Part shown: in pieces, positions 1 to 64,000 of the stretch
Layout of the letters: every line of letters begins with the position of its first letter
Numbering within the stretch: the first letter of the stretch is position 1
The notes under the pieces: generated by a model
What the model was told of the DNA's origin: nothing
The model's database searches: none
Seen by the model: only the letters and a program-made list of their open reading frames with translations
Source of the DNA: an uncultured Actinomycetes bacterium
Lineage (GTDB): Bacteria; Actinomycetota; Thermoleophilia; RBG-16-64-13
Assembly: GCA_963841735.1 (NCBI GenBank)
Contig: CAWJDT010000001.1
Coordinates: forward strand, 768,001-832,000
DNA: 64,000 nt
Direction: 5' to 3'
Translations under genes and position numbers: made by a program

Positions 1-658
1 CGCGATCGATGCGGCCGTACTGCTGCCCCACGAACTCACACATATCGGCTACCGCGACGGTGTGCTCCATCAGGCCTCCGAGATAGGCGTGGTGGTACAG
101 CTTGGCGGCCGGAGCGGTAGTGAAGAGTCGGAACAGCTCGGTGTCGCCGAAGATGGACTGGAGCATGGCTGAGTAGTCCCGGTCGTGCACAGAGTCGATG
201 TGGAACTGCAGAAAGCCCTTCAGCTCGTCGACGTCGCGGTAGGTGCAGGGCATGAAGTCGCGGGCCTCTGCCGATCCGGCTGGGGCGGCGGTCACTCTGG
301 TCGCCTCCAGTTGCGGTTTGCCCTGGTAGTCGGTCACTCGGGCACTCACCGCCACCAAGTCGCCCGTCTTCAAGGCGGCGTCCATGGCTTGGACCTCCCA
401 AACGGTGCAGTCCACCGTTCCGCTGCGATCGCTAACCTTCAGCTTGAGGAACGGTTTGCCCGCCTTGGTGTTGCGGGTCTCCTTGGCCGCCAGGAGGTAG
501 ACCCCTTCGATCGTGGTGCCGGCTCTGAGGTCGGCCACCGACACGCGCGCCTCCCGGTCTGACCGGGAGGCGCCGCCGCCCGGGGCGGGCCCACAGCTGC
601 GCCCAGCGGGCGTAGCGAAGTCGAAAGAGCCACCCATATCAAGCTGATTGTCGCTCAC
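1..658 (-). CDS. yhaM: 3'-5' exoribonuclease YhaM/Cbf1 family (OB-fold + HD), runs off the window start
   Basis: Manual translation from GTG at 658 (SD GAGGA upstream): ...GVYLLAAKETRNTKAGKPFLKLKVSDRSG...APAAKLYHHAYLGGLMEHT. Not in the ORF track because the stop lies outside the window. Confidence 0.85.
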   Translation of the reverse strand, partial: MSDNQLDMGGSFDFATPAGRSCGPAPGGGASRSDREARVSVADLRAGTTIEGVYLLAAKETRNTKAGKPFLKLKVSDRSGTVDCTVWEVQAMDAALKTGDLVAVSARVTDYQGKPQLEATRVTAAPAGSAEARDFMPCTYRDVDELKGFLQFHIDSVHDRDYSAMLQSIFGDTELFRLFTTAPAAKLYHHAYLGGLMEHTVAVADMCEFVGQQYGRIDR

Positions 659-739
659 GCGGTCCTCATTCTCTCTGTTCTCTTAAGGTCCAATTGTAGC
701 CAAGGCTCCGGACACCTGGGCGCCGTCGCGGGCGGTGGG

Positions 740-2365
740 TCAGAGGGGAAATAGAAGTGGCGCGCCCTTGGCTCGATGCTTGTACAAGAAGAGAGCCGGG
801 ATAATGGCCAAGGCGGCTATCACGGCCGCGATGAGGAACAACTCTTGAAAGACATGGTGGAGTGAATCCTCCGTTATGGCTTTGGTGAGCGCTATCTGGA
901 AGTCAGTCTCGGTCATAGCGGGCGTGCGAGGGACGGTGATGGTCGACAACTCGGCCAACGCATTGAAGCGTCGTACGCCCCAAGCGCTGAGAGCGGAGAG
1001 TCCTACCGCCATGCCGATCATCCGCGACACCGTGACCAAGGCGGAGCCCGTGGCCATCCACCTGGGACCAACTGCGGTGGTGACACTTGCGCCGATGGGC
1101 CCTATCACCATTCCGAATCCGAACCCACTGATGGCGAGATCGACCAGTCTGGTCCAGAAGGCGGGATCGAGCGACCAGCGCGAGATCAGGAAATAGCCCG
1201 CAGCAGCAATCAGGAAGCCCAGCACGCCGGTGATCCTCAGGCCGATGCGGTCGCCCGCCCACCCTCCTACCACCGCACCGATTGCCAGTGGGATCGTCAG
1301 TTGTATGAGGAGCAGCCCCGCCTGCCACTCGGTGAGATCGAAGAGAGTGTAGGCGTAGAGGGGGACCTCCACCATGCCGATGATGAGGGCGGCGCCCAGA
1401 AGGAAGTTAGCTGTATTGGCCGCCGCGAAGGCAGGTTTCTTGAAGAAGTCGAGCCTGATGAGAGGGTGCGGGTGCTTTCGTTCATAGAGGATGAACATCG
1501 TCAGTGCCACGGCGCATACGATCAACCAAGGCCAGTTGACCGGACTGCCCTGGTCGGCGGTGGTGGCATTCGCGGTCTGGGTTCCCGTACCCAGACCGAT
1601 GGTGATGCCGGCAAGAGCCGCAGCCATAAGACCGGCGCCCAGGTAGTCCACCCTCCCGCGTTGCCACCAGCGGAGCGCGGCGCTGTCGGCGGCTGGGGCC
1701 GGGGGCTCGGGAGAGGAGGGTGTCTCGTCGTCCGACGCCGAGATCCGGGCGAGGCTCTTGTCGTGCCTCAAGAGCCGCCAACACATGGCCATCAGAAGCA
1801 GGCTCAGGGGGATGTTCACCATGAAGATCAGACGCCAATACCAGAGCGCGTCGAGTCCCACCCCGTACAGGGGGCCCAGAACACCTCCGGCTTCAGCTAC
1901 CCCGCCCACGATGCCCAGCACCAAGGCCCTGCGGCTCATGGGGAACATATCGGCCGCGGCCGCCATGGCTATGGGGACCAAGGCCCCCCCGCCGGCTGCC
2001 TGGACCACGCGGGCAGCCACGAACAGCCCGAGCTGGTCGAATATCACGCAGAACCCGCTTCCCACCATGAACAGCACCAGGGCCACCATGGTCATGGAGC
2101 GACGTCCACTGACGTCGGCCAGTCGGCCGAACAGCGGCATGGCGACGGTGTAACCGAGCAGATAGGCGGTGATGATCCATCCAGCATCGCCGATGTGCTC
2201 GCTGTCGATACCGAGTGAGAACATGATCTTCTTCATGAGCGTGAGGACCATGGTTTGGTCGAGGGCGGCCACGAACACGGCCAAGCAAAGCGCAACCATG
2301 ACGAGGGCGGCGCTGCGGGGGATCCTTGAGGTTCCGGCCTCTTTTTCGGCCGCCGGCCCGGGCAC
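740..2365 (-). CDS. DHA2-family MFS transporter (Rv1410c/P55-like)
   Basis: FVAALDQTMV motif D1, GRLADVSGRR motif A, many hydrophobic segments. Confidence 0.85.
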   Translation of the reverse strand: MPGPAAEKEAGTSRIPRSAALVMVALCLAVFVAALDQTMVLTLMKKIMFSLGIDSEHIGDAGWIITAYLLGYTVAMPLFGRLADVSGRRSMTMVALVLFMVGSGFCVIFDQLGLFVAARVVQAAGGGALVPIAMAAAADMFPMSRRALVLGIVGGVAEAGGVLGPLYGVGLDALWYWRLIFMVNIPLSLLLMAMCWRLLRHDKSLARISASDDETPSSPEPPAPAADSAALRWWQRGRVDYLGAGLMAAALAGITIGLGTGTQTANATTADQGSPVNWPWLIVCAVALTMFILYERKHPHPLIRLDFFKKPAFAAANTANFLLGAALIIGMVEVPLYAYTLFDLTEWQAGLLLIQLTIPLAIGAVVGGWAGDRIGLRITGVLGFLIAAAGYFLISRWSLDPAFWTRLVDLAISGFGFGMVIGPIGASVTTAVGPRWMATGSALVTVSRMIGMAVGLSALSAWGVRRFNALAELSTITVPRTPAMTETDFQIALTKAITEDSLHHVFQELFLIAAVIAALAIIPALFLYKHRAKGAPLLFPL

Positions 2366-2367
2366 GG

Positions 2368-3078
2368 TTACAGCGGCGCCTTGATGTCGACGGCCTCGCC
2401 CATCTTGGAGAGGGCGATGCTGCGCCAGGTGCCGTCGACCTCTTTGCTCCCCATAGCCCCTATGAGGTCGACCTCGCGGAGAAGGCCGTCGTCGACGCCC
2501 ACCCAGATGTCGGTCTCGAATAGCTTGGTGGCCTCGACCGATCCGGCGATCGCCTGGACTTCAGCGCCCGCCACCATACCGTTGATGTGATAGCACTGCA
2601 CCCCGTCCTTCTTGTCCGTGCCTTGGTAAGACGTCTGGGTGATCTGGTCAAGGATACGGATGGAGAAAGCTGAGAGGTTCAGGGCGCCTATCGGGCTCTC
2701 CTCAGGCTTCATCGCCTTCCACTTGTTCACTACCGGGTACTTGATGTACTGAGTGTCGGTCATTGCTACGAAGTCGACGTTGACGAGCAGCCCGCCGGCG
2801 ACAAGTTGTACAGTGGCCTCCATGTTTCCTGCGGCGTTGATGTCGCCGTCGACCTTGACGATGCCCCCCCCGACGTTCGCCATGGCTGACTCGGGAGTGT
2901 GGACCTCGTACAAGAAGTGGAACCCGGCGAGGGTCTTCATCTTGGCCGAAGCGTCGGCCAGCACGGCGGTGGCGTCGACGTTCTGGGGCTGGCTCCCACA
3001 GGCTGTCGCGCCAAGCAAGGCGCCGGCGAGCACGGTGGCGACCAACATAGACATCAAGAAGCGCGCAATAGATTTCAT
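2368..3078 (-). CDS. LppX/LprAFG-family lipoprotein
   Basis: Likely start ATG 3078 (MKSIARF...), signal peptide ending GATACG, DGVQCYHING and DIWVGVDDGLLREV motifs, C-terminal VDIKAP. Confidence 0.75.
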   Translation of the reverse strand: MKSIARFLMSMLVATVLAGALLGATACGSQPQNVDATAVLADASAKMKTLAGFHFLYEVHTPESAMANVGGGIVKVDGDINAAGNMEATVQLVAGGLLVNVDFVAMTDTQYIKYPVVNKWKAMKPEESPIGALNLSAFSIRILDQITQTSYQGTDKKDGVQCYHINGMVAGAEVQAIAGSVEATKLFETDIWVGVDDGLLREVDLIGAMGSKEVDGTWRSIALSKMGEAVDIKAPL

Positions 3079-3198
3079 ACGCCCATTATGAATGGTGGCC
3101 GAAACCTGCACAAGCCACGCGCGGTGCGTCGGCGGCGGAGTCTGCCGCTTGATACAATGGAAACGCGGTGCTGACCTCCACCGACACAGAGGAAGTCG

Positions 3199-3672
3199 AT
3201 GACGCCTGAAAACCGACACGCGCATCCCAACTATGCCTCGGGCGAAGACTATGTTCTTGAGTTCCGCAGCTTCAAGTACGGGTTCAACAGCGTGGATTTT
3301 GCTCAACGGGCGGAGATGGCAGCGATCGAGTTGGGGCTCATCGAGGAGCGCGGATTGCGCCAAGACGAATGCGCCGACCTGGTGCAACTCGTGGCAGGCG
3401 GCAGCATCGAGTTCCCGGTGAGTTCTCTTGGTGAGTACCTTATCCAGAAGGGCAAAGAGGTGCTCAGTCTGAACGGGGAGAGTCTGGTCTATTGGCTTCG
3501 TGAGCTGGTGTTCCGCGGCGCCTGGCTGGACCTTCGCCTCCTCGAGGGTCAATTGGAGGTCACCTACGACGCGGAGGCTGGCGACTTCGCTTACTTCCCG
3601 GCGGGTCATCGCTCGCGCCGCATCGGTCCGCCACCGCATCCTTCCTGGCGCGAGGTGGCATACACCCGCTGA
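3199..3672 (+). CDS. conserved hypothetical protein
   Basis: 157-aa ORF with SD GAGGA, host-like codon usage, upstream TACAAT -10 box. Confidence 0.65.
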   Translation: MTPENRHAHPNYASGEDYVLEFRSFKYGFNSVDFAQRAEMAAIELGLIEERGLRQDECADLVQLVAGGSIEFPVSSLGEYLIQKGKEVLSLNGESLVYWLRELVFRGAWLDLRLLEGQLEVTYDAEAGDFAYFPAGHRSRRIGPPPHPSWREVAYTR

Positions 3673-3680
3673 AGGATTTC

Positions 3681-4028
3681 ATGCCGTCATGTTCGTCGCA
3701 GTCCCTGCGTTTGGTTTTCAAGCGGACTTTTGCTGCGTACTTTGTAGAACTTCTCTCCCCCGGTATCGCGGATCCCACCGAGGCGTTCGCGGCCTGTCGC
3801 GCGTATCTCGGCTCGCTTTGGGAGCAGCTGGGCCCCGGTGAGTTCATGGACCGGCTCGACGACGAGACCACTCACTTGACCGGTCAGGTGGAGCAGGACC
3901 TGCGGCAGCGGTTCCGAGGACAGGACCCTCAGCCCGACTACACCGACCTAGAGGACCGACTTAGGGAGTGTTTTGAGTACGGGCTTTCGCAAATTGACAC
4001 GGCACATACTCGGATGCAGGTAGAATAG
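3681..4028 (+). CDS. hypothetical protein
   Basis: 115-aa ORF, SD GAAGGA, operon position. Confidence 0.55.
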   Translation: MPSCSSQSLRLVFKRTFAAYFVELLSPGIADPTEAFAACRAYLGSLWEQLGPGEFMDRLDDETTHLTGQVEQDLRQRFRGQDPQPDYTDLEDRLRECFEYGLSQIDTAHTRMQVE

Positions 4029-4034
4029 CCGGTC

Positions 4035-4730
4035 ATGATGAGCTTCTTCCAAGACTGGCTCCGTCCTCTTCTTGAGGACCACGGCTTACTTATCGTCTTC
4101 CTGACGATGGTAGCGGAGAGTGCATGCATCCCCATTCCCAGCGAGATCGTGGTCCCCTACGGGGGCTTTCTGGCTGCCACCGGGCACACACAGTTGTGGG
4201 CGGTGATAGCGGTGGCGACTGCCGCGAACGTAGTTGGATCGGGCATCGCCTACGGGGCGGGGCGTTACGGGGGCCGGGCTCTCTTTCTCAAGTACGGGCG
4301 CTACGTGCTCGTCCGCCCGCACCACCTCGACAAGGCCGATCTTTGGTTCGAGAAGCGGGGTCAGATGACGGTCTTCTTCACGCGCATGATGCCTGGCGTG
4401 CGCACCTTCATCTCTCTGCCCGCGGGGATAGCCAAGATGCCTGTGGGCAAATTCTTCTTGTTCTCCCTTTTGGGCTCGATCCCCTGGAACGCTGCTCTGG
4501 CATACCTGGGCTACGCAGCGGGCAAGGCGGCCGGAGGGGAAGAAGCCGATTGGACCAAGCTGCAGGAGCAGTTTGGTCGCTACAATCACATCTTCTACAT
4601 CGTGCTCGGCGCGGTGGTGCTGGCTTTGATCGTTTGGGCGGTGTGGCGTTGGCGCGGCCGCCGCAAGCGGGCCGCCGAAACAACGGCAGAGACCGCGCCG
4701 TCGGCGGACCGGGAATCGTCGGGGCAGTAG
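4035..4730 (+). CDS. DedA family membrane protein
   Basis: ESACIPIPSEIV and FFTRMMPGVRTFISLPAG motifs. Confidence 0.9.
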   Translation: MMSFFQDWLRPLLEDHGLLIVFLTMVAESACIPIPSEIVVPYGGFLAATGHTQLWAVIAVATAANVVGSGIAYGAGRYGGRALFLKYGRYVLVRPHHLDKADLWFEKRGQMTVFFTRMMPGVRTFISLPAGIAKMPVGKFFLFSLLGSIPWNAALAYLGYAAGKAAGGEEADWTKLQEQFGRYNHIFYIVLGAVVLALIVWAVWRWRGRRKRAAETTAETAPSADRESSGQ

Positions 4731-4786
4731 GAAGAACTGTGGAGTAGAGTCGTAGCCCGTGGCCGGCGGAGATGCGCGACGGACTC

Positions 4787-5563
4787 TTAGGAAAGCACCT
4801 TGGAGAGGAAGAGCTTCGTGCGCTCTTCGCGTGGATCGACCAACACCTCGCTCGGCGGCCCTTGCTCGACGATGACCCCGCCGTCGATGAGAGCGACCGC
4901 GTCCGCCACTTCTTTGGCGAAGCCTATCTCGTGAGTGACCACGACCATGGTCATGCCCTCCCGAGCTAGCTCCTTCATGACGTCAAGCACTTCCCCGACC
5001 AATTCCGGGTCGAGTGCGGATGTCGGCTCATCGAAGAGCATGAGTTTCGGTTTCATCGCCAAGGCACGGGCGATAGCCAATCTTTGCTGTTGCCCGCCTG
5101 AAAGCTGGGCCGGATAGACATCGAGCTTGTCCTGCAGACCCACGCGGGTGAGCAGGACCTCGGCATCGACCTCAGCCTGTTTGCGCGGAACCCGGCGAAC
5201 CTGGCACGGCGCCTCCATCACGTTCTGGATAGCGGTCATATGGGGGAAGAGATTGAAGCGCTGGAAGACCATGCCGATGTTGGCGCGTTGCCGGGCGACA
5301 TCCCGGGGCTTCATCTCGTGCAAGGCGTCGCCCCGTTGCGTGTAGCCCATAAGCTCGCCGTCCACCCACAGGCGGCCTGCATCGATACGCTCAAGGTGGT
5401 TGATGCAGCGGAGTAGGGTCGACTTGCCGCCCCCTGAGGGACCCAGGAATACGATAGTCTGCTGCGGGTAGACCTCAAAGTCGATGCCCTTGAGAACCTG
5501 CAGTCTCCCGAAGGACTTCCACACGTGCTCGGCCTTCACCATGGGCGTAGGGTCAGAAGACAC
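4787..5563 (-). CDS. polar amino-acid ABC transporter ATP-binding protein
   Basis: [29 protein letters not shown]. Confidence 0.95.
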
Positions 5564-6617
5564 CTGGATCGACCCCCGATCTCCTCTCCAAGCGCTTCAA
5601 GGCGCGCTTCTCGGCCGCCGCCGTCTCCTCGCTCCCGAAACCCTTGCTGAAATATGCCTCAAGGTAGTGTTGGCCGACCGTAAGTACGGTCGTCAAGAAG
5701 AGGTACCAGATGCAGGCTACGAGCAGCAGCGGCATGATAAGGAAGTTCTGGGAGTAGATGATCTGGACATTGGTGAACAGCTCATGAGCCGAGATGGCCG
5801 CCACAAGCGAAGTCGTCTTCAGCATCGAGATGGTCTCGTTGCCCATGGGCGGGACGATGATGCGCATTGCCTGAGGCAAGACAATCCGGCGCATGATCAG
5901 GCTGGGCGACATGCCCAAGGACGCGGCCGACTCGGTCTGGCCCCTGTCAACCGAGATGATGCCGGCTCGGACCAACTCGGCGGAATAGGCGGCTTCATTC
6001 AATCCCAACCCGAGGATCGCGGCGACAAAGATCGGAATCGCCGTGTTGGAGTCGACCGACCAGAGTATGTAATGCGTGAATGGTATGCCAATGGAGAGTG
6101 TCTTATAAAGAAGTGCGAAGAATCCCCAGAAGAATATCTGGACGTAGACCGGGGTGCCTCGGAAGAACCAGATGTAGAAAGAGGAGACGCTCCGGAGAAC
6201 GTAGTTGCTTGAAAGGCGCATGACCGCGAGGATGACGCCACCGACGATGCCGATGATCATCGCGATTACGGTCAGTTCGAGAGTCACCAGTACACCGCGG
6301 AGCACCAGATCCGAGAACAGGTAGTCGCCGACGACCGACCACTTCAGATTGCGGTTCAACGCCAGGGAGATAAGGATAAGCACGAAGGCGATCAAGATGA
6401 CGACCGAGGCGATCCAGCGGCCCCAGTGGCGTATGGGGATGGCTTTGATGGCTTCAGGTCGCTCCGCGCGGATGCCGCCGCCGCGGTTGTGCACAGTCGC
6501 GGGTGGCAAGGAGCCGGCAGGTAGAGGCTGTTCGGGCGCCGAGCGCGGCCCTATGGCCACGCGGTCGGCGCCCGACGAGATAGATCTGCTCTCGCGTGTT
6601 TTCCTACGCAATTGCAC
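5553..6617 (-). CDS. polar amino-acid ABC transporter permease (true start may be internal)
   Basis: [31 protein letters not shown] motif. Confidence 0.9.
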
Positions 6618-6639
6618 CGGGATGAGATCCGCTTCGCGT

Positions 6640-7593
6640 CTACTCGCCCGAGTCGGTGCCCTGGTTTATCTCAGCCGAGGCCACAGGCAGGAGACCGTAG
6701 TGTTCAATGATCGTGGCGTATGTGCCGTTGTCGATCAAGACCTGTAGGGCCTGCTGAAGCGCGTCACGCAGTTGGGTGTTGTCTTTGAGCACCGGGATGC
6801 CGACGATTTGAGGCAGATAGCCGTTTGGATTATCTGGATCGGTGATGACCTCGAACACGGACCCGGCTTCGGTCTCGGCAGCTATATACGCCGCGGTTGA
6901 GTGGTCGGTGAGGTCGCAGGACGTTCTGCCGCTCTGCAGAGCTGTCAGTGCAGTCGGTTGATCGTCGTATTGGTTGATGGTCATCTGTTCTTTGCCGTCG
7001 CTCTTGAACTGTTCGTTCAAGTTCTCGAGCACGACAGCCTGGGTCGTCCCTCTCTCGCACCCTACTGTCTTACCGGCAAGGCTGTCGAGTCCGACCAGCC
7101 CCTCAGGGTTGCCCTTGAGGACCAGTAGAGACGTGCCGTCCCAAGCGTAGTCGACGAAGTCGGCGTCGTTTCTACGCTTCAGGTTGTCGTACAAGTCCGA
7201 CATGGCGATGTCGTTCTTGCCGGCCTGCATTGACGGGATGCAGCTGTCGAATGCAGTCAGGACGAACTCGAACTTCACCCCCAGCACTGCTGCCAGCGCC
7301 TGTCCGAGGTCATAGTCGAAGCCGGTGAGCTGATCGGTGTCGCCTACGTACATCTCCCACGGCGGGTAGGGTATGTCGGAGCCGACCTTCACTCCATCGG
7401 TCTTGTACTTCTCGGGCAGATTGGCGCTGATGGTCGCGTCGGCCGGGATGCCGGCCACTATCGTGTTGATGTCGTATCCGGTCGCCGCGGCTGTTGTCGT
7501 CGTGGCCTCGTCGCCCCCACCGCACGCAGCGGCGAAAGACATGAGAGCCAATGTTGTGACCAGCAGCGTCACCAGTAGAAGCCACTTCTTCAC
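6640..7593 (-). CDS. amino-acid ABC substrate-binding lipoprotein (SBP family 3)
   Basis: Lipobox AAAC, Thr-rich linker, YPPWE, GFDYDL. Confidence 0.9.
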   Translation of the reverse strand: MKKWLLLVTLLVTTLALMSFAAACGGGDEATTTTAAATGYDINTIVAGIPADATISANLPEKYKTDGVKVGSDIPYPPWEMYVGDTDQLTGFDYDLGQALAAVLGVKFEFVLTAFDSCIPSMQAGKNDIAMSDLYDNLKRRNDADFVDYAWDGTSLLVLKGNPEGLVGLDSLAGKTVGCERGTTQAVVLENLNEQFKSDGKEQMTINQYDDQPTALTALQSGRTSCDLTDHSTAAYIAAETEAGSVFEVITDPDNPNGYLPQIVGIPVLKDNTQLRDALQQALQVLIDNGTYATIIEHYGLLPVASAEINQGTDSGE

Positions 7594-7730
7594 GTATATT
7601 CCCTCCTAGTTCTGGATGCCGTGCCGGATGAGGGCAGATACCCGAAGGTCAGCCCACTCGCATCCGCCCACGATGGCACATAAGTTATCGCTATTGATAT
7701 CACAGACTCTCCCCGACCACGCGGATTCGT

Positions 7731-7752
7731 TTCTCACGAGCGCTCGTGAGAA
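7731..7752. promoter_or_regulatory. perfect 22-bp palindrome upstream of the ABC operon (possible operator or hairpin)
   Basis: TTCTCACGAG-CG-CTCGTGAGAA. Confidence 0.35.
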
Positions 7753-7824
7753 GCTGGGTGATCGGGGAGAAAATTGCCGGGAAACAACTCCGCCGGCTGT
7801 AGGTTTCAAGCAGCGAACCACGGG

Positions 7825-8731
7825 CTAGCCGGCGTCTATGCCCCACTTGGCACAGATCTTGTCGTACACACCCTCGGCGCGTAACTCCGCGAGGGCAGCG
7901 TTCAGGGCAGTCAGAAGGGCGGTGTCTGCTTTTCTGGTTCCATAACCATAGCCAGAATTGGTGGCGAGTATTCCCGTGTTGGCAAGTGTGGCCTTGAGGT
8001 TAGCGTCGTTAGCAAGGATGTAGTTGCTCACGATCGTCCTCGGTCACAACAGCCTGGATCTTGCCGGCGGCGAGATCGCGAAAGGCTTCGACGATGGTCT
8101 GATAGGGCCTGACTTCACGCACGTCCTCTATGGCCTCGGTTTGCGATTGGCCGATCGTGTCTACCTGCACGCCAACGATCTTGCGGGCCAGACCCGCGGA
8201 ATCGGTGATGGGCGCGCTGATGGGCGCGCTGATGGACAACACGGCGGGGAGGTAAGGTTGCGTGAAACCCACCTCTTCCTGGAGCTCAGGGGTGATGATC
8301 ATGGCCGACATGACCATGTCGAACTCGTTGTTCGCAAGGCCGGGCAGAATATCGTCCAGGGAGGTCTTGTGGATGATCTCCAGGGTCAGACCCAGCTTCT
8401 TCGCCACCGCAGTGCAGAGATCGATGTCGAAACCGACGTAGCTGTCTTTGCCGTTCGAGAACGCCATCGGTGGGAAGGAAGCGTCGGATCCGGCCTGCAG
8501 CGCGCCGGCCTTGAGGGTTGCGGGCGCCTGGATATCGGCGGACTTGGTGGTGGCAGCAATCGCAGCATCTGCGGCGGTGGCAGCCTCACTGCCGGCCACT
8601 GTAGTTGTGGTGGCCGCTTCAGTCGTAGTCGTCTGGCCGGTGGTCGCACAAGCTGTCAATGCAAGCACTGAGATCGACGCCACCATGATGAGAATGGTCA
8701 ACAGGATGCGATTCTTCTTCAACTTCTCCAC
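7825..8731 (-). pseudogene. second amino-acid SBP lipoprotein, frameshifted near 8040
   Basis: N-part (8009-8731: LTAC lipobox, FPPMAF, GFDIDL) and C-part (7825-8031: YGYGTRKAD..LL..LN.AL..LRAEGVYDKICAKW) lie in different frames. Confidence 0.75.
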
Positions 8732-8878
8732 TTCCTGGATTCGGGCTCGGGCGCTGGTTCATACATCAGTGTGCGCGGAGACCACGTGCCCGACTATTGC
8801 GTGATAAAGACCTTCGTAGGATAAATAACACGTTTTGGCCCATCATGTCCAACCCGACGCTATACTTCTCGGTCGACT

Positions 8879-9943
8879 ATGGGACCATCTCGATCCACAT
8901 CACGAAAGCCGGTTACCGCCCCCGCTGCTGAGACTCTCTTCTGGGAGCCGGCTGGGGACGGCAAGATTCGCTGTACTTTGTGCCCGCATTTGTGCCTTGT
9001 GGGGGAGAACGCGGAGGGGCTCTGCAAAGCTCGGGGAGTGCGAGGCGGCCGCATGGCCAGTCTCACCTATGCCCGCCCGGCCACCATAGTCAGCGACGAG
9101 ATCGAGAAGAAACCTCTGTTTCACTTCCACCCGGGCACGAGGGCCCTGTCGTTGGGCGGCCTGGGCTGCAACGTGCTCTGCGCGGGCTGCCAGAATTGGC
9201 AGATCTCGCACGCGAGCGCCCGCACGGAGACCACCAGGCTGCCGGTTTTGACCCCTGCGGATGCCGTGGCTATGGCTCGCAGGCACAAGCTGGCCGGTGT
9301 CGCCTTTACCTACAACGACCCGGTGGTATGGATCGAATACGTGCACGATGTCTCGGCCGCGTTCAAAGAAGCGGGTCTCTACACGGCCTTCATCACCGCG
9401 GCCTATTTGACCGAGGCCGCTCTCGACTACGTGGCCCCGGTGACCGATGCGTTCAAGTTTGATTTGAAAGCCGCTTCGGCTGAGGCTTGGGCTCGACTGA
9501 CCAAGGTGAAGGACCCCGAGCCGGCCCTTCAGATGGCGGCGCGGGCCAAGATGGTGCACGGGTGTCACATCGAGGTAGTGAGCAACGTGGTGCCGGAACT
9601 CAACGACACCGACGACGAGTTGAGCGCGATGGCCGGCTGGGTGCGCGACAACCTGGGCCCAGGGACTCCCTGGCATGTGACTCGCTTCCTGCCGGACTTC
9701 GAACTCTCCTATCTGCCCTCCACTCCCGTGGCCACTTTAGAGAGGGGTGTGCGGCTGGGCAAAGCGGCTGGGCTACGGTACGTCTATGTGGGCAACGTCC
9801 CGGGCCATGCCTTCCGTAACACCGTCTGTCCGTCCTGCGCCCGGACCGTGATCACAAGGGAGGGGGTCAAGGTCGATCTATGGGGGCTCAGAGACAGTCT
9901 GTGCTCCGCTTGCGGAGAGGACCTCGGGTTGGTGGGGGCGTGA
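8879..9943 (+). CDS. amrS: AmmeMemoRadiSam system radical SAM enzyme
   Basis: CTLCPHLC N-terminal, EKKPLFHFHPG, GCNVLCAGCQNWQIS CxxxCxxC, YVYVGNVPG. Confidence 0.9.
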   Translation: MGPSRSTSRKPVTAPAAETLFWEPAGDGKIRCTLCPHLCLVGENAEGLCKARGVRGGRMASLTYARPATIVSDEIEKKPLFHFHPGTRALSLGGLGCNVLCAGCQNWQISHASARTETTRLPVLTPADAVAMARRHKLAGVAFTYNDPVVWIEYVHDVSAAFKEAGLYTAFITAAYLTEAALDYVAPVTDAFKFDLKAASAEAWARLTKVKDPEPALQMAARAKMVHGCHIEVVSNVVPELNDTDDELSAMAGWVRDNLGPGTPWHVTRFLPDFELSYLPSTPVATLERGVRLGKAAGLRYVYVGNVPGHAFRNTVCPSCARTVITREGVKVDLWGLRDSLCSACGEDLGLVGA

Positions 9944-9979
9944 TGATGCTGTGCGCCGGTCGCCGCTGTTTAGACCGTT

Positions 9980-10528
9980 TTGGCCTCGGGTAGCTCTAGA
10001 AATGACCAGGAACGGAGTATTCTAGCCGTGTCTATGGACGAGGCAGCCGGACAAATGTGGGCGGACATGGGGAGCGGGCGGCAGCTCATCTCCCTGGTCA
10101 TACCGTGCAAAGCCGAGTTCATAGGGCTTTGTCGTCTGGTGGCGGGAGTGCTTGGCGGACGCGAGTCGTTGAGCGAGGAAGAGATCGCTGACCTCAAAGT
10201 GGTGGTTACCGAGGCCTGCACCTGCTTTATCTGGGGCCCGGACGGCCCCCCATTGACCGATGAAGAGGCCGCGCCGGCAGACCCGCCTTCTAGGCTGCGC
10301 ATAGACCTCGACGTTCTCCCTGGATCCTGGGAGGTCACCATCTCCGATCCCGAAGGCAGCTACCATCTTCGTCCCGCGGCTCGCTGCGATCAAGAGGGCG
10401 GAGGGGGGCTGGGGATGACCATCATGAAGGCGCTGGTGGATTCCATAGAGCGCACCGACAATGAAGGCGAGGGCAGTGTCATCCGGTTGGAAAAGCGCCT
10501 GTCGGTCGCCCGCGGCGGCGTTGATTGA
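9980..10528 (+). CDS. RsbW-like anti-sigma factor / HATPase_c protein
   Basis: IADLKVVVTEACT, GGLGMTIMKALVD; true start probably ~10028-10034. Confidence 0.8.
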   Translation: MASGSSRNDQERSILAVSMDEAAGQMWADMGSGRQLISLVIPCKAEFIGLCRLVAGVLGGRESLSEEEIADLKVVVTEACTCFIWGPDGPPLTDEEAAPADPPSRLRIDLDVLPGSWEVTISDPEGSYHLRPAARCDQEGGGGLGMTIMKALVDSIERTDNEGEGSVIRLEKRLSVARGGVD

Positions 10529-10615
10529 CGGCCGAGTTCGCCCTGCTCGGGTGGTGGTGACTCCCCCCATGCGGCAGACCGGAGGGCCAGGGGCTCCGTG
10601 CTACACTGAGGTGCC

Positions 10616-12817
10616 ATGAGGCGCGCCGATCCCCTATGCCGATCACTCCCGGTGGTGGCGCTTGTTCTGGTAGCGGCGGCCGGTTTGTCGGTTGCGCTCT
10701 TGCTGCTTCTTACCGGTCCGGCTTCGCCCGCCTTGGCGGCAGCGAAGCCTGTCTCCGTCAGCGTGGACCACACCCTCAGCCTCGTCGGGCAACCCCTCAC
10801 GGTCAATGCGTCCGGTCAGTTGCCCCACTCGCTCCTTGGGGCGGAGCTGTCGATCAAGATAAGCGGGCCGGTCGCCCTGGCCAGCATCGGGCAGGCGGAT
10901 GTGGAGGCCCCCGAGGTCGCGGTTATCAGTCACATCCTCGGGGCAGTGGGTGTGCCCATGACGAGCACCAGCACCCAGACTACCGCCACCGAGACCACGA
11001 TCGCATCGACCACAACTACTACTACAGCATCAGCCCTCCTTCACCAGGGCACAGTGGCCGACTTGGAAGCCGGAACGCTCGAGGCGACGGTGACGATTCC
11101 CGCGCGTACTCCGACGGAGGCCGGCGCGTATCTGCTCCAGGTGCAGGTGACGGTGGACGGAGAGGTGCTGGCCGTCGGCGAGACGTGGGTGGGGAAGGTG
11201 GCAGACAGAGAAGTGCCTCTCGACGTGGCCTTTGTGCTGCCGGTGTCTCTGGGCGTCCACCGGGATACGGAAGGAGCCTTCTTCGACCAAGCTCTGGAAG
11301 AGGCGGTGGCGTCGACCGGCTCCGGCGGCGGACTGGGCGGGTTGTTCAGTACCTTCGAGCGTTTCCCTCGATGGGATTTCACCTTGGCTGTCGAGCCGAT
11401 TCTTCTTACCCAACTGCGGGACATGGCCGACGGGTATTCCGGAGTCGACTCCTCGGGTGCCCGGGTGCAGGTAGGGGGAGATGATCCCAGGGCTATGGAG
11501 GCTGACGCCGCTCTGGCGGTCATCAAGGGACTGGCCGGTCAGGAGCGCACGCAGATCGTCGTCAGCCCTTATGCCGGCGCCGACCTCGGCATGATCGCCG
11601 CCGAAGGCTGGCGGGACGGACTCTTGCAGATCCAGATGGGCAAGCAGGAGCTCCAGCAGACCTTGGGCCTGGGCGACCCCTTGATCGGCGCGTACTCGCC
11701 CGATCTCGCCCTCACCAGTGATGCCTTGGCCTACTACGCCGGGGCGTCGATCGACCACGTGGTGGTGAGCGACAGGCTGATCGACTCGATGGCCGAGCCC
11801 ATAGGGGCCGGCGCCGTGACCGCCAGGGCGAGTGATCTCGATAACGACAGGGTGACGCTGGTCTTCGCCAGCGCTGCTATGAGCAAGGTCATGACGGCGC
11901 CCTGGGATGCGACCTTGTTCGGCCCGTCACTCGCGGCTGAGCTTGCCGCCACCCCCCGGGACGCCATAGTGCTTGTGCCGGGCAGCGCCTTCACGGTACC
12001 GCCCGCGTCCTATCTGGAGAGTGTGGGCGAGGTCTTGATGGACGCGGACTGGATAAGAACGCAGACTCTGGCGGATCTCATCCGGGCGCACTCACCTGGC
12101 ACCCGCCCTGTGTTGTTGCAGACAGGCTTCGCCGAGTCCATGGGATATATAGAAGAGACTATGCTGGCCGACCTGAGGGCGGCTCACGCGGCGGTGACCG
12201 ATCTGGCCGCTTCGTCAGACGCCACCCGGGCGCCCGTTGACACGGCCTACAGGCTACTCGCGGTCGCCGAGAGCCGCTGGTGGTGGCGTGAGGACATAAG
12301 CCCGTGGGAAGCGAGTATCGGCTTGGACTACGTGGCGCGGGCTCTGGCAGTGGCCCGGGGCGAGCTCGAGCTGGTGCGTTTCTTGGGAGTCGGCTCGACC
12401 TTCATCACCGGGAACGAAGGAGTGCTGGAGATCAAGGCGCAAAACGCCGCCGCCTATCCCCTGACTGTCGAGTTACGGTTGACTGGAGAAGGGGTGACTT
12501 TCCCCGACGGGGAGAGCATCAGGGTGGAGCTACAGCTCGGAGAGACCGAACTGGCTGTCAACGTAGTCCGCGGCGGTGGCGGAACTCACGATCTCAAGGC
12601 CCAACTCGTCGCCGGCAGCGGTGTGCTCGATGAACTCAGCGTGTCGCTGCGCTTCTTCAGCCTCATGAGCATGCTGCCCTGGGTCATCGCCGCCGCGGTG
12701 GTCGTAGCAGCCGGGGTGCTCCTAGTGGTGCGACTTGTACTACGCAAACGCCGCCGAGCCAAGGCGCCGCGATCCACGCCACCGCCCGTTGCCGGGAAAC
12801 CGCCGGTCGCCGGCTAG
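10616..12817 (+). CDS. large secreted/membrane-anchored protein (DUF6049-like)
   Basis: Signal peptide, Thr-rich linker, TLAVEPILL and SPYAGADL motifs, C-terminal TM helix followed by a basic tail. Confidence 0.6.
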   Translation: MRRADPLCRSLPVVALVLVAAAGLSVALLLLLTGPASPALAAAKPVSVSVDHTLSLVGQPLTVNASGQLPHSLLGAELSIKISGPVALASIGQADVEAPEVAVISHILGAVGVPMTSTSTQTTATETTIASTTTTTTASALLHQGTVADLEAGTLEATVTIPARTPTEAGAYLLQVQVTVDGEVLAVGETWVGKVADREVPLDVAFVLPVSLGVHRDTEGAFFDQALEEAVASTGSGGGLGGLFSTFERFPRWDFTLAVEPILLTQLRDMADGYSGVDSSGARVQVGGDDPRAMEADAALAVIKGLAGQERTQIVVSPYAGADLGMIAAEGWRDGLLQIQMGKQELQQTLGLGDPLIGAYSPDLALTSDALAYYAGASIDHVVVSDRLIDSMAEPIGAGAVTARASDLDNDRVTLVFASAAMSKVMTAPWDATLFGPSLAAELAATPRDAIVLVPGSAFTVPPASYLESVGEVLMDADWIRTQTLADLIRAHSPGTRPVLLQTGFAESMGYIEETMLADLRAAHAAVTDLAASSDATRAPVDTAYRLLAVAESRWWWREDISPWEASIGLDYVARALAVARGELELVRFLGVGSTFITGNEGVLEIKAQNAAAYPLTVELRLTGEGVTFPDGESIRVELQLGETELAVNVVRGGGGTHDLKAQLVAGSGVLDELSVSLRFFSLMSMLPWVIAAAVVVAAGVLLVVRLVLRKRRRAKAPRSTPPPVAGKPPVAG

Positions 12818-12850
12818 GGTCCGTAAGCGCGCTGGTGCGCCAGGAGGCTG

Positions 12851-14152
12851 CTAGGCGCCTGCTTTGACTTGGCGCTCGGCCATCGGCACATACTCGCGCT
12901 CGCGCTCGCCCACATAGACCTGCCGCGGCCTGTAAAGGGCGGTATCGCCGTCGTGCACCTCTTTCCAATTTGCGATCCAGCCCGGCATCCGGCCCATGGC
13001 GAACATGACCGTGAACATGTTCACGGGGATGCCCATGGCCCGCAAGATGACGCCGGAGTAGAAGTCCACATTGGGATATAGGCGTCGCTCGACAAAGTAA
13101 GGGTCGCTCAAGGCCACGTCTTCCAGGCGTTTGGCGATCTCGAGCAGGGGGTCGACGCCCTTGAGCTTGCTCAACAGCTTGTCTGCCCGGTCTTTCATGA
13201 TGCTCGCCCGAGGGTCGTAGTTCTTGTAGATGCGGTGGCCGAACCCCATTAGGCGCAGAGGAGAGCTCTTGTCCTTGACCTGGGCGATGTAGTCGCTCAA
13301 GTCGATATTTTCGTCGTGCAGGGTCTGCAGCATCTCCACCACTGCGGCGTTGGCTCCGCCGTGCAGGGGTCCCCACAGCGCGCAGACTCCGGCGGCGCAA
13401 CTGGCGAACATGCTGGCCCCCGAAGAAGCCACCATACGCACTGTGCTCGACGAGCAGTTCTGCTCGTGGTCGGCGTGGAGGATGAGGATGAGCTGAAGGG
13501 CCGCGACGGTGTCCGGGTCGGGCTCGTGGTCGGCAAAGGGGAGGGAAAACATCATGTGGAGAAAGTTTGAGCAGTAGTCCAAGTGCGGCTTCGGATACAC
13601 GATAGGCTGCCCGATGGAGGCCTTGTAGCTGGCACCGGCTATGGTGCGGATCTTGCTGATGAGCCGGGCGGCGGCCACCTGGAAGGTAGCAGGGTTCTCC
13701 ATCTCTATCATGTCGGGCTGGTAGCAACTCATGGCGTTGATCATCGCCGACAAGATGGCCATCGGGTGGCCGGTGGAGGGGAAGCCATCGAAGTGGTGAT
13801 AAAGACCCTCGTGGATCATCTCGTGCTTGGTGAATAGCTCGCTCCAGCCCTTGAGTTGGTCGCGGGTGGGAAGCTCCCCGTAGATGAGCAGCCAGCATGT
13901 CTCCAGGAATGTGCTCTGGGCGGCCAGCTGCTCGATGGGGATGCCGCGATAGCGGAGTACTCCGTTCTCGCCGTCCACGAAGGTTATGGCCGAGCGGCAC
14001 GAACCGGTGTTGACGTAGCCTTCGTCGAGGGTGATGTAGCCGGTGGTGTCCCTGAGGCGCGATATGTCCAGCGCGCGATCGCCCTCGGTGCCCACTGTCA
14101 CAGGGAATTCGTGAGTCTCGTGCTCGATGATGAGTTTGGCGGTTTCTGCCAT
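12851..14152 (-). CDS. gltA: citrate synthase
   Basis: LHADHEQNCS, WGPLHGGAN, GFGHRIYKNYDPRA, YPNVDFYSG. Confidence 0.97.
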   Translation of the reverse strand: MAETAKLIIEHETHEFPVTVGTEGDRALDISRLRDTTGYITLDEGYVNTGSCRSAITFVDGENGVLRYRGIPIEQLAAQSTFLETCWLLIYGELPTRDQLKGWSELFTKHEMIHEGLYHHFDGFPSTGHPMAILSAMINAMSCYQPDMIEMENPATFQVAAARLISKIRTIAGASYKASIGQPIVYPKPHLDYCSNFLHMMFSLPFADHEPDPDTVAALQLILILHADHEQNCSSSTVRMVASSGASMFASCAAGVCALWGPLHGGANAAVVEMLQTLHDENIDLSDYIAQVKDKSSPLRLMGFGHRIYKNYDPRASIMKDRADKLLSKLKGVDPLLEIAKRLEDVALSDPYFVERRLYPNVDFYSGVILRAMGIPVNMFTVMFAMGRMPGWIANWKEVHDGDTALYRPRQVYVGEREREYVPMAERQVKAGA

Positions 14153-14350
14153 GGTCGCTGCCCTTCCCACTTCTGCCGCAGTTCTCGGTTACCGGAGGAC
14201 ACATCGGCGCACACAAGCGCCCGGCAACGATGGCCTCTTACATAGTGTACCCGGGGATACCTTGCCTGGCCATCCCGCGTCGCGGAGCCATCGGATGCTA
14301 AACTGCCCAAAGCAATGGAGCAATGGCACAGTCATTTACTTAGAGAACGA

Positions 14351-15493
14351 GTGGATCAGAGCAGTCTGCTGATCCAAGGCAACCGTGCCTGCGCCTTGGG
14401 GGCGCTTGATGCCGGGGTACGGTTCTTCGCCGGATATCCCATCTCGCCCAGCTCTGAGATCATGGAAGCCATGGCCGACGAGTTGCCCAAGTCGGGCGGG
14501 GTCTTCGTCCAAATGGAGGACGAGATCGGCTCGATTTGCGCCTGCATCGGCGCGTCGTTGACTGGCGAACTGGCCATGACGGCCACCTCGGGCCCCGGGT
14601 TCTCCCTTATGCAGGAAGCAATCGGCTACGCGATCATGGTCGAGGCTCCCCTGGTCATAGTGAACGTCATGCGCGTGGGGCCCTCCACGGGCCGTCCCAC
14701 CGCTCCCTCGCAGGGCGACGTGATGCAGGCCCGCTGGGGCACTCACGGCGATCATCCCGCAATCGTGCTGGCAGCCTCGAACGTGGCCGACATGTACCGC
14801 CTGACTATGGCGGCCGTGCGCTTTGCCCAGCGCTTCCGTACTCCGGTGACCTTGCTGGCCGACCAGATGGTGGGCCAGATGCGCGAGAGCTTCTCCCCCG
14901 AACTTGTGGGGCGGTACCGCCTCACCAGCGGCGACTTCGACTTCACGCCCGGTTACGTTCACCCTGACTTGGCGCGCGAGGTCCATCGTCCCCACGTGCT
15001 GGGCTCGGGCAGCCACCCCCACGTCACCGGGCTCTTCCACGACGAAACCGGGTTCCCCACTAACGACCCCGAGAAGAGCGACGAGTTTCTGCGTGAGCTG
15101 TACAACAAGGTGGTTCACCACCGCGAGGAGCTGTGCCTGTACGACGTCAAGAACGAAGGCAGGGGCCGAGTCTGCATCGTGGCCTACGGTTCTTGCGCCC
15201 GCACCGCCAGGGCTGCTTGGAGGTTGGCCGACCAAGAAGGGCTTCCGGTGGAGGTGCTCCATCTGTACACGCTGTTCCCGCTGCCGGTGGAGATCATCCA
15301 GAAGGTGGCCAGGCGTGTGGAGTTCATGCTGATCCCGGAGCTCAACCTGGGGCAGTACGCACACGAGGTGCGCAACATGGCTGATCAGTGGACCACTGTC
15401 GTGGGTATGGGCAAGACCGACGGTGCCCTCTTTACCCCGCGCGAGATCCTGGATCGGATATCCGAACTCATCGGAAAGTACGAGAGCGTGTAG
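14351..15493 (+). CDS. korA: 2-oxoacid:ferredoxin oxidoreductase alpha subunit
   Basis: FFAGYPISPSSE, QMEDEIGS, TATSGPGFSLMQE. Confidence 0.9.
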   Translation: MDQSSLLIQGNRACALGALDAGVRFFAGYPISPSSEIMEAMADELPKSGGVFVQMEDEIGSICACIGASLTGELAMTATSGPGFSLMQEAIGYAIMVEAPLVIVNVMRVGPSTGRPTAPSQGDVMQARWGTHGDHPAIVLAASNVADMYRLTMAAVRFAQRFRTPVTLLADQMVGQMRESFSPELVGRYRLTSGDFDFTPGYVHPDLAREVHRPHVLGSGSHPHVTGLFHDETGFPTNDPEKSDEFLRELYNKVVHHREELCLYDVKNEGRGRVCIVAYGSCARTARAAWRLADQEGLPVEVLHLYTLFPLPVEIIQKVARRVEFMLIPELNLGQYAHEVRNMADQWTTVVGMGKTDGALFTPREILDRISELIGKYESV

Positions 15494-15494
15494 C

Positions 15495-16343
15495 GTGCCT
15501 CTGCAAATCGAAAGATTCTTGCATACCGAGCGGCTGCCTCACATCTGGTGTCCGGGCTGCGGCATTGGCATGGTCACCGGGGCCTTTTTGCGGGTCATGA
15601 TCGACTTGGGCCTCAAACGCGAGAACACCGTGGTGGTCAGCGGCATCGGGTGCTCCAGCCGGGCCGTCAACTACATGGACGTAGGCACGGTCCACTCCAT
15701 CCATGGGCGGGCGCTGCCCGTCGCTACCGGCGTCAAGATGGCCCGGCCGAACTTCTCGGTGGTGGTGTTCATGGGTGACGGGGACGGCGCTGCCATCGGC
15801 GGCAACCACTTGATCCACGCCTGCAGGCGGAACATCGACCTCACCTGCATCCTCTTCAATAACACTACCTACGGCATGACCGGGGGTCAGACCTCGCCCA
15901 CCATGGCGGTGGGCAGCCGGTCGACCACCGCTCGCAACGGCCAGGTGGAGCCGCCCTTCGATCTCTGCCGGTTGGCCGAGGCGGCTGGGGCCAGCTTCGT
16001 GGCCCGGGGCACGGCCGGGCACATCCGCGGCCTCGAGAAGCTCATCAAGAAGGGCGTCGAGCACAAAGGCTTCTCCTTTATCGAGGCCGTGATCCCCTGT
16101 CCCACCGAGTACGGGCGGCGCAACGGCCAGGGGAACGTGCTGGACATGCTCGACGAAGAGAGGGCCCGCTCTATCTCCAAGGCCAAAGCCGCCGGACTGT
16201 CACCAGCAGAGCTTGTCGGGAAGATCGTGACAGGCGTCATCCATGAGGATCCGGAGGCGCCGGAGTTTCAGCAAGTCCACTCCGCCGCTGCCCGTGCTCA
16301 CGCTGAAGAGGCGGCCCGCGTCTTTGCCGAGGAGAAGCAGTGA
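15495..16343 (+). CDS. korB: 2-oxoacid:ferredoxin oxidoreductase beta subunit
   Basis: WCPGCG, SGIGCS, GDGD...NN TPP-binding motif, YGMTGGQ. Confidence 0.92.
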   Translation: MPLQIERFLHTERLPHIWCPGCGIGMVTGAFLRVMIDLGLKRENTVVVSGIGCSSRAVNYMDVGTVHSIHGRALPVATGVKMARPNFSVVVFMGDGDGAAIGGNHLIHACRRNIDLTCILFNNTTYGMTGGQTSPTMAVGSRSTTARNGQVEPPFDLCRLAEAAGASFVARGTAGHIRGLEKLIKKGVEHKGFSFIEAVIPCPTEYGRRNGQGNVLDMLDEERARSISKAKAAGLSPAELVGKIVTGVIHEDPEAPEFQQVHSAAARAHAEEAARVFAEEKQ

Positions 16344-17008
16344 GCATCACAGCTGGAGCACCCAATGACCAGGCGGGAGCCATCTTGGCGGTTGATACTC
16401 CTGTCGCGCTGCCGGCCCGCAACGGGCTTCTAGCCGACCGCGACTTCATAGAGGTGCGGTTTGGCGGAAGCGGTGGGCAGGGCGTGGTGCTCATGGGCAT
16501 CATCCTCGCCGTGGCGGCCAATCGCGATTGCCGTTGCGTCGTGCAGACAGAGTCCTACGGGCCCGAGGCTCGCGGAGGGCACAGCCGGAGCGACGTCATC
16601 ATCTCTGACAACCCCATCGACTATCCCAAGCTCGATCGGGCCGACCTGTTTGTCGCCTTGTCCCAGGCCGCGGCCGACGGGTACGTCAAGACTCTTCGCA
16701 AGGATGGCATCCTCATCTACGACAGCGAGAGGGTTCTGACTCTGCCCAAGTTCGGTGGAGCGATCTTCGGCGTGCCGTTCACGAGTCTGGCTAAAGAAGA
16801 GACTGGACGGACGCAGACCACCAACGTGCTCACCTTAGGGGCTGTGGTCGGTATCACCGGTGTGGTATCGGTGGAGTCCATACGCAAGGCTGTCTTCGAG
16901 GCGGTCCCCCGCGGCACCACGGAGGTCAACGGCAAGGCCTTGGCCAAGGGGCTGTCGCTCGACCCGGCCGAGTGGCGGGTAGCCGGGCGGTCTGTCACCT
17001 CCTCCTAA
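16340..17008 (+). CDS. korC: 2-oxoacid:ferredoxin oxidoreductase gamma subunit
   Basis: GGSGGQGVV, SYGPEARGG. Confidence 0.9.
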   Translation: MSITAGAPNDQAGAILAVDTPVALPARNGLLADRDFIEVRFGGSGGQGVVLMGIILAVAANRDCRCVVQTESYGPEARGGHSRSDVIISDNPIDYPKLDRADLFVALSQAAADGYVKTLRKDGILIYDSERVLTLPKFGGAIFGVPFTSLAKEETGRTQTTNVLTLGAVVGITGVVSVESIRKAVFEAVPRGTTEVNGKALAKGLSLDPAEWRVAGRSVTSS

Positions 17009-17086
17009 CTACCTGGCGGACGGCCTATGTGCTCACGCTGGTCGCGGGCCGGGTCTCGATGCGGCGTAATAGCGAAGGAGTGGAAC

Positions 17087-17869
17087 ATGCTCGTAGCGGG
17101 AATCGACGCGGGCGCCAAGAACGTCCACGCAGTGCTTATCAAAGACGGAGAGGTCGTCGCGCGCGCGGCTGTACCCTCTGGGTTCGACCATGAAGAGTCG
17201 GCCGGCCGGGGGCTGGCGATGGCATGCGCACTGGCGGGCGTGGAACCCTCGGCGGTGACGAGGGTCGCCGCGACGGGATCGGGTCGTAAGGCTCTGCCGT
17301 TCGCCGCCGACCAGCCCACCGAGATCGCAGCCGGTTGCCGGGGCGCCTCCGCTCTTTACCCTGGCGCCCGCACCGTCGTCGACGTAGGGGCCGACGAGGC
17401 CCGGGCTATCCGCCTGGGACCGGCCGGCAACGTGCTCGACTTCGCAATCAACGAGAAGTGTGCAGCCGGAGCGGGCGCCTTCGTGGAGGCCATGAGTCGG
17501 GCCCTGGAGATGGCCCTGGGCGAGTTTGCCGAGGCTTCGCTTGGCTCCACTGAGGTCATCCCCATGAATGCGCAGTGCACGGTGTTCGCCGAGTCGGAAG
17601 TGGTGAGCCTTATCCACGCCAACACTCCCCCGGCCGATATTGCCCGCGCAGTTCATGACGCCATGGCCAGCCGGGTTTCGACCATGGTGCGGCGCGTCGG
17701 GGTGGAAGACCCGGTGGTGCTTGGAGGAGGCGCTGCGCTCAACGTGGGGTTCGTCAAGGCTTTGTCTGAGGCGTTGGGTGGGACGGAGATCCACGTCCTT
17801 GCCGACGCGGAGTATCTGGGGGCCCATGGCGCGGCCCTGATCGCCTGGGTGGCGGCACAGGAGGGGTAG
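17087..17869 (+). CDS. ASKHA-type CoA-substrate activase, BzdP-like benzoyl-CoA reductase subunit
   Basis: AGIDAGAKNV, ATGSGR, INEKCAAGAGAF, NAQCTVFAESEVVSL; SD GAAGGAG before ATG 17087. Confidence 0.8.
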   Translation: MLVAGIDAGAKNVHAVLIKDGEVVARAAVPSGFDHEESAGRGLAMACALAGVEPSAVTRVAATGSGRKALPFAADQPTEIAAGCRGASALYPGARTVVDVGADEARAIRLGPAGNVLDFAINEKCAAGAGAFVEAMSRALEMALGEFAEASLGSTEVIPMNAQCTVFAESEVVSLIHANTPPADIARAVHDAMASRVSTMVRRVGVEDPVVLGGGAALNVGFVKALSEALGGTEIHVLADAEYLGAHGAALIAWVAAQEG

Positions 17870-17896
17870 CGGCGGGCCACGGGCTCGTGGCGCGTG

Positions 17897-19726
17897 TCAG
17901 CTGGGGATCTGGTAGGCCCGAGCCTGGACCTCGTACATCTGCGCGTAGCGGCCACCCTGGGCTACCAGTGCCTCGTGGGTGCCGCTCTCCACGATGCGGC
18001 CCTGGTCGAAGATGTGGATGCGGTCGGCTGTCCGCACTGTGGAGAACCTGTGGCTTACCAGTACCACGGACCGGCCGTGGGCCAATGCCTTGATATGTCT
18101 GAACACGTCCCATTCGGCCTGAGGGTCCAGAGCGCTGGTGGGTTCGTCGAGTACCAGGATCTGCGTGTTGCGTACGAAGGCTCGAGCCAGGGCGATCTTC
18201 TGCCACTCGCCCACGCTCAGTTCCTCCCCTTGGTCGAACCATCTGCCCAAGGAAGTGTCGTAGCCGTGAGGAAGAGCGGCGATCACCTCGTGCACCCCGG
18301 CATCGCGGGCCGCCGCCTCGATGGCCGGATCATCAGCGTTTACGTGCACGTCGCCCAGCCGGATGTTCTCGCGTGCCGACAGCTGATAGCGCGAGTAGTC
18401 CTGAAAGACGACGCTTATGTCGCGCCGCAGCCCATCCACGTCGAAGCTACGCAGATCGACTCCATCGAGGGTGATCGCGCCGGAGGTGGGATCGTAGAGC
18501 CTGCACAAGAGTTTCACCAGCGTGGTCTTTCCCGATCCATTCGGACCCACCAGGGCGGTGACCTCGCCCGGCCGGATGTTGAGGGAGATGCCCTTGAGGG
18601 CCGTTCGCTCGGTGCCTGGGTAGCTGAAATCCACCTCATCGAAGCAGATGCCGCCGGTCATGGGCCGGGGCATGGGCCGGGGTTGCACCGGCGACACGAT
18701 GGTGGGCCGCAGAGCCATGAAGTCATCGAAGTAGCTCAGGAACAGACTGTCCTCATAGAGGTTGTTGAAGCCGCGTAGCACCGCCTGCAAGGAACCCAGG
18801 CTGGTCTGGAAGGCCTGGTAGTAGGCCACCATCATGCCCAGGGAGATGTCGCCGCGCACCGTGCGCCAGGCGATGTAGGCGAACGTGCCGAATACCGCAA
18901 GCACCGCGGCGACCCCGGCTGCCAGGTCGGCCAGTGAGCGTCTGACCGTCAGCCCGATGAGCTCCCGGCGCAACTGTCCGCGGAGATCCCGGTACCATCC
19001 GCGAAAGCGCTCTCCCATGCCGAAAGCGCGGATCTCCTTGGCATGGGTGCTGTCGATGAGCAGTTGGTGGGCGTATTCGGACTGTCTCTCCACCGGGGTG
19101 CGGTCCTGTTGCCAGGCGAAGAGCTTGCGGGAGAAGCGCAGGCGCACCAGCGCTCCGGGTATCGCTGCGCCTAGGATTATCAGGCCCACGGCCCAGTGAA
19201 GCTTCAGCAAGAGCGCAGCCATGGCGACAAGAGAGACCAGCGCTTGTCCGGTGCTGGTGAGGTTGTTGACTATGCTGGTGGGACGATAGGGGGCCTCCTG
19301 TTGGGCCCTATGCAGGATGTCGTGATAGCGGGGGTTCTCGTAGTACTCCAAGTCAACGGCTATGGATTGGGAGTGGATGAGGTCGGTGACTTGGTCGGTG
19401 ACGGTCTGGCTGAGCGCCTGGTCGACCATGGAGGCCAGCGACCGCATCACGAGGGCGGCGAGTCCCACGGCGCCGGCCAGGATGATGAGTATCACTACAT
19501 CGCGATAGGTGGCTTCGCTACCGGAGCCCGACGCGGTGATGGCCTGCGACACCTTGTCGACTATGAGCTTGGTCAGCCAGATGGCGGCCAACGGCAAGGC
19601 GCCTTGCAGCACGGTGAGTACCGCGCTCGCGGACGTCCATCCGGGGGCTATCGACCAGACCAGTTTGAGCGCTCGCCCGAGGCGGAGCGCCTTGCGCAGC
19701 GTCGGCCTGTGCCTCTTATCGTCCAG
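17897..19726 (-). CDS. ABC exporter (TMD+NBD), of the type seen in lasso-peptide-associated clusters; probable CTG start at 19726
   Basis: [33 protein letters not shown]; frame is open upstream of GTG 19612 to a CTG preceded by SD GGAGAGGAG. Confidence 0.85.
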   Translation of the reverse strand: MDDKRHRPTLRKALRLGRALKLVWSIAPGWTSASAVLTVLQGALPLAAIWLTKLIVDKVSQAITASGSGSEATYRDVVILIILAGAVGLAALVMRSLASMVDQALSQTVTDQVTDLIHSQSIAVDLEYYENPRYHDILHRAQQEAPYRPTSIVNNLTSTGQALVSLVAMAALLLKLHWAVGLIILGAAIPGALVRLRFSRKLFAWQQDRTPVERQSEYAHQLLIDSTHAKEIRAFGMGERFRGWYRDLRGQLRRELIGLTVRRSLADLAAGVAAVLAVFGTFAYIAWRTVRGDISLGMMVAYYQAFQTSLGSLQAVLRGFNNLYEDSLFLSYFDDFMALRPTIVSPVQPRPMPRPMTGGICFDEVDFSYPGTERTALKGISLNIRPGEVTALVGPNGSGKTTLVKLLCRLYDPTSGAITLDGVDLRSFDVDGLRRDISVVFQDYSRYQLSARENIRLGDVHVNADDPAIEAAARDAGVHEVIAALPHGYDTSLGRWFDQGEELSVGEWQKIALARAFVRNTQILVLDEPTSALDPQAEWDVFRHIKALAHGRSVVLVSHRFSTVRTADRIHIFDQGRIVESGTHEALVAQGGRYAQMYEVQARAYQIPS

Positions 19727-19857
19727 CCCGTCTCCTCTCCCGGCGGCGCGTCGATCGCACCGCGTCGTCCACTACCGTACAACACTATAGACAAAGTGAA
19801 GGGTCTTGGCGGGGCGGCGTGAAGGAACTGTGAGAGGCCCAGTGGAATTCCTCTTGC

Positions 19858-21108
19858 ATGGAAAGCATATTGAGGGGCGCTTCTGCGACCGACCGGATGT
19901 GGGATGAGAGAGCGCCGCTCTCCGTTCAGCTTCGCGGTCTTCTTGCCTGTGCTCGCTGGGTCCTGGACCGCGACCGAGAGGCGGAGGCGCTATTCGCACT
20001 GGAGGCCTGCGCCGACGTCGATCTCCTCTGTAAGACGGCTATGAGCCAAGGCATGCTCGGTCACCTTCAGCGGCTGGTTGCGGGCCGGGAGGCGGCAGCG
20101 GTCACACCCGGCCTGGCCGAACGGCTGGCCGAGCTGCAGCGGGTATCGGCACAGCGCGCTCTACGCCAGACCGGGAGCCTGCTGCGGGTGTTGGCAAGGT
20201 TGCGAGAGACCGGTGTGACGGCTATGCCTCTGAAAGGCCCGGCCTGGGCCGAGCGTCTCTACGGGGACGTGACTCTGCGTACCTGGGAGGACCTAGACAT
20301 ACTTGTGTCGCACAATCAGGTTCAGCAGGCACGTGAAGCGTTGCTGGCTGAGGGATTCATCGATGCAGGTCCCTTCAATGTTCGTCTGGCGTCAAGAGAG
20401 ACGGGCGGCTGGGGGCAGATCGCCTTTTGCTCCGGCACACCGGGTGTGCAGTTGGAGATCCACTGGGAAGTCACCGCGGGTTTTAGTGCCGGCTCGCTCC
20501 GGCCCGAGTCACTCTTCTCAAGGGCTGTCAGCATGCATCTGCTCGACCGGGAGGTACTCACCCCGCACCCGGTGGACCTGATGCTGATCACGTGCCTCAA
20601 TGGGGCCAGAGATCGGTGGAACGCGCTTGAGAGGATGCTTGGTCTGGCCGTGCAGGTTCGCGGCACCGCCCCCGGTGACTGGCCGAACGTGATGGCCGCG
20701 GCGGGTGCAACGGGCTGCAGACGTCGGGTGGCCATTGGGATAGTCCATGTTTGCCGGGTGTTCGGTCTGGCGGTGCCGGGTGAAGTCACAGAGGTTCTTG
20801 CTCAGGACACGCTTGGGCGGGCCTTGGTTCGTTCGCTTCGGCCGGATACGCTAGATGGGCGCTTGAAGGCTTCTCCCCTCCGTCATCTAAGTCTACTGCG
20901 TTGGCGGTTTGCAACCGAGGACTCCCTCGCCGGGGGGCTGGGGCACGCGACAGTCCGCTTCTTCCGTCCAGGGCCGGAGGACTGGGCCAGCGTCAGGCTC
21001 CCCCCGGCGCTATCGTGGCTGTACTACCCGATCCGGCCGGCTCGGCTGGGTGTCAAGTGGGTGGGGCACCTGCTCCCCGGCTGCCGGGGTTCTATGAGGG
21101 GACTGTAG
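19858..21108 (+). CDS. nucleotidyltransferase family protein (NTP_transf_5-like)
   Basis: PLKGPAWAERLYGD...R.WEDLDILV, LEIHW, C-terminal LSWLYYPIRPARL. Confidence 0.85.
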   Translation: MESILRGASATDRMWDERAPLSVQLRGLLACARWVLDRDREAEALFALEACADVDLLCKTAMSQGMLGHLQRLVAGREAAAVTPGLAERLAELQRVSAQRALRQTGSLLRVLARLRETGVTAMPLKGPAWAERLYGDVTLRTWEDLDILVSHNQVQQAREALLAEGFIDAGPFNVRLASRETGGWGQIAFCSGTPGVQLEIHWEVTAGFSAGSLRPESLFSRAVSMHLLDREVLTPHPVDLMLITCLNGARDRWNALERMLGLAVQVRGTAPGDWPNVMAAAGATGCRRRVAIGIVHVCRVFGLAVPGEVTEVLAQDTLGRALVRSLRPDTLDGRLKASPLRHLSLLRWRFATEDSLAGGLGHATVRFFRPGPEDWASVRLPPALSWLYYPIRPARLGVKWVGHLLPGCRGSMRGL

Positions 21109-21163
21109 TAAACTGACTAGTTGGCGCAGCAGGGGACCGGCGCGAACGGACTGGAAGGCGGGA

Positions 21164-22765
21164 ATGGCTGAGACACCGGGCAAACGACAGGACACGGTCA
21201 GGCCGGAGGACTATCTGCGGATAGTAAAGGACCGGGCCTGGATCATCATCTTGACGGTGGTGGTGCTGTTCCTGATCGCTTACTTCACCTCCATCCGGAC
21301 CACTCCGCTCTACAGCGCGTCCGCGGAGCTCGTCTACGAGAAGAGCAGCATGAACACTGCTGTCTTTGGCTATGAGATTCTCGGCTACGATTACGATCGC
21401 CCCCGCACCATCGAGACTGCTATCGCTGCCATCAGTAGGAATCTATCGATAGCCGAAGGGGTGAAGGCCCAACTCGGCGCAACCGGTGACGCGAGCAGGT
21501 TCTTGGGCATGGTGAGCGCCTCCGCGTCTGGCGAGACCGACCTAGTCACAGTCTCTGCCATAAGCACCGATTCCGGCGAGGCGGCGGCAGTGGCGAACGC
21601 GTTCGCCGACCAGTTCATCGTCTACCGCAAGAACATGGCCCGCGGCCTCATAGCTGAGGCCCGTGATTCCCTCAAGACAGAGCTGGACTCTCTCTCCGCG
21701 AGTGAAAAGCAAAGCCAGACCGGCCTGCAGCAGCAGGACAGGTACGACTCGTTGCGTATGTTGGAGAGCATGCAGAACGGGGACTTCACGGTTTTACGGC
21801 AGGCAACGGCTCCCGGGGCGCCCTATACGCCGCAAACGACACGCAACGTCGTCCTTGCAGTCGTGCTTGGCTTTGTTCTTGGCCTGGGACTTGCCTTCTT
21901 GCTGGAGTATCTCGACAAGCGCATCAAAGACGAAAAGACCTTGGAGCACGTGTCGGGTCTGCCGGTGCTGGCAAGCGTGCCGGTGGTCGCGGGGGGTTGG
22001 AAGAACGACAAGAAGGGGCGGCGATCAGCGGAGGCTGTCGGTTTTGAGAGAAGCGGGTCAGAGCTGCTTGAGGCGTTTCGGACTCTCCGCTCTACGCTGC
22101 AGTATTTCGATGTCGAAGACAGCCTTCACACCATAGTCATAACCAGCGGGCTGCCCCAGGAGGGCAAGACCGTCACCACTGTCAACCTGGCCATCAGCCT
22201 GGCTCTTTCGGGAAAGCGTGTGGTGGTCCTAGAAGCCGATCTACGCCGCCCCATGATGCACGAGTACCTCAACCTTGAGAACAACACCGGCCTTTCCAGC
22301 GTCCTGGCCGGCAAGTCCTCGGTTGCCAGCGCGCTGCAGCTGGTGCTGATGGATCCCTTCATCCCCGTCAGCACGCGCAAGGACCAGGGCGACCCCGACC
22401 CGGTGTTGCTGCGCAAGAACCTATACTGCGTCACCTCCGGGCCGCTGCCCCCCAACCCCGCCGAGCTCCTGGGATCGTCCCGAATGGCCCACGTCATCGC
22501 CGAGCTGAATCAGATGGCGGACTATCTGCTTATCGACACGCCGCCTGTGCTGCCCGTGTCCGATGCTCTCACCCTCGCCCGGCACGCCGACGCGGTGATC
22601 CTGACGGCTAGGCTGCATTCCACCACTCGGGGAGAGATGGAAGAGGTGCGTGAGCTGGTCACCAGGGCCGGGGTCCGGGTCATCGGTGTGGTCGCCGAAG
22701 GAGTCAAGACCAAACGCGGCTACTACTACAAGCGCCGCTACGGCTACGGGTACGGCTATCACTAG
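21164..22765 (+). CDS. polysaccharide biosynthesis tyrosine autokinase (Wzz+Wzc/CpsD fusion)
   Basis: Wzz-like N-terminus, EAFRTLRS, PQEGKT, EADLRRP, PPNPAELL, DTPP, Tyr-rich tail YYYKRRYGYGYGY. Confidence 0.92.
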   Translation: MAETPGKRQDTVRPEDYLRIVKDRAWIIILTVVVLFLIAYFTSIRTTPLYSASAELVYEKSSMNTAVFGYEILGYDYDRPRTIETAIAAISRNLSIAEGVKAQLGATGDASRFLGMVSASASGETDLVTVSAISTDSGEAAAVANAFADQFIVYRKNMARGLIAEARDSLKTELDSLSASEKQSQTGLQQQDRYDSLRMLESMQNGDFTVLRQATAPGAPYTPQTTRNVVLAVVLGFVLGLGLAFLLEYLDKRIKDEKTLEHVSGLPVLASVPVVAGGWKNDKKGRRSAEAVGFERSGSELLEAFRTLRSTLQYFDVEDSLHTIVITSGLPQEGKTVTTVNLAISLALSGKRVVVLEADLRRPMMHEYLNLENNTGLSSVLAGKSSVASALQLVLMDPFIPVSTRKDQGDPDPVLLRKNLYCVTSGPLPPNPAELLGSSRMAHVIAELNQMADYLLIDTPPVLPVSDALTLARHADAVILTARLHSTTRGEMEEVRELVTRAGVRVIGVVAEGVKTKRGYYYKRRYGYGYGYH

Positions 22766-22769
22766 AGAC

Positions 22770-23744
22770 ATGGCAGCACCGAAGGAATACTGGCGCTGGA
22801 GCGAAAAAGCCTGGCAGGCCTCCGACCTCGACTGGCGGAACGCCGTTGCCGTCACCGTGGGTGTCGACGTAGGGTCGGTCAGCTCTCAGGCCGTGCTGCT
22901 CGCCGACGGCAAGCTGCTCTCCTTCTGTTCCACCCGCACCGGCTCTTCGAGCCCCGACAGCGCGCTTAGAGCGTTCAAGGGAGCCGCCGAGCCGTTGGGG
23001 CTGACCCTGGACGATATCGCCTACGCCGTGGGCACGGGCTACGGCCGGGTAAACGTGCCCTTCGCTCATCGCACTATCACCGAGATCGCCTGCCACGCCC
23101 GGGGAGCCAACTTCATGGGCGGTCTCAGCGTGCGTACCATCCTCGACATGGGCGGACAGGACTGCAAAGTCATCCGCTGTGACGAGCGGGGCAAAGTGCT
23201 CAACTTCATCATGAACGACAAGTGCGCGGCCGGTACCGGCCGGGGCATGGAAGTCATCGCCGACGTGCTCTCGGTGCCCATCGAGGACATCGGCCGGCGC
23301 TCGTTTGAGATCGACGACGAGCCCCCTCCGGTGAGCAACGTGTGCACCGTGTTCGCCAAGTCGGAGGCCACCTCGCTTCTGCGCGCCGGGTGGAGCGTGG
23401 AGCGGGTGCTCGCCGCCTACTGTGGGGCCATGGCTCAGCGGGTGGCCGGACTGATCGAGCGGATGGAAGTGCAGCCGGAGTTCTTCATCACCGGGGGCAT
23501 CGGTAAGAACATCGGGGTGACCAGGCGGATCGAGCGGCTGATAGGGGTGGAGGCCATCAAACTGCCCGCCGGCTCGGTTCTTGACCCGCAGATTGCTGGG
23601 GCCCTTGGCGCGGCTTTGTTTGCCCACTCCCTGCATCGCAAGGAGCAGAAGAGGGTGACGGCTGAGGTCGCCGCCGTCGGGTCGGACGATGCCGCGGCTG
23701 CGACGCCGGCCGCTGCAGCGACTTCAGCCGGTGGCTTGGAATGA
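22770..23744 (+). CDS. bzdQ: benzoyl-CoA reductase bzd-type subunit Q-like activase
   Basis: N-terminal EYWRWSE...DW, GVDVGSVSSQAV, GTGYGRVNVPFA, EIACHARGA, MNDKCAAGTGR. Confidence 0.75.
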   Translation: MAAPKEYWRWSEKAWQASDLDWRNAVAVTVGVDVGSVSSQAVLLADGKLLSFCSTRTGSSSPDSALRAFKGAAEPLGLTLDDIAYAVGTGYGRVNVPFAHRTITEIACHARGANFMGGLSVRTILDMGGQDCKVIRCDERGKVLNFIMNDKCAAGTGRGMEVIADVLSVPIEDIGRRSFEIDDEPPPVSNVCTVFAKSEATSLLRAGWSVERVLAAYCGAMAQRVAGLIERMEVQPEFFITGGIGKNIGVTRRIERLIGVEAIKLPAGSVLDPQIAGALGAALFAHSLHRKEQKRVTAEVAAVGSDDAAAATPAAAATSAGGLE

Positions 23745-24034
23745 TCTCCAACTACGGATACGAGGACGGCTCGGGCTTCTACTACATCACCATCGATGGA
23801 GACGGTTGCGCGGAGTGCGCGACGCACGGATGTGTGAACGCATGCCCGCAGGCAGTGTATGTGCTCGAGATCGACGACTACGACGACCTCGTGGCCGTTG
23901 TGACCGAGGCGACCCGGCGCAGGCTCCGGGAGACCTGTTCCCCCTGCAAGGTCCCGAACGGGGGCGAAAGCGCCGAGCGCCCCCTGCCCTGTACGGACGC
24001 TTGTCAGACGGGTGCCCTGCGGCACAGCTGGTGA
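23741..24034 (+). CDS. ferredoxin-like protein (BzdM-like position)
   Basis: NYGYEDGSG.YYITID..C..C...C...CP, C..AC..GALRHSW. Confidence 0.75.
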   Translation: MISNYGYEDGSGFYYITIDGDGCAECATHGCVNACPQAVYVLEIDDYDDLVAVVTEATRRRLRETCSPCKVPNGGESAERPLPCTDACQTGALRHSW

Positions 24035-25158
24035 TGGCGGCGCCGGCTGGATCAAGGGAGACCGGCGACCCGGTTACGATCGAGGTGGACGGCGCGGTTG
24101 TGACTGTGGCGGCAGGGGCGACACTACTCGAGGCGTGCGATGCAGCCGGGTCATACGTGCCCCGGCTCTGTTGGTATCCGGGGCTGGGGTGCCCTGCGTG
24201 CACGGAGGGAGGCGGGACGGAATGCGGTCTCTGTGCCGTGAGCCTGGGCGAGGGCTCTGTTGTGTTCGCCTGCTGTGCCGAGGCGCACGAGGGCAGCCGG
24301 GTGGTGACCGACGACCCGGAGCTGCGGGCTCTGCGGTTGGAGCGGTTGGGCGCCATCCTGGCCCGACACCCCCACATCTGTCTCAGCTGCCCCGACCGCG
24401 ATGGGTGCAGTCGTAACGAGTGCACCTACGGTCATCCACCGGAAGCCCGCTGCTGCGACCGTTTCGGGAGCTGCGAACTGGGCAGGTTGGTGGAATACGT
24501 TGACGCGGGTGTCACGCTGCGCCGCCGCGCAGTGAGCGCGCCGCGCGCCGCGGTCACCGAGGGGCGCATCAGGCGCGAACCGGGGCTTTGTGTGGGCTGC
24601 GGGCGCTGCATCCGCATGTGCGCCGTCTCGCCGGAAGCGGGGCGGGTGTTGATTGCCGTGGATGGGGAGAACCGACCGGTTGCCCAACCGAGGGTGGGCA
24701 ACCTCCGGGAATCCGGCTGCACTTTCTGCGGGCTCTGTGTCATGGTCTGCCCCACCGGCGCCCTGACCGCGCCGGGCGAGGCGGGGGTTCGCTGGCTGGC
24801 CGGCCGTAGGGAGAAGCACAGCCCCGCGGCTCCCACGCTGCCACCGCGGACGCGGATGATGGCCATTCCCGCGGACCTGTCGGCGGTGCCCTGCGGTTCA
24901 GGGCTGTTCAGGCTGCTGGACCAGAACGAACGGGTGCTTCTCATCAGCGGCGTGGCCGATCTGCGCTCGGGAGTGTCAGCGGCCCTCGGCGAGGCGGGGG
25001 GCGAGCAGGCCGCCTTCTTGGAGTTGGAGTTGGAGTCGCTTTACACGCAGCGGGAGACCGAAGCCTTGGCCCAATATGTGCGGGAGCACGGCTATCTGCC
25101 CTCTGGGAACGATCTGGGCGACGACCTATTCGGCGAAGACCTCTTCGGGGACGACTAG
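24034..25158 (+). CDS. [2Fe-2S]/[4Fe-4S] protein with BzdV-like C-terminal domain
   Basis: YVPRLC...CGLC, HPHICLSC, CVGCGRC, CTFCGLCVMVCPTGAL, C-terminal LYTQRETEALAQY...G.LPSGND...DDLF. Confidence 0.7.
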   Translation: MAAPAGSRETGDPVTIEVDGAVVTVAAGATLLEACDAAGSYVPRLCWYPGLGCPACTEGGGTECGLCAVSLGEGSVVFACCAEAHEGSRVVTDDPELRALRLERLGAILARHPHICLSCPDRDGCSRNECTYGHPPEARCCDRFGSCELGRLVEYVDAGVTLRRRAVSAPRAAVTEGRIRREPGLCVGCGRCIRMCAVSPEAGRVLIAVDGENRPVAQPRVGNLRESGCTFCGLCVMVCPTGALTAPGEAGVRWLAGRREKHSPAAPTLPPRTRMMAIPADLSAVPCGSGLFRLLDQNERVLLISGVADLRSGVSAALGEAGGEQAAFLELELESLYTQRETEALAQYVREHGYLPSGNDLGDDLFGEDLFGDD

Positions 25159-25632
25159 GTGATGGTTGTCGGCGTGATATCCGACACCCACGGGCAGCTC
25201 TCTCCCCGGGTGAAGACGTTACTGCAGGGGAGCGACCACATCGTCCATGCCGGCGACATCGGTTCCGAGAGAGTGTTGGAGGAGTTGCGGGCCATAGCGC
25301 CCGTGACCGCGGTGCGGGGAAATTGTGACACGGAGGCCTGGGCTCGGGCCCTCCCCGTGCGGGCCGAGCTCGAGCTGGGTGGCGTCCGCATCGTGGTGGG
25401 GCACATCGCGGCCGCGCTGCGGGTCGCCTTCGATTCCCAGGTGGTCATCACCGGCCACAGCCACATGGCGGCGCTCCAGTGGCGCGGGGCGGTCCTCCAT
25501 CTCAATCCTGGGTCCGCAGGACCCCAGCGGTTTGGGCGTATGCGCTCTGTCGCTCGGCTGGTCATCCATGCTGCCGGGGATGACCAGCCGAGCGGTCAGA
25601 TCGACGCCGAGATAGTGAACGCCGAGGGCTAG
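25159..25632 (+). CDS. YfcE-like metallophosphoesterase
   Basis: SDTHG, HAGD, VRGNCD, GHSH, NPGS. Confidence 0.92.
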   Translation: MMVVGVISDTHGQLSPRVKTLLQGSDHIVHAGDIGSERVLEELRAIAPVTAVRGNCDTEAWARALPVRAELELGGVRIVVGHIAAALRVAFDSQVVITGHSHMAALQWRGAVLHLNPGSAGPQRFGRMRSVARLVIHAAGDDQPSGQIDAEIVNAEG

Positions 25633-25634
25633 TT

Positions 25635-26846
25635 CTACAAGCTGCGAGCCACGTGGCTGGTGAGTTCGCCGAGCCGGTGGGTGTAGCTGCCTAACTCGTT
25701 GTCATACCAGCCGAACACCTTCACATGGGTGAGTGGCACGCGGTGGACGCCGCCGTCGAGCTTGAGATCGACAAATCCGGTGCGGGTGTGGGTCTCAACC
25801 GCTTCGATAACCACAGCCGCGTCCTCAGCCAGAATGTCGGCCGACACGTTCTGGTCTTCGCTGTACTTGACAAGGGCGTGAGACTCGCCGCTGGCGGCTT
25901 CCTTGTAGATGGCGTTGATCTTGTCGCGGTCCACCGAAACGGTGCCGTCGGGCAGCATCTCGGTCTGGAACGTGACATTGAGAATGACCAGGCTGACGCT
26001 GGCCGTGGGTATGCGCACCGAGTCGGCCATGAAGCCGATGGCGGCTATCTCGGGCATCACGTGCTCCAGCGCCTTGGCGGCGTTGGTGGAGGTGATGACG
26101 ACGTTGTTGGCGCCCGATCGGGTCTTGCGAAGATCGGTAGCTCCGGCACTGGGGACCGTGTCAAGTATCGGCTGGCTGGAGGTGACCGCGTGCACCGTGC
26201 TCATGCCCGCGGTGATCATGTTCTGGGTGAGGTCGCGCACCAGCAGCGGCCGCAGCATGTGAGCGAGGGCGGTGGTGGTGCAGGATGCGGCCGAGACCAG
26301 CTTGTGCTTGCCGGGGTCATAGTCGAGGTGGTTGATCCCCTGGATAAGGATGGCAGAGTCGGCCGGCAGAGGAACACCCTCAAGCTTGCTCTTGAACGGA
26401 GAGCTCTGGACAACCGCCCTTGCCCCGGCGGCTAGGTGGCCGCGAAGTGCTCCCTTGGGGTCGTCCGCCTCGGCGTGCGGATCGCGGAACTTGCCAGTGC
26501 AGTCGACCACCAGGCTGACGCCGTTGTCGCGCCAGGGGATGTCTTTGGGGTTGCGGGTTTCGCGCAGGAAGACGATCTCTTTGCCGTGGGCGCGGATAAC
26601 GCCCATATTCTCATCGACAACTTGGATGTCGGGCTTGGCCAGGTGGCCGCCAAGATAGCGGTGAAGCGGTCCGTACGTGCTGTCCTTGCCTACGTACTGG
26701 GCTATCGAGCTCATAGACGTGCCCACGGGCCGGCCCACGTTGACCACAAAACGATCGAAGCTGTCGTGGCCCAGGTGGTACCAGAGAGTCAGCTTGCCGA
26801 TGCGGCCCAAACCATTGATTCCCAACGTTCGCGGAGCACCCATCAT
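25635..26846 (-). CDS. divergent type I glyceraldehyde-3-phosphate dehydrogenase
   Basis: GINGLGRIGK, DSTYG, SAASCTTTALA, FGWYDNE; long (403 aa) with insertions. Confidence 0.85.
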   Translation of the reverse strand: MMGAPRTLGINGLGRIGKLTLWYHLGHDSFDRFVVNVGRPVGTSMSSIAQYVGKDSTYGPLHRYLGGHLAKPDIQVVDENMGVIRAHGKEIVFLRETRNPKDIPWRDNGVSLVVDCTGKFRDPHAEADDPKGALRGHLAAGARAVVQSSPFKSKLEGVPLPADSAILIQGINHLDYDPGKHKLVSAASCTTTALAHMLRPLLVRDLTQNMITAGMSTVHAVTSSQPILDTVPSAGATDLRKTRSGANNVVITSTNAAKALEHVMPEIAAIGFMADSVRIPTASVSLVILNVTFQTEMLPDGTVSVDRDKINAIYKEAASGESHALVKYSEDQNVSADILAEDAAVVIEAVETHTRTGFVDLKLDGGVHRVPLTHVKVFGWYDNELGSYTHRLGELTSHVARSL

Positions 26847-26909
26847 TATTCCCTTCTAGCTCATCTCGTTGATCGAGAGTTATCTCCGTACTTGCATGTG
26901 TCGCGGCAA

Positions 26910-29900
26910 CTAGGCCCGCTCCCTCAGCGGTAGGCGTCCCAAGAACGAGTTGCCCGTGCGTCCGTCGATGGAGAGCCAATCTCCGGGCTTCAGCTCGGTT
27001 CCCGCCAAGCGGGCGGTGCCTTGGTGCTCCAGCACCTCCAGCGACCGGCAATCGACCACGGCGGTCTTGCCCAGACGCTTAGCAGTGACGGCTGCGTGCG
27101 AGGTCGCCCCGCCCCTAGCTGTGAGGAGGCCGGAGACTCGGGTGATCATGGCGATGTCTTCGGGCACTGTGTCCGGGCGCAGCAGAAGGATGTTGTCTTC
27201 GGGCGCTTCCGCAGTCAGGCGGTCGATCTGCTCCATGTCGATGGCCACCCGGCCCGAGTAAGCCCCGCCCGACACTCCCATACCCACCGCGAGCGGAGGG
27301 CCAAAAAGCTTTGAGTGGGCGTCGAAGAAAGGAGCATCGTCTTGTTGCTCGTGCACCATGGGACGCTTCTGTAGGATGTAGAGGTCGTCGCCCGAGGCTG
27401 ATTCAAAGGTGAACTCAATCTCCTGCGCGTCGTGTTCACGCCTGCCCACCAGGTCGCGGGCCACCCCGAGCAGAGCCTGGTAGACCTCGGGATAATCCTT
27501 TTCCAAAGAATGCTCCAGTCCCCGGTAGGTGGGGCTGCCGAGCCGCTGGGCTTCGGAGATGGGCCAGGGGAACACCAGGCCACCGACCAGGTCCTCTCCT
27601 TGGCTGCGGGCGGTGAAGTCTCCAAAGAGCCGCACCTGGCTGCTGTAGGGCTCCAGAGGGTTGCGGGTGAAGGTGACACCCGACCCCGATTCGCGACTGA
27701 GGTTGCCGAAGACCATGCGCTGCACCACTACGGCCGTGCCCCATTCCGGAGCGATGCCCAGATAGCGGCGGAAGAGCTGCGCCTCTGGAGAGTCCCAGGA
27801 GCTGAGCACCTTGCGCACACACCCCACTACCTGGCGGAAGGGATCGTCGATGAACTTCACGCCCATCTCGCGGGCGCGGGCCTTATAGGCAAGGGCAAGT
27901 GCGCGCATGTGCTCCGGCGGGAAGTCGAGCTTGCGTTCGATGCCGTAGCGAGCCTTGAACTCGGTCATTATGTCGTCGAAGAAGTCCCGTCGGATGCCCG
28001 ACGCCATCGCCCACGCCTGCAGGAAGCGCCGGTAGGAGTCCCACGCAGCCCACTCGAACCCGGGTTTGAGCGAAAGCGTCTCGGTCAAGCGGTCATTGAG
28101 CCCCACGTCGATGAAGGTGGACATGAGCCCCGGCATAGAGATGGCCGCTCCCGACCGTATGGAGAGGGTGAGTAGCCGGGTGGGGTCGCCAAGATTCAGG
28201 CTCGTCTCCTTCTCTAGCCTGCCGAGGGCGACTCGGATGCGCTCAAGGGTGTCGTCGAAGAGGGGCCGGTGGGCCATGGCGGGCATCGCGCCGAACAGCT
28301 CCGTGGAGAGGATGAAGCCCGGCGGCACCCTGTGCCCATAGGAGGCCATCTGTTTCAGGCCTAGGCCCTTGAAGCCCAAGGTCCTCTGATCGTCGGTGCT
28401 GGCCTTCGCGCTGTGTATGGGCGAGATCAGGCGCTCGGGGTCGTAGTTCATCATGCGGGTTAGGGCCGGGTTGCTCAGTCGGCCGGTGAGAGTCGAGATC
28501 TGCCGCAGCGCGGCCGAGACGAAGCGGTCGAGGGTCTGCATGCCCAGAGCCGACACCAACACTTCGCGCAGCACCATCTCGGCGACGGCGTCCAGCGACA
28601 TGCCCCTCGCCTCGCACTGCCGGGGATCGTGCTCGAGTACGGTGTGGAGCACCTGGTCGTGGCTGAGGATGGAGGTCCGCGACAGTTCTGTGACTGAGGC
28701 TACGATGAACTGGAAGACATTGCGGTACTGGTGGAAGGTGAAGTTGTAGCTGCTGAAGCTCGACTCCAGCAATCTCATGTTGGCGGCCAAGTCGCGGGAG
28801 TCAATGCCGTCCGCGGCCAAAGCGCGTTCGAAGCGGCGGATCGTAGCGCTCATGCGGCGCAGGGAGTCGCGGGTCACGTAGTGGTCGACCCCCTCCGATA
28901 CCAGGTCCTCCAGCAGGCGTGTCACCAGGTTCTCTACTCGGAACGACAGCCCCAACGCGTCGAACTTGGCCTCCGTATAGGTGCCGTAGATTGAGGGGAT
29001 GCCGGCTGCGATGTGGCGCTTCTGGTAGATGTTCTCCACAGCCACAGACGGGGTGGGGCTGAGGACGATAGTCTGCAACTCCTCCAGAAGCATGAGTGCT
29101 ACGTCGAGCAGGCGCTCACGGGAGGCATGGGTGCGTTCCTGCTGCCAGGCCGCGAGGGCTTTGCCGAAAGACAGTCGCGTGGGCGAAGCCAGCTGCAGGT
29201 GCCGGCTCACTGCCGGGCCTACGTCGTCGGCCGAGAGCGAGTATTTCTGAGCCAGCAGCTGATGGGTGCGGACCATCAGGGCCACTCGCCTGTGACACTG
29301 GCCTCCCACCAAGTCGCATTGCGAGCCGCCGGCCAGGGCCTCCTCCAGGTCGGTCGCGGACATCTGGATCAGCCGCTCCACGAAGGCGTCGATACCCTTG
29401 GGCGACAAAGGCTCCGGCGGTTCCGGTGCGAGCGGCCCCTGGTGCTGTACCGGCAGGGACTCCCGCAGGGCGAGCAGCATATCGTGCGGCTGCTTTGCCC
29501 ACTCCAGTTCACGCTGCACGGCAGCCAAGGTGTTGGCCGAGAGATACGGTTCCAACCCTTTCGTATCTAAGGTGAGCCAATAGGTGAAGACCGCCCGGGC
29601 GAAGGCCACCAGCCGGTTTGACGATTCCGCGTGCGACTGCTTGCGCACGAAGTGCATCAAAGTGTCCCGCCGCCCGCAGATCTCGTCGAGCTCCGTGGAG
29701 ACGGCGCGAAGCTCGCCCTCGGCGCCCACGTCGTTGAAATACACGGGAAAGGAGCGTAGCAACTGCTTGGCCACGAAGTAGATGGGCCTGATGTCGGCAT
29801 TGAGGAAGCGGGTAACATCTCGCTGAAAGAGGTCCGTGTCGGCGATATACACGCCGCCCAAGCGCAACTGCACATTGAGGGCCGCCGCCAGCCGTTCGTA

Positions 29901-31106
29901 CAGGGCTGGGTTGGACTCGATGATGTGCATCCAGCACCGGATCTTGGGCAGGTGGTAGGGGTTGACCACCGTCTCCCATTCGTCAGTGGCGCCCTGGATC
30001 TCGGGGTACTGGAATCGCCAGTAGAGCACGTCCTCGATCAGGTGGTCGGCCGCGGCCGCGTTGTTGGCTTCGCCGATGGCCACCCCGATGGCTTCGTAGC
30101 ATTGGAAGCGCATCAGTAGGAACTGGTTGTCCCGAGCTCGGAAGAAGCGGGTCAAGCGGCTGAGTACGCGGTCGATGTCCATCTGCCCCTCAGGCCTCAT
30201 GAGCTGGCGCACCACAGTCAGGAGGTCGACCATGACCTCGTTCTGACGGTAGCCCAGCGTGTCGTCCTTGAGGAAGTAGAGGCACACAGCAAACCGGTCT
30301 TCCAGGTTGTCTATGCGAAACACCTGGTCGATGGCCTCGTCAAGGATGGTGGAGAAGGTGGGGAGTTCGGCGGAGAGCAAATCACTCGGCGAGGCTTTCT
30401 CGGCCCGGCCGATCAAGGCCCTGATCCGGTCGGGAGCAAGGGCCGTAAAGCCGGCGGCCACCTTGTCGCGGTCGGTCAGCTCCGCCTCTTCAGACACGGC
30501 CCACTCGGGAATTGGCAACCGCTGCGCCACCCGGCGGTATCCCAAAAGGAGCAACGAGCGGTATAGCTCCGCAAAGGCCGGTGCGATCTTATTCCGGGTG
30601 CTTGCTGCTCGCACCAGGTGGTGTAGCAAGGTGTCGCGCTCCAGCGCGGCCAGGGTCTGACGCGGGATGAAGTCCGAGAGGGACTTGGCGATCTGCTGCA
30701 GAGGCTTGTCATAGGAGTCGCCGTGCGGACCCGACAAGGCCGCCGTACACCAGGTTAGGAGTTGCCGCAGAAGAAGCGAGGCCTGGCCGGTGGAAAGCTG
30801 CGCGTCGAGGAGATCGAGCACCAGTTTGGAGAGTAGGGAGAACATCTTCGCTCGCTCGTCGGAGCGCTCGAGATAGCTCCAATTGCGCAGCAGTATGATC
30901 TGGAAGCCGTCGATGAGCAGGTCGGTGTTGCGGTATGCGTGAAAGTACTCCTCCAGGGTCTCGGTGAGTGGCAAGTTCACCCCGGGGTAGCGTTCGGTCG
31001 CCCGCAGAAGGGGCAGATAGCGATCAGGGATCACTACCGCCTGGGCAGTTCTCCCTATGTTGGCTCGGAGCGCGTCGGAGTCGAGCGGTATCTCGATGGG
31101 GTCCAT
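26910..31106 (-). CDS. giant PPDK-like protein (long N-terminal region + ATP-grasp + phospho-His swivel domain; no C-terminal pyruvate barrel)
   Basis: LGFKG, VPPGF, SIRSGAAISMPG, VQRMVFGN, QGEDLVGG, GGATSHAAV at the extreme C-terminus. Confidence 0.8.
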   Translation of the reverse strand: MDPIEIPLDSDALRANIGRTAQAVVIPDRYLPLLRATERYPGVNLPLTETLEEYFHAYRNTDLLIDGFQIILLRNWSYLERSDERAKMFSLLSKLVLDLLDAQLSTGQASLLLRQLLTWCTAALSGPHGDSYDKPLQQIAKSLSDFIPRQTLAALERDTLLHHLVRAASTRNKIAPAFAELYRSLLLLGYRRVAQRLPIPEWAVSEEAELTDRDKVAAGFTALAPDRIRALIGRAEKASPSDLLSAELPTFSTILDEAIDQVFRIDNLEDRFAVCLYFLKDDTLGYRQNEVMVDLLTVVRQLMRPEGQMDIDRVLSRLTRFFRARDNQFLLMRFQCYEAIGVAIGEANNAAAADHLIEDVLYWRFQYPEIQGATDEWETVVNPYHLPKIRCWMHIIESNPALYERLAAALNVQLRLGGVYIADTDLFQRDVTRFLNADIRPIYFVAKQLLRSFPVYFNDVGAEGELRAVSTELDEICGRRDTLMHFVRKQSHAESSNRLVAFARAVFTYWLTLDTKGLEPYLSANTLAAVQRELEWAKQPHDMLLALRESLPVQHQGPLAPEPPEPLSPKGIDAFVERLIQMSATDLEEALAGGSQCDLVGGQCHRRVALMVRTHQLLAQKYSLSADDVGPAVSRHLQLASPTRLSFGKALAAWQQERTHASRERLLDVALMLLEELQTIVLSPTPSVAVENIYQKRHIAAGIPSIYGTYTEAKFDALGLSFRVENLVTRLLEDLVSEGVDHYVTRDSLRRMSATIRRFERALAADGIDSRDLAANMRLLESSFSSYNFTFHQYRNVFQFIVASVTELSRTSILSHDQVLHTVLEHDPRQCEARGMSLDAVAEMVLREVLVSALGMQTLDRFVSAALRQISTLTGRLSNPALTRMMNYDPERLISPIHSAKASTDDQRTLGFKGLGLKQMASYGHRVPPGFILSTELFGAMPAMAHRPLFDDTLERIRVALGRLEKETSLNLGDPTRLLTLSIRSGAAISMPGLMSTFIDVGLNDRLTETLSLKPGFEWAAWDSYRRFLQAWAMASGIRRDFFDDIMTEFKARYGIERKLDFPPEHMRALALAYKARAREMGVKFIDDPFRQVVGCVRKVLSSWDSPEAQLFRRYLGIAPEWGTAVVVQRMVFGNLSRESGSGVTFTRNPLEPYSSQVRLFGDFTARSQGEDLVGGLVFPWPISEAQRLGSPTYRGLEHSLEKDYPEVYQALLGVARDLVGRREHDAQEIEFTFESASGDDLYILQKRPMVHEQQDDAPFFDAHSKLFGPPLAVGMGVSGGAYSGRVAIDMEQIDRLTAEAPEDNILLLRPDTVPEDIAMITRVSGLLTARGGATSHAAVTAKRLGKTAVVDCRSLEVLEHQGTARLAGTELKPGDWLSIDGRTGNSFLGRLPLRERA

Positions 31107-32434
31107 CAGTCCTCTTGGTCGTCGTCTCCGCGCTTCGCGCTCTCGGCGTCCTCGAGCTCGGAGTCTCTGCCGGCTTCAAGGTCGAGGCGGGTGAGGAGCA
31201 CCCGGCCGATACGCATGCCGTCTACTTCGAGTACTTTGGCGTCGAAGTTGCCCACCCGGACTTCGTCGTCCACTCGTGGCCGCCGCTGCAATTGCTCGAA
31301 GACGCGGCCTCCCAACGTGGGAAAGCCCTCCTCGGGCACCCGCAATCCCAAGGTCTCCTCCAGGTACTCGACGCGCGCGGCGCCGTCGACCGAATAGGCG
31401 CCGTCGTCGCGCTCTTCGACCTGTGGCGCCTCCTGGTCGAACTCGTCCTGCACTTCGCCGATGAGCTCCTCCACTATGTCCTGGATGGTGACGATGCCGG
31501 CTGTGCCCCCGTGCTCGTCCACAACGATAGCCAGGGGGGTGCGGGTGCTCTGAAAGCGTTGGAGCGCCAGCTCGATATTGGAGGTCTCGGCGATGAAGCC
31601 TACGGGCCGCAGCAGGCGCCGAAGGGTGGCGTCCGGAGAGGCTCTGTACAGATCCTTCACGTGCACGTACCCCACGATGTTGTCCACGTCTTCTTCGAAG
31701 GCGGGGTAGCGAGTGTGGTTGGTCTCGGCGATCTCCTCGATGGCCCGAGAGACGGTGAACGAAGTGGGCAGGGCGGCCATCTCTGTACGGGGGACCATGA
31801 TTTCGGTCACCGTTTGGTCACCGAAGGTGAGGGCCCGGCGCATGAGGGTCTGTTCAACCTCGTCGATGTGGCCCACTACCTGGCTGGCCTCCAGGATCAT
31901 GCGAAGCTCCTCCTCGGAGTGGGCTAGGTCGCGCTCGGAAGCCGGCTGGATGTGAAAGAGCTTGAGAAGGCCCGCGGCAGATATATACATGAGCCAGGTC
32001 ACAGGCCGGGTGATCAGGTAGAACCAGCGGAGCGGCACGGCGATCAAGAGCGTGGAACGCTCGGCTTTGCGGATGGCCACCGACTTTGGCACCAGCTCAC
32101 CGAAGATTATGGTGATGAAGGTGACAAAGACAAAAGCCACGATGGCGGCCGCCGTGCGATTCATCGCCAAGTCGAAGATGCGCGTGAACGCCGAGGCCCC
32201 CAGCCAGCCAAGGCCTAGGCTGGCCACGGTGACCCCCAACTGGGTGGCTGAAAGATACGCATCGAGATGGTTGACGATGTGGTCGGCGACCCGCGCTCGG
32301 CGCTTGCCCTCGGCCGAAAGTTCGGCTATCCGGGTGTCGCGCACTTTTACGATGGCAAACTCGGCCACCACGAAGAAAGCGTTCACAACCACCAGCAGAG
32401 CGACGCCAATGATCTCAAGAGCTGTGGTGTTCAT
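31106..32434 (-). CDS. hemolysin/CNNM-CBS-CorC family membrane protein
   Basis: NAFFVVAEFAIV, GELVPKS, IMVPR, VVDEHGGTAGIVT. Confidence 0.92.
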   Translation of the reverse strand: MNTTALEIIGVALLVVVNAFFVVAEFAIVKVRDTRIAELSAEGKRRARVADHIVNHLDAYLSATQLGVTVASLGLGWLGASAFTRIFDLAMNRTAAAIVAFVFVTFITIIFGELVPKSVAIRKAERSTLLIAVPLRWFYLITRPVTWLMYISAAGLLKLFHIQPASERDLAHSEEELRMILEASQVVGHIDEVEQTLMRRALTFGDQTVTEIMVPRTEMAALPTSFTVSRAIEEIAETNHTRYPAFEEDVDNIVGYVHVKDLYRASPDATLRRLLRPVGFIAETSNIELALQRFQSTRTPLAIVVDEHGGTAGIVTIQDIVEELIGEVQDEFDQEAPQVEERDDGAYSVDGAARVEYLEETLGLRVPEEGFPTLGGRVFEQLQRRPRVDDEVRVGNFDAKVLEVDGMRIGRVLLTRLDLEAGRDSELEDAESAKRGDDDQED

Positions 32435-32603
32435 AGTCGGCCCGTATGGGAGACGGGCATGGGCCCTAAGCGGAGACGGCGGGGATCATCGAGCGTATCC
32501 ATTTCGCTGTCCAAGGATAGCATAAGGCATCCACCCGCCCTCTGGCGCAATGCTGCCGAGATGCTGCCAAAACGCGTAGGCGGGTCCCGTCTGGTGGGGC
32601 CGC

Positions 32604-33566
32604 TCAGGTGTGCTTGCAGGTCGCCGAGAGCACGGGCTCCAGTAGCCCCCAGGCCTCCTCCGCCGTCTCTACGAATGAGAAGATGTCCGGGTCGTCGGGC
32701 CCGATCACGCCCTCATCGACCATCGCGGCGAAGTTGACCACCCGTTCCCAATACTCGCGTCCGAACAGCAGCACCGGTATGGGCTTGATCTTGCCGGTCT
32801 GGATAAGGCACAAGACCTCGAACAGTTCATCAAAAGTGCCGAATCCTCCGGGAAAGACCACCAGGGCTTTCGCCCGCATCATGAAGTGCATCTTTCTCAG
32901 GGCAAAGTAGTGGAAGTTGAAGCAAAGATGGGGAGAGATGTACTCGTTGGGCTTCTGCTCGAAGGGAAGCACGATGTTGAGGCCTATGCTGTCGGCGCCT
33001 GCGTCGTACGCGCCCCTATTGGCAGCTTCCATGACGCCGGGCCCACCGCCGGTGACCACGACGACTTTGTAGCGGTTGCGCCGAAGACCGCAGGCATTCG
33101 CCTCTGTCCGGTCGCCCGGCATGCCGGAGATCAACTGTCCCAGCCGGCGGGCTTCGTTATAGAACCTGCTCTTCCCCACGAGAGCCCGGACGGTGCGCTC
33201 TCGGCGGACGGCCTGAAGGTCATCGGGGTTCTCGCCAGCAGCCCGCGTGGCCTCGGCGAGAAGAGCGGCCGCTTGTTCGGGGCTGGGGATGCGGGCACTA
33301 CCGAAGACGACCACCGTGGATGTGATGCCGCGGTCGCGCTGGAGGATCTCGGGCTTCAGGTATTCCAGTTCCAGCCGGGCAGGGCGGAGCTCATCGCGCA
33401 GCAGGAAGTCCGTGTCGGCAAACCCCAACTTGTAGGAGGGCGAACTTGTCTGCGGCGTCTCGGGATCTAGGCGGATGTGGCGGCTGTCCTCTTCGGCGGA
33501 GGGGAAATGTCTCATTTCCTCCCCATATTCGGGGATCGGCTGCCGGGTGGGCCTGCGTTCTTCCAT
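32604..33566 (-). CDS. LOG family protein (TIGR00730-like)
   Basis: TGGGPGVMEAANRGA, FPGGFGTFDE. Confidence 0.9.
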   Translation of the reverse strand: MEERRPTRQPIPEYGEEMRHFPSAEEDSRHIRLDPETPQTSSPSYKLGFADTDFLLRDELRPARLELEYLKPEILQRDRGITSTVVVFGSARIPSPEQAAALLAEATRAAGENPDDLQAVRRERTVRALVGKSRFYNEARRLGQLISGMPGDRTEANACGLRRNRYKVVVVTGGGPGVMEAANRGAYDAGADSIGLNIVLPFEQKPNEYISPHLCFNFHYFALRKMHFMMRAKALVVFPGGFGTFDELFEVLCLIQTGKIKPIPVLLFGREYWERVVNFAAMVDEGVIGPDDPDIFSFVETAEEAWGLLEPVLSATCKHT

Positions 33567-33707
33567 AGATTACTGCTCCTTGTCCGTCGCCGTTAGGGGG
33601 GGACCGGATGACGACGATCATACTGCAAGCGCTCCCGCGCGGCGACTCTGGGGTATCTTGGTGAAGAGCGGTTGAGTCGCCGTACCCCACTGAGCAAGGG
33701 GCGCCAG

Positions 33708-34367
33708 TTGCAGATTCTCATCATTGAGGACAATCGGACGCTCGCCGTGAATATTCGACGGTATCTCGAATTGGAGCACTACGCGGCTTCCGTCAGTCTC
33801 AACGGTCTGGACGGGCTCGGTAGGGCCCTCTCCGAGGCGTACGACTGCATCATTCTTGACCTGGACCTGCCTGGGCTACACGGTCTAGAGGTATGTCGGC
33901 GATTGCGGGCCGCGGGCAGCAACTCACCCATTCTGATCCTCACGGCCAGCGGCGCGAAGCCGGATATAGTCCGGGGCCTTGACGCCGGCGCGGATGACTA
34001 TCTGGTCAAGCCGTTCGACATGGAGGAGCTGCTGGCTAGGGTGCGCACTCTGGTGCGTAGGCGGGGTACGACCTGCAGCCCCCTGCTTACAGCGGCTGAT
34101 GTGACCGTCGATAGCAACACCCACGAAGTCCGGCGTGGCGGTGTCACAGTGCATCTGGCGCCCAAGGAGTATGCCCTGCTGGACTACCTGATGCGCAATC
34201 TTGGTGTAGTCCAGGATCGACGCACCATCGTCATGCATGTTTGGGGAGAGCACAGCGCCCTGATCCCATATCAGACAGTGGATGTGCACGTGTCATATCT
34301 GCGGCGCAAGTTGGGCAACAACCTCATTCGCACAGTGCCCGGCAAGGGCTACTTCGTGCCGGCTTAG
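33708..34367 (+). CDS. OmpR/PhoB-family response regulator
   Basis: IIED, ILDLDLPG, GADDYLVKPF, VDVHVSYLRRKLG. Confidence 0.92.
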   Translation: MQILIIEDNRTLAVNIRRYLELEHYAASVSLNGLDGLGRALSEAYDCIILDLDLPGLHGLEVCRRLRAAGSNSPILILTASGAKPDIVRGLDAGADDYLVKPFDMEELLARVRTLVRRRGTTCSPLLTAADVTVDSNTHEVRRGGVTVHLAPKEYALLDYLMRNLGVVQDRRTIVMHVWGEHSALIPYQTVDVHVSYLRRKLGNNLIRTVPGKGYFVPA

Positions 34368-34373
34368 TCGGCC

Positions 34374-35567
34374 GTGTTTAGGCGTCTCCGTTACAAGATC
34401 GCTCTGCAGTTCACCGCTCTGGTGTTCGTATTGATGCTGGTGGTCGGCAGCGTGTATATCGGGGCGCAGTACTTCAGTACGCACCGCTCCACCAGCGATC
34501 AACTGCGCAACGACGCGGCGCTGATCCAGCTGGAAATCGCAGAGACGGGGTCGACAGACAGTGACGATCTGCTGACCATAGCCGGGAGCGCGGACGGCGC
34601 TTCCGTGCGCGTTTACACGGCGCAGGGCGACGTCCTGTTCGCCGGCGATCTGTTCGGGCGTATTTCCGCTCCCATGCAGCCCGATGCGGTGGCCCGCTTT
34701 CTCACCGTCAAAGGCTCCACGGGCTACTACCGGTTGTACCAGGTGCCGGTGATCACGCAGGGCGGCACGACTCTGTACGTCCAGATCGCGCGACCGGAGC
34801 GTATCGATATGCATGAGCTGCCGGGTGAGGTGCTGCTCTTCCTGGCGGTAAGCCTGATCATCACGTCGCTCACGTTCTTGTTCGGGCTTGTGTTCGCAAG
34901 GCGGAGTCTTGCGCCGGCCGAGGCTATGCTCGGCCGCCTGCGGCAGTTCACGCATGACGCCAGTCACGAGTTGCGCACGCCGCTGGCCGCGGCCAACTCG
35001 TCGCTGGATCTGGCCATACGCACCGGCGATTACGTAGAGGAGATCCGCGCGGCCAAGCGGGAGCTGCAACAGGGCTCGCGGTTGATCGAGCGGCTGCTGC
35101 AACTTGCTGACCTAGACGAACTGGCGTTGGTGCCCGAGCCGGTGGACCTGTCTGGGCTTGTGCGCGAGGAAGTGGCCCAGCACCAGGGGGCCGCGGCTGA
35201 TGCCGGGGTCGAACTCCGAAGCGAGGTAAGCGATGGGCTGGTGGTGCACTGTGATGAATCCCTGGTTCGCCAGCTCTTGGACAACCTATTGGCCAACGCC
35301 ATGAAGTTCACCCCCGCCGGCGGCTCGGTGTCGGTGGAACTGACCGCCGGTCACCTGTCCGTTTGCGACACCGGAGTGGGCATCCCGGCGGCTTCGCTCC
35401 CCCATGTGTTCGAGCGCTTCTATCAGGCGGAGACCTCTCGATCTGGAGAGGGTTCGGGGCTCGGCCTCGCCATCGTGGCGCGCATCGTCGAGACGCACGG
35501 CTGGACGATGCGGGTAGATAGTCGCGAGGGAGAGGGAAGCGTCTTCACCGTCGATCTCTCTTTCTGA
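34374..35567 (+). CDS. sensor histidine kinase
   Basis: DASHELRTPL, NLLANAMKF, DTGVG, GSGLGLAI. Confidence 0.93.
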   Translation: MFRRLRYKIALQFTALVFVLMLVVGSVYIGAQYFSTHRSTSDQLRNDAALIQLEIAETGSTDSDDLLTIAGSADGASVRVYTAQGDVLFAGDLFGRISAPMQPDAVARFLTVKGSTGYYRLYQVPVITQGGTTLYVQIARPERIDMHELPGEVLLFLAVSLIITSLTFLFGLVFARRSLAPAEAMLGRLRQFTHDASHELRTPLAAANSSLDLAIRTGDYVEEIRAAKRELQQGSRLIERLLQLADLDELALVPEPVDLSGLVREEVAQHQGAAADAGVELRSEVSDGLVVHCDESLVRQLLDNLLANAMKFTPAGGSVSVELTAGHLSVCDTGVGIPAASLPHVFERFYQAETSRSGEGSGLGLAIVARIVETHGWTMRVDSREGEGSVFTVDLSF

Positions 35568-35574
35568 GCCACTG

Positions 35575-35609
35575 TCTTAATCTGCTCTTAAGGCCCCGCG
35601 GCGCACAAT
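35575..35609 (+). promoter_or_regulatory. OmpR-type direct-repeat box (TCTTAA-N5-TCTTAA) plus -10-like CACAAT
   Basis: TCTTAA at 35575-35580 and 35586-35591 (11-bp period), directly after the two-component genes. Confidence 0.5.
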
Positions 35610-35612
35610 GGC

Positions 35613-35975
35613 ATGGTCGTGGACGGCCCGGTCCGTGGGCTGCGAGTGAGGTGGGAGGCCGCCTTGGATGCCGGAGCAAGATCAGAGAGAGCCAGAACCA
35701 TCCGTCAGGATCTTGGCTTCGTCGTCAGCATACTGTTGCTGCTCGCGGTCATGGGAGCTGCTCTCACCGGTATGGCCGGAGAGGAGGAAGGGTTCTTCGG
35801 TCTGGGCGACGATCTGCATAGTTTCGCCGGATGGAGCACAGTCATGCTCGTGGTGATCCATGTCCTTCTGCGCATGGGGTGTATGGCTCGGTACGCGAAA
35901 CGCAGGCTGCGCCGCCTCCTGGGCGTGGGCAGTGTCGTGCAATCCGGTTGTGATGAGAGCCAGGAGGCGAAGTAG
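35613..35975 (+). CDS. small His-containing membrane protein (DUF4405-like)
   Basis: TM helices with LH...W...LVVIH pattern. Confidence 0.55.
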   Translation: MVVDGPVRGLRVRWEAALDAGARSERARTIRQDLGFVVSILLLLAVMGAALTGMAGEEEGFFGLGDDLHSFAGWSTVMLVVIHVLLRMGCMARYAKRRLRRLLGVGSVVQSGCDESQEAK

Positions 35976-36629
35976 TTGGACTTCGGTTCTCTTGGCTATA
36001 TTCTCGACCCCGCGGGTCTTCTATCTGATCTGCTGGGCCACATGGGTGTCTGGGTCTACGCGATCATCTTCGTCATTGTGTTCGCCGAGACTGGGTTGGT
36101 GTTCGCCCCATTTCTGCCGGGAGACTCTCTGCTTTTCGCGGCGGGTGCTCTTGCCGGCACGGGGCAGCTGGATCTCTGGGTCGTCACTGTGATCGTGGTG
36201 GGGGCCGCAGTGGTGGGCGACGGAGTAAACTACGCGGCCGGAAGGCTCTTCGGCAAGGTGATCGCGGCACGGACGGGGCGAATCATAAAGCGTCGGCATA
36301 TTGAAGCGGCCGAGGGTTTCTACGAGCGACACGGCGGCAAGGCACTTGTACTTGCGCGTTTTGTGCCCGTGGTCCGTACGTTCGCCCCCTTTGTGGCCGG
36401 TATGGGTAAGATGCCCCTCCGGCGTTTTTGGCTCTTCAATTGGCTGGGAGCGCTCAGTTGGACGGCCGTTTTCGTCACTGCTGGCTACTTCTTTGGGAGC
36501 CTACCTTGGGTCGAGCGCAATCTGACTCTTATGGTTCTACTTATCGTGGTTGCTTCTGTGATGCCGGTTGTAGTCAAGGCCGGACTTCATAGGCGCGGTC
36601 TGCGCCAAGCTGCAAAACAGAACGTCTAG
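35976..36629 (+). CDS. DedA family protein
   Basis: FAETGL..PFLPGDSLLF, LARFVPVVRTFAPFVAG. Confidence 0.92.
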   Translation: MDFGSLGYILDPAGLLSDLLGHMGVWVYAIIFVIVFAETGLVFAPFLPGDSLLFAAGALAGTGQLDLWVVTVIVVGAAVVGDGVNYAAGRLFGKVIAARTGRIIKRRHIEAAEGFYERHGGKALVLARFVPVVRTFAPFVAGMGKMPLRRFWLFNWLGALSWTAVFVTAGYFFGSLPWVERNLTLMVLLIVVASVMPVVVKAGLHRRGLRQAAKQNV

Positions 36630-36648
36630 GAAAGGAAAGGAACGGGCC

Positions 36649-36972
36649 ATGGATTGTCCGGTTTGCGGAGAGAAACTCAGGGAGATCGACCGATACGGCG
36701 TGACGATAGATATATGCCCGGGCTGCAAGGGCTGCTGGCTCGATCGTGGGGAGTTGGAGAAGATCGTCGCGATGGAGGAAGCAGAAGCTAGGCCGGCCTC
36801 AGGCGAGCGCCCCGCGCCCCGCGATTCCGTCGACCGTTCCCACGACTACGACCGCAAGAAGGACGACGACCACTATGACCGTGGCAGCCGGAGCGGCGAG
36901 GGCGGATACAGCAAGCCGAAGAAGCGCAGCTCTCTGCTCAGCGACATTCTTGGGAGCCTGGGCGGCGAGTGA
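36649..36972 (+). CDS. zf-TFIIB domain protein
   Basis: CPVC...IDICPGCKGCWLDRGELEKI, KKRSSLLSDI. Confidence 0.85.
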   Translation: MDCPVCGEKLREIDRYGVTIDICPGCKGCWLDRGELEKIVAMEEAEARPASGERPAPRDSVDRSHDYDRKKDDDHYDRGSRSGEGGYSKPKKRSSLLSDILGSLGGE

Positions 36973-39608
36973 AGACTGAGATGGTGGAAGATCCTCAAGG
37001 CCTCACCTCCTCAGAGGCAGCCGAGCGGCTGCGAGCGGAGGGGTACAACGAGCTCCCGTCGACTTCGAAGCGGGGGTTCCTGCGCATAGCGCTCGGCGTG
37101 GCTCGGGAGCCGATGTTCCTCCTTCTGGTGTTCGCCGGGGCTTTGTACGCTGCCCTGGGTGACCTGCAGGAGGCCATCATGCTGCTGGGCTTCGTGTTTG
37201 TGGTCATGGGCATCACCATTTACCAGGAGCGCAAGACGGAGCGCGCCCTCGAGGCTTTGCGCGACCTATCGAGCCCCCGCGCTCTGGTGATACGCGACGG
37301 GCAGCAAATACATGTTCCCGGCCGGGAGGTCGCGCGCGGCGACATAGTGCTCATCGCCGAAGGTGATCGCGTACCCGCGGACGCTGTGCTCCTCTCATGC
37401 AGTGACCTACAGGCCGACGAGTCACTGCTCACGGGCGAATCGGTGCCGGTTCGCAAGATGCCCCGCGAAGGCCTGGCCACCGAGGAGTCGGTCCGGGTGC
37501 GACCTGGCGGAGACGATCTGCCCAACATCTTCTCGGGCACCCTGATCGTGCAGGGCCAGGGAATCGCTGAAGTCACCGCGACCGGGCCCAAGACCGAGAT
37601 GGGTCTCATCGGCGTGGCTCTCGAGAACACCGGCGAAGAGAAGACCCAACTGCAGCGGCACAGCGCGCGCCTCGTGCGCAACATGGCCTTGGTGGGACTG
37701 TTGGTGTGCGCCTTGGTGGTGGTCATCTACGGGCTCACCCGCGGTCATTGGCTGGACGGCCTGCTGGCCGGACTCACTTTGGCCATGGCCACCTTGCCCG
37801 AAGAGATCCCGGTGGTGCTCACCATCTTCCTGGCCCTCGGAGCTTGGCGCATCAGCCAGAAGCGCGTCCTCACCCGCCGGATCCCCGCTGTGGAATCGCT
37901 GGGCTCCGCCACGGTGCTGTGCGTCGACAAGACCGGGACGCTGACTCTCAACAAGATGACCATCGCGCGCCTCCACTCCGCCGGGCGCTTCTTCGAGGTG
38001 TCGCCGGAGACCGAGGACGCGGAAGAGCCGGGTGCGGTCGCCGCAAACGATCCTGATCAGGGGCTGCCTGCTCTGGGTGAGCCAGCCTACGAGGATTTCC
38101 ATCAACTGGTGGAGTACGGAATCCTGGCCAGCGAGCTCAATCCGTTCGATCCCATGGAGAAGGCGTTCACGCGTCTGGGCGAGCGCTACTTCAAAGGCAC
38201 GGAGCATCTCCATGGCGACTGGGCCCTCGTGCACGAGTACCCGCTGTCGCGGGAGCTGCTGGCCATGTCTCACGTCTGGAAATCGCCGGCAGGCGACGCC
38301 TACGTCATCGCGTCCAAAGGAGCGCCGGAGGCCATAGCCAATCTGTGTCACCTTGACGAAGCGCAGCTGGCGGAAGTCTCGCGGTCCATAGACGCTATGG
38401 CCGAGGATGGACTAAGAGTGCTGGGAGTGGCACGGGCTCTTCACAGCGGAAGCGAGTGGCCCGGCGCGCAGCACGACTTTGATTTTGAATTCCTGGGCCT
38501 GGTCGGTCTCTCCGATCCGCCGCGCGCGTCGGTGGCTCAGTCACTCAAGGAGTGTGCCACCGCCGGCATCCGCGTGATCATGATCACCGGCGACTACCCC
38601 GGCACTGCCCGGGCGATCGCCCGCCGCATCGGCTTGGGACCGGTAGAAGTGGTCATCACCGGTCCGGAGCTGGACGTCATGAGCGACTCCGAGCTCCAGG
38701 AGCGCATCGGCGACTGCAATATCTTCGCCAGGGTGGTGCCTGAGCAGAAGCTGAAGCTGGTCCAAGCGCTCAAGGCGCGCGGCGAGCTGGTTGCCATGAC
38801 CGGCGACGGAGTCAATGATGCGCCCGCTCTCAAGGCCGCCAACATCGGAGTGGCCATGGGGCAACGCGGCACCGACGTAGCCCGCGAAGCCGCCTCACTC
38901 GTTCTGCTTGACGACGACTTCTCTTCGATCGTGGCCGCCGTCAGGTTGGGCCGCCGTATATTCGATAATCTCAAGAAGGCCGTCGCCTACATCTTCGCCG
39001 TACACACGCCCATCATCGGTCTGACCCTCATCCCACTCGCCCTGCGCTGGCCGCTGATCTTCTCGCCGGTGCACGTGGTGTTCTTGGAGCTCATCATCGA
39101 CCCCGCGTGCTCGGTGGTGTTCGAAGCGGAGCCCGAAGAGAAGAACGTGATGACTCGCAAGCCTCGTCAGGTAGGCGAGCCTCTGTTTGGCCGAAAGGTC
39201 CTGGGGATCAGCGTCCTGCAAGGAGCAGTCGTGCTCGCCATCCTGGTGGCGGTGTACGCCATCGCCCGGGGGCGCGGCCAGAGCGACGATCAGGCTCGGG
39301 CTCTCACCTTCACAGCGCTGGTAGTGGCCAATCTGGCCTTGATCCTCACCAACCGCTCGTGGAGTCGCGGCTTCATCAGCACACTGAGGACTCCCAACAA
39401 AGCATTGTGGTGGGTGCTCGGGGGAGCGGTCGTGCTCCTAGGTCTTGTTCTCTATATCCCGGCCTTGCGTCAGTTGTTCGGCTTCGGCGTGCTGCACGCC
39501 GCCGACATCTTCATATGCCTGGCCGCGGGCGTGGTGAGCGTCGCCTGGTTCGAAGGCCTGAAGGCCATCAAGGCAAAAAGGGAGCGCGCCGCGGAGTCCC
39601 TGGCATAA
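36969..39608 (+). CDS. cation-translocating P-type ATPase (P2-like)
   Basis: LTGES, PEEIP, DKTGT, KGAPE, TGDGVND. Confidence 0.95.
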   Translation: MKTEMVEDPQGLTSSEAAERLRAEGYNELPSTSKRGFLRIALGVAREPMFLLLVFAGALYAALGDLQEAIMLLGFVFVVMGITIYQERKTERALEALRDLSSPRALVIRDGQQIHVPGREVARGDIVLIAEGDRVPADAVLLSCSDLQADESLLTGESVPVRKMPREGLATEESVRVRPGGDDLPNIFSGTLIVQGQGIAEVTATGPKTEMGLIGVALENTGEEKTQLQRHSARLVRNMALVGLLVCALVVVIYGLTRGHWLDGLLAGLTLAMATLPEEIPVVLTIFLALGAWRISQKRVLTRRIPAVESLGSATVLCVDKTGTLTLNKMTIARLHSAGRFFEVSPETEDAEEPGAVAANDPDQGLPALGEPAYEDFHQLVEYGILASELNPFDPMEKAFTRLGERYFKGTEHLHGDWALVHEYPLSRELLAMSHVWKSPAGDAYVIASKGAPEAIANLCHLDEAQLAEVSRSIDAMAEDGLRVLGVARALHSGSEWPGAQHDFDFEFLGLVGLSDPPRASVAQSLKECATAGIRVIMITGDYPGTARAIARRIGLGPVEVVITGPELDVMSDSELQERIGDCNIFARVVPEQKLKLVQALKARGELVAMTGDGVNDAPALKAANIGVAMGQRGTDVAREAASLVLLDDDFSSIVAAVRLGRRIFDNLKKAVAYIFAVHTPIIGLTLIPLALRWPLIFSPVHVVFLELIIDPACSVVFEAEPEEKNVMTRKPRQVGEPLFGRKVLGISVLQGAVVLAILVAVYAIARGRGQSDDQARALTFTALVVANLALILTNRSWSRGFISTLRTPNKALWWVLGGAVVLLGLVLYIPALRQLFGFGVLHAADIFICLAAGVVSVAWFEGLKAIKAKRERAAESLA

Positions 39609-39635
39609 ACCTCACGCTTGGAGCCGACCCGGGGG

Positions 39636-40997
39636 CTACGCGCCCCCGGTGTCCTCCTTGCGGAGGTCGACCACTCGCTGAGCTTTGCCCTCGCTGCGCT
39701 CGATGGAGCCAGGTTCCTTGAAGGTCACCTTGGTATTGATGCCGATGATGTCCTTGATGTTCTTCTGGATGTCGCCCTTGAGAGCCACCAGAACATCGTG
39801 TTCGGTGAATGTCGTGACGTCGTCAAGAGAGAGCATGGCCTCCGAGACCTCTTTGTGGAGGCTGGGTTTGATCTCCACCTGCACTTCCATGTTGTCCATG
39901 GCGCCCTTGCGGGTGACGATGAGACGGTAGTGAGGCTCCACCTGGGGCGACATCAACAGCACCGACTCAACCTGGCTGGGGAACACGTTGACTCCGCGGA
40001 TGATGAGCATGTCGTCGGTGCGGCCCGAGACGCGGGCCATGCGCACGGTGGTGCGTCCGCAGATGCAGGGCTCGGGGTTCAGAGTGGTGATGTCGCCCGT
40101 GCGGTAGCGGATAAGGGGGAAGGCTTCCTTGGTGAGGGTGGTGAACACCAACTCGCCCTGCTGCCCGTAGGGAAGCACCTCGCCGGTGTCCGGGCTGATG
40201 ATCTCGGGGAGGAAGTGGTCTTCGTTGATATGCAGGCCGGACTGGGCCTCCACGCACTCACACGAAACGCCGGGGCCCACGATCTCGCTCAGACCGTAGA
40301 TGTCGCAGGCTTTGATGTTCCACTTGGCCTCGATGTCCCTGCGCATGGCTTCCGACCAGGGTTCGGCTCCGAACACCCCTACCTTGAGCGGCAGTTTGGT
40401 GACATCCATGCCCACCTGCTGGGCCACGTCCCATAGGTAGATGGCGAAGCTGGGAGTGCAACAGATGACAGTGGTGCCGAAGTCCTGCATGAGCATGAGT
40501 TGCCGCTGGGTGTTGCTGCCCGAGATAGGGATGACCGACGCGCCCAGTGTCTCAGCTCCGTAGTGCATGCCCAGGCCGCCCGTGAAGAGGCCGTAGCCGT
40601 AGGCCACCTGGACGACGTCCTCGTCGGAGGCGCCGACGCCGGCCAGCGTGCGGGCCGCGACGTGGGCCCACATGTCGATGTCGTTCTGGGTGTAGCCAAC
40701 AGTTGTCGGCTTGCCTGTGGTGCCTGACGAAGCGTGGATGCGCACCACTTCTTTGAGCGGGGTGGCGAACATCTTGAACGGGTAGTTGTCGCGCAGGTTG
40801 TACTTGCGGGTGAAGGGGAGACGGGTGAGGTCGTCCAGCCCGCGGACGGATTCGGGGGCGATTCCGGCCTTATCGAGCAGGTCTCGATAGAAGGGCACCT
40901 TGTCGTAGACCCTCTTTACCAGGGCGCTCAGGCGCTCGCCCTGCAGCTGCCTCATGTCGTCCCGGCTCATGCACTCGTGTTCACGGTCGAAGATCAC
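39636..40997 (-). CDS. paaK: phenylacetate-CoA ligase
   Basis: [42 protein letters not shown]. Confidence 0.92.
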
Positions 40998-41072
40998 GGT
41001 TGACTCCCCTTATACTCGCGCACCCTACCGGGCGATGGTAGCACGGGACCGGAGTCTCACTCACTGTGACTA

Positions 41073-41514
41073 CCGGCTCAGGCCGGTGCCTGCCGACTCG
41101 GCACTCGCCGGGGTTGCCCTTTGCTTCGCTCGGGCGGCAAAAGCCTCGCTGGCAGACACCGACCTGAGCCGGCACCCTCCGCCCAGCGGCGCCGGTCCCG
41201 CGCTTCCCGCGCGGTAGATGGTTTTCGGTGAGGGGTGCCTGCCGACTCGGCACTCGCCGGGGTTGCCCTTTGCTTCGCTCGGGCGGCAAAAGCCTCGCTG
41301 GCAGACACCGACCTGAGCCGGCACCCTCCGCCCAGCGCGCCAGTCCCGTGCTTCCAGCACGGTAGATGGTTTTCGGTGAGGGGTGCCTGCCGACTCGGCA
41401 CTCGCCGGGGTTGCCCTTTGCTTCGCTCGGGCGGCAAAAGCCTCGCTGGCAGACACCGACCTGAGCCGGCACCCTCCGCCCAGCGGCGCCGGTCCCGCGC
41501 TTCCCGCATGGTAG
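41073..41514. repeat. ~2.9 tandem copies of a 148-149-bp GC-rich structured repeat
   Basis: Unit starts GGTGCCTGCCGACTCGG at 41085, 41234 and 41382; the first copy is bounded by a 20/22 inverted repeat (41073-41094 / 41151-41172). Confidence 0.95.
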
Positions 41515-41609
41515 CTGTTCTCTCTGAGGGGGCTTCTCCGCACACGCGGCTGCTTGTCAACCCAAGGTCTGATTACAGGGCGACGTCTATTCGTGTGACC
41601 CTGGCGACG

Positions 41610-42575
41610 ATGGACACGCCGCCAAGACTGCTCGATCAAATGCGCGAGGCACTACATGCGCGGCACTACAGCCTCCGCACAGAACGGGCCTACTGCGCCT
41701 GGGTGAGGCGCTTCATCTACTTCCACCACGTCCGCCATCCAGGTGAGATGGGGGGCCCGGAGATCAACGCCTTTCTCACTCACCTCGCGGTGGCGGAGAA
41801 CGTGAGCGCTTCGACGCAGAACCAGGCGCTGGCGGCGCTGCTCTTCCTGTACCGGCACGTACTAGACCGCGAAGTGGGCGACTTGGACGGAGTAATCCGT
41901 GCCAGGCACAGTGCCAAGGTCCCGGTGGTGATGACTCGCACCGAAGTGCGGGAGGTGCTTGCTCAACTCGCGGGCGACAAGTGGCTCATCGCCTCTCTAC
42001 TCTATGGCTGCGGGCTGCGACTACTGGAGTGCCTCCGGCTCCGGGTCAAGGACATCGACTTCTCCCGGGGCGAGATCACAGTGCACGATGGCAAGGGCGG
42101 GAAGGATCGTGTCACCATGTTGCCCGCGTCACTTGCCGATCCGTTGCAGCATCACCTTGTCTCGGTCAAGACGATCCACCAGGCCGATCTGGCCGACGGC
42201 TGGGGTCGCGTGCTCCTTCCTAACGCTCTTGATCGGAAGTACCCGAACGTGCCGGCCGACTGGCGCTGGCAGTGGGTCTTTCCCCAGGCCAACCGCTGGA
42301 AGAACAGCAGAACTGGGGAGGAAGGGCGGCATCATGTTCACGAGACCCTTGTTCAGCGCGCGGTGAAGGAGGCCGTAAGTCGCGCCGGTGTTGTCAAGCA
42401 CGTGGGGTGCCACACCTTCCGACACTCCTTCGCTACTCATCTCCTGGACGCGGGTTACGACATCCGCACGATCCAGGAACTCCTGGGCCACAAGGACGTT
42501 CGCACCACCATGATCTACACCCATGTGCTCAACCGCGGCGGCCAGGGCGTCCGCAGCCCGCTTGACTCCCTGTAG
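41610..42575 (+). CDS. intI: integron integrase (tyrosine recombinase)
   Basis: [32 protein letters not shown], IntI-specific insertion [54 protein letters not shown]; ATG 41610 gives 321 aa. Confidence 0.97.
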
Positions 42576-42677
42576 GGCGGGCATATACAGATGGGATGAG
42601 AAGGCCGACCTCCCCCGGAGTACCGTGAGGTCCCCAATCAGAGTCGGGCTCGTGGGCCCAAATGAAGGAGGCCAGCC

Positions 42678-43760
42678 ATGTGCGATGCTAGCACCACCGA
42701 GCAAGCGAAGGTGACCGTGGGTCTCGATCTGAGCGACCGTTGTTGTCAGATCTGTGTGCTCGACGAAGCGGGCGAGGTGACCGAGGAGGGCCGGGTGACG
42801 ACCAAGCCGGAAGCCTTGCGTCGCCGCTTCTCCGGGGCGGATCCGCTACGCATCGTGATCGAGGCCGGCACCCACTCCCCCTGGGTTAGCCGTCTGCTTT
42901 CCGAACTTGGACACGACGTTGTCGTGGCCAATCCCCGCAAGCTCCGCTTCATCTACCAGAACGACTCGAAGTCAGACCGGGTGGACGCCGAGTACCTGGC
43001 CCGGGTCGGTCGTCTGGACCCGGAGCTGCTGGCCCCCCTCACCCATCGGAGAGCCGAGACCCAGTCCGACCTCGCGCTTGTGCGCAGTCGCAATGCCCTG
43101 GTCAGGGCTCGCACCCGTCTGATCAGTCATGCCCGCGGCTGCACGAAGTCCTTGGGCAGCCGCCTGCCCACCTGCGCGAGCGACGTCTTTGCCCAAAAGG
43201 CCGGGCCGTGTGTCCCCGAGGAGCTTGCTCCCGCCCTGGCTCCGGTCCTCACCGTCATCCAGAACATCTCCGATGAGATCCGCGCTCTCGATCAGAAGAT
43301 CGAAGACATGGCCAAGGAGCGCTACCCAGAGACCGCGCTTCTCTCCCAGGTGCCCGGCGTGGGCACGCTTACGGCCACAGTCTATGTCCTTACCGTGGAA
43401 GATCCCGAGCGCTTCCCCAAGTGCCGCTCGGTGGGCTCGTATCTCGGCCTCAGGCCCCGGCAGGCAAGCTCCGGTTCCCTGGAGCCTCAGCTGCGCATCA
43501 CCAAAGCCGGGGACGAGCACCTGCGCTGGCTCCTCGTGAGCGCCGCCCACTACATCCTCGGGCCCTTCGGCCCGGACTCGGATCTCAGGCGTTGGGGTCT
43601 TGCCTTGGCCGCGCAGGGCGGCAAGCGGGGCAAGAAGCGAGCGGTAGTGGCGGTGGCCCGCAAGCTCTCGGTGCTCCTCCTGCACCTCTGGAGGACCGGT
43701 GAGGTCTACGAGCCACTGCGCAACGTCCGGCTCCGCGGCGAGACTGCGCCCACCACCTAG
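42678..43760 (+). CDS. IS110-family DEDD transposase/recombinase
   Basis: VGLDLS, IEAGTHS, KSDRVDA (DEDD), YLGLRPRQASSG (Ser), AVVAVARKL. Confidence 0.95.
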   Translation: MCDASTTEQAKVTVGLDLSDRCCQICVLDEAGEVTEEGRVTTKPEALRRRFSGADPLRIVIEAGTHSPWVSRLLSELGHDVVVANPRKLRFIYQNDSKSDRVDAEYLARVGRLDPELLAPLTHRRAETQSDLALVRSRNALVRARTRLISHARGCTKSLGSRLPTCASDVFAQKAGPCVPEELAPALAPVLTVIQNISDEIRALDQKIEDMAKERYPETALLSQVPGVGTLTATVYVLTVEDPERFPKCRSVGSYLGLRPRQASSGSLEPQLRITKAGDEHLRWLLVSAAHYILGPFGPDSDLRRWGLALAAQGGKRGKKRAVVAVARKLSVLLLHLWRTGEVYEPLRNVRLRGETAPTT

Positions 43761-43866
43761 GAGCGGTGAAGATGAGAGATGCCGACGGGAAGGATCGATA
43801 ACCAAGGAAGACCGGCGGGTGAACCCATCGCAGGAGACCAGCAAAAAGACCAACCGCCCAGGGTGA

Positions 43867-44027
43867 AAGCGACTGCGCACACAGACTCGGCCGTACAGAA
43901 CGACACCAACCCGGTGCCGTCCCCAAGGCCGCTATACAGATAGCAGCGCTTCCCCCCGGCCGGACCCCAACGTGCACCGGGTCCCGCCATAGGTTCCCGA
44001 CAAAAAGTGCGAATGGAAGCGTGGCCG
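43867..44027 (+). ncRNA. putative bridge/seek RNA of IS #1
   Basis: Stem-flanked internal loop GCACACAGACT / CTATACAGATA matches the target flanks; second loop ATGGAAG matches the IS right end. Confidence 0.7.
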
Positions 44028-44137
44028 TGGTCTTGGCTCTTCGCGGCGGAAGAGGGATGATAGAAACCGAGCAGAGGAGGAAGAAGCAACCCAAGAATCG
44101 CTCTTGACACCGGCCGGCTTCTCATGGAAGTCTGCAT

Positions 44138-44168
44138 AACCCCAAGACCGCGCGGGCGTCTTGGGTTC
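44138..44168 (+). terminator. hairpin, possibly the original intI terminator before IS insertion
   Basis: CCCAAGAC...GTCTTGGG stem followed by TT; lies just past the intI stop in the reconstructed empty site. Confidence 0.35.
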
Positions 44169-44221
44169 AGAAACCGCTCGGTATGCCGACCAGGGGGGCT
44201 GTCTTGAGAATCGCAGCCGGA

Positions 44222-44284
44222 GTTATGCAGACAACCTGGTGCTGCGACGGTTGAGTTGGGCAGACTGGATAAGCATTGTTAGAC
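44222..44284 (+). other. putative attI site
   Basis: R box GTTAGAC (44278-44284) is complementary to attC1 R'' GTCTAAC; upstream imperfect direct repeats GTTATGCAGAC (44222) and GTTGGGCAGAC (44255); no attC-like hairpin directly upstream. Confidence 0.7.
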
Positions 44285-44311
44285 ACAGACGCTGGGAGGC
44301 GCGCGGCGCGA

Positions 44312-45121
44312 ATGTCGTGGATGAGCGACAGCGGCACCGAGTACAGACTGTGCTTGCTCGACACAAACGCCTTGAGCAACATCGTCGAGCATCGCGACAC
44401 CTTTGGGCACGCTTTCATCGAGCGGTTTCCCCCAAGTGATTGGGCGCCATGCTGGACAATCTACAACGTCATCGAATTGCGTCGTGCCCCAGAGCATCTA
44501 CGACTATACGATGCCTGGCTCGACTTCTTCTCAAGGTATCCGAGCTTCCTTCTTGAGCCATATTCGCGCATCGTGGCGGCAGAGGTGGCGGCCTATCACC
44601 ACTATCCAGCTGGACCTCCGTTGCTCAACGCCTTCACTCTGGCTGGGTCCGAAGACAGGCACTTCCTGCGGCCGTTCCTAGAGAAGCTCTTTGTGCAGGA
44701 CTGGATGATCGAGCTTGAGGCCGGGTGGCGCGACGATGAGAATGACACCCTCCGGGAGTGGGTCTCACGTTCGAACGACGGTCGCAAAGCTGACCAGTAC
44801 GTCGCCGAGTCAGTGGTTGTTCACTTGGCCGAGAATCACCAATCTTGGACGGCGGGACTCCTGAACTCGGGTAGCACACTGGACATAAACCGATTCCCTG
44901 CGCTGCAGGCTATGCTGTATTCGCAGTTCTATCGTATTCGTGAGCCGGGGCGGGTTCATGAGGCAAGCGACGTTACGGACGTTCGGATCATGGCGGCGGC
45001 GCCCTATATGGAGGCGGTTGTCACGGAGAGGTTCCAGGCAGAGGTCTTTCGCAAGGCAAAGAGAGCGCTTTCGTCGATAGCACAGCTTGATGTCGTGAGG
45101 GTTGGTGAGTTGTGTGGCTGA
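44312..45121 (+). CDS. cassette 1: PIN-like domain protein
   Basis: CLLDTNALS at N-terminus, E in YNVIELRR, SDVTDVRIMAAAPY...VVTE at C-terminus; lower GC; stop codon just before attC1. Confidence 0.6.
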   Translation: MSWMSDSGTEYRLCLLDTNALSNIVEHRDTFGHAFIERFPPSDWAPCWTIYNVIELRRAPEHLRLYDAWLDFFSRYPSFLLEPYSRIVAAEVAAYHHYPAGPPLLNAFTLAGSEDRHFLRPFLEKLFVQDWMIELEAGWRDDENDTLREWVSRSNDGRKADQYVAESVVVHLAENHQSWTAGLLNSGSTLDINRFPALQAMLYSQFYRIREPGRVHEASDVTDVRIMAAAPYMEAVVTERFQAEVFRKAKRALSSIAQLDVVRVGELCG

Positions 45122-45129
45122 CGCTTCGT

Positions 45130-45220
45130 GTCTAACAAGTGCGTGCAACCGACACCGGCGTTGTCTGCTGCATGGAGTACCATGGCCAACGGGCGCGGCT
45201 GACGCACTAGAACGTTAGCG
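45130..45220 (+). other. attC1 recombination site (intact)
   Basis: R'' GTCTAAC, GTGCGT(G)CAACCG / CGGCTGACGCAC arms with an extrahelical base, R' GTTAGCG. Confidence 0.92.
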
Positions 45221-45255
45221 TTACAAGGGAGAGTGGGGTTCTGGTGGGGGGTCGA

Positions 45256-46323
45256 ATGATCAAGCCGAAGTCGTACATCGTAGGGTTGGGTCTGTTGCTG
45301 ACCTTGGGGGCGGCAGTCGACGGTTGCTCAGGGCGTTCCTCCGATCAAGTCACTTTCGAGAGCGAATACGTTTCTCTGCAACTGCCCGACTCGTTCGTCG
45401 GAGGCGATCCAGCGGATCCGAATGTGATGGCCGCGCTCAAGAAGCATGCCGAGAAGAACCCTGATTCCGAGACCCGTGCCGACCTCAAGTCGTACCTGGA
45501 CGGACTAGAGAGTGACATCCGAAGGGACGAGGAGTACCACTTCGTAAGGAATGGCCCTCTTCTTCTCCTCTGGGGTGAGCCGGATAAGGACGGCTCCATG
45601 GCGGAGGTCTACGTGTCGCGCGTTCTCGTGCAGAACATACTCCCGCTGACCGACGGTGACTCCTCAATGGAAGCCCTCGTGAAGGGTTTGAACTTCTGGC
45701 CAGAGTCAGAGTGGTACATCGATAATCTCACCGCTGATGCTGCGGAGGTGTTGCTCTACCATGTCAAAGAGAGTCCCGACGACATGACGGTGCGCGAACA
45801 TCATGTGTTCAAGGCCACGGCTGAGTATGTCTACGAGTTCACCTACGTCTACTACGACGAGATTTCGGCAGACCTGGACTCTGTCTTCGCCTCAAGTGCC
45901 GACACTGCTACCGTCAAGTGGCCCTACAACTCACAGAAGCAGTCTGTGGACCAGAAGGCCTACCGGCAGGATGGGGACTGCGAGTCTCTCGTCGAGAAGG
46001 CAAAGTACGCTCTAGAAAAGGCATACAAGGAACTGGGGACATGCGACCCCGGGGTGGTGACACCCAAGGTACTGAGCGAGATCGAGCCGGGTGTTGTCTT
46101 CATCGTCGTCGAGGACGCTGAAGCTGCACTTGCACCCGAAGCTGCAACCGTGCGGAATGAGGTCGCCTACTGGGGCGATGCTGGGACCTATACGGTTGGT
46201 TCGTGCTCCGAGTCTGGCAAGACGTACGGCGTATTCCATGATATGGCGGACCCTGGATGGTATCGAGTTTCCGAAGGCGGTCAGCCGGGCTCCAGGAGAT
46301 ATGAGATACCGACAGACAAGTAG
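45256..46323 (+). CDS. cassette 2: exported/lipoprotein with pilin-like C-terminal domain
   Basis: Hydrophobic N-terminus ending AVDGC; cassette ends GTTAGCGTT (45214) and AACGCTAAC (46343-46351) are perfectly complementary. Confidence 0.65.
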   Translation: MIKPKSYIVGLGLLLTLGAAVDGCSGRSSDQVTFESEYVSLQLPDSFVGGDPADPNVMAALKKHAEKNPDSETRADLKSYLDGLESDIRRDEEYHFVRNGPLLLLWGEPDKDGSMAEVYVSRVLVQNILPLTDGDSSMEALVKGLNFWPESEWYIDNLTADAAEVLLYHVKESPDDMTVREHHVFKATAEYVYEFTYVYYDEISADLDSVFASSADTATVKWPYNSQKQSVDQKAYRQDGDCESLVEKAKYALEKAYKELGTCDPGVVTPKVLSEIEPGVVFIVVEDAEAALAPEAATVRNEVAYWGDAGTYTVGSCSESGKTYGVFHDMADPGWYRVSEGGQPGSRRYEIPTDK

Positions 46324-46422
46324 CCGCCCGAAAGTGAGACTGAACGCTAACAAGATGGCATGAAAAGGACGCTGCGCCGACACTGTCGTTGTGAGGAGCA
46401 ACGATAGGAAGGAGAAGCGCCG

Positions 46423-47415
46423 ATGCCAACTTACTACCTGGGCCTCGATGTCCACAAGGTCCGCACCCAGTACTGTCTGATGGATCTGGGCGGTGAGATC
46501 CTATCCGAGGGCAATGTCCCCACCGAAGAAGCCGCGTCTCTGGTGTCCGAGATCGATTCTGCCGTGGTGCTGGAGGCCACAGGCAGCTGGCACGCCACCT
46601 ACGACGCGCTCGTCGCCACCGGAGCCGCTGTCAAGCTGGCACACCCCGCCCGCATCAAGGCCATCGCCTCCGCTAAGGTCAAGACCGACAAGATCGACGC
46701 CCGCATCCTGGCGCATCTGTTGCGTGCTGATCTCATCCCCGAGGCCTGGGCACCTCCCACTTCAGTGCGGGAACTTAGGGACCTGGTGCGGCTTCGTTGG
46801 CGCTTCATCTCCCAGCGCACCACTGCCAAGAACCGCATCACCAACCTGCTGGCCCGCGAGAACCTGCGCTTCGCCGGCACCGATCTGTTCGGCAAGAGTG
46901 GCAGGAAGTGGCTGGAGGCGCTGGATCTGCGGGCACACACCCGGAGTCTCATCGCCTTGCTGCTCGTCTCCATCGAGGAGGCCGATGCCCACGTGGCCGT
47001 TCTCACCTCTCGACTGCATGAGCTGCTCGACCGGGACCCGGACATGGGTCTGCTCATGACCATACCCGGTGTGGGTTTCATCACCGCGGCCACGCTCTCC
47101 GCCGAGGTCGGTGACTGGAGCCGCTTCTCCTCGGCAAGGCAGGTCTCCTGCTACTTCGGCATCATCCCCTCGGTGCGGAGTTCAGGTACTGTGGCCCACT
47201 ACGGACACATCACGCGGGCCGGGAGTCCTCACGCAAGGCGAGCGCTCGTCGAGGCGGCGCACACCGCCAAGAAATTGCCGGGGCCGGTCCGCCACCACTA
47301 CCTCGCTCTAGTCAAGCGTCGCGGCAAGAAGGTCGCCCTCGTCGCCGCAGCCCGTGTGCTGCTGGAACTGTCCTGGACCCTCCTGCACAAGAAGGAGGTG
47401 TTTCAGGCGGCTTAA
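46423..47415 (+). CDS. IS110-family DEDD transposase/recombinase
   Basis: LGLDVHK, LEATG, KTDKIDA, YFGIIPSVRSSG, ALVAAARVLL. Confidence 0.95.
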   Translation: MPTYYLGLDVHKVRTQYCLMDLGGEILSEGNVPTEEAASLVSEIDSAVVLEATGSWHATYDALVATGAAVKLAHPARIKAIASAKVKTDKIDARILAHLLRADLIPEAWAPPTSVRELRDLVRLRWRFISQRTTAKNRITNLLARENLRFAGTDLFGKSGRKWLEALDLRAHTRSLIALLLVSIEEADAHVAVLTSRLHELLDRDPDMGLLMTIPGVGFITAATLSAEVGDWSRFSSARQVSCYFGIIPSVRSSGTVAHYGHITRAGSPHARRALVEAAHTAKKLPGPVRHHYLALVKRRGKKVALVAAARVLLELSWTLLHKKEVFQAA

Positions 47416-47536
47416 GAGGAGAGCCCGTTGCACGCGCTGGGAGCGTGTTCGACTCCCGTTAACAAGATTCGGCCTCCTCACCGCCGCATAGCCCATCTGA
47501 GCGCCTGGATAGATGAGCGCGAATGGAAGCTTGGCC
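47416..47536 (+). ncRNA. putative bridge/seek RNA of IS #2 with attC-specific guides
   Basis: Internal loop GTTGCACGCGCT / TAACAAGAT matches both strands of the attC target; second loop CCATCT / ATGGAAG matches the circle junction. Confidence 0.8.
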
Positions 47537-47736
47537 CTCGAAGCCGTTGATGGTGGAAGGCGCGCGTTCGGGGACGGTAGAATCAAGAGCGTGCGAAGCT
47601 CAAGATGAAGACTTGCACTCTGAGTCCTTTTCATGGAAGTGCGTGCAACCGACATCCTTCATTGTCTATCGCATGGAGTACCATGGCCAACGGGCGCGGC
47701 TGACGCGCTAGAACGTTAGCCATACAGGGGGTTCTA

Positions 47737-48470
47737 TTGGACCGAGCTAGGGCGGTTGATCTGTACCTTCAGTGTTGTGGCTTGCAGAATGATCTCGAAC
47801 CGAAGCCCGTGGTCGCCAAGTACACGGAGTTTCTCGACGAAGCAGTTGCCCAGTTGTCGATCAATGACTTCGCAATCAACTCCAAGCAGCATCTGCGGGA
47901 CATAGCCAACTTCGTCAATGAGTTCGCTTTCAACCACCAGAGGCTGCGTGCTTGGGAACGGATACTGCCTGATCTGAGCGACCAGGAACGGCTCGATGTC
48001 CTGATCGAATTCGTCGACCCAATCGTCTATCTCTGCATGGGAGCTCCCGCCGCGTTGAAGGGGCGCCTTCACTTCTCGATGAGGTCACTTCTCTCTTGGC
48101 GAACGAACATCGTGTCCCAGGCTGGACTTACTCTCCGCCGCCTGCGCACTCCACGTTTGAGGGCGCTCGTTCTCAGGCCCGGCTTTGGGATAGCTGGCCA
48201 AGATTGCGGGATTGCCTAGGGGTGCTCAACAACCATGATTTCAAGAGGCGCGTATACGAGTTCAGGGATCACTTCGAACATGGGAGTCCTCGGCTGGTAG
48301 AGTTCGGTGAGAAACTAATGGCGTGGAGAGATGCGCATGGTCGTGTTCTGGGCGTCGAACCAGCCATTTCGCTGGCGAGTGTCGTAGAGTCGCTAGGTCC
48401 GCAGCAGTCGGCCTCAGTTGCTGCCTATGATGCATACGTCGCTTTGGTGGAGGAACAGCATTCGGCGATC
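47737..48470 (+). pseudogene. cassette 3: frameshifted, 3'-truncated protein with an RxxxxH (HEPN-like) motif
   Basis: Starts right after attC2 R'; frames 47737-48219 and 48096 onward join near 48080; FRDHFEH motif; no attC follows. Confidence 0.6.
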
Positions 48471-48732
48471 CTACAAGAGCCAGATCGAGGGCGACGGTAT
48501 CGCGGCTGCCTATGTCGCCCAGAAGGAAGCCATCGGCCAGCAGAATGTGGCGGTGATCAAGCTCATGCAGGAGATAGCAGCCGGCAATATCCAAATCGTG
48601 CCCCAGGTCCTGGTGGGCGGCGAGGGCTCAGCGAGCGGCAACCTGTTCAATGCCTGGCTGTCTCAGATGATCTCTCAGAACGTGCCGAAGACCGAGGCAG
48701 ACAAGAAGGCGGAGAAGAAGGCTGCTGGGTGA
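48469..48732 (+). pseudogene. 3' remnant of an SPFH/flotillin-like gene
   Basis: GIAAAYVAQKEAIGQQNVAVIKLMQEIAAGNIQIVPQVLVGGEG resembles flotillin-family C-termini; host-like GC3; no own start. Confidence 0.6.
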
Positions 48733-48744
48733 TCTGAGGGCTTG

Positions 48745-49431
48745 TCATACCCTGAACGCCGACGGACAAGCATCGGCCAGCAGGCACTCACCGCAGCGGG
48801 GGCGCTTGGCGTCGCAGACCGCCCGGCCGTGTTCTATCAACAGGTAGGTCAGGCGGAACCAGTCTTCTCTCGGGACGATCTCCATCAGCTCGCGCTCGAC
48901 CTTCTCGGAGTCGTGCGACGTGGCTAGGCCCAGTCTTTGGCTTAGGCGGTTGACGTGGGTGTCTACCGCTATGCCTGCGTCCGGGTCTGACGCGTACGCT
49001 TCGGGATGGGCGTTGCCCAGCACTACATTGGCCGTCTTGCGCGCCACTCCCGGCAGGGTCAGCAGGCCGGTCATGCTCGCGGGGATGTCTCCGCCGTAGT
49101 CGGCCAGGATCTTATGGGCGGCACCGATGATGTGCTTCGTCTTGTTTCTGAAGAAGCCTGTGGGCCTGATGTCGGCCTCGAACTCCACCGGGTCGGCACC
49201 GGCGTACGCCTCTACGGTGCGGTACTTCTTGAATAGCTTGGCGGTGACTTGGTTGACCATCTTGTCTGTACACTGGGCCGAGAGGATGACGGCCACCAGT
49301 AGTTCCCAGCCGTTGCCGAAGTCGAGCACTATCCCTGCGCTGGGGTATTCAGCCTTCAGGCGTGCGAGTATTTCCAACGCGTACGCGCGCTTGCCCGCCG
49401 ACGGAGTGCTCTGGACTACCTTCTTCACCAT
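48745..49431 (-). CDS. nth: endonuclease III
   Basis: LLVAVILSAQCTD, LPGVARKTANVVL HhH, VDTHV, CxxxxxxCxxCxxxxxC. Confidence 0.95.
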   Translation of the reverse strand: MVKKVVQSTPSAGKRAYALEILARLKAEYPSAGIVLDFGNGWELLVAVILSAQCTDKMVNQVTAKLFKKYRTVEAYAGADPVEFEADIRPTGFFRNKTKHIIGAAHKILADYGGDIPASMTGLLTLPGVARKTANVVLGNAHPEAYASDPDAGIAVDTHVNRLSQRLGLATSHDSEKVERELMEIVPREDWFRLTYLLIEHGRAVCDAKRPRCGECLLADACPSAFRV

Positions 49432-49536
49432 GGTCCTCGATCGTGTTTGTACTAGGCTTGTTCGTAATACGCCTTTTTCATCATACGATATCCTTGCAGC
49501 CGTCGACTTCTGCGTGAGGGCGGTAGAATCGTCACT

Positions 49537-50166
49537 ATGAGAGAAGCGCTGACAGCACAAGAAGCGGCCGCGGGGGCCTGCGTTCCGGCGCCGGGCGCGC
49601 GGCGGCTGGTGGTGGGCATCTCTGGGGCATCTGGGAGTGTCTTTGGCATTCGGCTGCTTGAGGTGCTCCGCGACACTCCCATCGAGACCCATCTGATTCT
49701 TAGCGAAGCCGCCCGGCGGGTAATCGCACTCGAGACCGAGCAGACCTCGGAGCAGGTGGAGGCTCTGGCGGACTATCACTACGGCTATGCGGACATCGAC
49801 GCCGCCATCGCCTCGGGGTCGTTTCACACCATGGGTATGGTTGTGGCCCCCTGCTCCATCAAGAGCCTGGCGGCTGTTGCCGGCTGCCACGCCAACACAC
49901 TTCTGGCGCGGGCCGCGGATGTGACTCTTAAAGAGCGGCGCAAGCTGGTGTTGGTGGTGCGCGAGACCCCGCTGCACCTCGGTCACCTGCGGTTGATGTC
50001 GGCGGTGACGGAGTACGGCGCCGTGGTGCTGCCTCCCGTCCCGGCCTTTTACCACAAGCCCCGCACCATCGCAGACCTGGTAGACCAAACGGTGGGCAAG
50101 ATCCTCGATCAGTTCGGCGTGGAAAGAGGGCTTTTTGAGCGCTGGCGGGGTGTGGATGGGGTCTGA
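49537..50166 (+). CDS. ubiX: flavin prenyltransferase
   Basis: GISGASG, IASGSF, PCSIKSL, RAADVTLKERRKL, RETP, PAFYHKP. Confidence 0.95.
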   Translation: MREALTAQEAAAGACVPAPGARRLVVGISGASGSVFGIRLLEVLRDTPIETHLILSEAARRVIALETEQTSEQVEALADYHYGYADIDAAIASGSFHTMGMVVAPCSIKSLAAVAGCHANTLLARAADVTLKERRKLVLVVRETPLHLGHLRLMSAVTEYGAVVLPPVPAFYHKPRTIADLVDQTVGKILDQFGVERGLFERWRGVDGV

Positions 50167-50641
50167 GGAGAGCGCTGAACTGCGCATCCAAGTTGCCGAC
50201 TATCTGTGCGCGCACCACACGATGACCATCGCGACTGCCGGGGAGGAGGGGAACGCTCCCCATGCGGCCAGCGTTTTCTACGCCGCGGATGACGCGCTTC
50301 GCCTGGTGTTTCTGAGCAAGGCCGACAGCGTGCACGGGCTGCACATCGGAGCCGCGGCGCCGGTGGCGGTCACCGTGACAGAGCAGTACGACGACTGGGA
50401 GAAGATCCAGGGTGTGCAGCTCTGGGGCAAAGCTCACTTGCTGACGGGGACGGCCAGGGCGGGGGCCTTCATGGTCTACCTGAGGCGCTTTCCCTTTGTG
50501 CGCGACCTGCTCCGCCACCCGCGGCACGCTGAGACCCTTCGGCACATCGGGGTGTACCGGGTGGAGCCGGAGCGGGCGGCATTCACCGACAACTCGGCCG
50601 GCGTCTTCGGTCGTAAGATGCTCGATCTGATGGGAGAATGA
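50156..50641 (+). CDS. pyridoxamine 5'-phosphate oxidase-like (YhbP-like) protein
   Basis: MTIAT...PHAASVFY, S.H, IQGVQLWG, FTDNS..FG.K. Confidence 0.8.
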   Translation: MGSEESAELRIQVADYLCAHHTMTIATAGEEGNAPHAASVFYAADDALRLVFLSKADSVHGLHIGAAAPVAVTVTEQYDDWEKIQGVQLWGKAHLLTGTARAGAFMVYLRRFPFVRDLLRHPRHAETLRHIGVYRVEPERAAFTDNSAGVFGRKMLDLMGE

Positions 50642-50647
50642 TCGTTC

Positions 50648-52426
50648 GTGGAAGTGAGACAGTTCGACAGACGTAGCCTCGGACAGCGGCGGCGGGAGCG
50701 CCGCCGTCGCGTTGTTATGCGGTGGCTCGTTCTCCTGGCCTGTGTTGTTATCGTCCTGCTGGTCGTCCTTATTGCCGGGCGTAGCTGCGGAGATGGTGCG
50801 GGCGGAGGCGGTCAGTCCGGAAACACCACCGAGTTCACCACCACCACTCTCCCCGCCGTCAACATGACGGTGGCCCCCGCCGCCGACACCACCCCGGCGG
50901 CTTTTGACCTAAGCACCGGCACGTATGTAAACGGGGAGAAGGTAACCTCCTACACCCGGCCCGACCCCATCGACTTCGGAGCGGGCGAGGACTACACCAG
51001 CCTAGAAGGTGTCATCACCTTCAGGGGCAACAACTACCGAGAAGGCGCCAGCTACGGCACCCCCAATGTCACCTTGGGCAAACTGACCCTGGAGTGGAGC
51101 ATCCCTTCAGGCAGCATAACCAAGGGCGGAGGAACCGGCTCCTGGACCGGCTCGGGCTGGACCGGGCAACCACTCATCGTCAAATGGCCCGAGGCCACCA
51201 AGCAGATCATGAACCTGAAGGATGCCAAGAAGGCCGACCCGAACCTCGTCGAGGTGATCTACCCTTGTCTAGACGGCCGCATCTACTTTCTGGATCTGGC
51301 CGACGGCAGCGCCACCCGCCCCGTCCTTGAAAGCGGCGGCGGCCCCTTCAAGGGCACCGGCAGCATTTATCCCGACGGCACCCCCATGCTCTTTGTGGGT
51401 CACGGAGATGACTCTCCGAACAAAGAAGTGGTGCGGGCCCGCCTCTATAGCCTCATCGATCAGAAGCTCCTCTACAGCTTCGGCAAGAAACCCGATGCCC
51501 TGTCGTTCAGGGCTTGGCACGCTTATGACTCAAGCGCCCTATTTGACGTGGGATCGGACACTTTGATCGAGCCGGGCGAGAACGGCGTCCTCTACACCAT
51601 CAAACTCAATACCAAGTACGACCCCGTCGCCGGCACCTTATCCGTAGACCCCGAGGAGCCCGTTAAACTGCGCTATACCGCTCCCAACTACAGCGTGAGC
51701 GGCGATAACTCCCCCGACCACCGCTGGTGGGGCATGGAAGACTCCGCTGTCATCTGGCGCAACTACCTCTATGTCAGCGATAACGGTGGCAAGCTCATGT
51801 GCTTCGATCTGAACACCATGAAGATGATCTGGGCCCAAGACGTGCTCGACGACACCAACTCCACGCCCATATTTGAAGAATCTCGGGAAGACGGCACCTG
51901 CTACATCTACATCTCCACCTCGCTGCACATCACCGCCACAGGTAACTCGTCGCGCACGGGCGGCATCCCTATCTGGAAGATAGACGCGGCCACCGGTGAG
52001 ATCGTGTGGCAGACGCCCGACTACCCCTGCTACACCATAAGCGGCGTTTCCGGAGGGGTGGAGGCCACCCCAGTCTTGGGTAAGAACGATATCTCCAATC
52101 TGGTGATCTACCCCATCGCCCGCACACCGGGCGCCAACTCCGGGATCCTGGTGGCCCTTGACAAGGCGACCGGAGAAGAGGTCTGGAAGATGCCCATGAC
52201 CAACTACGCCTGGAGTTCACCGATTGCCATCTACACGCCGGCGGGCAAGAGTTACATAGTGCAGTGTGACTCGGTGGGCACCATGTTCCTAATCGAAGGC
52301 ACCACCGGAACCATAGTAGACACGCTTGATCTAGGGACCAACGTCGAGGCTTCCCCCGCTGCCTACGGCAACATGATCGTGGTGGGTACTCGGGGCGAGA
52401 AGATCTGCGGAGTGAGCATCAAGTAG
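50648..52426 (+). CDS. membrane-anchored PQQ-binding-like beta-propeller protein
   Basis: N-terminal TM helix, TFRGNNYR, WTGSGWTGQP, repeated A.D..TGE..W motifs, EASPA. Confidence 0.8.
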   Translation: MEVRQFDRRSLGQRRRERRRRVVMRWLVLLACVVIVLLVVLIAGRSCGDGAGGGGQSGNTTEFTTTTLPAVNMTVAPAADTTPAAFDLSTGTYVNGEKVTSYTRPDPIDFGAGEDYTSLEGVITFRGNNYREGASYGTPNVTLGKLTLEWSIPSGSITKGGGTGSWTGSGWTGQPLIVKWPEATKQIMNLKDAKKADPNLVEVIYPCLDGRIYFLDLADGSATRPVLESGGGPFKGTGSIYPDGTPMLFVGHGDDSPNKEVVRARLYSLIDQKLLYSFGKKPDALSFRAWHAYDSSALFDVGSDTLIEPGENGVLYTIKLNTKYDPVAGTLSVDPEEPVKLRYTAPNYSVSGDNSPDHRWWGMEDSAVIWRNYLYVSDNGGKLMCFDLNTMKMIWAQDVLDDTNSTPIFEESREDGTCYIYISTSLHITATGNSSRTGGIPIWKIDAATGEIVWQTPDYPCYTISGVSGGVEATPVLGKNDISNLVIYPIARTPGANSGILVALDKATGEEVWKMPMTNYAWSSPIAIYTPAGKSYIVQCDSVGTMFLIEGTTGTIVDTLDLGTNVEASPAAYGNMIVVGTRGEKICGVSIK

Positions 52427-52546
52427 GGCCGGGCTGCGGGTGGCGCGACCTCCCCGTGCTCCTCATGAGGTGACCTCCTCCGGCCGATAGTCCTCCCGTA
52501 GGGTTCTCGCTTTCGAGTGCGAGAGAGTCTCTCGCGTAGGCGGCTC

Positions 52547-52789
52547 ATGGCTACTCCCCATACATGCGAATGCCCCGGCTGTGGTGCGACCGTCGGCTTA
52601 CCGGATAGCTGCTTTGCCGGTGGTTCTCCGTGCGAGGCCGAACGCCTTGGCCAAGTGGCTAGGGCCGTGTGCGGCTGCTGGACGGCGGAGCTGCCCGAGG
52701 GTGTATTCCATCGCCTCTTGAGTGCCGTGACGGCCAGCGCGGGCAGTCACTGTCTCCCCAAGAATCGAGCCGGGCGGACTGCTTTCTAG
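52547..52789 (+). CDS. small Cys-rich hypothetical protein
   Basis: CECPGC...C...C...CGCW; convergent on polX. Confidence 0.35.
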   Translation: MATPHTCECPGCGATVGLPDSCFAGGSPCEAERLGQVARAVCGCWTAELPEGVFHRLLSAVTASAGSHCLPKNRAGRTAF

Positions 52790-54522
52790 AGCGATCCCCA
52801 AGGTCGGCTGTTGGCCACGTCGCTCGCGGTCAGCCAGCCACGCCTGGCCTCCTGCACCCCGTAGCGAAGATTGTCGAAGTCGGACGGGCTGTGCGCGTCG
52901 CTGCTTATGACCAGTTTCGCGCCCAAGGCGGCCGCGCGGCGCGCCGCCTGCGCCGTCAGGTCCAACCGGTCCGGCGATCCGTTGATCTCCAGATAGGTGC
53001 CTGTTTCGGCCGCCACGCGAGCCAACATCTCGAGGTCCACTTGATAGGGTTCACGTCGTCCCAAGAGGCGGCCGGTAGGGTGGCCGAGGGAACGCACGTG
53101 CGGGTTGCGCATGGCGCCGGTGAGCCGTTCCATAATCTTGGCCTGCGGTTGTGCGAACCCGGAATGGATGCTGGCGGTGACGAAGTCTAGGCGGGCCAGG
53201 CTGTCGTCGGGCAGGTCGAGCCGCCCGTCGGCGAGGATGTCCACCTCGATGCCGGCCAGAAGCCGGATGCCTTCCAGCCGGCTATCCAGTTCTCTGATTG
53301 CCTCGATCTGCGCCAGCAGGCGCTCGGGACCAAGGCCCCCGGTCATGCCCAGCGACTGGGAATGGTCACAGAAGCAGAGGTAGTCCAGACCCCTCTCCCG
53401 GGCCGCAAGGGCCATCTCTTCCAAGGTGGCGCGGCCGTCGGTCCAATCGGAGTGCACGTGCAGGTCACCGCGCAAATCGGGGAGAGACACCAAGTCAGGG
53501 AGCGATCCTTCCTCGGCCGCCTGGATCTCCCCCTGGTCCTCCCGCAACTCCGGGGGGATGTAGCGCAGACCCACCTGCGCATACACCTCCTCTTCGGTGG
53601 CGCAGGTGACCTGCCTTCCGGTCTCTAGGTGCTCGACGTGGTACTCGCTGATCTTGCAGCCGCGGCGCTGGGCGTGGCCGCGCAGGGCCACGTTGTGGGC
53701 GGCGCTGCCCGTATAGTGTTGCAGAAGGTTTCCGTACGACTCGGCGGGGACGATGCGGAAGTCGACCTCGAGGCCGGTGTGGGTCTTGGCCGCCAGCTTG
53801 GTGTCTCCACGCTCATCGATTTGGGCCACTTCAGGCAGGGAGGCGAAGAAGTCCATGACCGCCGCCGGACTGGACGAGGCGGCTACCAAGTCGATGTCTC
53901 CCGTCGTGGCGCGCAGACGGCGCAGGCTGCCGGCATAGTCGGCGGCTGAGACCGCGGGCAGGGTGCGCAGCGCATCCACCAGATGGGAAGCCTGGGGCTC
54001 CACCGTGGAACGGAGGCGGCGGATCTCCTCTCCGTTGGCAGCTGCCGCCTTGTGAGCCTCCAAGGCGCGGAGCAGCTTGGCCTCTGTTCTATCGCCCATG
54101 CCGGGGATCTCGCGGATGTGACCCTCGCGGCAGGCCCGCTCCAGACCGCGCAGATCGACTACTCCCGCGGACTTCCAGACTAGGCGCGCCCTCTTGGCCC
54201 CCATGCCGGGCATACGCATGATGGCGAGCAATCCCTCGGGATAGCGCTCCCGCAGTTGCTCCAAGAAGGCCATCTTGCCGGTAGCGATGTACTCCAGGAC
54301 TTTGGCCTCGATGGCCTCGCCCACACCCGGTAACGCTCGGAGTTCGCTTCGGACCGCCATCTCGGCGATCGACAGCGGGTGGTCGGCGAAGAGGGTGGCG
54401 GCTTTCTCGTAGGCGATCACCCGGTAGATGGACTCGCCCTCCAGGGCCAAGTAGCCGGCCACGTCGGCGAAGAGGGAGGCCAACTCGCCGTTGGTGGGCA
54501 TGTGCGTAGCCTCAGCGGCCAT
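52786..54522 (-). CDS. polX: DNA polymerase/3'-5' exonuclease PolX (PolX + PHP)
   Basis: LPGVGEAI, AGSLRR, GDIDLV, YTGSAAHN, GDLHVHSDWTDG, SSDAH. Confidence 0.95.
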   Translation of the reverse strand: MAAEATHMPTNGELASLFADVAGYLALEGESIYRVIAYEKAATLFADHPLSIAEMAVRSELRALPGVGEAIEAKVLEYIATGKMAFLEQLRERYPEGLLAIMRMPGMGAKRARLVWKSAGVVDLRGLERACREGHIREIPGMGDRTEAKLLRALEAHKAAAANGEEIRRLRSTVEPQASHLVDALRTLPAVSAADYAGSLRRLRATTGDIDLVAASSSPAAVMDFFASLPEVAQIDERGDTKLAAKTHTGLEVDFRIVPAESYGNLLQHYTGSAAHNVALRGHAQRRGCKISEYHVEHLETGRQVTCATEEEVYAQVGLRYIPPELREDQGEIQAAEEGSLPDLVSLPDLRGDLHVHSDWTDGRATLEEMALAARERGLDYLCFCDHSQSLGMTGGLGPERLLAQIEAIRELDSRLEGIRLLAGIEVDILADGRLDLPDDSLARLDFVTASIHSGFAQPQAKIMERLTGAMRNPHVRSLGHPTGRLLGRREPYQVDLEMLARVAAETGTYLEINGSPDRLDLTAQAARRAAALGAKLVISSDAHSPSDFDNLRYGVQEARRGWLTASDVANSRPWGSL

Positions 54523-56752
54523 GGATGAGATAGCACCTGTGGATACGGGGATTGCGCGCGAAGTCCGGGGGGATGGTCTGCGCGCTGATGTCGCTGATCG
54601 CGAATTGCTCGGACAGCTCTGGGTCGAGCTTGAAGCGGCGAGAGTTGGTGGAGAACAGGAGGGCGCCGCCTGGGGAGAGCAGGTGGACGGCGGGCCGGAT
54701 GAGAGCGGCGTGATCGCGCTGGATGTCAAGAGTGTCGGTCATGCTCTTGGAGTTGGAAAAGGTGGGGGCGTCCAGAAAGATGAGGCCGTAGTCGTGGGGC
54801 GCACCCGGGGTGCCACCGGTCTTCCGGGTAGCGGTCGCCTCCAGCCACTCCACACAATCCGCCCGCACGTAGCTGTGCTCGGGCCCGGAGAACCCGTTGA
54901 GGGTCATGTTGCGTCGAGCCCATTCCAGGTAGGTGGACGACAAGTCGAGCGTGGTGGTTTCGGTCGCCCCTCCGGCGGCAGCGTAGACCGAAGCGGAGCC
55001 GGTGTAGGCAAAAAGATTGAGAAACCGCCGCCCCGAGGCCATCTCACGGATGAGGTTCCGGGTGATGCGATGATCGAGGAACAGCCCGGTGTCGAGGTAG
55101 TCGGTCAAGTTCACAAGGAAACGTAGGTCGTTCTCTTGGACCTCGACGAGGTGGCCGTCGTCGCCCAGCTTCTGGTACTGCTCGGGGCCTCTCTGCGGTC
55201 TCCGTATTTTCGTCACCACGTGGGAGGCTGGGACTCCCAGCACCCCGGGAACGGCAGCCACCGCCTGCTTCAACCTGCGCCGGGCTCGTACGGGGTCCAC
55301 TGTATCGGGGGGCGAATACTCCTGAACGTGCACCCAATCCCCGTAGAGATCGACGGCCACCGCATATTCCGGCAGGTCGGCATCGTAGACGCGGTAGCAC
55401 TGGATGTTCTCGCGGGTTGCCCACGACCGCAGATGCTTGAGGTTCTTGCGGAGACGGTTGGCGAACATCTGCGCGCCCTCTCCGAGTGCCGTGTCGGCGC
55501 CGGTGTGCGGACCGGCTGCCTGGCCGTCGCCGCCATGGACGTCACCTATATGGAAGAGCAGCAGTTTGCACTCCAGCGGGCCGTTGTAGAGAACGTTGAC
55601 CCGGTGGGCTCGTAGCCCCAAGTGAGCTCCCAAGTCCGGATTGCCGGTGAAGATAGCGGCTTCCCACCCCGAGAAGTGCTCCTTGAGCTTCTGGCCCAGG
55701 GTCTCGTAGGTCTCCACCAACGCCAGCGCGTCTCCGAGCCGTTTGCCGTAGGGCGGGTTGGTCACCATAAGGCCCGGGATGCCCGTCGGGGCTGCGCGTA
55801 CCTGGCCGTCCGTCCGGACGAGACCGGTGAGCCCGGACAGCCCGCGTTTCCCCAGCAATATGCGGCCCGCGAGCCCCGCCCTGCGGGCGTTGGCGCGGGC
55901 CGTCAGCACGGCCTTGTTATCCACATCGAATCCCAAGATGGGGGGCAGGGTTTTCAGTCCTTGGACGCGTCGCTCCTGGGCCTCTCGTATAAGGTCGGTC
56001 CATTCCGCGGGCTCAAAACCTCTCCACCCCAAGAAGCCGAAGTACTCCCTCAGCAGACCCGGAGCGATGTCGGCGGCCATGAAGGCGCCTTCAACCAACA
56101 GAGTGCCCGAGCCGCACATGGGGTCTATCAGAGTCCCGCCCGCCCCGGCGACGCCCGGCCATCCTGCGCGCAGCAGGATGGCCGCGGCCAGGTTCTCTTT
56201 GAGGGGGGCGTCTCCCCCCTCCATGCGATATCCGCGCCTGTGCAGGCTGTCGCCGGAGAGGTCGAGGCTGACGACCACCCCGGCTGGGGCGATGTGAAGG
56301 TTGATACGGATGTCCGGCCGGGCCAGGTCGACTCCGGGACGGCTTCCGGTCTTCTCGCGGAAGCGGTCGACCACGGCGTCTTTGACCCGCTGTTCGACGA
56401 AATGGGTGTTGATCTGAGCGAAAGGACCCCGGCTGACGGCCGAGGTCACCTCCACGGCCAGAGTGCCGCTGACCGACATATGGTCTTCCCAGGGGAGTTC
56501 GAGCACAGCGGCGTAGAGGTCGTCGGGCTCTTCGGCCGCAAACGAGGTGAGGCGGAGGAGCACCCGGCCCGCCACTCGCGACCACAGGCACACCCGGTAG
56601 GCCAGCGCGAGCGATCCGGTGAAGGCGGCCCCGCCTCTGGTCTCGGTGGCGTCGGTGGCGCCCAGCGAGCGTAGTTCGTCCAGCAAGAGCCCTTCTGTGT
56701 TGCGCAGACAGGTGACGAAGAAGGCGTGATTGTTAAAGGAAGTGAGTGGCAT
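54512..56752 (-). CDS. rlmKL: bifunctional 23S rRNA methyltransferase RlmKL
   Basis: THUMP domain, LHRRGYR, APLKENLAA, DPMCGSGT, NPPYG, YLDTGLFLDHR, LNLFAYTG. Confidence 0.93.
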   Translation of the reverse strand: MPLTSFNNHAFFVTCLRNTEGLLLDELRSLGATDATETRGGAAFTGSLALAYRVCLWSRVAGRVLLRLTSFAAEEPDDLYAAVLELPWEDHMSVSGTLAVEVTSAVSRGPFAQINTHFVEQRVKDAVVDRFREKTGSRPGVDLARPDIRINLHIAPAGVVVSLDLSGDSLHRRGYRMEGGDAPLKENLAAAILLRAGWPGVAGAGGTLIDPMCGSGTLLVEGAFMAADIAPGLLREYFGFLGWRGFEPAEWTDLIREAQERRVQGLKTLPPILGFDVDNKAVLTARANARRAGLAGRILLGKRGLSGLTGLVRTDGQVRAAPTGIPGLMVTNPPYGKRLGDALALVETYETLGQKLKEHFSGWEAAIFTGNPDLGAHLGLRAHRVNVLYNGPLECKLLLFHIGDVHGGDGQAAGPHTGADTALGEGAQMFANRLRKNLKHLRSWATRENIQCYRVYDADLPEYAVAVDLYGDWVHVQEYSPPDTVDPVRARRRLKQAVAAVPGVLGVPASHVVTKIRRPQRGPEQYQKLGDDGHLVEVQENDLRFLVNLTDYLDTGLFLDHRITRNLIREMASGRRFLNLFAYTGSASVYAAAGGATETTTLDLSSTYLEWARRNMTLNGFSGPEHSYVRADCVEWLEATATRKTGGTPGAPHDYGLIFLDAPTFSNSKSMTDTLDIQRDHAALIRPAVHLLSPGGALLFSTNSRRFKLDPELSEQFAISDISAQTIPPDFARNPRIHRCYLIHGR

Positions 56753-56768
56753 GATGCCGCAGAGTATA

Positions 56769-56806
56769 GACGGAGGGGCGGGGCGTGATCGCCCCGCCCC
56801 TCCGTC
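56769..56806 (-). terminator. 17-bp perfect GC hairpin after mscL
   Basis: GACGGAGGGGCGGGGCG-TGAT-CGCCCCGCCCCTCCGTC. Confidence 0.7.
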
Positions 56807-56837
56807 GGTGCTCGCTTCGTGAGTGGGCGCCGCGGTT

Positions 56838-57287
56838 CTAGGATTTCTCGGCGGCCGGTAGCTCCGAGGTGCAGGCTGGGCAGCGGGTCGCCGCCAGCGG
56901 GATGGATGTGGTGCAGAACGGGCAGTTCCTGGTGGTCGTCGCCTTCGGCTTTGAGACCTTCGCGTAAGCCTTGATGACGAAGAACAGCACGAGGGCCACG
57001 ATGAGGAAGGTCAGTATGGCGTTGACGAAAACGCCGTAGTTGATGGTAACAGCGCCTGCCGCCTGCGCGTCGGCGAGCGTGGCGTACGATCCACCCGGGA
57101 CGCCGTCCTTGATCACCGCGAAGAGATTCGAGAAGTCGACCCCGCCAAGCCCCAAGCCCACCGCGGGCATGATCATGTCGTTCACAAGTGACGTGACCAC
57201 GGTGGCGAACGTGACCCCCATGATGAAGGCCACGGCCAGTTGGACTAGGTTGCCTTTGTCGATAAACGCCCTAAAGTCTTTCAGCAT
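56838..57287 (-). CDS. mscL: large-conductance mechanosensitive channel with C-terminal Zn-ribbon
   Basis: MLKDFRAFIDKGNLVQLAVAFIMG, INYGVF, CPFC...RCPACTS. Confidence 0.93.
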   Translation of the reverse strand: MLKDFRAFIDKGNLVQLAVAFIMGVTFATVVTSLVNDMIMPAVGLGLGGVDFSNLFAVIKDGVPGGSYATLADAQAAGAVTINYGVFVNAILTFLIVALVLFFVIKAYAKVSKPKATTTRNCPFCTTSIPLAATRCPACTSELPAAEKS

Positions 57288-57331
57288 GTCCGCTCTCCTT
57301 GTCCTCGGTCGACAGTATCGGGCACTTCGTG

Positions 57332-59821
57332 CTAGCCCCAGGCCCCGGTCAGCGGCCCGGAGGCATCCTTCCAGTAGGGCATCCACACCAGGCCCAGGGC
57401 GTCCACCGTGATGTCACTCTTGCGGGGCCGCATTAGCAGTTTCTCCAGAGCCTCGGTCTTGGGATCCAGACCGGATTGGAGGGCAGCGATCTGCTCCTGC
57501 AGCTCGGTGTCCAGGTCGGCGAGTTTCTGCTTGACGGCGGTGAGGTTCTCATCGGCCCGCTTGACGTCGCCGCCCTCGTCGATGCTGCGACCCACGTCGC
57601 GCATGGTGGTGGTTGCTCGGCCCAGGGTACCGGTGCTGAGTTTCTTGCGCCCCCCCAGAGCGCTGAGGACGGTGGCGCCAAAGGAGATGGCTGTCTGCAG
57701 CTTGCGGCCGCGAGACTGTTCGGCCTCGCGGGCCTTCGCCTGTTCGGCTCTGAACACCTGCTGCTCCACCGTGGCCTTCTTGGCGTCGTAGCGTTTCTGC
57801 AATGCGTCGACTTGCGCCCTCTTCTTGTCGTCGGCGGCGGCTTGGAGCCGGCCGCGGAAGTCGTCCTCGCTCTCTCCGGGGTTGGAGGTCGCCTTGAAGG
57901 TGGCGCTCTTGAACACCTCCATGGTCTGGGTGCGGAAGGCCCAGTCGGAGAAGTCACCCATCCAAGAGCGATACGACGATACCTTGGTCATGACCGCGGG
58001 CAGGGGGAGCATGGCGGCGCCGGCGTAGGGCCGGCGGTCCAGCTCTTCTAGAGACGGCTCGAGAGCAGTGGCCTTCTCCCAGTCGATGGCGAGAGCGCTC
58101 TCGGGAGCCGATGCGATGCGGCGGATCCGGTTAGAAGTGCCGGCTCCACTTCCCCTGCTGACAAATGCGACGGTCGCTGCCGCTAGGACCCCGGCTTGAT
58201 AGACGAGCTGCCCACCTGGGGGAGTCGTACCCCGCACCGGCAGGTAGTACTGGGGTATATCGGCCGGGATGGTGGCGGGGCCGCCGGCTCCGGCAGCCGC
58301 GGTGGCCGCGACTGCGCCGGGCAGAGGCCCAGCGAGGATGGTGGCGGGCGGTTGAACCTCCGCGGCCGCCCGCCCGGCCGCCCGCTCGGCCTCCTGCTTC
58401 TCGATGCGCGGCCGGCGTGGGTCCATGAGGGTCTTGATCTGCGTGCGGGTGGCCGGCCCAGCCAGGTACGACATGGTCCAGCGGGTTTGGAAGGTCACCG
58501 GGGCGTTCTCGTGCACGTTGTACATGAGGAACACCCGCTTGCCCAGCCCGGCCAGCGTCTCCTCCATCTTGCCACGGTCGAACTTGCCTTCTGTGCCGGC
58601 GGCCACGCCCTCCAGCCCCTCGAGTAGACGGTCTTTGTCGCGCTCGGTCTGCAGTCGGCCGATGAACCAGGTGCCGGCGTTGGCCAGACCTTTGTAGTCG
58701 AGATCCACCGGGTTCTGAGTGGCCAAGAGCACTCCCACCCCGAAGGCTCTGGCCTGCTTGAGCAGAGTAAGGAGTGGCTTCTTGGACGGGGGTTCGGCGA
58801 CAGGCGGGAAGAAGCCGAAGATCTCGTCCATGTATATGATGGCTCTCAGGCCGCCTGTGCCGGGCTGCGACCGCACCCAGCCCAACACCTCGTTGAGCAG
58901 GAGCGACACGAAGAACATGCGCTCGGCGTCGGAGAGATGGGCGATGGAGAAGATGGAGACCCGAGGCCTGCCGTCAGCGGCATGCAGCATGTTCTGGATG
59001 TCCAGGGCGTCGCCCTCGAGCCAGGTCTGGAATGTGGGAGCTGCCAGCAGGTTGTTTATGAGCATGGCCAGCTGGTTTCGCTCCTTGGACGGGTAGAACG
59101 ATTCCAGGTCGACCACTCCCACCGTCGCGAAGGGCGGATTCTGGATCTGCGGGATGAGCGCCGCCAGGTCCAGGTCCCGACCGGCCGACCAGGCGGTGTT
59201 GAAGAGTCTCGACAGCAGGATGTGCTCCCGGCTTTGCACCGGATCGGCGGCTATGCCCACCAGTCCCAAGAGACTCGTGGCGGCGGTGCTTATGCGGTCG
59301 CGAAACGCTTCCTCGTCGTCACGAACGGACTGGGTCGGTGCGGCGAACGATTTGAGGATGCTCACGGGGAGCCCAGCGGTGGACCCGGGGGTGTAGATGG
59401 TGAAGTCGGCAGCGTCCTTCAGACGCTTGATCCGCTCGGGTTCGATATCCCAATCGGCCAGACCTTGCTTCCAGGTCTCCGCCTGTTCCTTGGCGAAGCC
59501 GTCCAAGGACACACCCTTCTTGTTGGCCTCGTCTTCGCTCACCCAGGGGCGGAACTCCTGGGCACTAAGGTCGGGGAAGGTAAGCAGGAGGTTGGCCAGA
59601 TCGCCCTTGGGGTCTATGACGATAGCCGGGATCCCGTCGAGAGCGGCTTCTTCGAGCAGGCCCACGCAGAGCCCTGTCTTTCCGCTGCCGGTCATACCTA
59701 CGCACATGCCGTGGGTGACGAGGTCTGTGGAGTCGTAGAGGAGGGGGTCGCCGGCCTTCTTGGTGGACAGGTCGTACCTGCGGCCCAGGTAGAAGGAACC
59801 CAGCTTGTCGTAGTCATTCAT
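57332..59821 (-). CDS. HerA/DUF87-like P-loop ATPase
   Basis: GMTGSGKT, IDPKGD, YMDEIFG, LATQNPVDLDYK, coiled-coil C-terminus. Confidence 0.85.
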   Translation of the reverse strand: MNDYDKLGSFYLGRRYDLSTKKAGDPLLYDSTDLVTHGMCVGMTGSGKTGLCVGLLEEAALDGIPAIVIDPKGDLANLLLTFPDLSAQEFRPWVSEDEANKKGVSLDGFAKEQAETWKQGLADWDIEPERIKRLKDAADFTIYTPGSTAGLPVSILKSFAAPTQSVRDDEEAFRDRISTAATSLLGLVGIAADPVQSREHILLSRLFNTAWSAGRDLDLAALIPQIQNPPFATVGVVDLESFYPSKERNQLAMLINNLLAAPTFQTWLEGDALDIQNMLHAADGRPRVSIFSIAHLSDAERMFFVSLLLNEVLGWVRSQPGTGGLRAIIYMDEIFGFFPPVAEPPSKKPLLTLLKQARAFGVGVLLATQNPVDLDYKGLANAGTWFIGRLQTERDKDRLLEGLEGVAAGTEGKFDRGKMEETLAGLGKRVFLMYNVHENAPVTFQTRWTMSYLAGPATRTQIKTLMDPRRPRIEKQEAERAAGRAAAEVQPPATILAGPLPGAVAATAAAGAGGPATIPADIPQYYLPVRGTTPPGGQLVYQAGVLAAATVAFVSRGSGAGTSNRIRRIASAPESALAIDWEKATALEPSLEELDRRPYAGAAMLPLPAVMTKVSSYRSWMGDFSDWAFRTQTMEVFKSATFKATSNPGESEDDFRGRLQAAADDKKRAQVDALQKRYDAKKATVEQQVFRAEQAKAREAEQSRGRKLQTAISFGATVLSALGGRKKLSTGTLGRATTTMRDVGRSIDEGGDVKRADENLTAVKQKLADLDTELQEQIAALQSGLDPKTEALEKLLMRPRKSDITVDALGLVWMPYWKDASGPLTGAWG

Positions 59822-60003
59822 ATGAGAAAGCTCCTCCCGGCTATGGGGTACCCGTCATGTTCCACAATATGCATGCTCGCGCAGAAACTCAAACTCTCCA
59901 CGACCCGGTGGACTGGGGTTACATCGTCGCCGCGCGTGGGTAGTAACCAAGCACACGCCCGGCGACCCCAGGCCGCACCGCCGAAGGACCGAAAGGGGAA
60001 AAG

Positions 60004-60306
60004 ATGGCCGACAAGAAGGTCGAACGCCCCGGTAGAGAACGCCCTCGCACTCCCACTCAGAAGATGCAAGCCGCACTCTCGGAGTCAGGCACCATGAGCA
60101 TGGCCGACACCGCGCACGACAAGGCGAAGTCCGCCTTGGTAGACAAGTTCCGCGACCGTGAGCAGCGGTGGCGCACAGAGCAGGCGCTACGCGACCGGGA
60201 GGTCGTGCAAAGTGGGGAGCATGTCGCCGAGCACGGTACCGAGGACACGGTGGAGGTGGGTGAGACGGCAAAAGCTGAGGGCCCGGGCGAGGGTGGTACA
60301 TCGTGA
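60004..60306 (+). CDS. hypothetical protein
   Basis: SD-preceded ATG, stop overlaps the next start. Confidence 0.5.
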   Translation: MADKKVERPGRERPRTPTQKMQAALSESGTMSMADTAHDKAKSALVDKFRDREQRWRTEQALRDREVVQSGEHVAEHGTEDTVEVGETAKAEGPGEGGTS

Positions 60307-61448
60307 TAGATAGCGTTGTGGCGGCCGGCGACAAGTTGAAGGCGCTGGCCGGGGCCAAGTCGGCGGGAGGGATGTTCCTATCGGTCACTCTCTCCACCAG
60401 CCGTCTGGACGACTGGCGGCAGGTCGCTCCGGCCTTTCTCCATAGTGAGTTCAACCGGTCCACCAAGGAGCGCGGTATTTCCAAGGAGAAGAAGCGCCTG
60501 CTCCAGGCCGACCTCGACTACGTGCTCGAAGTGCTTGAGTATGACGTGACCCCGAGGACCCAGGGGCTGGCGGTGTTTGTCGATGGGGAAGGGGATTTTC
60601 GCGAGCGCATCGAGTTGCCGCTGCGGCTGGTGAACCGGCTGGTTCTCGAGCCTTCTCCTCATATCCGGCCGGTTGCCCACGCCCTCGCACTACTAGAGCC
60701 TTTCCTGATCGCCAGGGTAAGTCGCGACGAGTCCAGCCTCTTCGTCGTAGACGAATGGGGGGTCGTCAGTGAGGCTGACCTCTCCGGTCCCTGGCTAAGG
60801 AGTAGCGATCGTGAGACTGGTGAGGTCTCCATCAAGGAGTACTACGCTGCTGCTCGCCAAGAGGCTTTGGTGGAACTGCATTTCAAGGAGGTGGGCACGG
60901 CATTAGCCAGGCTCCTGGAGACATCGGGAGCCCCCAGGGTCGTACTGTGCGCGCAGCACGACATCGCCAGCGGGTTTCGACGGGCTCTGCCGGCCGCGAT
61001 AGCGGCCAAAGTGGTGGCGGAGATGCCCCTCGACGCGGCGGCTTCAAACAGCCAGATGGTGGTGAGCGCGCGCGCCGCCGTGGAGCGGGCCCGCCATGAG
61101 GAGATGGCGGCGCTCGTGGGCCGCATCAATGAAGGATTAGGCGGCGGTGGGCGCGGCGTCTCCGGTTTCGAAGACGTGTTGGGGGCTGTCGGGCGCGGAC
61201 AGTTGCAGACTCTTTTGGTCGATCGCAACTTCCGCTTGCCGGGATGGCGCTGTGGCCTGTGTGACTGGACCGGCCTGTCCGCGGTGGAAAGCTGCCCCGT
61301 CTGCGGCGGCGAGCCGGTGCCGGTGTCTGACGTGATAGGGGAAATAGTGCGGCTCGCCATCCTACAGACCGGCCAGGTGAAGGTAGGCGAGAACATTCCG
61401 GCACTGGGCGAGTTGGGAGGCGTAGCGGGTCTGCTGCGTTACGCGTAA
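60303..61448 (+). CDS. bacterial archaeo-eukaryotic release factor (baeRF, eRF1-like) family protein
   Basis: GLAVF, L.P.PHIRP, G.GVSG..DVL.A...G...LLV, CxxC/CPxC insert, GGVAGLLRY C-terminus. Confidence 0.75.
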   Translation: MIDSVVAAGDKLKALAGAKSAGGMFLSVTLSTSRLDDWRQVAPAFLHSEFNRSTKERGISKEKKRLLQADLDYVLEVLEYDVTPRTQGLAVFVDGEGDFRERIELPLRLVNRLVLEPSPHIRPVAHALALLEPFLIARVSRDESSLFVVDEWGVVSEADLSGPWLRSSDRETGEVSIKEYYAAARQEALVELHFKEVGTALARLLETSGAPRVVLCAQHDIASGFRRALPAAIAAKVVAEMPLDAAASNSQMVVSARAAVERARHEEMAALVGRINEGLGGGGRGVSGFEDVLGAVGRGQLQTLLVDRNFRLPGWRCGLCDWTGLSAVESCPVCGGEPVPVSDVIGEIVRLAILQTGQVKVGENIPALGELGGVAGLLRYA

Positions 61449-61623
61449 AATCTGCCGAATGACAGGCAGGGCAGCCAACATTATATTGGGGGCGTTGCGC
61501 CCCCACTGCGTGGGGCCGCTTAACGCTCGGCAGAGTGGGCCGCATTGGTGACCGCGGCCGTGATAGTGTCTGTGGTAGCCGTGCTCCTGGGCGGGCCATT
61601 CCGAGCGGAGAAGGAGGTCGAGT

Positions 61624-62370
61624 ATCGCTAACCTTCCTCCGGCTGATCTCGTTCCGTCACTCTGCGAGGACTGCGGCGCGGCTCTTCAGGGGGGCGATGA
61701 GGCCGCCCTCTTTTTCTGCGCGGCCTGCGGTCTCGCGTATGAGCCGGGCGAGGAAGGTCTCGCGTCGTTCTCCCCACTCACCGCCGCGGTGACCACAGAG
61801 CTGGCTGCAGCCGGACCGCTGCAGTATCTGGCGGTATGGCGTCTGGCCGTGTCCATATCAGCGGCGGCGGACAGCGCCTGGGAAGGTATCAGCAAGGTCG
61901 TCGCTCCACGGTCCCCCTATCTGTATGTCCCGGCTTTCAGCCTGGTGCGGCCGGTGGTCCAGCGGCTGGGCATGAGGTTGACCGAGACGCAGCCGGATCT
62001 CAAGCTGGCTCTGGGAACGCCAGAACATGTCGCCCGGAGACCTGCCCTGTTCGAGGTAGCCACACCTTTGGGTCGCGTCCCGGCTCGCGGCGGCGGTCCA
62101 CTCAGCTCGACCATCAACCCAGATGGGAACGTCCCGGATTCCGGGATTATCTCTCCGGTGGTGGCGGGAAGGGATGATGCGCGGGTCTTTGCGCACTTTG
62201 TCTACCGCGCCGTTGAGTCACACGATACCCGCGACCTGCGCTCCGTGGACGATGAGCTGCAGACGGTGGGCGAGGAGCTGATCCTGATGCCGGCAGTGTG
62301 GGATCCACGGTACATCTATGAGTCCAATTGGAGATTGTTGCTGCGCGAGTTCGACGGTCTGGTAGCGTAG
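61624..62370 (+). CDS. Zn-ribbon-containing hypothetical protein; probable ATC start
   Basis: Frame open from SD AAGGAGGT (61611-61618) through CEDC...CAAC into ORF 61789-62370. Confidence 0.6.
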   Translation: MANLPPADLVPSLCEDCGAALQGGDEAALFFCAACGLAYEPGEEGLASFSPLTAAVTTELAAAGPLQYLAVWRLAVSISAAADSAWEGISKVVAPRSPYLYVPAFSLVRPVVQRLGMRLTETQPDLKLALGTPEHVARRPALFEVATPLGRVPARGGGPLSSTINPDGNVPDSGIISPVVAGRDDARVFAHFVYRAVESHDTRDLRSVDDELQTVGEELILMPAVWDPRYIYESNWRLLLREFDGLVA

Positions 62371-62421
62371 AGCGCGACGCATCCACTAGGGTGGCGCGGT
62401 CAAAAGGGGAAAGGGGAGATC

Positions 62422-62937
62422 ATGGCCGGTATCGACGAACGGGTGGAAGAGAGCAAGAATTGGTGGGAGCGGTTTGTTGGGAAGGTCCCCGGCATCCGTG
62501 GCTATAAGCAGAAGGAGACCCGGCGCGAGACCGACAAGATCCAGCGGGTGTATGTGGCCGAGAGGCTTGACACCTGTCTCAGCAAACTCGACGATGTCAA
62601 GCTCGACCTGGTGAAGGCGGGCAACCTGGATGCGCTGGGGGAAATCGACGTGGTCATGCGCAGGCTACGCACCGCCGCGGACAGGGTGAGGTTCGCCGAC
62701 TACGGCTACGCGGGCATGTTCGACCCTGTCAAGGTGGGAGTGGAGAAGCTCGATGAGCTGTACGCTTTCGACAGGTCGCTGGAGACCGACGCCGGCAGCA
62801 TCGTCGAGTTGTCCGCTGCTCTTTCCGCGTCAAGCCCATCTCTCGGTGCCGACGTCGGCCTGCTGGGCGAACGCATCGAAGCCTTGGACGCTCGGTTCTC
62901 CGAGCGCGAACATCTCATCACCGGAGCCGGGAGGTAA
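62422..62937 (+). CDS. conserved helical hypothetical protein
   Basis: Strong SD; VPGIRGYKQKETRRETDK, ADYGYAGMFD, LDELYAFD. Confidence 0.7.
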   Translation: MAGIDERVEESKNWWERFVGKVPGIRGYKQKETRRETDKIQRVYVAERLDTCLSKLDDVKLDLVKAGNLDALGEIDVVMRRLRTAADRVRFADYGYAGMFDPVKVGVEKLDELYAFDRSLETDAGSIVELSAALSASSPSLGADVGLLGERIEALDARFSEREHLITGAGR

Positions 62938-62940
62938 CCG

Positions 62941-64000
62941 ATGGCCCTCATGAACCTCATCGAATATGTTGACGAAGAAAACGGGGAGATGGTCCACCGC
63001 ATCCCCGAGCAGGGCTCGGGCGAGTTCAAGATCGGCTCGCAATTGATCGTGCGCGAGAGCCAGTGGTCTATCTTCTTCCGCGACGGCAAGGCCTACGACG
63101 TCTTCGAGCCGGGCAGGCACACACTCACTACGCTCAACATCCCCCTGCTGACAGCCATCATCTCGGCGCCCTTATACGGCGATTCGCCCTTCCGAGCTGA
63201 GGCCTACTTCGTCAGCCGGCGGACCTTCACCGATCTGAAATGGGGCACCACCGAGCCCATCCTCTTCCGCGACACTGAGTTCAAGATGATCCGGCTGCGC
63301 TCAAACGGGATCTTTACCTTCCAGATCACCGATCCCAAGCTCTTCGTGGTCAAGATAGTTGGCACCCGGGGCATCTACACCAACACTCAGATAGAGGACT
63401 TTCTCCGGGGTGTCATCGTGGGCCGTTTGGCCGACATCCTGGGGGAGAGCCTAGAGTCGGTACTCGACCTCCCGCGCTACTTCGACGAGTTGGGCGCCGG
63501 TCTCAAGGCTCGCATCAAGGATGACTTCGCCCAGTACGGCTTGGCGATAGTGGACTTCATCATCAACGCCATTTCGCCGCCTGAAGATGTACAGAAGCGC
63601 ATCGACGAGCGCTCGGGCATGGAAGCCGTGGGCGGTATGGACCGCTACTTCCAGTACAAGGCTGCGCAGGCCATCGGAGATCTCGCCAGAGGTGGCGGAG
63701 GCTCAGTGGGCGGCGGAGGCGAAGGAGGCAGTGGCACCGACATCGGTTCGGCCGCGACCGCGGGACTGGGATTGGGTGCCGGCGCTGGTCTGGGCATGAT
63801 GATCCCGGGCATGCTGCAACAGGCCATGGCCGGCGGGACGCAGCCCAAGGTCCGCTGCCCCAACTGCAAGGCCGACATCCCCTTCGGTAGCGCGTTTTGC
63901 CCGCAGTGCGGCACGAACTTGGCTGCCACCGAGAGCTGCCCCAACTGCAAGGCCACTCTGCCCGCCGGTTCGAAGTTCTGCGCCAGTTGCGGGCAGGCTA
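62941..64000 (+). CDS. SPFH domain protein with C-terminal double zinc ribbon, runs off the window end
   Basis: Manual translation from ATG 62941: GSQLIVRESQ, FEPGRHTL.T.NIP, KWGT, Gly-rich GLGLGAGAGLG, CPNC...FCPQCG...CPNC...FCASCG. Confidence 0.88.
   Translation, partial: MALMNLIEYVDEENGEMVHRIPEQGSGEFKIGSQLIVRESQWSIFFRDGKAYDVFEPGRHTLTTLNIPLLTAIISAPLYGDSPFRAEAYFVSRRTFTDLKWGTTEPILFRDTEFKMIRLRSNGIFTFQITDPKLFVVKIVGTRGIYTNTQIEDFLRGVIVGRLADILGESLESVLDLPRYFDELGAGLKARIKDDFAQYGLAIVDFIINAISPPEDVQKRIDERSGMEAVGGMDRYFQYKAAQAIGDLARGGGGSVGGGGEGGSGTDIGSAATAGLGLGAGAGLGMMIPGMLQQAMAGGTQPKVRCPNCKADIPFGSAFCPQCGTNLAATESCPNCKATLPAGSKFCASCGQA

Follow-up and report, generated by a model that had tools for sequence, protein, structure and literature searches.

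A probable RNA-guided, platform-specific IS1111-group insertion sequence between intI and attI of a reverse integron

What singles out the space between an integron integrase gene and its attI site as the landing place of an insertion sequence, and how is that place read? To our knowledge, IS1111 elements are the best-known integron parasites, and only by way of the attC sites of cassettes. Some IS1111 members, with targets of a different class, home in one orientation to a functional site that is conserved in some other mobile element or recombination platform. Reverse chromosomal integrons of uncultured environmental bacteria are little studied. The question was raised by IS-A, an insertion sequence of 1538 bp (42591..44128, + strand) in a 64-kb stretch of DNA (the window) from a 2.82-Mb genome.

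The host of IS-A is an integron of the reverse type, such as is described in excerpts of PMC6557892. Its cassette ORFs and attC sites lie on the + strand, and the intI gene (41610..42575, + strand), encoding an integron integrase of 321 aa, runs in the same direction as the cassettes. The integrase matched the intI-specific profile TIGR02249 with 486 bits (cut-off 265; profile positions 1-315 of 315) and contained the Pfam domains Phage_integrase and Phage_int_SAM_4. Copies of the attC family adjoin four of the platforms of the genome. The remainder of the intI-attI spacer, together with attI (44141..44284, + strand), was delimited by the homology of six platforms and 14 foreign integrons, which stops after the GTT of the inferred crossover GTTAGAC (44278-44284). 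This segment holds the repeats GTTATGCAGAC (44222-44232) and GTTGGGCAGAC (44255-44265), as well as an inverted near-copy of the whole IS-A target, TATCCAGTCTG, on the minus strand at 44260-44270.

The preliminary description had taken IS-A for an IS1111-type element, and the protein domains, the long 3' non-coding region and the subterminal inverted repeats expected of this type were all found. The transposase gene (42678..43760, + strand) encodes a complete DEDD/IS110-family RNA-guided transposase of 360 aa, with matches to PF01548 (E 2e-17), PF02371 (E 1.5e-18) and NF033542 (217.7 bits, cut-off 140; profile positions 1-342 of 343). The non-coding DNA measures 87 bp upstream of this gene and 368 bp downstream of it; a long non-coding region 3' of tnp, with the right end exceeding the left, characterizes the IS1111 group in excerpts of PMC11208160 and PMC11187229. 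Subterminal inverted repeats of 8 bp, ATGAGAAG (42596-42603) and CTTCTCAT (44118-44125), lie 5 nt and 3 nt inside the respective ends and are kept in relatives. An outward -35-like TTGACA near the right end (44105..44110, + strand), likewise kept in relatives, may be one half of a junction promoter; of 21 right ends examined in relatives, 20 contained CTTGACA, and L020 has CCTGGAG there. A search of the window against Rfam gave no match at gathering scores.

The boundaries of IS-A were set from five copies and one empty site. The left junction reads GCATATAC-AG/ATGGGATGAG, with the element starting at 42591, and the right junction reads CTTCTCATGGA/AG/TCTGCATAAC, with the element ending at 44128. 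A check of the sequence placed the AG core on both sides of the element (42589-42590 and 44129-44130), and no long target duplication was seen; in the natural empty site the AG stands only once. The target is TATAC-AG-TCTG, 13 bp past the intI stop, and it forms part of a palindrome matching at 12 of 15 positions, or 14 of 15 at the C6 copy. An insertion about 15 bp past the stop had been proposed, and the positions of the stop codon TAG (42573-42575) and the left core bear this out. The left half-site TATAC with its core (42584..42590, + strand), the same in all five copies, is identical to the RNA loop strand at 43933-43939. The core with the right half-site TCTGCATAAC (44129..44140, + strand) is an inverted copy of GTTATGCAGAC, of which the window holds exactly two perfect copies (44130-44140, minus strand; 44222-44232, plus strand); at up to two mismatches, 13 occurrences were counted in the window against 9.5 expected, so that the motif is not enriched. 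The proposed kinship of the right half-site with the inverted attI-side motif held across the integron family, where the best match averaged 8.65 of 11 positions compared with 6.6-6.7 in controls, and 11 of 20 sites reached at least 9 of 11. The placing of the insertion at the intI-attI junction was supported, with a qualification: IS-A does lie between intI and attI, but outside the attI simple site. The distance from the right core (44129-44130) to the GTT of the inferred crossover (44278-44280) is 149 nt, and the element therefore sits at the intI-proximal edge of the spacer. The site motif is nearly palindromic and occurs 8-17 bp past the intI stop in a family of reverse chromosomal integrons, and it is kept in 14 unoccupied integrons of related genomes. 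The conservation of this motif behind intI indicates that IS-A homes to the platform between intI and attI and not to the attC of a cassette.

Five copies of IS-A, 99.87-100% identical, were found in the genome, each with an intact and 100% identical transposase ORF. All five lie behind diverged intI genes or remnants, with the junctions gcatatacag/IS/agtctg, in flanks that are 57-90% identical over 58 nt on the left and 47-92% over 175 nt on the right. The site of the sixth platform, with one mismatch, is unoccupied and has a single AG; at L006, a naturally unoccupied copy of this genome, the sequence is GGCACATAC-AG-TCTGCATAAA, in agreement with the empty site that had been reconstructed from the junctions. 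No unoccupied perfect 11-mer TATACAGTCTG exists in the whole 2.82-Mb genome, and the two unoccupied sites that keep the right arm have left arms, CATACAG and GATACAG, in which one and the same distal position is changed. An off-target insertion had been named as the finding that would overturn the proposal. The genome has no site that matches the guides better, and all five copies lie at this motif.

The predicted bridge/seekRNA core of IS-A has a two-domain fold (43856..44025, + strand), closed by the pairing of 43856-43858 with 44023-44025 and consistent with the fold of 40 relatives. The basal stem pairs AAGCGACTGC (43867-43876) with GCAGCGCTT (43943-43951), the distal stem pairs CGGCC (43888-43892) with GGCCG (43927-43931), and between them lie the target-loop strands GCACACAGACT (43877-43887) and TATACAGAT (43933-43941), the latter identical to 42584-42592. 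The guide of the 5' strand (43878..43887, + strand), defined by complementarity and by covariation with the flanks, matches the site in the window contiguously over 6 of 10 positions (AGTCTG), with mismatches beyond. The 3' strand CTATACAGAT (43932..43941, + strand) contains TATACAG, which is the left half-site with the core, and AT, the first two bases of the element. The donor-loop strand ATGGAAG (44013..44019, + strand) equals the right end ATGGA with the core AG (44124-44130); it is kept in relatives with the same right end, and L055 has ATGGCAG with the right end CATGGC-AG. The stems, loop strands, junctions and donor strand of the preliminary description were thus all recovered in place. 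CCCCAAC (43966-43972) was considered as a candidate left-end donor strand; its match to the left end is partial, and it shows no covariation with left ends.

Support for the fold came from the alignment of the 40 relatives. Of 20 consensus pairs, 12 showed compensatory changes, compared with 6.4 in shuffles; 94.7% of the cells were paired, compared with 86.1% in shuffles, and none of 500 shuffles was as high, the fold having been derived from the same alignment in which its pairs were counted. Controls in which the consensus was slid gave at most 0.074 compared with 0.277. The minimum-free-energy fold of the IS-A RNA reproduced the target loop; its thermodynamic z-score was weak and not significant alone (-1.15; 32 of 200 shuffled sequences gave a fold that was as good).

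The guide strands were compared with the flanks of their own elements and with those of other elements. In a fixed register, the 5' strand matched its own right flank at a mean of 4.10 of 8 positions (n = 40) against 2.05 in 1548 cross pairs, and a match of 6 of 8 or better was seen for 12 of 35 distinct guides and for 15 of the 1548 cross pairs. For the 3' strand, the mean match to its own left flank was 4.33 of 7 (n = 36) against 1.84 (n = 1228), and 17 of 26 guides, compared with 20 of 1228 cross pairs, matched 5 of 7 or more. Many of these scores are low because the register moves by 1-2 nt between lineages, and the counts include mis-anchored rows (e.g., L081, L037 and L054), which lower them. 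When offsets were allowed, runs of at least 7 were found for 19 of 36 guides on the 5' strand (19 of 1540 cross pairs) and for 12 of 26 on the 3' strand (2 of 900). The covariation of guide and target that had been suggested as a check was therefore observed: the loop strands follow the flanks across relatives, and the surrounding stems covary too. As judged from sequence, the RNA guide of IS-A has complementarity, flank covariation and structural covariation all present.

The closest relative is an element on a metagenome contig (L050), whose transposase is 89% identical (aa) to that of IS-A and which lies at the same place, 16 nt past the stop of an intI remnant (82% over 28 aa, frameshifted). 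The two were sisters, with support of 99/98, in a transposase tree that kept 32 of 34 loci (each locus had to give one HSP spanning 320 aa or more, and L022 and L037 dropped out). The 3' guide of L050 is the same as that of IS-A, and its 5' guide CAGGCAGACT corresponds to its flank AGTCTGCC, the reverse complement of the guide reading AGTCTGCCtg and the flank AGTCTGCCca. The mapping of homolog flanks thus gave a recurrence behind intI genes or remnants in the five genomic copies and in this sister. No integron integrase was found beside the element at any of 19 GTDB loci or 19 same-order loci; at one locus, L042, a tyrosine recombinase of 24% identity lies downstream. When 401 sampled genomes of the phylum were scanned for the occupied junction, the source genome had it and the 400 others did not; beyond the source genome it was found only on one 1.8-kb metagenome contig. 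In a search of sequencing runs, the highest share of matching words was 0.24 and no run reached half. Three DNA runs (X1, X2 and X4) and one RNA library (X19) gave only short contigs, 90-99% alike, and among the assembled contigs of these four runs there was none that spans a junction, no empty-site joint and no RE-LE circle joint. An RNA-library contig covers 43843-43977 and was not taken as transcription. A variant of the 5' guide, 43880 C>T (reverse complement AGTCTGTATG), occurred in X1, X4 and X19.

A second, unrelated IS1111-type element, IS-B (46355..47637, + strand), identified by Pfam and NCBIfam, lies inside an attC of the same array. Its guides are at 47427-47438 and 47457-47469, and its target GCTAACA-AG-TGCGTGCAAC equals the intact sister attC at 45130-45220. 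The transposase of IS-B is 33% identical (aa) to that of IS-A, and the presence of a second, different IS110-family element on the same integron was confirmed.

Several other explanations of the IS-A site were weighed. The five copies could stem from duplication or gene conversion of the whole intI-IS-attI segment instead of independent targeted insertions, the match of loop and flank being a by-product; we regard this as very improbable. Some platform duplication did occur, since the platforms of the window and of C5 have their first cassette in common and right flanks that are 92% identical. In the other pairs, however, flank identity is 47-62% on the right and 57-81% on the left, although the IS copies are separated by just 0-1 substitutions and one indel. 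One paralogous site is empty, none of three same-genus genomes with full-length intI (G051, G055 and G056) carries IS-A at that site, and L050 occupies this site in another integron, with a guide that co-varies. It is also improbable that IS-A is an ordinary attC-directed IS1111 element, with a degenerate or ORF-less attC formed by the stretch of about 100 bp from GTCTGCATAAC to GTTATGCAGAC. The two 11-mers look like R''/R' core sites, the single-stranded stretch closes by an 11-bp terminal stem (z = -4.89), elements of the same transposase clade lie in the middle of attC-like hairpins (L018, L060, L066 and others), and IS-B on the same array targets attC. The stretch folds as a three-way junction, however, whereas the array's own attC is a single imperfect hairpin; it is homologous in the six platforms and 14 foreign integrons, always directly behind intI, and variable cassette sequence begins only past the downstream GTT. 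The insertion point of IS-A precedes the AAC of the R''-like motif by 10 nt, whereas that of IS-B follows it by 3 nt, and the right flank of L050 is without the ATAAC motif.

A protein or a DNA structure (the palindrome, an IntI-bound site or a hairpin) might also pick the target, with the RNA loops irrelevant or auxiliary. The palindromic match of 12 of 15 positions (14 of 15 at C6) would suit this, as would the many family members that land in palindromic REP, attC or TIR sites according to excerpts of PMC11187229. Against it, reprogramming of the loops redirects insertion in the IS1111/IS110 members tested in the portions seen of PMC11187229 and PMC11208160, and the loop strands follow changes of the flanks over 26-36 distinct guides whose targets are mutually unrelated, which makes this explanation scarcely credible. 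IS-A is a real, RNA-guided, platform-specific insertion sequence, of a class that is already known and of which this member is new. It is very probably an active or recently active IS1111-group element with a 3' bridge/seekRNA, and it homes to the intI-attI interval of the integron platform.

Among known systems, the IS1111-attC group (ISPa21, ISKpn4, ISPst6 and ISPa25), reportedly described by Tetu and Holmes in 2008 and by Post and Hall in 2009, resembles IS-A in its IS1111 anatomy, its orientation specificity and a target associated with integron recombination. In this group (Siddiquee et al., 2024), as in IS-A, the seekRNA is 3' and its top-strand complement precedes its bottom-strand complement; the same 5' to 3' order is given for IS1111 seekRNAs in excerpts of PMC11187229. 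Unlike these elements, IS-A lies on the platform side of a reverse integron; insertion in a cassette attC was found for IS-B and not for IS-A. The clinical members live on plasmids, whereas the best matches of the IS-A transposase among 72,556 plasmid records were 36-37% identical (aa), all below 40%, and thus no named close relative was found. IS621 (Durrant et al., 2024; PMC11208160, in part) shares with IS-A a target loop and a donor loop, one strand per half-site, a core dinucleotide read by both strands and a short right pairing, its native RTG-RT length being the core plus 4 bp on the right as in IS-A. In the same excerpts IS621 differs in that its RNA is 5' of the gene (3' in IS-A) and the order of the target strands is reversed; the subterminal repeats of IS-A are longer, and its core is AG instead of CT. 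Group IIC-attC introns (excerpts of PMC3001079) are likewise mobile elements that home to integron recombination sites, but they are retroelement ribozymes targeting attC and not DEDD recombinases with a bridge RNA. Among the matches listed (titles and abstracts), there was no report of an IS1111/IS110 element that targets attI or the intI-attI spacer, although a platform-side target could figure in the supplementary target tables of PMC11187229 and PMC11208160.

In the mechanism proposed for IS-A, one internal loop of the RNA would read both halves of the 11-bp site TATAC-AG-TCTG. The 3' strand CUAUACAGAU carries the sequence of the left half-site and would thus pair with its bottom strand, and the AG core would be read by both loop strands. 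The second loop, AUGGAAG, corresponding to the right end and the core, would read the circular donor. The DEDD/Ser recombinase would then exchange strands at the core, so that an AG remains at either end of the element. On this basis it appears plausible that the RNA is produced and put to use, that IS-A moves through a circle and that its insertion affects the integron.

The target motif overlaps the sole sigma-70-like promoter (TTGACN-17/18-TACAG/T) aimed at the cassettes. In the window, a remnant of this promoter-like site (42562..42591, + strand) consists of TTGACT (42562-42567), an 18-nt spacer and TACAG (42586-42590), followed by the A of the element in place of T. No promoter-like match was found in the occupied interval 42450-44350. 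TTGACG-17/18-TACAGT is the only such match in the unoccupied L096 and L091, and 8 of the 14 unoccupied relatives have one by the same criterion. Insertion of IS-A therefore presumably disrupts the promoter. A LexA/SOS box was rejected as the identity of the palindrome: the lexA gene of this genome is preceded by GAAC-N4-GTTC boxes and a TATAAT -10, and in the lexA and recA upstream stretches examined the palindrome was absent. The palindrome may be the -10 of the cassette promoter, an IntI-binding site, or both; we know of no reverse integron in which either the cassette promoter or the integrase-binding site has been mapped. Precise exit is possible for IS110-family elements. A more speculative and rather doubtful proposal is that IS-A homes to the -10 (TACAG/T) of a cassette promoter overlapping a possible IntI-binding palindrome, and so acts as a reversible RNA-guided off-switch for cassette arrays. 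If so, insertion would cut the array off from its promoter and, at the same time, put the transposase gene 88 bp downstream of the -35/-10 that remains, and five of the six platforms of this genome would be switched off.

The lineage of IS-A is programmed against a conserved platform motif and has filled nearly all platforms of one genome. The element also marks a palindrome of 15 bp that is conserved behind intI and has promoter-like spacing. The transposases of this group, 74-89% mutually identical and with four different targets, form a natural reprogramming series that is useful for deriving the rules of bridge/seekRNAs. If insertion silences or immobilises the arrays, it would bear on the stable upkeep of chromosomal integrons.

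The intI tyrosine recombinase gene of the window lies on the + strand and ends at a TAG stop codon (42573-42575). Its product is a true integron integrase, scoring 486 bits with TIGR02249 (cut-off 265) over the whole profile. Because the cassette ORFs and attC sites downstream share the + strand with intI, the integron is of the 'reverse' or 'unusual' type, which is known from Treponema denticola and others (PMC6557892). A tandem repeat with a period of 148 bp (41085-41514; 2.9 copies, 96% matches) was found immediately 5' of the intI start, where the intI promoter region is expected. Cassette ORFs 1 and 2 (44312-45121 and 45244-46323; 270 and 359 aa) had no Pfam match at E ≤ 0.001, the first being scanned as a 281-aa reading from TTG 44276.

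IS-A, an IS1111-group element of the IS110 family (42591-44128, 1538 bp), starts after an AG located thirteen bases past the intI stop, and a second AG follows its right end. Its ends read ATGGGATGAGAAGG... and ...CTTCTCATGGA, with subterminal inverted repeats of 8 bp, and its 360-aa transposase ORF, containing two IS110-family transposase domains, leaves 87 bp of non-coding sequence on the 5' side and 368 bp on the 3' side. The stems, loop strands and motifs named in a preliminary description were each found where it had placed them, and GTTATGCAGAC occurred in only two perfect copies in the window (44130-44140 and 44222-44232), mutually inverted. All testable defining features of an IS1111 bridge/seekRNA element were found in IS-A, which is a standard element of this mechanism class. 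Unlike the IS1111-attC group, it does not show that group's defining insertion in attC.

The 2.82-Mb genome carries five IS-A copies, all at gcatatacag-IS-agtctg(c/t)ata, immediately 3' of an intI gene or remnant: two intact genes (the window and contig C6, 80% protein identity), one 65-aa remnant and two shorter ones. The copies were 99.87-100% identical (0-1 substitutions, one indel), and their flanks were 57-90% (58 nt, left) and 47-92% (175 nt, right) identical. Such near-identity between diverged flanks means that the copies inserted separately and recently and do not stem from old duplication of whole segments. A sixth integron platform was unoccupied and had one AG only (ggcacatac-AG-tctgcataaa). 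No unoccupied perfect TATACAGTCTG was present in the 2.82-Mb genome; among 15 sites with one mismatch, two retained the right arm, both altered at the same outer left-arm base. The preliminary description had raised an off-target insertion, which better-matching sites elsewhere would indicate. No genome site had fewer than three mismatches to the guide-derived ideal 16-mer, and the real sites had 4, all at outer positions; the genome search therefore gave this alternative no such sites. We consider it highly probable that IS-A homes, guided by its RNA, to the conserved motif behind intI.

The six platforms of this 2.8-Mb genome (C1:392111-392392, C1:403842-403937, C1:1356004, C5:151587-151745, C6:31559-32512 and the window) belong to one family, with intact intI in only two. 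Homologous attC sites adjoin at least four of them, and the window and C5 platforms have the first cassette in common. Outside the window and with no integron near, a perfect palindrome, ATACAGTCTGTAT, was observed at C1:441865-441880; it is an unoccupied copy of the IS-A target with one mismatch.

Scanning GTDB with one genome for each species returned 19 loci (transposase identity 47-61%), and 15 of the 61 same-order genomes, the window's own among them, had matches (closest 85-87% identical). These relatives shared the ends and 3' RNA scaffold of IS-A and occupied other sites, e.g., REP-like palindromes. A metagenome scan added 39 loci, the closest being L050 (89% aa). The recurrence of homologues at intI, which the preliminary description had proposed as a check, held for L050, inserted at tttatacag-IS-agtctgcc, 16 nt past the stop of another, frameshifted intI remnant (82% match over 28 aa), but not for the loci of the GTDB-species and same-order searches, where no integron integrase lay beside the IS. 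Maximum-likelihood analysis of 32 transposases placed IS-A and L050 as sisters (support 99/98) within a clade (99/94) whose remaining members target CTAGCAG, CTAAGAG or CCTAACAG, and a separate clade (99/96) inserts in the middle of attC-like hairpins. Acquisition of integron-associated targets thus happened more than once in the group. The platform-side target belongs to one small lineage, known so far from two hosts; no occupied junction was seen in the other 400 genomes sampled from the phylum, and the plasmid collection contained no transposase more than 40% identical to that of IS-A. In one relative (L027, G031:C77; 85% identical) the 3' non-coding region was replaced or interrupted ~100 nt past the stop codon, and no right end was found in its contig. 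At L055, only 33 bp separate two IS ends, which suggests that copies lie in tandem at a repeated target, and at L077 an inverted IS end immediately adjoins a left end; insertions that are nested or adjacent are suggested in both cases.

Of the 61 same-order genomes, 16 had an intI gene. The motif was found 8-17 nt past the intI stop in 14 distinct unoccupied integrons (perfect TATACAGTCTG in six); it is therefore the integron's own and was not made by the IS. A set of 21 sites (14 foreign, five rebuilt, the empty platform and that of L050) gave the consensus GCnGCATATACAGTCTGCATA, with four invariant positions, and the commonest form of the 15-mer was palindromic at 12 of 15 positions. An SOS box was rejected for this palindrome, the SOS box here being GAAC-N4-GTTC. 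Platform homology runs ~150 bp and ends after ...AAGCATTGTT, whose GTT (44278-44280) is 149 nt away from the right-hand AG core (44129-44130); since cassette sequence begins there, this point is the likely attI crossover. In agreement with the inverted attI-side motif reported earlier, the right arm of the target is an inverted copy of repeats preceding the crossover: its mean best match was 8.65/11 against 6.6-6.7 in reversed or shuffled controls, and 11 of the 20 sites had a match of at least 9/11, most often at +91 to +94 or +124 to +127. Read on the opposite strand, the attI-proximal repeat reproduces the full 11-mer with one mismatch (TATCCAGTCTG, 44260-44270). These inverted repeats fit a putative integrase-binding site. 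The stretch between the inverted 11-mers is not a canonical attC: it folds into a terminal stem closing a three-way junction, as against the one long hairpin of the array's attC.

The scaffold common to all relatives runs from GGCGACTGCG through a variable strand of 10 nt, a hairpin-bearing distal stem and a second variable strand with AGAT at its end to GCAGCGCC; next come GGACCCCAAC-TGCACC, a hairpin and AGAGTGCGAATGGAAGC. With the register fixed and one extraction rule applied throughout, and with some mis-anchored rows depressing the own-flank figures, mean complementarity of the 5' variable strand to its own right flank was 4.10/8 non-core positions (n = 40 unique events) against 2.05/8 over 1548 mismatched pairs, and identity of the 3' strand to its own left flank was 4.33/7 (n = 36) against 1.84 (n = 1228 mismatched pairs). 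With register shifts permitted, runs of at least 7 were seen in 19/36 guides against 19/1540 cross pairs (5' strand) and in 12/26 against 2/900 (3' strand). Own-flank matches exceeded cross pairs for both strands, as guide-target covariation predicts. In the closest pair, the right guide tracks the flank (CACACAGACT against AGTCTGca in IS-A; CAGGCAGACT against AGTCTGCCca in L050). The ATGGAAG strand (44013-44019) equals the right end of IS-A plus core, and a relative ending in CATGGC-AG has ATGGCAG in its place; for the left end, no partner strand was found. The target strands have the order published for IS1111 seekRNAs (PMC11187229), with the complement of the top strand 5' of that of the bottom strand; as in IS621 (PMC11208160), both strands read the core, and right-side pairing spans the core and 4 bp. 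A consensus fold over 40 relatives had 20 pairs, with compensatory changes in 12; counted on the same alignment from which the structure was derived, pairing reached 94.7% of cells against 86.1% in shuffles (0/500 attained the observed value), and the covariation score was 0.277 against at most 0.074 with slid partners. The minimum-free-energy fold of IS-A showed the same 11+11-nt internal loop, with a z-score of only -1.15. Contigs from public metagenome runs (X1, X4 and the RNA library X19) carried related elements with C>T at position 43880, in the 5' guide, whose complement, AGTCTGTATG, is a better fit to the integron motif than the guide of IS-A itself.

A promoter scan of two unoccupied homologues gave one sigma-70-like site each, TTGACG-17/18 nt-TACAGT, facing the cassettes; its TTGACG lies inside conserved Pro-Leu-Asp codons. 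The same criterion was passed by 8 of 14 unoccupied relatives, and in the window, which is occupied, no promoter-like site was detected within 42450-44350. The insertion point falls between the G and T of TACAGT, which suggests that IS-A splits a putative cassette promoter. The non-integron palindrome at C1:441865-441880 likewise follows TTGACG-17-TACAGT, located behind a terminator-like hairpin (noted by eye), and the lexA promoter of the genome has a canonical TATAAT. That the insertion knocks out a cassette promoter or works as a reversible switch seems unlikely to us.

IS-B (46355-47637) is an IS1111-type element present once, within an attC, and its 330-aa transposase shares 33% identity with that of IS-A. 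The sequence on its two sides, GCTAACA-AG-TGCGTGCAAC, is that of the intact sister attC at 45130-45220. Within its short 3' RNA, the reverse complement of GTTGCACGCGCT fits the right flank at 11/12 positions and TAACAAGAT fits the left junction at 9/9. Thus, as previously proposed, two different RNA-guided elements sit on one integron, IS-A on the platform and IS-B in a cassette site. The loci L018, L059, L060, L066, L081, L083 and L088 (transposases 54-57% identical to that of IS-A) lie in the middle of an attC-like hairpin, gcccaac...cagcggcgagcgcaagcgag-IS-agtccgctgcagcgcgttGTTAGac, at an insertion point different from that of IS-B.

Among the papers listed by full-text searches, no title or abstract reported an IS1111/IS110 element directed at attI or at the spacer between intI and attI. 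The post-intI target is of biological interest, and the IS-A lineage represents a natural series of guide reprogramming.

Follow-up and report, generated by a model that had tools for sequence, protein, structure and literature searches.

Chromosomal integrons of an Actinomycetes-labelled genus host a putative RNA-guided IS1111 element at the R'' end of attC

What brings an insertion sequence to one exact point of an integron attC site? The question is raised by a window of 64,000 nucleotides, the whole stretch of DNA analysed here, from an uncultured Actinomycetes bacterium (GenBank assembly GCA_963841735.1). In this window an IS1111-type element, called IS#1, splits one attC site (attC2), and another site of the same family (attC1) stands intact upstream (Table 1). 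A preliminary description, made from the letters alone, read IS#1 as a naturally attC-programmed bridge recombinase. The coordinates and strings that it gave for the element, its stems and its loops agree base for base with the sequence. In the analysis given below, IS#1 is very probably an attC-targeting IS1111 element whose DEDD recombinase is directed by a seekRNA/bridge RNA encoded directly 3' of the tnp stop codon.

Table 1. Positions of the integron and IS features in the window.
Feature	Position	Strand	Basis or remark
intI, integron integrase gene (TIGR02249-matching part; open frame from 41235)	41628..42575	+	TIGR02249, PF00589, PF13495
IS#2, second, different IS1111-type element	42591..44130	+	Pfam and NCBIfam matches
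IS#2 transposase gene	42678..43760	+	33% identical to IS#1 transposase
IS#2 seekRNA-like region	43865..44034	+	covariance-model local match, 15.5 bits
attC1, intact vacant target	45130..45219	+	R'' GTCTAAC 45130-45136, R' GTTAGC 45214-45219
attC2 left part: R'' box GCTAAC + AAG (left target + core AG)	46345..46354	+	sequence read
IS#1, IS1111-type insertion sequence, 1285 bp	46355..47639	+	ends read directly; splits attC2
DEDD transposase (RNA-guided recombinase) gene of IS#1, intact, 330 aa	46423..47415	+	Pfam/NCBIfam matches
Predicted target-binding stem-loop of seekRNA/bridge RNA	47416..47479	+	single-sequence fold, consensus fold, pair counts
Right-target guide GTTGCACGCGCT (5' loop strand)	47427..47438	+	complementary to top strand AG-TGCGTGCAAC
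Left-target guide TAACAAG (47460-47466), then AT	47460..47468	+	= left flank + core; pairs with bottom strand
Predicted donor-binding loop	47483..47535	+	consensus structure, pair counts; end covariation in distant relatives
attC2 right part: right target TGCGTGCAAC on to R' GTTAGC	47640..47721	+	sequence read, attC alignment

The surroundings are those of an integron. The product of intI belongs to the integron-integrase subfamily (TIGR02249, 484.5 bits against a cut-off of 265), with residues 132-446 of the open reading frame aligned to positions 1-315 of the 315 in the profile. The attC site folds as a hairpin with R'' and R' boxes; the bottom strand of attC1 reaches -22.8 kcal/mol (z -3.81), and none of 200 shuffled sequences folded as well. 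Copies of the same attC family are found by the dozen in genomes of the same genus.

The ends of IS#1, read from the sequence, are ATGGCATGAAAAGGAC and GTCCTTTTCATGGAAG. Subterminal inverted repeats, CATGAAAAGGAC (46359-46370) and GTCCTTTTCATG (47624-47635), match at 12/12 positions and leave 4 nt outside each of them. The transposase has an N-terminal DEDD/RuvC-like domain (PF01548, E 8.2e-20) and a C-terminal domain (PF02371, E 4.1e-24) over its full length, and matches NF033542, 'IS110 family RNA-guided transposase', with 249.9 bits against a cut-off of 140 along profile positions 1-342 of 343. Catalytic residues of IS621 are D11, E60, D102 and D105 together with S241 of an SG motif (PMC11208158). 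In a phmmer comparison with the IS621 transposase (8wt6), EATG, KTDxxDAR and SG of the IS#1 protein align; the region of the first Asp lies outside the aligned stretch, and GLDVH is read near the N-terminus. According to PMC11187229, IS1111 elements are characterised by inverted repeats that are subterminal, about 11-13 bp long and extended outwards by a few terminal bases, a long non-coding region downstream of tnp, a transposase of 330-350 aa, and the motif G--P----S/TG. All of these features are present in IS#1: the repeats, the long 3' non-coding region (224 nt 3' of tnp versus 68 nt 5' of it), the transposase length and the motif, in the form GIIPSVRSSG. By its sequence, IS#1 belongs to the IS1111 branch of the IS110 family and is intact.

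The insertion itself can be read from its two flanks. The layout in the window is ..GCTAACAAG|IS#1|TGCGTGCAAC.., with the left junction TAACAAG|AT at 46348-46356. When the left and right flanks are joined, they give exactly the 18-mer of intact attC1, so that IS#1 was inserted without target-site duplication; only the core AG (AAG) is common to the flank and the end of IS#1. This predicted empty site, CTAACAAGTGCGTGCAAC, has one match in the window, at 45132-45149 in attC1, with 0 mismatches (shuffled sequences gave a mean of 0.03 matches at <=3 mismatches). In attC1 the insertion point falls between 45139 and 45140. The right part of attC2 shares 90% identity with attC1 over 69 nt (family D2). 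Thus, the preliminary claims that IS#1 splits attC2 and that attC1 is a vacant target of the same sequence both stand. A second exact copy of CTAACAAGTGCGTGCAAC is located elsewhere in the genome (C5:148980), and there are further near-matches, too. IS#1 is a single copy (1 match in a search of the whole genome, 8 contigs, 2.82 Mb), and ends of its type recur in at least 17 relatives. The relatives were sampled as the best 80 of 226 in genome contigs and the best 80 of 463 in metagenome contigs; three of them (L094, L095 and L101) stop before the 3' region, and L027 lacks the right end. In close relatives, all 21 left flanks that were read are ..CTAACAAG or a one-base variant of it (CTGACAAG in L003, CTAGCAAG in L082 and CTAACCAG in L101), which identifies the left flank as the conserved R'' box, and the orientation is always the same. 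Insertion at a fixed position and in a fixed orientation in attC sites therefore holds for IS#1 and the close relatives read.

Directly after the transposase stop codon, a stem-loop is predicted in which an outer stem (47416-47425 / 47471-47479) and an inner stem GGGAG/CTCCC (47439-47443 / 47453-47457, in an inner hairpin at 47439-47457) enclose an internal loop. The two strands of this loop are complementary to opposite strands of the target and overlap at the core. The 5' strand can form 11 Watson-Crick pairs and one G:T with AG-TGCGTGCAAC (score 11.5/12), and the G:T falls on the first base after the core. The AT that follows the left-target guide equals the first two bases of IS#1, and the resulting 9-mer matches the junction of left flank and left end in the relatives. 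By hand arithmetic for 224 nt, about 5e-4 matches of 11/12 to a given 12-mer and about 8e-4 exact matches to a 9-mer are expected by chance. The segment complementary to the top strand lies 5' of the one complementary to the bottom strand, and this order is also reported for IS1111-family seekRNAs (PMC11187229).

The stems and loop of the preliminary description reappear when 47416-47560 is folded alone, but the energy is not better than that of shuffled sequences (z 0.20), and the same is true of 47410-47645 (z 0.70). Support for the structure thus comes from comparison rather than from energy. Among 16 aligned relatives, standard pairs fill 94.4% of the pair cells, and sliding the partners lowers this share to 30-50%. 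Five pairs are changed on both sides. In the inner stem, two-sided changes from GC to AU occur at 2 pairs, in 7/16 and 5/16 sequences. The consensus fold of the 16 retains both stems, with the guides between the outer and the inner one. These alignments (A2 and A3) leave out L085, from the same locus as L084, and L086, which has the same RNA as L084. An Rfam search of 40000-52000 with E up to 1 gave no match, which means that no curated family covers the RNA region of IS#1.

If the loop names the target, its strands should change with the target, and the preliminary description proposed such a comparison of homologous 3' regions. Across homologous elements, neither the 3' loop strand nor the left flank ..CTAACAAG varies. 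The 5' loop strand follows the right flank in L082, L002 and L004, and in L088 when compared with L096; three of the changes are clean compensatory ones. Guide and flank match fully in L082 (guide GCTGCACGCGCT, flank CGCGTGCAGC, 12/12), L002 (guide AAGCACGCGCT, flank CGCGTGCTT, 11/11) and L004 (guide GCAACGGCT, flank CCGTTGC, 9/9). Between L088 and L096 a single guide base differs, and the matching flank base differs, too. In distant relatives the targets are wholly different, and sequences that match them stand at the corresponding places of the loop (10/10 in L112, for instance). Over 15 insertion events, the mean score of guides with their cognate flanks was 6.77 versus 5.20 with non-cognate flanks, and none of 20000 permutations reached 6.77; this excess could be inflated by kinship among the IS elements and among the attCs. 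L083, whose right flank is only 8 nt long, was excluded from the permutation set, and L096, found later by the covariance model, is outside the scoring. The cognate flank was unbeaten for 9/15 guides, and some non-cognate flank scored higher for the other 6/15.

There are exceptions on the right side (L083, L084, L086, L093 and L103). Identical guides are found at different right flanks in two pairs of elements (L084/L086 and L091/L093), with 3-8 contiguous pairs only; the identical IS copies L084 and L086 have 7 and 4, respectively. Contiguous pairs number 5 in L083, 3 in L093 and 3 in L103, the last having 10/12 overall. Pairing with the right flank thus tolerates mismatches and is not strict. 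What the preliminary description had named as evidence against its own view, the same loops kept at different targets, is partly found in these two pairs, but guide and flank covary in other lineages. By eye, the guides of the L003 and L087 types could be split into 8+4 with a bulge of 1-2 nt.

A second loop follows the first, closed by a predicted stem (47483-47486 / 47532-47535) with a hairpin inside it (47501-47505 / 47515-47520). Its strands are CCATCT on the 5' side (47493-47498) and ATGGAAG on the 3' side (47523-47529), which the preliminary description matched to the junction of abutted IS ends. The distant relatives support this, since their loop strands change with the IS termini. Downstream of the loop, its 3' 7-mer is found again at a single place, the right-end terminus, in 17/18 close relatives and in 9/11 distant hits of the covariance model; the 11 are the hits carrying a loop 7-mer, and the twelfth, L042, has none. 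L042 (on the minus strand, without an AT..... 7-mer) and L160, in which the hit lies upstream of its tnp, were set aside. Loop and right end take four forms (ATGGAAG, ATAGATG, ATAAGAG and ATAGGAG), and shuffled 7-mers turned up in 0-19 of 200 trials. Complementarity between the 5' strand and bases 1-5 of the left end also comes in four combinations: UCCAU/ATGGA, ACCAU/ATGGT, GCCAU/ATGGC and GGUAU/ATACC. In IS#1 itself, CCCAU faces the left end ATGGC and misses at position 5. This position in the IS#1 type, L112 and L099 are the exceptions to donor covariation, and the L003 type, with CCATCG, has lost one core base. The AT after the left-target guide had been likened to the handshake positions of the IS621 bridge RNA. 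Its A is kept in every relative with the GA[TC]T motif, but the second base is T in 8/18 and C in 10/18 close relatives, all of whose left ends start with ATGG.

It may be asked whether these matches are incidental or hitch-hiking, with the protein or the folded attC structure doing the targeting. attC sites are structured DNA, the left flank is a constant R'' box in 21/21 close relatives (one-base variants included), and copies of one and the same IS sit beside very different right flanks, all of which would suit such targeting. Against it, the right guide follows the right flank in several lineages, in some of them by one compensatory base change (L082 compared with IS#1, L088 compared with L096), and matches quite other targets at the same loop positions in distant relatives such as L112. 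Moreover, experiments on ISEc11, ISKpn4 and ISPst6 show the RNA to be required and programmable (PMC11187229). We regard targeting by protein or attC structure as very improbable. A milder doubt concerns the second loop only: the first loop would be a real target guide, and CCAU/AUGG in the second would be a structural helix, the subterminal repeats being read by the protein. RNAalifold does pair CCAU (columns 91-94) with AUGG (129-132 in A2, 130-133 in A3), these 4 pairs are invariant in the 16 close relatives, and the IS ends are invariant in the close clade as well, so that there is no covariation to test there. An 82-nt ISEc11 seekRNA was enough for movement (PMC11187229), and the CCATCG of the L003 type also fits a structural helix. 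As the main explanation, this self-pairing was nevertheless rejected, because distant relatives cannot form it (CCAU with AUAAGAG, GGUAUC with AUAGAUG); yet each strand still matches its own IS end, through the four right-end and four left-end variants. Donor-binding nucleotides in multi-loops of IS1111 bridge RNAs are reported by Durrant et al. (PMC11208160). A second loop without donor guides is accordingly an unlikely reading, and the covariation of the loop strands with both the right flank and the IS termini argues that the preliminary interpretation of IS#1 as an attC-programmed bridge recombinase holds.

Another doubt is whether IS#1 moves in the present genome, even if the design of its guides is real. 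The element is a single copy despite two exact vacant targets and further near-matches, so it may be inactive or a recent arrival; there is also one wobble between the guide and its own site, and IS#2, in contrast, has 5 copies. On the other hand, there is no damage to the open reading frame, to either end or loop, or to the catalytic motifs that align with IS621. Other attCs are occupied by relatives whose transposases are 86-92% identical, which points to recent mobility of the clade, and copies could be missing from a genome that is 89.7% complete. That IS#1 is well preserved but immobile now is unlikely, if slightly less so than the structural helix.

In the preferred reading, that of an RNA-guided attC-targeting element, the parts would work as follows. 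The 5' strand of the target loop would pair with the top strand, at the core AG and the right half, which is the variable part of attC. The 3' strand would pair with the bottom strand over the left half plus core, where attC has its conserved R'' box, TAAC-AAG. With the same geometry, the abutted IS ends (..ATGGA-AG-ATGG..) would be read by the second loop, on a predicted circle junction ..CATGGAAG|ATGGCATG.. From this architecture of guides and loops, IS#1 would insert between AAG and the next base, at the R'' end of attC in the chromosomal integrons of the genus, in one orientation, without target duplication, and would split the attC. What the sequences show is the layout of the element, its complementarity to target and ends, and guides that covary with flanks and termini. 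That an RNA is produced, associates with the transposase and guides excision and insertion, we infer by analogy from experiments on ISEc11, ISKpn4, ISPst6 and IS621. A weak hint of transcription is a 246-nt metatranscriptome contig (X6, record 24, 5 differences) that runs from inside tnp across the stop codon (47301-47545) and includes both loops; such contigs come from relatives and may derive from DNA. A scan of 46200-47800 for promoters and terminators detected no terminator, and its 2 promoter-like hits both lie on the minus strand; it is uninformative on the RNA. Parts that the RNA-library contigs leave uncovered carry no meaning. In sequencing runs, the share of words found was 0.15 or less, which gives no conclusion on habitat or strain.

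The neighbouring IS#2 appears to be a second IS1111-type element, aimed at a site next to intI, and this is a new point. Its five copies occupy the same site, adjoining intI or intI remnants, and L175 has this site in vacant form. A covariance-model search of the whole genome with E up to 1 matched only IS#1, the copies of IS#2 being below the threshold. The mechanism is not new in kind, given the seekRNAs of attC-targeting IS1111 elements from 2024 and the predicted IS1111 bridge RNAs. What seems new, on the sequences compared, is a divergent IS1111 clade that targets attC, in a genus labelled as Actinomycetes whose chromosomal integrons are large. With slightly less than even confidence, we suggest that this is a clade of attC specialists separate in origin from the proteobacterial IS1111-attC group. 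One half of its target loop would be fixed and the other free: the left guide would be hard-wired to the universal R'' box (TAAC-AAG), and the right guide would drift or be reprogrammed after the attC sequences of particular cassettes and tolerate heavy mismatch, so that one IS colonises many attCs of an array. With IS#2, whose programmed site is 15 nt 3' of intI, the clade would make up a guild of RNA-guided IS elements dividing among themselves the parts of actinobacterial chromosomal integrons.

About a dozen related IS1111 elements thus make up a natural series with one constant and one variable guide, each beside its own target, and with both single compensatory substitutions and clear tolerated mismatches. 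This series can help to define the paired bases that an IS1111 seekRNA needs on each side, and to judge if the donor loop and the bases across the junction have a role in the IS1111 branch. RNA-guided IS elements would also be among the forces that shape chromosomal integrons outside Proteobacteria. Splitting of an attC by IS#1 should lock the neighbouring cassettes together, and IS#2 lies between intI and the cassette array.

An IS1111-attC group with ISKpn4, ISPst6 and ISPa25 was reportedly described by Tetu and Holmes in 2008 and by Post and Hall in 2009. The seekRNAs of these three attC-targeting elements were published in 2024 (Siddiquee et al., PMC11187229). They belong to the IS1111 family like IS#1, insert at one end of attC, and have a 3' non-coding seekRNA region with a top-strand segment followed by a bottom-strand segment. 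The text of PMC11187229 yielded no target sequence for a comparison of ISKpn4, ISPst6 or ISPa21 with IS#1, and protein searches of PLSDB gave no row recognisable as ISKpn4, ISPst6 or ISPa21; the known elements are hence compared by description. The setting differs: IS#1 sits in a chromosomal integron of a genus labelled as Actinomycetes, the known elements in proteobacterial or clinical integrons. Against PLSDB the IS#1 transposase has at most about 40% identity (4712/4712 matching records are below 60%), and its matches on enterobacterial plasmids have 24-30%. For ISEc11 and ISXne4, the stems persist among related elements while the loop bases that match the target vary with it (PMC11187229), and this pattern is shared by IS#1, L082, L002, L004 and L088. 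However, the targets of ISEc11 and ISXne4 are short and linear, whereas one half of the IS#1 target is the fixed attC R'' box and the other half is variable.

IS621 (Durrant et al., 2024, PMC11208160; Hiraizumi et al., 2024, PMC11208158) shares some features with IS#1 and differs in others. Both elements encode a DEDD plus Ser recombinase, and in both, two internal loops each read both strands of target or donor around a 2-nt core, CT in IS621 being AG on the other strand in IS#1. IS621 carries the gene for its RNA in the left end, upstream of tnp, and has no long subterminal repeats, whereas the RNA region of IS#1 is 3' of tnp, and the order of the strand-specific guides is reversed between the two. 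In both, extra bases adjacent to the guides match the partner DNA, as the handshake guides of IS621 do. Those of IS#1 differ in that they extend the guides that would read the bottom strand, and are supported only for A in the target loop and for 1-2 bases in the donor loop.

IS#1, the IS1111-type element that splits the second attC copy (attC2), encodes a 330-aa ORF with both IS110-family domains, which matches NF033542 'IS110 family RNA-guided transposase' across the full profile. When it is aligned to the solved IS621 transposase, the EATG, KTDxxDAR and SG motifs are in place. The element has perfect 12-bp subterminal inverted repeats, lacks a target duplication, and carries 224 nt of non-coding DNA 3' of its transposase gene (tnp) against 68 nt 5' of it. 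Subterminal repeats, a long 3' non-coding region and the lack of target duplication distinguish the IS1111 branch from IS110 proper (Siddiquee et al., PMC11187229). IS#1 is present once in its genome (2.82 Mb, 8 contigs). No PLSDB record exceeds 40% identity to its transposase, and all 4712 matching records lie below 60%; judged by these identities, IS#1 is a divergent member among IS1111-type elements.

The surrounding integron consists of intI and two attC copies of about 90 nt, placed between cassette-like ORFs without match to Pfam or NCBIfam profiles. These ORFs lie downstream of intI on the same strand, so that the array is 3' of intI. The bottom strand of attC1 folds well (z -3.81). The preliminary description held that removal of IS#1 restores an attC like attC1, and its strings and coordinates for the element were all correct on re-reading: the joined flanks, CTAACAAG+TGCGTGCAAC, equal attC1 at 45132-45149 without mismatch, and, across 69 nt, attC1 and the right part of attC2 share 90% identity. 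A second exact vacant target exists elsewhere in the genome (Table).

Table. Positions of integron and IS features in the window (plain numbers) and in other contigs (G000, the window's genome; other G-numbers, same-genus genomes; L-numbers, loci of transposase relatives; C-numbers, contigs)
Feature	Position	Strand	Remark
Integron of the window	41628-48200		
Other integron coordinates	G000 C6:31559-32503, C5:151587-151751, C1:392114-392191		
Tandem repeat	41085-41514		148-nt unit, 2.9 copies, 96% matches
intI	41628-42575	+	TIGR02249 'integron integrase', 484.5 bits vs cut-off 265
IS#2	42591-44130		different IS1111-type element
tnp of IS#2	42678-43760		
RNA-like region of IS#2	43865-44034		
Other IS#2 copies	G000 C1:402135-403854, C1:1356004-1357737, C5:149829-151567, C6:29989-31571		
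Unoccupied IS#2 site	L175 ~1655-1665	-	
attC1	45130-45219		intact
Cassette ORF	45244-46323		
Homologue of cassette ORF	G012:C10:7775-8797		
IS#1	46355-47639		1285 bp, interrupts attC2
Second exact vacant IS#1 target	G000 C5:148980		
attC array	G001:C2:82657-100172		>20 hits (82.6-100.2 kb)
IS copies in neighbouring attCs	L088 143-1445 and 2197 onward; L096 770 and 1434		

Directly 3' of tnp, an outer stem, an internal loop and an inner stem had been proposed, and the fold of 47416-47560 reproduces them exactly. Since the folding energy of this region is not better than that of shuffled sequence (z 0.20) and Rfam holds no family matching it, the predicted structure was examined by comparison. 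Protein-guided scans kept the best 80 loci from genome contigs and the best 80 from metagenome contigs; among these 160, transposase identity is 65-92% in 21, and 17 of the 21 share one or both IS ends with IS#1. The consensus fold of 16 distinct 3' regions (alignments A2 and A3) gives the same two stems, with compensatory GC-to-AU changes in the inner stem (7 and 5 sequences) and also at the outer stem's base. In these 16 sequences, standard pairs fill 94.4% of pair cells, and sliding the partners by 1-3 columns lowers this share to 30-50%. The internal loop (target loop) houses both guide strands, and the segment complementary to the top strand is the 5'-most, as in IS1111-family seekRNAs (PMC11187229).

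The two strands of the target loop behave differently among close relatives. The 3' strand, GTTAACAAGA, is invariant, and the left flanks are all ..CTAACAAG or a variant differing at one base; the left side is thus fixed on the conserved R'' box, and covariation is impossible there. The 5' strand varies and tracks the right flank. The window guide GTTGCACGCGCT forms 11 pairs and one G:T with TGCGTGCAAC, while that of L082, GCTGCACGCGCT, pairs 12/12 with CGCGTGCAGC and is compensatory relative to the window. Guide AAGCACGCGCT of L002 pairs 11/11 with CGCGTGCTT, and GCAACGGCT of L004 pairs 9/9 with CCGTTGC. Between L088 and L096, one changed guide base (GATCCGCT vs GATGCGCT) accompanies the matching flank base (CGGATC vs CGCATC). 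Over 15 insertion events, the mean guide-flank score without the core is 6.77 for cognate and 5.20 for non-cognate combinations; 0/20000 permutations reached the cognate mean, a result that may be inflated by kinship among the IS elements and among the attCs. At least 8 contiguous pairs are found in 11/16 insertion events. Six of the 15 guides score higher on some non-cognate flank, and contiguous pairing falls to 5 in L083, 3 in L093 and 3 in L103 (overall 10/12). It is limited to 7 in L084 and 4 in L086, which are identical IS copies about 5.6 kb apart on one metagenome contig. We read these alignments as specificity that would come mostly from the left guide and the core, with the right guide as a tolerant preference. 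Identical or near-identical IS copies also occupy neighbouring attCs of one array, as in L084 with L086, and in L088 and L096.

The second loop (donor loop) could have been a plain helix, because the IS ends are invariant in the close clade and RNAalifold pairs CCAU with AUGG. A covariance model built from A3 was used to look for distant relatives, and it finds the same architecture directly after tnp at transposase identities of 35-43% (L102, L107, L099, L110, L112, L115, L156, L151, L125 and L021); it also matches IS#2, weakly. In distant relatives, the 3' strand of the loop reads AUAGAUG, AUAAGAG or AUAGGAG, and the two strands cannot pair together, so the plain-helix reading fails. The loop 7-mer instead occurs exactly once downstream, as the final 7 nt of the element adjoining the subterminal repeat, in 9/11 distant hits that have a loop 7-mer; of the other two, L021 is truncated and L160 shows no recurrence. 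L042, a twelfth hit outside the 11, lacks the 7-mer. In the close hits it equals the right-end terminus in 17/18, the exception being the truncated L027, and shuffled 7-mers recur in 0-19 of 200 trials. The 5' strand is complementary to left-end bases 1-5 in the combinations UCCAU/ATGGA, ACCAU/ATGGT, GCCAU/ATGGC and GGUAU/ATACC, and fails in the window type (CCCAU vs ATGGC), L112 and L099. Variation of the strands with the termini supports the earlier proposal that this loop matches the IS ends, and the donor loop is likely a guide for them, less secure than the target loop. Both RNA loops are retained in L027 (transposase identity 65%), but the usual right end is absent within 400 nt, and from about 2640 onward the 3' part seems to have been replaced or truncated.

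Junction bases have also been compared with the handshake positions of IS621. After TAACAAG the RNA reads AT, the same as the left junction of IS#1. The A is kept in every relative having the GA[TC]T motif, but the next base is T in only 8/18 close relatives and C in 10/18, so that only the first base of the suggested handshake is upheld. Left ends all begin ATGG, and hence there is no covariation to examine on the target-loop side. In the donor loop, the 1-2 bases past the core track the right flank across classes (C where the flank begins with C, AA in L156, UU in L102, L107 and L099) and miss it in L151, L125, the window, L091 and L092. Such bases could be handshake guides like those of IS621 (PMC11208158). 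They could instead serve excision, a step for which IS1111 elements require target-derived flanks (PMC11187229), by helping the RNA to read both junctions of the integrated IS.

The share of the window present in any one sequencing run was 0.15 or less. A 246-nt metatranscriptome contig (library X6, record 24, 5 differences) runs from 47301 through the tnp stop to 47545 and covers both loops, and further metatranscriptome contigs cover portions of tnp. This is a weak hint of loop transcription, as DNA can occur in such libraries and contigs reveal neither ends nor strand. In a DNA contig of a relative (run X1), 47417 is joined to 47662 with 17 other letters between, and the entire non-coding region and right end of the element are missing.

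The transposases of IS#2 and IS#1 share 33% identity. IS#2 is inserted at ..CATATACAG|TCTGCATAAC.., 15 nt past the stop codon of intI. All five copies in the genome lie at ..CATATACAG|TCTG.., adjoining intI or an intI remnant, and one unoccupied site was found. The loop strands predicted for IS#2 match the element's left junction (TATACAGAT, 9/9) and, over 6-7 nt, its core plus right flank. IS#2 has the look of an IS whose programmed target is the intI-proximal (attI-side) part of these integrons. Besides the intI of the window, the genome has another full-length intI and no fewer than two fragments of the gene; an IS#2 copy or a vacant IS#2 site accompanies each, and the genome therefore contains several integron platforms or platform remnants. 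Just 5' of the intI open frame, a tandem repeat overlaps the long 5' extension of that frame.

Integrons have previously been recorded in Actinobacteriota (PMC8618304). Same-genus genomes, among them the source of L002 (G013), carry long arrays of the attC family of the window (also in G002:C8, G012:C4 and C10, and G013:C1 and C2), with dozens of hits at 0.3-1 kb spacing. These arrays are sizeable chromosomal integrons, and thus offer many potential targets to elements of the IS#1 type. In G012, a homologue of one cassette ORF (69% identity) is followed by an uninterrupted attC.

The reading of IS#1 as an attC-targeting element with a predicted guide RNA is supported by these comparisons. Its novelty is modest, the mechanism being already known: RNA-guided targeting by IS110/IS1111 elements was published in 2024. 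The seekRNAs of the attC-targeting ISKpn4 and ISPst6 co-purified with their transposases, and the seekRNA of ISPa25 is a prediction (PMC11187229). These three elements combine attC targeting with a seekRNA, as read for IS#1, which therefore belongs to an already known kind of system.
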